From a virus (taxonomy: Duplodnaviria > Heunggongvirae > Uroviricota > Caudoviricetes): a DNA stretch of 8,652 nucleotides. The stretch is taken from IMG/VR virus record IMGVR_UViG_2778261644_000004. One strand, given 5' to 3'. The translations under genes and the position numbers were made by a program. The notes beneath the pieces are model-generated. The model searched no databases. It had not been told where the DNA came from and saw nothing but the letters and a program-made list of their open reading frames with translations. This document shows positions 1-8,652 of the stretch, piece after piece. How positions within the stretch are numbered: the first letter of the stretch is position 1; each line of letters starts with the position of its first letter.

Positions 1-15
1 GTGTTACCTGGCTAA

Positions 16-615
16 TCAGAACTTATAACCGACACCCACGATGAAACCGTCAGTGCGCCAGTCACCACTGCCGGAGCCTTCATAAGCAATATCAATGGCC
101 ACGGATTCGGTCGGGTTAAACTGCACGCCAGCCCCCCACGCCAGAGACGTGTTGCTGTGGCGACCGTCATCACTTCCGGTCAGCACATCGTGCGTTTTCC
201 CCTTGTTGTCAGTTACGCGAAGATAATCCCCGGAGAAAGTCGACACACGGCTGTAAGCCACACCCGCCATCGCATACGCGCTGAACCATTCATTCACGCG
301 CACAGACGGCCCCGCCATCACGCTGAACCAGCGGTTACGCACGGAATCTTCATGCCAGCGGGTATCGCTGTAATGGGTCAGCTGGCGATTCTTGTCTCCT
401 GCATAGCTGAATGACGTCACCATCCCCAGTGTGTCCGTAAACTCATAACGGTATTTCACGTTAATCCCGTTCAGATCATCGCTGCCGGGAACGTTCGTCG
501 AGGCATGAAGATACCCCGCGCTCAGCGTGGACTGATGTTCAGACGCCCATGCAGGCGCACCGGATACGGCCAGACAAATGGCTGCGGACAAAATGGCGGC
601 ATAAAGTTTACGCAT
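16..615 (-). CDS. lom: Lom/Ail-family outer membrane beta-barrel protein (lysogenic conversion protein)
   Basis: 199-aa ORF with an N-terminal signal peptide (MRKLYAAILSAAICLAVSGAPAWA, AxA-type cleavage site), alternating beta-strand-like segments and a C-terminal aromatic residue (ends ...GVGYKF) typical of OMP beta-barrels. It lies immediately downstream of J on the same strand, as lom does in lambda, and is similar in length to lambda Lom (about 206 aa). An SD-like GAGAGG sits 6-7 nt upstream of the ATG at 615. Confidence 0.88.
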   Translation of the reverse strand: MRKLYAAILSAAICLAVSGAPAWASEHQSTLSAGYLHASTNVPGSDDLNGINVKYRYEFTDTLGMVTSFSYAGDKNRQLTHYSDTRWHEDSVRNRWFSVMAGPSVRVNEWFSAYAMAGVAYSRVSTFSGDYLRVTDNKGKTHDVLTGSDDGRHSNTSLAWGAGVQFNPTESVAIDIAYEGSGSGDWRTDGFIVGVGYKF

Positions 616-636
616 AATTACCTCTCGCTTTTCTGC

Positions 637-663
637 AATAAAAAAGGCGTCATTTCTGACGCC
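637..663 (-). terminator. Rho-independent terminator between J and lom
   Basis: Perfect 7-bp inverted repeat ggcgtca (646-652) / tgacgcc (657-663) with a 4-nt loop. On the minus-strand transcript this is GGCGUCA-GAAA-UGACGCC (GNRA-type loop) followed directly by UUUUUUAUU (plus 637-645). It lies 19 nt downstream of the J stop codon. Confidence 0.6.
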
Positions 664-681
664 CGTTATGGGTTATAAAAT

Positions 682-4083
<3,402 letters not shown>

Positions 4084-4140
4084 TCACGCTCCAGAAACGA
4101 CAAAACCGCCCGCAGGCGGTTTCACATAAAACATTTTGCA

Positions 4141-4788
4141 TCAGCGACCAATCACCACAACCTGACCACCGTCCCCTTCGTCTGCCGTGCAGATCTCCTG
4201 AGATACCACGCGTGACCCCACGCGCATTTCACCGTACAGAACGGGCAGAACATTCCCCTGGGCAACCATGTTATCCAGTGAGGAGAAATAGGTGTTCTGC
4301 TTACCGTTATCCGTTGTCTGTGTGCGGGGAGTTCTGGCTTTCGGTGCCAGCATCTGAGCCACACCGCCCAGGATCATACTGGCCCCTGCCGCATACATGC
4401 CCGATACAGCCGCGGCACCCAGCCAGCCCACAGGGTTCCACCATGCCACCGCAATCAGCGCCGCACCCAGCACTGCCTGAAAAACACCGCCACTTTTAGC
4501 TCCCGCCAGACGCGGCACAATGTGGATCACGGCACCATTTGCCAGCGGCTCATTAAGACGGGCAGATAATTCATTTTCGCCTGCATCACGCCCGGCAATG
4601 CGCACCTGATACCAGCCCTCATTCAGTTTCTGGCGAAACGACGGAAGCTGCGTGGCCAGCGCCCGGATGGCTTCGGCCCCCGTTTTCACACGAAGGTCGA
4701 TGCGGCGGCCAAATCGTTGTAAATCCCCGTAAAGGCAGATGCGTGCCATGCCCGGTGACGCCAGAGGGAGTGTGTGCGTCGCTGCCAT
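4141..4788 (-). CDS. I: Tail tip assembly protein I
   Basis: 215-aa ORF starting MAATHTLPLASPGMARICLYGDLQRF..., in the lambda gpI position between K and J. Its 5' end overlaps the 3' end of K by 103 nt in a different frame, the same arrangement as lambda K/I. The C-terminal part is Gly/Ala-rich and hydrophobic. Confidence 0.87.
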   Translation of the reverse strand: MAATHTLPLASPGMARICLYGDLQRFGRRIDLRVKTGAEAIRALATQLPSFRQKLNEGWYQVRIAGRDAGENELSARLNEPLANGAVIHIVPRLAGAKSGGVFQAVLGAALIAVAWWNPVGWLGAAAVSGMYAAGASMILGGVAQMLAPKARTPRTQTTDNGKQNTYFSSLDNMVAQGNVLPVLYGEMRVGSRVVSQEICTADEGDGGQVVVIGR

Positions 4789-5429
4789 TTGTCTGTATAC
4801 CTCTCTCGTTTGCTCAGTTGTTCAGGAATATGGTGCAGCAGCTCGCCGTCGCCGCAGTAAATGGCGGCATGATTCGGCACCGATGAACCAAAACAGCACA
4901 GCAGCACATCGCCCGGCTGCGCCGCTGACAACGGCACCTGATACAGCCCTGTGGCCTCCAGATTATCCAGATAGAGATTCTGACCGTGACGCCACCAGTC
5001 ATCCTCGCGGTGAAAATCCGGCATCTCAATCCCCGCCAGATGGTAAGCATCCCGGAACAGCGTGTAACAGTCTGTCACCCCGTGCTCAAAGCGCCGTCCG
5101 GTAAGATGCGGCACACAGCGGAACTTGTGAATCGCTCCCCGACAGACCAGCCACCACGGCAAATCACTCTGCACCTGCAGCCGCCTGTCGGCTTCACTCA
5201 GCCAGGGCAGACCACCGGGATGACTGTGGACCAGCGCGACAATCTCACCCTGCATTTCTGCACTCAGCCAGTCCTCCGGCGACATCCGGAAATACGCCTC
5301 CGACTCACCGGAGATATTCACGCAGGGAAAATATCTTTCCCCTTCCGGCGTTCTCACCACGAAGCCGCACGACTCCGCTGGCGCACATCGCCGGGCGTGC
5401 GCCAGAATCGCTGATTCTGTCTCTGTCAT
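4686..5429 (-). CDS. K: Tail tip assembly protein K (JAMM/MPN plus NlpC/P60-like domains)
   Basis: 247-aa ORF. It contains a JAMM-type metal-binding motif H-S-H-x7-S-x2-D (VHSHPGGLPWLSEAD) and a downstream Cys/His pair (GVTDCYTLF ... VPNHAAIY) consistent with an NlpC/P60-like fold. It starts 5 nt after the L stop codon. An internal Met at codon 49 would give the 199-aa form annotated for lambda K. Confidence 0.87.
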   Translation of the reverse strand: MTETESAILAHARRCAPAESCGFVVRTPEGERYFPCVNISGESEAYFRMSPEDWLSAEMQGEIVALVHSHPGGLPWLSEADRRLQVQSDLPWWLVCRGAIHKFRCVPHLTGRRFEHGVTDCYTLFRDAYHLAGIEMPDFHREDDWWRHGQNLYLDNLEATGLYQVPLSAAQPGDVLLCCFGSSVPNHAAIYCGDGELLHHIPEQLSKRERYTDKWQRRTHSLWRHRAWHASAFTGIYNDLAAASTFV

Positions 5430-5434
5430 GGGAT

Positions 5435-6133
5435 TTACTGCGAAAGTTTGTTAATGGAAAGGAAGCCGCCAAAGTTGCCGACATTATTGCGAAACTTACA
5501 ACCGCTCAGGCATTTGCTGCATTTATCCTTCGTAATATCGGACGTCGGCTGGTCATATTCATCCGCAACAACCGGACCGTTATAACCGCACTCATCACCG
5601 CGATAGGTCCAGGTGCAGGTATTAGCCAGCATGATGCGCCCCGGAAAAACGGCACCATCCGTTTCAGTCGGTGTGGACAGTACAAAAGAGGCACTGACCG
5701 CGCTCAGTTCGCTGCACTGCTCGATGCGCCAGCGGCTGATCACCTCCTGCTCCGGATCGGCTTCGCTGTTTCCGTTGATGAAGTTCACCGCATCCAGAAA
5801 ACGGGCATAAACCTTACGCCTGACCACCGTTCCGCCGACCAGACTCTGCAGGTCTTCGGCCATCCCGGTGACCATGCCATACAGGTTAGATACCTTAAGT
5901 GTGGGACGTGCGCTGCTGCCCTTACCGTTCATCTCAAAGCCGCTTCCCTGAATGGGGTACGCCTGATACTTTCGCCCCTGCCAGGTAACCGGTTCACCTT
6001 TTTCATTCTGCTCATTGCAGAAAAAGTAACGCTCCCCACCGACCTCTGTCAGATCAATTTCCCAGAGCACCACGCTGGCCGTCTGCTCCACACGGATGCA
6101 TTCATTCAGTGTTTCCTGTCGTATGTCCTGCAT
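5435..6133 (-). CDS. L: Tail tip protein L
   Basis: 232-aa ORF, the same length as lambda gpL, in the position between M and K. It has a C-terminal cysteine cluster (C..C..DKCSKCLSGC) consistent with the iron-sulfur-binding C-terminus described for gpL. Its ATG overlaps the M stop codon (TGATG). Confidence 0.9.
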   Translation of the reverse strand: MQDIRQETLNECIRVEQTASVVLWEIDLTEVGGERYFFCNEQNEKGEPVTWQGRKYQAYPIQGSGFEMNGKGSSARPTLKVSNLYGMVTGMAEDLQSLVGGTVVRRKVYARFLDAVNFINGNSEADPEQEVISRWRIEQCSELSAVSASFVLSTPTETDGAVFPGRIMLANTCTWTYRGDECGYNGPVVADEYDQPTSDITKDKCSKCLSGCKFRNNVGNFGGFLSINKLSQ

Positions 6134-6471
6134 CAGATCACCACTTCGTCAAACTGACACGAAAAATCGGTATAGGTGATATGTTCTGTCGCTGACCACG
6201 TTCGACACACCACTCTGATTTTTCTGTTAATACCCGGCGGGCGCCAAAAAAAAGATTTATAGCCTTCATGCCGGGCTAAAAATTTTTCAAATGAATCACG
6301 TTCATTCGCCTCAACTTTGAAATCACAGGTGAAAACGCGCAGAGAATGATTAAGTCCATTTGGACTTCGTTGCTCATAACCATCACCAAATCTTACAGTT
6401 TTTATCGATGGTTTATTTTCTGTTTTCATTCCATCCTCTGGTAACCAGTGAAATTCTTCCGTATTAGCCAC
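6133..6471 (-). CDS. M: Minor tail protein M (tail tip)
   Basis: 112-aa ORF from a GTG at 6471; an alternative ATG at 6429 is preceded by GAGGA. It has a VRFGDGY motif and a size characteristic of the phage minor tail protein M family, and sits between H and L. It overlaps the H stop by 8 nt if the GTG start is used. The start codon is uncertain. Confidence 0.75.
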   Translation of the reverse strand: MANTEEFHWLPEDGMKTENKPSIKTVRFGDGYEQRSPNGLNHSLRVFTCDFKVEANERDSFEKFLARHEGYKSFFWRPPGINRKIRVVCRTWSATEHITYTDFSCQFDEVVI

Positions 6472-8581
6472 TTAACATTCCCCCATCACGTCGCATATTT
6501 AACAGATTGCCCTGCACCCGCTGATCAACCATCCCCATAAGTGCTTTTATTGCCTGAGGGCCAATCTCTCCATTCTGGCCGTCATTTTGAATAGTGATTT
6601 GGTATACAGGGGCATAGGTAATATCTCCGCCTCCATTACCACTTTTACTATTAATAGCTCTGACACCAAGAGAACCATCGGAAGTTCGTGTTAATGGCAT
6701 AATGGCTTCCGGTCCAGCCTCACCAAAAACACCAGCCCCTTTTGCAAAAGCAAAAAATTGCGGGGAATCATAAATACCGTTCGAATACGTGCTCAATGAC
6801 GGAGACTCATAAACACCGCCCTTTGCATTCGGAATAAATTTACTAATAGCACTCCCGATAGTTCCTAAAATCCCCCCAGAAGAACTGTTACTAATGCTGT
6901 CGAAAATCCCAGTAATTGAAGCCTTTAATGCTATTCGACTAAGATCCGAAATCACGGAAGTAGCGAAAGAACGAAAATTTGCCTTGCCTGTCGTGACAAA
7001 ATCACCCAGCGCATCGGTCATCCCATCAAACATCTGAGTCGTGGTTGATTTTATCTGCTCACTGATATCCTTAGTGTCATCCAGCCAGTTATTGAATCCC
7101 TGGGAGGCACCACTAACCCAGTCTCCTGCCTGAATATCGAGCTGCTCGTTTTTCTGTCTGACAATTTCTTTTTCCCGTTCCAGAGCATCATTCAGAGCCT
7201 GCATTTTCTCTTGAAAAACATGATCTGACATTCCACGGGATTTATCTGCATAGTCACGTTCAAGTTGCAGACGCTGATTGTTATATCCATGTTCAATCCG
7301 CAGTAATTCCTGCTGGCGTTGCTGATTTTTATCGCCAACCCCATAACCAGCAATCTGAATATCATACCCCTGCTGACGATTATCAATCGAAGCCTGCAAT
7401 GAATCACGCCATGCTGTTATTTCGGCGGATTCCTTGATTAGCCTGTTATTTTTTTCAATCGCAACATTTTTCTCCATCAACGTGGTTATTTCTTCCCGGT
7501 GTAAGAGAAGCGATTTCTGATCCTGGGTTAATTTCGATGATGGTCGTGACTCTAGGTCGGCAATCCGCTGACGCCACTTAACCAGTTCCTGTTCAGAGGA
7601 ACTTAATTTAACGGTCAACTCAGCTTGTGAACTTAGTAACGCATTCTGTTGATTCAGATGATCAATCATTCGTTGGGCTGCATCATCAGAATAACCTTTC
7701 GCCTTTGGTTGCTTTGGATCTTTATAACGCTCATTTATTTGAGCGATAAGATTATTATATTCTTCCTTTGAATACTGATTCTTTAGCTTTTCCAGTTTTG
7801 CAAGTTCACTAGCTCTCTGCTGCTCCCGGGTCTGATATTGTTTTGAAAAGGCATCTGCTCTCTGTCTGAGTTCAATTCCTTCCTGTTGTCGCTTGTTGTA
7901 ATCGTTTATTGATGAATTTAGTACGTCCTGAGCAATTTTTTCTGCTTGAAGTACGCCCAATTGCTGCTTTAATCGTGCCAGCCTTTTATTTTGAGCTCCG
8001 CCATCTCCAATGCCACCTAACCCGAAAACTCCGGGTCGGGTATTTTTTTCTATTTCATCAATTTGACGGAGAACATCTGAGATTTTTTGATCAAGGGAGG
8101 CCTCACGGCCAATATCCAGCATGGAATCCCATGCCCATTTTGCGGAGTCTGCGACAGCTTTCCATGCAGTCTCAAGATAACCAAGATTTTCTTTAATCTG
8201 GTTGGTGCGCTGGATCATTGAGGATGAGTATTCTTCTGTCGCAATGCGGGCGGCCTCCTGCTGGTTCCCTTCATCCTGTAGCGCCTTAATCTGGTTATAA
8301 GTCGCAAGTGTCAGAAAATGGTACTGATCATTAAGTTTTGATATGGCACTGACAGGATCCTTTGCAATTTCATTGAAGTCATTAACCAGTTGTTCGGTTG
8401 ATATTCCTGTTACTTCGCTCGTTTTTACTATCGCTGTCGTCACTTGCTCCAGCGAACTGCTCGCTACCTTTCCCGAACGCACAAGCTGATTTAATACTGC
8501 CGCCGCAGCACCAGTTGTCGAATCAGCCGCATTCCCGGCACGTTGAGCTATATCGCCCAATTGCCCGCTGGTTGTCCCCAA
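6464..8581 (-). CDS. H: Tail tape measure protein (lambda gpH-like), 5' end unresolved at window edge
   Basis: 705-codon ORF with a long Gln/Glu/Lys/Arg-rich predicted coiled-coil centre and a C-terminal region (...FRSFATSVISDL...; ...NDGQNGEIGPQAIKAL...RRDGGMLSG) that I recognise as resembling the C-terminus of lambda gpH. It sits upstream of M as in lambda. The ORF as given begins at a TTG directly after an in-frame TAA (8621-8623), while homology appears to continue upstream in another frame, so the true 5' end is ambiguous. Confidence 0.8.
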   Translation of the reverse strand: MGTTSGQLGDIAQRAGNAADSTTGAAAAVLNQLVRSGKVASSSLEQVTTAIVKTSEVTGISTEQLVNDFNEIAKDPVSAISKLNDQYHFLTLATYNQIKALQDEGNQQEAARIATEEYSSSMIQRTNQIKENLGYLETAWKAVADSAKWAWDSMLDIGREASLDQKISDVLRQIDEIEKNTRPGVFGLGGIGDGGAQNKRLARLKQQLGVLQAEKIAQDVLNSSINDYNKRQQEGIELRQRADAFSKQYQTREQQRASELAKLEKLKNQYSKEEYNNLIAQINERYKDPKQPKAKGYSDDAAQRMIDHLNQQNALLSSQAELTVKLSSSEQELVKWRQRIADLESRPSSKLTQDQKSLLLHREEITTLMEKNVAIEKNNRLIKESAEITAWRDSLQASIDNRQQGYDIQIAGYGVGDKNQQRQQELLRIEHGYNNQRLQLERDYADKSRGMSDHVFQEKMQALNDALEREKEIVRQKNEQLDIQAGDWVSGASQGFNNWLDDTKDISEQIKSTTTQMFDGMTDALGDFVTTGKANFRSFATSVISDLSRIALKASITGIFDSISNSSSGGILGTIGSAISKFIPNAKGGVYESPSLSTYSNGIYDSPQFFAFAKGAGVFGEAGPEAIMPLTRTSDGSLGVRAINSKSGNGGGDITYAPVYQITIQNDGQNGEIGPQAIKALMGMVDQRVQGNLLNMRRDGGMLSG

Positions 8582-8652
8582 CTGATTTCCTGAACCGCCC
8601 CGGGTTTCCTGGAGAGTGTTTTATCTGTGAACTCAGGCTGCCAGATCATCGT
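8551..8652 (-). pseudogene. H: Upstream portion of the tape measure reading frame in a different frame (runs off the window); possible frameshifted H
   Basis: The minus-strand frame offset by one nucleotide from the H ORF is open from the window edge to a TAG at 8548-8550 and reads TMIWQPEFTDKTL..., which resembles the region of lambda gpH just N-terminal to where the 705-aa ORF begins. I could not verify this alignment computationally. Confidence 0.35.

Follow-up and report, generated by a model that had tools for sequence, protein, structure and literature searches.

The DNA analysed here, a stretch of 8,652 nucleotides that we refer to as the window, probably carries the lom cassette of a lambda-like E. 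coli prophage, in which lom lies inside the late operon between J and stf-tfa, is bracketed by one terminator-like hairpin on each side (T1 between J and lom, T2 between lom and stf), and is crossed by late transcription in a manner gated by antitermination. The gene itself, its family, its position, the two hairpins and the selection acting on the stem of T1 are read directly from DNA. As a gene arrangement the locus is already known, the window holding one more copy of a widely annotated textbook order.

The lom reading frame, taken from the list of open reading frames, occupies positions 16-615 of the minus strand (ATG at 615, stop at 18-16) and encodes 199 amino acids. Its product matches the Pfam family Ail_Lom (PF06316) over all 199 profile positions (1-199/199) with 403 bits (cut-off 23, E 2e-121), and PHROG 108, 'Lom outer membrane protein', with 367 bits, in full agreement with the initial annotation, which had called a Lom/Ail-family outer membrane protein gene at this place. 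The N-terminus is formed by a signal peptide of 24 residues, MRKLYAAILSAAICLAVSGAPAWA, with AWA at its end, and the C-terminal end reads GVGYKF, with an aromatic last residue. Over its whole mature length, the protein could be aligned with three chains of known structure, those of Lom (9wso), OmpX and Ail; residue 29 falls on residue 3 of mature OmpX, and the core motifs NVKYRYE, AGP and GVGYKF have counterparts in all three chains. Both a Sec signal peptide and a small beta-barrel core, the attributes by which members of the Ail/Lom family are recognised, are thus predicted from homology for the lom product, which we take to be an 8-stranded outer-membrane beta-barrel protein of that family.

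Rck, Ail, OmpX and PagC of Enterobacteriaceae belong to the same Pfam family and have the same 8-stranded barrel core. The 199-aa Lom is 34-37% identical to Rck, OmpX and Ail, and the third variable region is much longer in the Lom types than in these three proteins. It also scores below the NCBIfam equivalog cut-offs both for Rck (NF011777; 114 against 258 bits) and for OmpX (NF006917; 98 against 176 bits). In a small neighbour-joining tree of the Lom types with Rck, Ail and OmpX, the window protein and the other phage Lom types fall together, apart from the other three, with a modest support of 59%. Upstream of the frame we read a Shine-Dalgarno sequence, GAGAGG (621-626, minus strand), directly from the sequence, 5 nt before the ATG; AGAGG is invariant in all 16 aligned spacer variants, lambda included, and the first G is variable. 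A search with PADLOC gave no defence-system match.

The neighbourhood of lom is that of a late tail operon. J, encoding the tail tip attachment or receptor-binding protein (682-4080, minus strand; 1132 aa), is the late gene directly upstream of lom on the same strand, so that the placement of lom after J, as initially described, stands. Its product contains six J-specific Pfam domains (Ig_J, Phage-tail_3, FNIII-A_GpJ, Ig_J_second, Ig_GpJ_C and Phage_Tail_Tip) and is matched by lambda gpJ in the PDB (8iyk, E 0). Further upstream lie the late tail genes I, K, L and M and the 3' part of H, the tape measure gene (4141-8581, minus strand), all recognised by Pfam: Lambda_tail_I in I, Prok-JAB and NLPC_P60 in K, Phage_tail_L in L, Phage_min_tail in M, and Tape_meas_lam_C, TMP_2 and TMP_4 in H. 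The minus-strand order in the window, namely the H 3' part, M, L, K, I, J and lom, is thus that of a lambda-type tail module on the reverse strand. At its C-terminal end, J has a receptor-binding domain that is 100% identical throughout to 'A8 gpJ 713' in the PDB (9wca/9wcb); the identity extends over no fewer than the last 200 residues, of which the final ~170 correspond to window 685-1200. Since A8 gpJ 713 was solved with OmpC, a chain of which is present in 9wcb, the phage probably uses OmpC as its receptor, its tail tip probably recognising OmpC rather than LamB.

Two further features of this region were observed. The K and I frames, as listed, overlap by 103 nt (window 4686-4788), and K and I of lambda presumably have the same overlap. 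An open reading frame of 674 aa runs antisense through J (window 1456-3480, plus strand); it has no Pfam match and, much like orf206b, which is annotated antisense in lambda stf, is in all likelihood a side effect of codon composition.

The spacer between J (stop codon 684-682) and lom (ATG 615) is 66 nt long and contains the hairpin T1, which has the shape of an intrinsic terminator (635-664, minus strand). Its stem pairs GGGCGTCA (664-657) with TGACGCCT (652-645) around a GAAA loop and runs into the T-run TTTTTATTGC (644-635). With eight pairs, five of them G-C, a short loop and a T-run at the 3' side (tail TTTTTATT), T1 has the G+C-rich stem and the other hallmarks of this class of terminator. 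It folds with -13.1 kcal/mol (z = -4.9), and none of 200 shuffled sequences folded as well. A terminator scan of the T1 region is non-significant by count alone (3 found against 1.3 expected), and T1 was therefore validated by conservation. For this we used 151 complete lom loci, comprising the window, annotated phage records and IMG/VR contigs. A hairpin with a T-run is present at the T1 position in 150 of these 151 loci, and it is conserved across the three Lom types that follow a J gene.

The stem of T1 varies between loci while remaining paired: it is found as GGGCGTCA, GGGCACCA, GGGCGCCA or GGGCACCT, the right arm matching in every case, and as CGTCCG/CGGGCG in lambda. In an alignment of 16 distinct J-lom spacers, three of the eight stem pairs show changes on both sides (13 cells against 5.0 +/- 2.0 in shuffled alignments, a value reached by none of 500 shuffles), and pairing drops from 90% to 37-58% when the partners are slid against each other. 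The T-run that follows the stem is invariant in the same 16 spacers. Because the hairpin is conserved, the changes in its stem are compensatory and its T-run does not vary, we conclude that T1 is real and that its stem is under selection. A search of the whole window against Rfam found no family, which sets T1 apart from known riboswitches and sRNAs. When the homologous region of phage 2H10 (9.1 kb) was scanned, the best two terminator-like sites turned out to be those on either side of lom. The strong intrinsic terminator that the initial annotation had placed between J and lom is therefore confirmed as a good intrinsic-terminator structure, on the strength of its folding energy, its near-universal presence and its covariation. 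Luk and Szybalski reportedly described, in 1983, the tandem terminators t'J1-4 distal to J in lambda.

The spacer between J and lom is also a recurrent target of insertion sequences. The sole locus without a T1 hairpin (L012) has an IS66-type transposase inserted at this place, and in two further loci (L006 and L137) an IS4-like element severs the left arm of T1; such insertions could alter the expression of lom in the prophages concerned. In another two loci (L024 and L148) the loop of T1 is inverted from GAAA to TTTC on the same stem, as if the palindrome had been flipped, and in one locus each arm derives from a different variant, giving a chimeric hairpin that still pairs by way of G-U. 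Judged from these sequences, the inverted loops and the chimeric hairpin suggest that recombination may take place within T1.

The second hairpin, T2, lies outside the window and is seen in its relatives, where it consists of AGCCCGCC-GGTTCA-GGCGGGCT followed by TTTTTGTGG and, at -18.2 kcal/mol, is stronger than T1. It is present in about 140 of the 150 loci with enough downstream sequence. Behind T2, 64 nt past the lom stop and on the same strand, stf starts, followed by tfa, an order found in about 139 of 146 informative loci and in lambda too. The window itself reaches into the beginning of this region: positions 1-15 (minus strand; reverse complement TTAGCCAGGTAACAC) are the first 15 nt of the conserved lom-stf spacer, and TTAGCCAGGTAACAC is identical to the start of this spacer in both 2H10 and lambda. 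From relatives that are 96-99% identical, we infer that T2 and stf would follow beyond the end of the window. With its position between J and stf and on the late-gene strand, the gene occupies the place that defines a lambda-type lom locus.

The window was also searched for a promoter from which lom might be expressed, using consensus scans at 9/12 matches, at a relaxed 8/12 and for extended -10 forms, which a weak or activator-dependent promoter could escape. At 9/12, no sigma-70-like promoter was found on either strand of window positions 1-1400. At 8/12, the 350 nt upstream of lom in the window type yielded none either, and all five spacer types that were scanned lacked one in the interval from T1 to the ATG, which is 29 nt long counted from the T-run and of which the last 11 are taken up by the Shine-Dalgarno sequence and its 5-nt spacer. 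The initial annotation had argued from the terminator to an independent expression of lom; a terminator upstream of a gene does not imply a promoter for that gene, and the argument is not supported by these scans. Two kinds of hit were rejected as usable lom promoters: weak 8/12 sites lying inside J, about 360-400 nt upstream, and an extended -10 form, TGTTATAAC, found upstream of T1 in one J type. A -10-like hexamer, TATAAC (672-677, minus strand), lies between the J stop codon and T1. Loci with the 199-aa or the 207-aa Lom type keep it, in the form TTATAACCC or TTATTAACCC; it is absent in lambda, and neither the 9/12 nor the relaxed scans called it. Since it lacks a -35 partner, and since transcripts starting there would meet T1 at once, we treat TATAAC as a weak promoter candidate only. 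Taken together, the scans provide no evidence of an independent lom promoter.

It is established that Q antitermination overrides intrinsic terminators. In lambda the late genes are described as forming a single PR' transcript of about 27 kb (PMC10695390), and polymerase modified by Q passes downstream terminators (PMC8065619). Because stf and tfa are late structural genes and lie past both hairpins, the late transcript must cross T1 as well as T2. By analogy with lambda biology, Q-modified RNA polymerase starting from PR' after induction would ignore T1 and T2, Lom would become abundant as a late protein, and stf and tfa beyond it would be expressed. In the repressed prophage, again by analogy, unmodified polymerase would halt at T1 and T2, so that the hairpins would keep stray transcripts of the tail genes out of lom, and those of lom out of stf, and a low level of lom may come from a weak, unmapped promoter. 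T1 would then be a gate that depends on antitermination and not an insulator against late transcription, the role given to it by the initial annotation, which is not supported in view of the late genes stf and tfa beyond T1 and T2.

Another explanation, which we consider unlikely, would be that T1 and T2 are mainly RNA elements, stabilising 3' ends or acting as barriers to processing and thereby determining how stable the J, lom and stf portions of the long late mRNA are relative to one another, or that T1 is an attenuator of transcripts starting inside J. It would fit with the conservation of stem pairing rather than of stem sequence, with the location of the hairpins exactly at gene boundaries, and with the fact that neither has a terminator role in the late transcript, stf being past both. 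An attenuator would also be in line with the only promoter-like matches being the weak sites inside J and the extended -10 form of one J type. However, an invariant T-run right after the stem is a hallmark of termination and would be needless for a simple stabilising hairpin, and a function of the hairpins as RNA elements is in any case compatible with a gate that depends on antitermination.

Less probable still is the original proposal that T1 ends the late transcript after J and that lom is an independent conversion gene expressed in the lysogen, for which it would have a promoter of its own. T1 does have all the features of an efficient intrinsic terminator, and lambda lom has been reported as a prophage-expressed gene: Lom or lom is reported in repressed lysogens, as cited in PMC1151598, PMC7067206 and PMC12366544, with detection of lom in a lambda lysogen by one study (PMC1151598) and failure to detect it by another, a microarray study (PMC2147009). 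In phi24B, where both the Lom type and the context of the gene are different, equal levels in lysogens and induced cells, and thus an uncoupling from induction, were reported (PMC3342100). Against an independent lom, stf and tfa lie directly downstream behind T2 in nearly all loci, no promoter-like sequence is present either in the 29 nt from the T-run to the ATG or within 350 nt upstream, Q antitermination would override an intrinsic terminator such as T1 (PMC8065619), and Lom is strongly up late in lambda infection according to the ribosome profiling of Liu 2013 as cited in PMC12366544 and PMC9836094. Because the window has no detectable promoter, expression of lom in the prophage is drawn from the lambda literature and not from the window sequence. 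What is left of the earlier claim of lysogen expression is therefore the reported occurrence of Lom in lambda lysogens, and its expression apart from the late operon is not upheld. Lastly, that lom is purely late, with the bulk 'lysogen expression' stemming from a minority of spontaneously induced cells, is very improbable, for although consensus scans detect no promoter, one study did not detect lom in lysogens (PMC2147009) and strong late expression is reported in work cited in PMC12366544, the several reports, cited above, of Lom or lom in lambda lysogens that are repressed speak against it.

The lom cassette has a close and well-known counterpart in lambda itself. Lambda Lom (NP_040601; PDB 9wso; lom at 966-1586 of the lambda locus, L002) shares with the window Lom the family PF06316, the slot between J and stf and the bracket of two hairpins, and the last ~25 residues of the two proteins are identical. 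Over their whole length, however, they are only 47% identical (206 aa in lambda against 199 aa), the window Lom being without an 8-residue stretch in the first variable region. The stem of T1 differs as given above, whereas the hairpin and its T-run are at the same place in both, and the neighbouring J has the probably OmpC-binding 'A8' receptor domain in the window and a LamB-binding one in lambda. At the DNA level, lambda and the window type are only about 50-60% identical over the 3' end of J, over T1 and over the greater part of lom. In the last ~100 nt of lom (L001 about 4980-5030) the identity rises above 90%, and it stays there across T2 and into stf. This jump in identity indicates a mosaic junction inside lom, which explains why the last ~25 residues are identical in all Lom types of long-tailed phages.

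Much closer relatives are 2H10, CP-1639, BP-4795, mEp460 and the Stx1a/Stx2a-converting long-tailed phages, whose Lom is 96-99.5% identical and whose J-T1-lom-T2-stf arrangement is that of the window, with nothing of substance different; public records of these phages already name the gene Lom. In E. coli prophages, its annotation is 'Ail/Lom family outer membrane beta-barrel protein', which is found in thousands of E. coli genomes, and the protein clusters it forms number thousands of members. Short-tailed Stx phages, in contrast, have a fourth Lom type, which is ~41% identical and has a terminator downstream of lom only. We also considered the phi24B micro-RNA 24B_1, described 'in the lom region' (PMC4426718), and rejected it for the window: it lies downstream of this different Lom type of the short-tailed Stx phages, in a region that is absent from the window.

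In HK97, J is followed by stf without lom and without such a terminator, which indicates that the hairpins travel with lom. The HK97 J-stf spacer (L157 5050-5159) has, at the lom slot, a perfect 17-bp inverted repeat, GGAAGGTGCGAATAAGT ... ACTTATTCGCACCTTCC, around ~76 bp, which could be a scar or a small mobile element.

A gene that is present in one phage and missing from its relative is reminiscent of a moron, which in its textbook form has its own promoter upstream. With the lambdoid morons HK97 gp15 and gp22, the window lom shares the property of an extra, non-essential gene between late tail genes that has a terminator downstream and is absent in a related phage; for lom, the phage without it is HK97, and the downstream terminator is T2 as seen in relatives. 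In contrast to the textbook moron, no promoter is detectable upstream of the window lom, and a terminator precedes the gene as well. Nor does base composition set the gene apart, with a GC content of 0.54-0.60 for lom, 0.47-0.56 for the J 3' end and 0.51-0.64 for stf, and thus no clear break. Lom has been cited as a moron product (PMC3594210). The slot between J and the fibre gene is filled differently in N15, which has other small membrane-protein genes there, among them the exclusion gene cor, followed by a terminator. Cor (N15, phi80) and Llp of T5 share with Lom the position of an outer-membrane protein gene beside tail-tip or fibre genes; they differ in being small lipoproteins that are unrelated to Lom in sequence and that target FhuA.

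With respect to function, adhesion (to buccal cells) has been reported for lambda Lom only (Vica Pacheco 1997, as cited in PMC3594210), and adhesion or serum resistance would seem to be family lore and a secondary role for the 199-aa Lom type. A role on the side of the phage appears likely as the main one. PDB entry 9wso contains two chains of lambda Lom together with maltoporin (LamB), the LamB sequence being the same as in the J-LamB complex 8xcj, which implies that 9wso is a solved complex of Lom with the receptor. Furthermore, over-expression of Lom protects against lambda-vir and not against T7 (PMC12366544). By analogy, the main job of Lom is likely to be receptor masking or exclusion, the one case shown being that of lambda Lom with LamB. 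We also looked at whether Lom type and J receptor domain strictly co-vary, as one-to-one masking would have it, and this was not found: the 199-aa Lom occurs with at least four J C-terminal types, the four common ones being seen in 36, 34, 17 and 4 loci. The presence of at least four receptor-domain types beside one Lom type argues against simple masking of one receptor by one Lom.

We nevertheless put forward, as a tentative and rather doubtful proposal built on the lambda case, that the 199-aa Lom may be a late receptor-masking protein and not chiefly a conversion factor: T1 and T2 would keep it near-silent in the prophage, and by Q read-through it would flood the envelope late and mask the porin recognised by the adjacent J, here probably OmpC. 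If this is true, progeny phage would no longer adsorb to infected cells or to debris once OmpC is masked. If Lom proteins mask phage receptors in general, a question that is already being pursued for lambda, they would be relevant to phage host range and to phage therapy. The gene is in any case among the oldest known of the prophage genes that alter the bacterial surface, and its 199-aa variant is present in a large share of E. coli, including Shiga-toxin phages. For the expression of such genes, the locus illustrates that a terminator within an antitermination-controlled operon blocks unmodified polymerase only, and leaves the next gene within reach of late transcription.

Follow-up and report, generated by a model that had tools for sequence, protein, structure and literature searches.

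The tail genes carried by the virus record IMGVR_UViG_2778261644_000004 (8652 nt; the window, meaning the whole stretch of DNA that was analysed) most probably constitute a hybrid of two lineages within a Rac-type prophage, joined at the boundary between genes M and L, with the L-K-I-J-lom segment as the part that has been exchanged. The window can be assigned to a Rac-type prophage, probably at the Rac locus itself, by its 98–100 % identity to loci at that site. The initial annotation had proposed that a segment of M and H was acquired from a more AT-rich lineage; we find a true mosaic boundary at M/L, marked by a step in synonymous G+C content and by the loss of homology at about position 6155, but the view of M-H as a block of about 2.3 kb taken into a lambda-type operon is not supported, since in intact relatives low G+C content at third codon positions (GC3) continues upstream.

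Gene organization

All of the genes in the window lie on the minus strand (from the list of ORFs) and read, from the end of the operon inwards, lom (16–615), J (682–4080), I (4141–4788), K (4686–5429), L (5435–6133), M (6133–6471) and H (6464–8590). [quoted passage not shown] J encodes a central tail fibre/tip attachment protein of 1132 aa with the Pfam J domains, I the tail-tip insertion or plug protein (Lambda_tail_I), K a tail assembly protein (Prok-JAB and NLPC_P60) and L the tail-tip hub protein (Phage_tail_L, E-value 3e-99), all of lambda type. M encodes the distal tail protein and belongs to the gpM family (Phage_min_tail, E-value 1e-31, 109.8 bits against a gathering cutoff of 39), and its stop codon overlaps the start codon of L in the sequence TGATG at 6133. 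H encodes the tape measure protein and belongs to the gpH family, with matches to TMP_2 (270 bits), Tape_meas_lam_C (91.4) and TMP_4 (85.9), of which TMP_2 and Tape_meas_lam_C score above their gathering thresholds. The remaining 62 nt (8591–8652) are the end of an IS629 element (IS3 family).

A compositional step at the M/L boundary

The contrast that the initial annotation saw between an AT-rich M-H segment and a GC-rich L side, with the change at or near the TGATG at 6133, is borne out. The G+C content is 0.430 in 6133–8400 and 0.562 in 1–6132, and a 300-nt sliding profile drops from 0.54–0.61 to 0.40–0.46 between 5851 and 6450; the lowest values (0.38–0.45) are found in M and the 3′ two-thirds of H. 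The maximum-likelihood single changepoint in raw G+C content is at 6095 (2-lnL support 5978–6161, LLR 55.7), and that in third codon positions at 6142–6145 (support 6089–6253, LLR 90), with GC3 values of 0.657 to its left and 0.376 to its right. It is at third codon positions that the genes differ most from one another, GC3 being 0.625 in lom, 0.671 in J, 0.606 in I, 0.657 in K and 0.627 in L, and 0.336 in M and 0.385 in H. Tetranucleotide frequencies of M-H and L-K-I-J are only loosely correlated (r 0.28), and the related loci of S. flexneri and E. ruysiae show the same G+C step.

Homology to other phages ends at the same joint

The L-K-I-J-lom segment is approximately 91–95 % identical to those of phages lambda and 434, with which it shares gene order, gene overlaps and composition (GC3 about 0.65). 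By block, nucleotide identity is 87.5–97.7 % over lom, most of J, I-K (87.5 %) and L (90.7 %), and the lom product is 97.5 % identical to the 434 protein. The window differs from these phages in two respects: the receptor-binding end of J and part of I are other alleles, and the block is joined to M and H genes that are not of lambda type. The C-terminal receptor-binding part of J (about 682–1300) is itself a separate mosaic patch of lower G+C content (0.45–0.49 in 601–1200), in which identity to 434 falls to 48–76 % (751–1250).

The suggestion in the initial annotation that M is more diverged from the lambda type than L, K and I was correct: M has 38.5–40 % amino acid identity to the 434/lambda-type protein, compared with 94.0 % for L, 95.5 % for K, 83.3 % for I and 90.6 % for J, the last three against the 434 proteins. 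H is 28–32 % identical to 434 H and is best conserved at its C-terminus, where a manual count on the alignment gives 19 identities in the last 44 residues, against 28 % identity overall. M and H are thus a different allelic type from lambda M and H. In the phage collection M matches either at 99 % or more (10 Rac-type records) or at 49.5 % or less, with nothing in between; the M types at 38–50 % amino acid identity include those of lambda, the Stx-type phages, PhiR55_1 and HK97. Within Escherichia and Shigella M homologues are at least 97 % identical, and the best match outside these genera is at 44 %. No intermediate M-H allele with a native low-G+C L-K-I-J was present among the M homologues, which are either ≥97 % or ≤49 % identical. 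The nearest locus outside Escherichia and Shigella, in Providencia, has a uniformly low G+C content, but its identity is 43 %, which places it no nearer to the window than lambda.

Homology searches, such as the initial annotation had proposed, place the breakpoint at M/L, at about 6155. Lambda-type phages match 1–6155 at about 94–95 % and have no match beyond. In the alignment with 434, identity changes abruptly at a defined point: it begins about 22 nt before the M stop codon, and in 250-nt bins it is 87–98 % in 4751–6000 and 39–49 % beyond 6250. Only 10 of the 181 phage records that match 5435–6900 cross the joint, all of them Rac-type, and the other 171 have L but not M-H. Among the non-Rac matches listed (47 of the 171, by megablast) every one ends at 6073, 6078, 6136, 6144 or 6155, and these records span at least four M-H types, such that the same block is joined to different partners. 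The junction zone thus defined by homology endpoints and the GC3 changepoint (6073–6155) extends from the last 22 nt of M across the TGATG overlap into the first 60 nt or so of L. Uniform identity to a single phage across the window had been put forward as evidence against mosaicism, and SPF_0923 does match 1–8590 at 97.8 %; this test was poorly framed, however, because SPF_0923 is itself a hybrid of this kind, and it matches the window unevenly, at 99.9 % in M-H and at 95–99 % in L–J.

A different account of the clustered endpoints is that the approximately 35 nt common to all M types (about 6121–6155, from the end of M through TGATG to the start of L) are a preferred crossover site or linker for short-homology recombinases such as Rac RecET and lambda Red, making tail-tip cassettes swappable between non-homologous shaft modules. 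The sequence AGTTTGAnnAnGTGGTGAnCTGATGCAGGA is indeed common to the Rac-type and lambda-type junctions, and largely to the Stx-type and PhiR55_1-type junctions, despite M proteins of only 38–50 % identity; the homology endpoints among the matches listed fall within about 80 nt of each other, and morons have been inserted at M/L in Fels-1 and at L/K in Stx2a_F349. We nevertheless regard this account as unlikely. Simpler reasons for the conserved patch are translational coupling through the overlapping stop and start codons, the ribosome-binding site of L, which the 434 annotation places within the end of M, and conserved protein termini; the endpoints are at several positions rather than one; HK97 lacks the conserved patch; and the window contains no Chi sites, and thus no Chi-based recombination hotspot. 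It is likewise unlikely that the M/L junction (about 6121–6155) is a conserved, functionally maintained cassette joint, and the Rac prophage a long-lived chromosomal reservoir and acceptor of tail-tip cassettes. If this were true, a short sequence common to otherwise non-homologous shaft modules would let short-homology recombinases (Rac RecET, lambda Red) carry whole tail-tip cassettes from one lambdoid virion module to an unrelated one, and host range with them.

The Rac context of M and H

The Rac prophage is intact in many natural isolates, and in E. coli K-12 it is a deleted remnant with ydaY, tmpR, lomR, stfR and tfaR. The M-H segment of the window is 98.1–100 % identical to those of six Rac-type loci, and thus carries the Rac-specific tape-measure and M alleles; loci with 98–100 % identity to it lie between trkG-ynaK and tfaR-uspF-ompN. 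In E. coli F163 the intact relative has trkG-ynaK on one side and tfaR-sitABCD-uspF-ompN on the other, and ydaY lies directly upstream of its tape-measure gene. Gene order also agrees, the relatives reading ydaY, tape measure, M, L, K, I, J, lom, stf and tfa. Other Rac-type loci differ from the window in that their tape-measure gene is free of IS629 at 8590/8591, and several of them have a different L-K-I-J allele set. Two L alleles about 9 % apart occur in Rac-type prophages whose M-H segments are 98–100 % identical, and the window carries allele 1, with 97.7–99.4 % nucleotide identity to SPF_0923 and F163 and about 91 % to NCTC9699, 666R9, S. flexneri and E. ruysiae.

In the intact relatives the region of low GC3 runs for at least 10 kb upstream of H, through the tail tube and head genes, and in SPF_0923 GC3 is 0.39–0.48 over 11 more genes upstream of H. 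These upstream genes in SPF_0923 and F163 encode a non-lambda tail tube protein (BIG2), head–tail connectors, a P22-type capsid protein and a minor head protein; the F163 annotation has a DUF4055 portal and a terminase further upstream, beyond the stretch measured for composition. M-H is therefore not an inserted island, because low GC3 persists upstream of it. The tetranucleotide frequencies of M-H are correlated with those of the Rac upstream module (r 0.72), as are those of L-K-I-J with the non-homologous V-G-H-M of lambda-type phages (r 0.84); in 434 GC3 is about 0.57–0.69 all along V-G-H-M-L-K-I-J. Since tetranucleotides tie M-H to the Rac module and L-K-I-J to the lambda-type V-G-H-M, it is L-K-I-J-lom that is the exchangeable, lambda-lineage piece relative to the prophage.

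The intact homologue of H is 1077 aa long and has TMP_2, TMP_4 and Tape_meas_lam_C domains, of which the window keeps 708 codons, the 3′ two-thirds. Position 8590 is the last that is colinear with the intact relatives, and the IS629 end, which starts TGAACCGCCCCGGG, begins exactly where similarity to the intact H is lost. IS629 copies in Stx phages match all 62 nt at 100 %, so that a terminal inverted repeat abuts the interrupted gene at 8590/8591; it is the inverted-repeat end adjoining the 3′ end of orfB, and the window stops 62 nt into the element. This exact junction is absent from the complete E. coli genomes, the species-representative genomes and the retrieved Rac-type loci. NCTC9699 is the only complete E. 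coli genome matching both junction halves, and its insertion is independent of that in the window, because its IS sits about 476 bp further 5′.

The rise in G+C content beyond about 8460 that the initial annotation reported is present locally (0.557 in 8460–8590), but it is no second boundary, being due to a Gly/Ala-rich stretch followed by the IS629 end. By codon position the values in 8460–8590 are 0.65, 0.58 and 0.44, and the rise therefore comes from positions one and two; the encoded peptide is GNQLGTTSGQLGDIAQRAGNAADSTTGAAAAVLNQ, and further 5′ in the intact tape-measure gene the G+C content is back to 0.45–0.48. These data bear on the proposal that a lambda-type tail operon took up M-H, about 2.3 kb long, as a bounded AT-rich segment from a phage lineage of lower G+C content, with a second boundary in H near 8400–8460. 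Such an event would fit the G+C minimum in M and the 3′ two-thirds of H, the local rise in 8460–8590 and the GC3 of M and H, which is slightly below that of the upstream genes in the relatives. We consider it quite improbable, however, because the upstream genes in the intact relatives are non-lambda and have low GC3 where measured, the local rise leaves GC3 at 0.44, G+C content drops again further 5′ with 8591–8652 being IS629, and the tetranucleotide signature of M-H matches that of the Rac upstream module. Since GC3 in M and H (0.34–0.39) is somewhat below that of the rest of the Rac module (0.39–0.48), a further, older boundary may lie upstream of H.

Protein composition does not account for the drop in G+C content, because GC3 differs at degenerate residues that are identical in 434: for M it is 0.263 in the window and 0.605 in 434, and for H 0.34–0.36 and 0.625–0.632 respectively. 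The discontinuity is thus protein-independent in GC3, in matched-residue GC3 and in tetranucleotides. Although H is long, helical and rich in Q, E, K and N, and its GC2 (0.39) is below that of I or K, it is extremely improbable that the difference arose without any horizontal event, from amino acid composition (a Lys/Asn/Gln/Glu-rich coiled coil) or gene-specific codon selection, given these matched-residue values (0.26–0.36 against 0.61–0.63), the GC3 of 0.655 in a lambda-type H of the same fold and function, and the fact that DNA homology to lambda-type phages disappears completely where the step occurs.

Distribution and recurrent exchange

M-H was found in 741 of 5426 complete E. coli genomes, at a median of one place; at least 80 % of M-H is present in 699 genomes and at least 80 % of the whole window in 697. 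With the whole window as query 5283 of the 5426 genomes were matched, at a median of five places. This count includes matches to the 62-nt IS629 end, for which the number by itself is 4254 genomes; as no match outside Rac-type loci extends past about 6155, we read the 5283 as L-K-I-J-lom.

The window and NCTC9699 differ at only two of 2458 nt in M-H and at 64 of 698 nt in L, the nearest of these being at 6120. When M-H haplotypes A and B are set against L alleles 1 and 2, all four combinations are found (in the window, NCTC9699, F163 and 666R9), and exchange at or near the M/L joint has therefore recurred. Within L–J the window diverges from SPF_0923 in patches, the values for 250-nt stretches ranging between 0 and 11 %. 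Informative sites bound the switch between the window and NCTC9699 only to 6121–6384. We note that crossovers of two Rac variants anywhere in the near-identical M-H could also give the four combinations.

A model for the hybrid tail

The hybrid most probably consists of a Rac-specific, low-GC3 module running from the head genes through the tail tube to H and M, which is present as a single copy in those E. coli genomes that have it, and a lambda-lineage, high-GC3 tail-tip cassette, L-K-I-J-lom, that is common currency among E. coli lambdoid prophages. Homologous recombination, by host RecA, phage Red or RecET-type functions, would overwrite L-K-I-J-lom, wholly or in patches, as far as homology reaches and no further, because DNA homology with other lambdoid prophages and infecting phages is found on the L side only. 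Breakpoints would consequently pile up in the zone of about 80 nt at 6073–6155, and M-H would evolve clonally. Experiments have shown that lambda can recombine with defective prophages by way of diverged homology (PMC3945230). The IS629 insertion in the tape-measure gene probably made the window's prophage defective. The direction of the founding event is inferred; no relative was found with a Rac-type M-H and a matching low-G+C L-K-I-J.

The joint also coincides with a physical interface. In the lambda tail one face of the gpM ring is on the gpV tube and the other on the gpL/gpJ ring, and the C-terminal helix of gpH rests on the gpI tripod (PMC10721106). The six-fold tube rings and the M ring around H thus meet the three-fold L/J tip at the joint, an interface that plausibly allows the halves to be exchanged with assembly kept.

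The M/L joint is an instance of ordinary, textbook lambdoid mosaicism and represents no new kind of biology. Mosaic junctions at gene boundaries, as described under the modular genome hypothesis and for the co-transfer of tail modules (PMC9836094, PMC3945230), have the same abrupt change of identity and composition at a gene boundary, one cassette with various partners and evident exchange with co-resident prophages, and we see no difference in kind. PMC3945230, PMC9836094 and the titles and abstracts from literature searches make no mention of this particular M/L joint or of its having been used repeatedly while the Rac M-H stayed constant; the searches gave nothing specific on a Rac tail mosaic, and PMC9836094 mentions neither the tape measure nor the tail tip.

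The M/L joint illustrates the evolution of lambdoid prophages cleanly and in numbers. The tail-tip cassette, which determines host range, circulates among co-resident prophages, whereas in an old prophage that is fixed in the chromosome the module for the shaft and tape measure remains clonal; the boundary of exchange coincides with the structural interface at which the six-fold M ring meets the three-fold L/J hub. There is also a warning for annotation, in that a G+C step within a prophage operon need not mark an inserted piece, the mobile side here being the GC-rich one.

Gene organization and prophage context

A six-frame ORF listing shows a single minus-strand operon in the window. Its ORFs, with their Pfam matches, are lom (16-615; Ail_Lom), J (682-4080; the J domain set), I (4141-4788; Lambda_tail_I), K (4686-5429; JAB and NlpC/P60), L (5435-6133; Phage_tail_L) and M (6133-6471; Phage_min_tail), the M stop and L start overlapping in TGATG. 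The last open frame (6464-8581, towards the window end) is the tape-measure gene H, because the full-length homologue has TMP_2, TMP_4 and Tape_meas_lam_C (Pfam). Annotated public records share 97-100 % identity with the window DNA. The closest phage match is 'Salmonella phage SPF_0923' (1-8590 at 97.8 %) and the closest complete-genome match is E. coli F163 (97.6 %), where the locus is flanked by trkG-ynaK and tfaR-sitABCD-uspF-ompN and has ydaY immediately upstream of the tape-measure gene; this is the site and gene set of the Rac prophage. In these elements the virion module upstream of H is non-lambda (BIG2-type tail tube, P22-type capsid protein, DUF4055 portal and terminase).

We note that the SPF_0923 record (ON032529; L001 1-5128) carries the chromosomal genes ompN, uspF and sitABCD and runs colinearly with the Rac locus of E. 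coli; it therefore looks like an excised prophage-region prediction, and its host label may be unreliable. The iron/manganese transporter genes sitABCD immediately follow tfaR where the intact Rac-type prophage ends (L001 1679-5128; L004 6790-10239), possibly as cargo or as an adjacent island.

Of 5426 complete E. coli genomes, 741 contain the M-H segment (6160-8590), at a median of one place. At least 80 % of it is found in 699 genomes and at least 80 % of the whole window in 697, and the hybrid of M-H with L-K-I-J-lom is thus the standard form of this Rac-type prophage. The whole window as query matches 5283/5426 genomes at a median of five places; outside Rac-type loci these matches are confined to the L-K-I-J-lom side or to the 62-nt end of IS629, for which alone 4254 genomes have a match.

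Composition of the two segments

The initial annotation placed a GC drop at or near M/L, and this is evident: GC falls from 0.54-0.61 to 0.40-0.46 over 5851-6450, with 0.562 for 1-6132 against 0.430 for 6133-8400, and a likelihood analysis puts the raw-GC changepoint at 6095 (support 5978-6161). At third codon positions the changepoint is at 6142-6145 (support 6089-6253; LLR 90), with GC3 of 0.657 versus 0.376; gene by gene, lom, J, I, K and L have values of 0.61-0.67, whereas M has 0.336 and H 0.385. The step is likewise present in the Rac-type loci of Shigella flexneri and Escherichia ruysiae. Amino-acid composition, a cause that the same annotation had allowed for, is ruled out by residues shared with phage 434, a lambda-type reference: GC3 at residues identical to 434 M is 0.263 in the window versus 0.605 in 434, and at those identical to 434 H it is 0.34-0.36 versus 0.625-0.632. 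The step therefore reflects mutational or lineage history rather than protein composition.

M-H had been read as a bounded, acquired block; its extent does not hold, and this polarity is not supported. In SPF_0923 all 11 genes upstream of H have GC3 of 0.39-0.48, H and M 0.34-0.39, and L-K-I-J-lom 0.61-0.68; in phage 434 GC3 is about 0.57-0.69 throughout V-G-H-M-L-K-I-J. Tetranucleotide usage in M-H correlates with the Rac upstream module (r=0.72) far more than with the adjoining L-K-I-J (r=0.28), and L-K-I-J correlates with the non-homologous lambda-type V-G-H-M (r=0.84). M-H therefore forms the distal end of a Rac-type module of low GC, its composition traced over about 11 kb from M through the minor head protein, and not an island; the composition of L-K-I-J-lom is that of the lambda lineage. 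M homologues fall into two groups, one of at least 97 % identity (E. coli, S. flexneri, E. ruysiae) and one of 49 % or less, and a search for relatives in which an intermediate M-H allele is joined to a tip of matching low GC found none; the direction of the founding event between M-H and the tip cassette cannot be proved here.

A GC rise beyond about 8460 had also been described. Local GC is indeed 0.557 in 8460-8590, but it marks no recovery or second boundary: GC1 is 0.65, GC2 0.58 and GC3 still 0.44, and the encoded peptide is Gly/Ala/Thr-rich. In the intact H of a relative, GC is back at 0.45-0.48 further 5′ and GC3 per 100 codons ranges from 0.31 to 0.48 over the entire gene. The rise is a peptide-composition effect, followed by the end of IS629. 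The sequence TGAACCGCCCCGGG... from 8591 is the IS629 terminal inverted repeat (100 % identity to Stx-phage copies), beginning at precisely the point at which colinearity with intact H is lost; this leaves the tape-measure gene with 708 of its 1077 codons and makes the prophage defective. In E. coli NCTC9699 an IS3-family element, inserted independently of that in the window, lies about 476 bp further 5′ (L010 11730-12943), and IS1 lies inside the Rac tape-measure gene of strain SW071619 (hit H146). Independent insertions in this gene in different strains suggest ongoing prophage decay.

Homology breakpoint and mosaicism

The breakpoint that had been proposed at M/L is recovered from phage matches. 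Phages 434, lambda, 2H10, the PhiR series and other lambda-type phages match 1-6155 at about 94-95 % and nothing beyond; identity to 434 drops from about 0.87-0.98 to 0.39-0.49 past 6250, and in the alignment with 434 it sets in about 22 nt ahead of the M stop. At the protein level M is 40 % and H 28-32 % identical to 434, versus 91-98 % for L, K, J and lom, in keeping with the earlier impression that M is the more diverged. A junction-centred query (5435-6900) matches 181 phage records, of which the ten that cross the joint are all Rac-type; among the matches listed, every non-Rac record stops at 6073, 6078, 6136, 6144 or 6155. At least four M-H types are represented among those non-Rac phages (lambda, mEp460/cdtI, Stx-type and PhiR49_2/PhiR55_1); a single tail-tip cassette type is therefore joined to several shaft modules, all the joints lying within about 80 nt. 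A patch of about 35 nt at the junction is conserved across M types. It is most simply the overlapping stop and start, the L ribosome-binding site (annotated in 434) and conserved protein termini; it might also be a favoured site of crossover, but nothing here supports this, and the window has no Chi site.

Relatives have extra genes inserted at the same tail-gene boundaries: a lom-like gene separates M from L in Fels-1 (L009 1954-2472), and in Stx2a_F349 L is followed by two hypothetical genes and an antirepressor (L006 2557-3336). The record MW057783.1, 'Campylobacter phage CJLB-4' (hit H213; 48361 bp, a lambda-like length), matches lambda-type L and M exactly as phage lambda does and is probably a lambda contaminant or mislabelled.

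Six Rac-type loci were compared with the window (SPF_0923, F163, NCTC9699, 666R9, S. flexneri and E. ruysiae), and in all six M-H is 98.1-100 % identical to it. There are two L alleles, about 9 % apart and each about 91 % identical to 434 L: allele 1 in the window, SPF_0923 and F163, and allele 2 in NCTC9699, 666R9, S. flexneri and E. ruysiae. The window differs from NCTC9699 at two of 2458 nt in M-H and at 64 of 698 nt in L, the mismatch closest to the joint being at 6120. M-H haplotype A occurs in the window, SPF_0923, NCTC9699 and S. flexneri, and haplotype B, with 33 shared-pattern differences, in F163 and 666R9. All four combinations of haplotype and L allele are found, although crossovers between Rac variants anywhere within the near-identical M-H would yield the same four. 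From these alignments exchange appears to be recurrent at or near the M/L joint, the switch being confined to 6121-6384 and not resolved to one nucleotide. Divergence from SPF_0923 within L-J is patchy (0 to 11 % per 250 nt), as expected of gene-conversion tracts.

Variable segments also occur further into the operon. A second, smaller low-GC patch (601-1300, comprising the 3′ end of J plus the spacer between J and lom; GC 0.45-0.49) coincides with a further mosaic stretch. Here the receptor-binding end of J matches SPF_0923 and F163 at 99 %, the Rac loci of NCTC9699, S. flexneri and E. ruysiae at about 73 % and 434 at 48-76 %. A variable patch at 4251-4750, in I and its overlap with K, falls in the C-terminal half of I and has 76-80 % identity to 434, with flanks at 93-98 %.

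Recombination and tail structure

Experiments have demonstrated that Rad52-like recombinases promote recombination between lambda and prophages across diverged homology (PMC3945230), and tail gene modules are co-transferred among lambdoid phages (PMC9836094). Homologous partners elsewhere in the cell would exist only for the L side, so that homologous recombination, whether the lambdoid phage is co-resident or infecting, could overwrite L-K-I-J-lom up to the homology edge and no further. In lambda, the hexameric gpM ring is bound by the gpV tube on one face and by the trimeric gpL/gpJ ring on the other, and the C-terminal helix of gpH sits on the gpI tripod (PMC10721106); the joint matches this structural seam of the tail. 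Over its last 44 residues H has 43 % identity to the 434 protein, versus 28 % overall (counted from the alignment), which is consistent with a need to keep the gpI contact.

The initial interpretation thus stands as to mosaicism, the M/L breakpoint and the divergence of M, and gives way on extent, on polarity and on the 5′ GC rise. Gene-boundary mosaic joints of lambdoid phages are a well-known class and Rac a well-known element, and the window is an example of the former within the latter. Only two points are mildly new: against a clonal Rac M-H background the M/L joint has apparently been used repeatedly, and it coincides with the six-fold/three-fold interface of the tail.

Follow-up and report, generated by a model that had tools for sequence, protein, structure and literature searches.

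The DNA analysed here, a stretch of 8,652 nucleotides that we refer to throughout as the window, carries on its minus strand a block of lambda-like tail genes. At its upper end lies the 3′ part of a tape-measure gene of the lambda gpH type (6464..8590; 2127 nt, comprising codons 370-1077 and the stop codon), whose first 369 codons are cut off. Downstream of it, at 16..6471, are apparently intact homologues of gpM (6133-6471), gpL (5435-6133), gpK (4686-5429), gpI (4141-4788), gpJ (682-4080) and Lom (16-615), all on the same strand and assigned from the list of open reading frames, Pfam matches and the annotation of syntenic E. coli prophages. Using exact look-up of the J homologue (protein WP_097443070.1, annotated as Escherichia coli), we identified the window as the reverse complement of an entire 8652-nt E. 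coli draft contig, NLWU01000122.1 of assembly GCA_002512025.1. Relatives of this prophage have neighbouring genes annotated as ydaY upstream and tfaR downstream, and since both are gene names of the K-12 Rac prophage, we describe the prophage as Rac-like lambdoid on the basis of that annotation.

Several minor features of the tail block can be noted at this point. There is a 103-nt overlap (4686-4788) between the K and I homologues, which are in different frames; the lambda K and I genes overlap likewise, and the overlap in the window looks ordinary. A 674-codon ORF antisense to J (1456-3480, plus strand) appears in the ORF list only, with no gene called there, and is most likely spurious. At the other contig end (1-15), the sequence stops 15 nt past the lom stop codon with no IS sequence visible there; a syntenic relative continues, about 50 nt further on, with a side tail fibre gene of 2.9 kb and tfaR, and the break at this end is probably due to sequence repeated among lambdoid prophages. 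We also found an identical 1132-aa J protein in another locus (L003 1-14016; GCA_014375845.1, AAVRNO010000047.1), where it stands beside HK97-type head genes and a different tape-measure protein of 1079 aa with Pfam matches to TMP_3 and Phage_HK97_TLTM, and the combination of the same J with a different tape-measure protein implies a mosaic boundary between the tape-measure gene and J.

We next consider the tape-measure gene itself, which in relatives is intact at 3234 nt and encodes 1077 aa. From position 8590 downward, the window is identical at 2127 of 2127 positions to the corresponding part of several E. coli prophage genes whose annotation is that of an intact 1077-aa tape-measure protein, and when compared with the intact gene of strain FDAARGOS_497 (L002) it matches at 98/98 positions at the junction and at 2121/2127 overall. 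The 705-aa product called from this part of the gene matches the Pfam families TMP_2, TMP_4 and Tape_meas_lam_C (PF06791, PF24622, PF09718). In the 62 nt above 8590, by contrast, identity to the intact FDAARGOS_497 gene drops to 17/62, which is chance level. Intact genes read ...AAATCTCTTATTCTTACC/GGAAATCAG... at the break point (...NKSLILT/GNQ in translation), and the protein of an intact homologue continues across it as ...YYKGSQEQDEFNKSLILT/GNQLGTTSGQLGDIAQRAG..., with ...DEFNKSLILT/GNQ as the true upstream sequence. The break thus falls 1107 nt (369 codons) into the 3234-nt gene, and not near its 5′ end, where a reading of the window from sequence alone (below, the sequence-only reading) had placed it. 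Codons 1-369 are missing from the gene in the window, and with them the segment MRMLPAQ...QQGGQ (residues 281-312 of the intact protein).

The sequence above the break proved to be the end of an insertion sequence. A megablast search with positions 8652-8200 against phage records split the query into two parts: bases 63-453 aligned at 98.5-100% identity with prophage genes annotated as “tail length tape-measure protein”, and bases 1-63 (in some records 1-73) aligned with the end of an IS629/IS3-family OrfB. Of the 186 matching records, most belong to Stx-converting phages. A search of E. coli complete genomes split the query in the same way. The terminal 62-65 nt matched annotated IS629 OrfB or mobile_element features in several Stx-phage records at 98.5-100%, and minus-strand positions 8652-8591 are identical (62/62) to the right terminus of an IS629-like element of 1310 bp carried by E. 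coli NCTC9699 (L001), while the next 60 nt past the junction match the flank of that IS copy itself at 15/60 positions only, which is again chance level. We accordingly annotate 8591..8652 (minus strand) as the last 62 nt, at the right-hand end, of an element of the IS629 type (IS3 family), oriented as the tail genes are and cut by the contig end.

Details of this terminus are those of the IS3 family, as far as the right end—the only one in the window—and a fragment of OrfB can show. The right terminal inverted repeat (8591..8615, minus strand) is imperfect, about 25 bp long, and ends 5′-...GGTTCA-3′, giving the terminal CA of the 5′-TG...CA-3′ ends typical of the family. The two ends of the NCTC9699 copy pair at 23 of their first 25 positions, and the repeat in the window corresponds to the right end, TGAACCGCCCCGGGTTTCCTGGAGA (reverse complement) or TGAACCGCCCCGGGTTTCC, and not to the left end, ...GGGAATCC... 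The right end reads ...CCCGGGGCGGTTCA at 8604-8591, and the same terminus is found in the annotated mobile_element IS629 of Stx2 phage 1717. OrfB reads toward this right end, its last five codons and stop (8633..8650, minus strand; DDLAA followed by TGA at 8635-8633) being identical to the end of an annotated IS3-family transposase CDS in the NCTC9699 locus. What interrupts the gene is therefore the junction of IS and target at 8591/8590, where the tape-measure gene is truncated. The first target triplet after the IS is GGA at 8588..8590 (minus strand), the Gly codon 370, which we presume to be a 3-bp target-site duplication.

Because the window is a whole contig, its sequence stops 62 nt into the IS, and this visible length precludes calling the isoform. 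A full element would measure about 1310 bp, with orfA and orfB joined by a programmed -1 frameshift, and its remainder would lie on other contigs. Contigs can end adjacent to an IS in short-read data (PMC4558774). A contig end inside a multi-copy IS is commonly encountered in short-read assemblies; the 62 nt here may correspond to the assembler’s k-1.

With this identification, the reading frames at the upper edge of the window can be reinterpreted. Followed upstream on the minus strand, the frame of the tape-measure gene meets stops at TAA 8623-8621 and TGA 8635-8633. The 705-codon ORF (8581..6464, minus strand) is called from a TTG at 8581-8579, which is an internal in-frame leucine codon (Leu373) of the intact gene; intact homologues start translation elsewhere. 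In the adjacent minus frame no stop occurs between the window edge and TAG 8550-8548, before which this frame reads TMIWQPEFTDKTLSRKPGAVQEISWGQPAGNWAI, and the third minus frame at the window edge reads DDLAA and a stop, the C-terminus of OrfB. A Shine-Dalgarno-like tetramer, AGGA (8588..8591, minus strand), putative by sequence, lies 6 nt before the TTG, and is itself a product of the junction, with A the last IS base and GGA the target, where intact genes have CCGGA. The sequence-only reading had listed the ORF from the TTG with its upstream in-frame TAA, the second open frame ending at 8548-8550 and the AGGA about 6 nt before the TTG, and all of these are indeed present.

What that reading made of them fares differently. 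It likened the peptide WQPEFTDKTL in the open frame to the lambda gpH segment upstream of the 705-aa ORF, and placed a frame change at about 8594-8613. In concrete terms, this would mean a 1-nt deletion or 2-nt insertion, by mutation or sequencing error, with the peptide as the true upstream part of the gene. The only support is a visual likeness of EF-DKTL to the DFNKTL of lambda, with SGNQ following. BLASTP-short with the 34-residue peptide, however, did not report the pairing, and its best match (against lambda gpH and the intact homologue) had E=2.3 and lay at unrelated positions. Aligning the window to intact homologues yields no indel in 8594-8613, and in its place the sharp junction at 8591/8590, above which the 62 nt match IS629 in full and agree with the true upstream gene sequence at just 17/62 positions. 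No homology continues across frames upstream of 8590, at either the nucleotide or the peptide level. Even the S of SGNQ derives from the TCA that ends the IS, whereas intact genes carry T (ACC). The other-frame ORF is unrelated IS sequence and no piece of a tape-measure gene, an outcome which that reading had itself named as speaking against its proposal, and the alignments refute a frameshift, whose chance we regard as practically negligible. Its broader suggestion of a defective prophage holds insofar as the gene is disrupted and lacks its N-terminal part, but the cause we assign is IS629 insertion, not a frameshift mutation and not an indel from a homopolymer run or from assembly.

Comparison with lambda gpH clarifies how the resemblance could arise. 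At the corresponding place, gpH reads ...WYQGNSTLSDFNKTLVLS/GNQAGLTADRM..., codon 370 corresponding to gpH Gly157, and an FNKTL-like segment just upstream of the break was thus rightly expected by the sequence-only reading. Judged from these alignments, WQPEFTDKTL arises when the non-coding IS629 end is read out of frame, and its gpH likeness is coincidence. The false frame change results from the tape-measure frame meeting IS stops (TAA, TGA) while another frame happens to be open through the non-coding IS end, and the short chance likeness (“EFTDKTL” from the IS vs. “DFNKTL” in gpH) lent the wrong reading plausibility. More generally, when a contig stops a few dozen bases into an IS, it can mimic a frameshifted gene. 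Two further candidates in the same interval can be set aside: reading by eye, we found no X XXY YYZ heptamer at 8591-8613 in the frame needed for a -1 shift from the frame open at the window edge into that of the tape-measure gene, a slippery site being in any case moot once the IS is identified; and a terminator-like hairpin on the plus strand at 8600-8612, within the inverted repeat of the IS, we took to be a consensus match without relevance.

The IS629 junction lies at the extreme end of the contig, and the left side of the insertion is outside the window. We therefore predicted what that side should look like, using four N-terminal variants of the protein found in relatives, and searched for the resulting fragments by exact look-up among about 15 billion proteins. 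IS629 duplicates 3-4 bp of target (PMC3271280). If GGA was duplicated, the left junction would read ...ACCGGA/TGA, the IS starting with TGAACC, and the tape-measure gene would yield a 370-aa fragment ending ...LILTG. A simple insertion of this kind predicts ...CTTATTCTTACCGGA (also ...AATAAATCTCTTATTCTTACCGGA) followed by TGAACCGCCCCGGG..., with the left end of the IS expected after the target as ...ACCGGA/TGAACCGCCCC; a 4-bp duplication, on the other hand, would end the fragment with ...LILTGMNRPGNPGD. One 370-aa version (ending ...LILTG) had an exact match, encoded on just one NCBI contig of 84,885 nt, while neither 379-aa version, corresponding to the 4-bp duplication, was present in the exact look-up among these roughly 15 billion proteins. 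The 84,885-nt contig is likely from the same assembly as the window, and the 370-aa fragment would fit a simple insertion with a 3-bp GGA duplication. Like the 705-aa product, the fragment has no NCBI protein accession, as would be expected had both halves been annotated as pseudogenes by NCBI.

The 370-aa fragment bears on two alternatives. First, IS629-mediated deletion, inversion or IS-IS recombination might have left codons 1-369, perhaps along with head genes, absent or located elsewhere: the left junction is outside the window, whose contig ends in the IS, and IS-mediated deletions in E. coli prophages are documented in literature cited in PMC3271280. That a protein on a single NCBI contig ends at the exact residue predicted for simple insertion argues against such a rearrangement, an unrelated truncation at that residue of a 1077-aa protein being improbable, and we consider it unlikely. 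Second, the IS629 end might have been chimerically joined during assembly to a gene whose genomic copy is in truth intact. In favour of such an artefact, the junction comes from one draft short-read assembly, lies at an extreme contig end, and has no counterpart in any other genome searched; yet the break falls exactly at the last IS base (...TTCA), as expected of transposition, NCBI data contain the complementary 370-aa fragment, whose stop would come from the left end of the IS, and an identical contig is recorded for two samples. An assembly artefact is, on balance, exceedingly improbable.

We conclude that the window very probably records the insertion of an IS629-type element at codon 370 in the tape-measure gene of this Rac-like prophage, as a step of ordinary prophage decay. 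Under this IS629 insertion model, an element of the IS3 family of about 1.3 kb, presumably full length, would have transposed into codon 370 of 1077 in the orientation of the tail operon, and the assembler would have stopped at the multi-copy IS, ending the contig 62 nt within its right end. The gene would thereby be split into a 370-aa N-terminal fragment, whose stop codon, given a GGA duplication, would be the TGA at the left end of the IS, and a promoterless 3′ remainder whose longest ORF begins at the internal TTG. In a promoter scan of 8300-8652, we detected no sigma-70-like site. Since the 3′ remainder is without the MRMLPAQ...QQGGQ segment, which within the N-terminal region resembles gpH most closely, loss of tail assembly is likely, and the prophage is hence likely to be defective for infectious particles.

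A shortened tape measure made from the TTG, which the sequence-only reading had offered as an alternative, is conceivable in principle, with nothing in its support. A more specific version of this idea would have the junction-made AGGA and the TTG, together with read-out from the IS or antiterminated late transcription, produce a 705-aa fragment that supports tail assembly, perhaps with shorter tails. We think this very unlikely; if true, the 705-aa fragment, alone or with the 370-aa fragment, would constitute a naturally split or shortened tape measure.

Placed alongside known systems, the IS629 insertion is a standard disruption of a prophage gene, with nothing departing from known biology. 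IS629 (isoforms IS1203, IS3411) elements in E. coli and Shigella prophages share with the window the terminal 62 nt, the OrfB C-terminus, the CA-ending repeat and a prophage target, and of the IS629 copies counted in four O157:H7 genomes, 62% are located in prophages or elements resembling them (PMC3271280). IS629 hits on prophage morphogenesis genes can be seen as a routine step on the way from lambdoid prophage to cryptic remnant. The 3-bp duplication proposed here is within the 3-4 bp range reported for IS629, whereas the codon 370 site itself distinguishes this insertion: the same junction was found in none of the E. coli complete genomes, GTDB species representatives or IMG/VR viral contigs that we searched, and exact look-up of the 705-aa product returned this contig only.

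The closest parallel is the element of E. coli NCTC9699 (NZ_LR134228.1; L001 4753-6062), which sits in the same gene of the same prophage type in the same IS orientation. This 1310-bp element is 96% identical to the IS629 of phage 1717, and RefSeq annotates the gene halves on either side as incomplete pseudogenes. It differs in position, following codon 212 at a point 474 nt upstream of the site in the window; its duplication is GTC, and it represents an independent event.

Comparison with lambda shows both likeness and divergence. The intact homologue aligns with gpH at E=5e-77 (homologue residues 270-1077 with gpH residues 57-850), and the downstream order M-L-K-I-J-lom is shared; the intact homologue nonetheless has about 210 extra N-terminal residues (1077 vs. 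853 aa) and 28% identity to gpH, and the gene in the window has nothing that corresponds to gpH upstream of Gly157. The programmed -1 frameshift of lambdoid tail genes (G/G-T) likewise involves an apparent frame change among tail genes upstream of M, but it occurs in chaperone genes upstream of H and not inside H, and the window, in contrast, has no homology across frames.

The same tape-measure gene has also been entered by a different element. In E. coli SW071611 (NZ_CM129855.1), an IS1 interrupts it (L011 2856-3553), the 3′ part being otherwise 100% identical to the window, and the sister strains SW071619 and SW07163, also of the SW0716 wastewater series, show the same match pattern. By these alignments, the tape-measure gene is a repeated IS target, with IS629-like and IS1 elements arriving in independent events. 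As a separate observation, the gpM homologue is annotated as “frameshifted” in two relatives (L008 3420-3757 and L011 4197-4534), and here, in contrast to the window, true single-base frameshifts within the prophage family may be involved.
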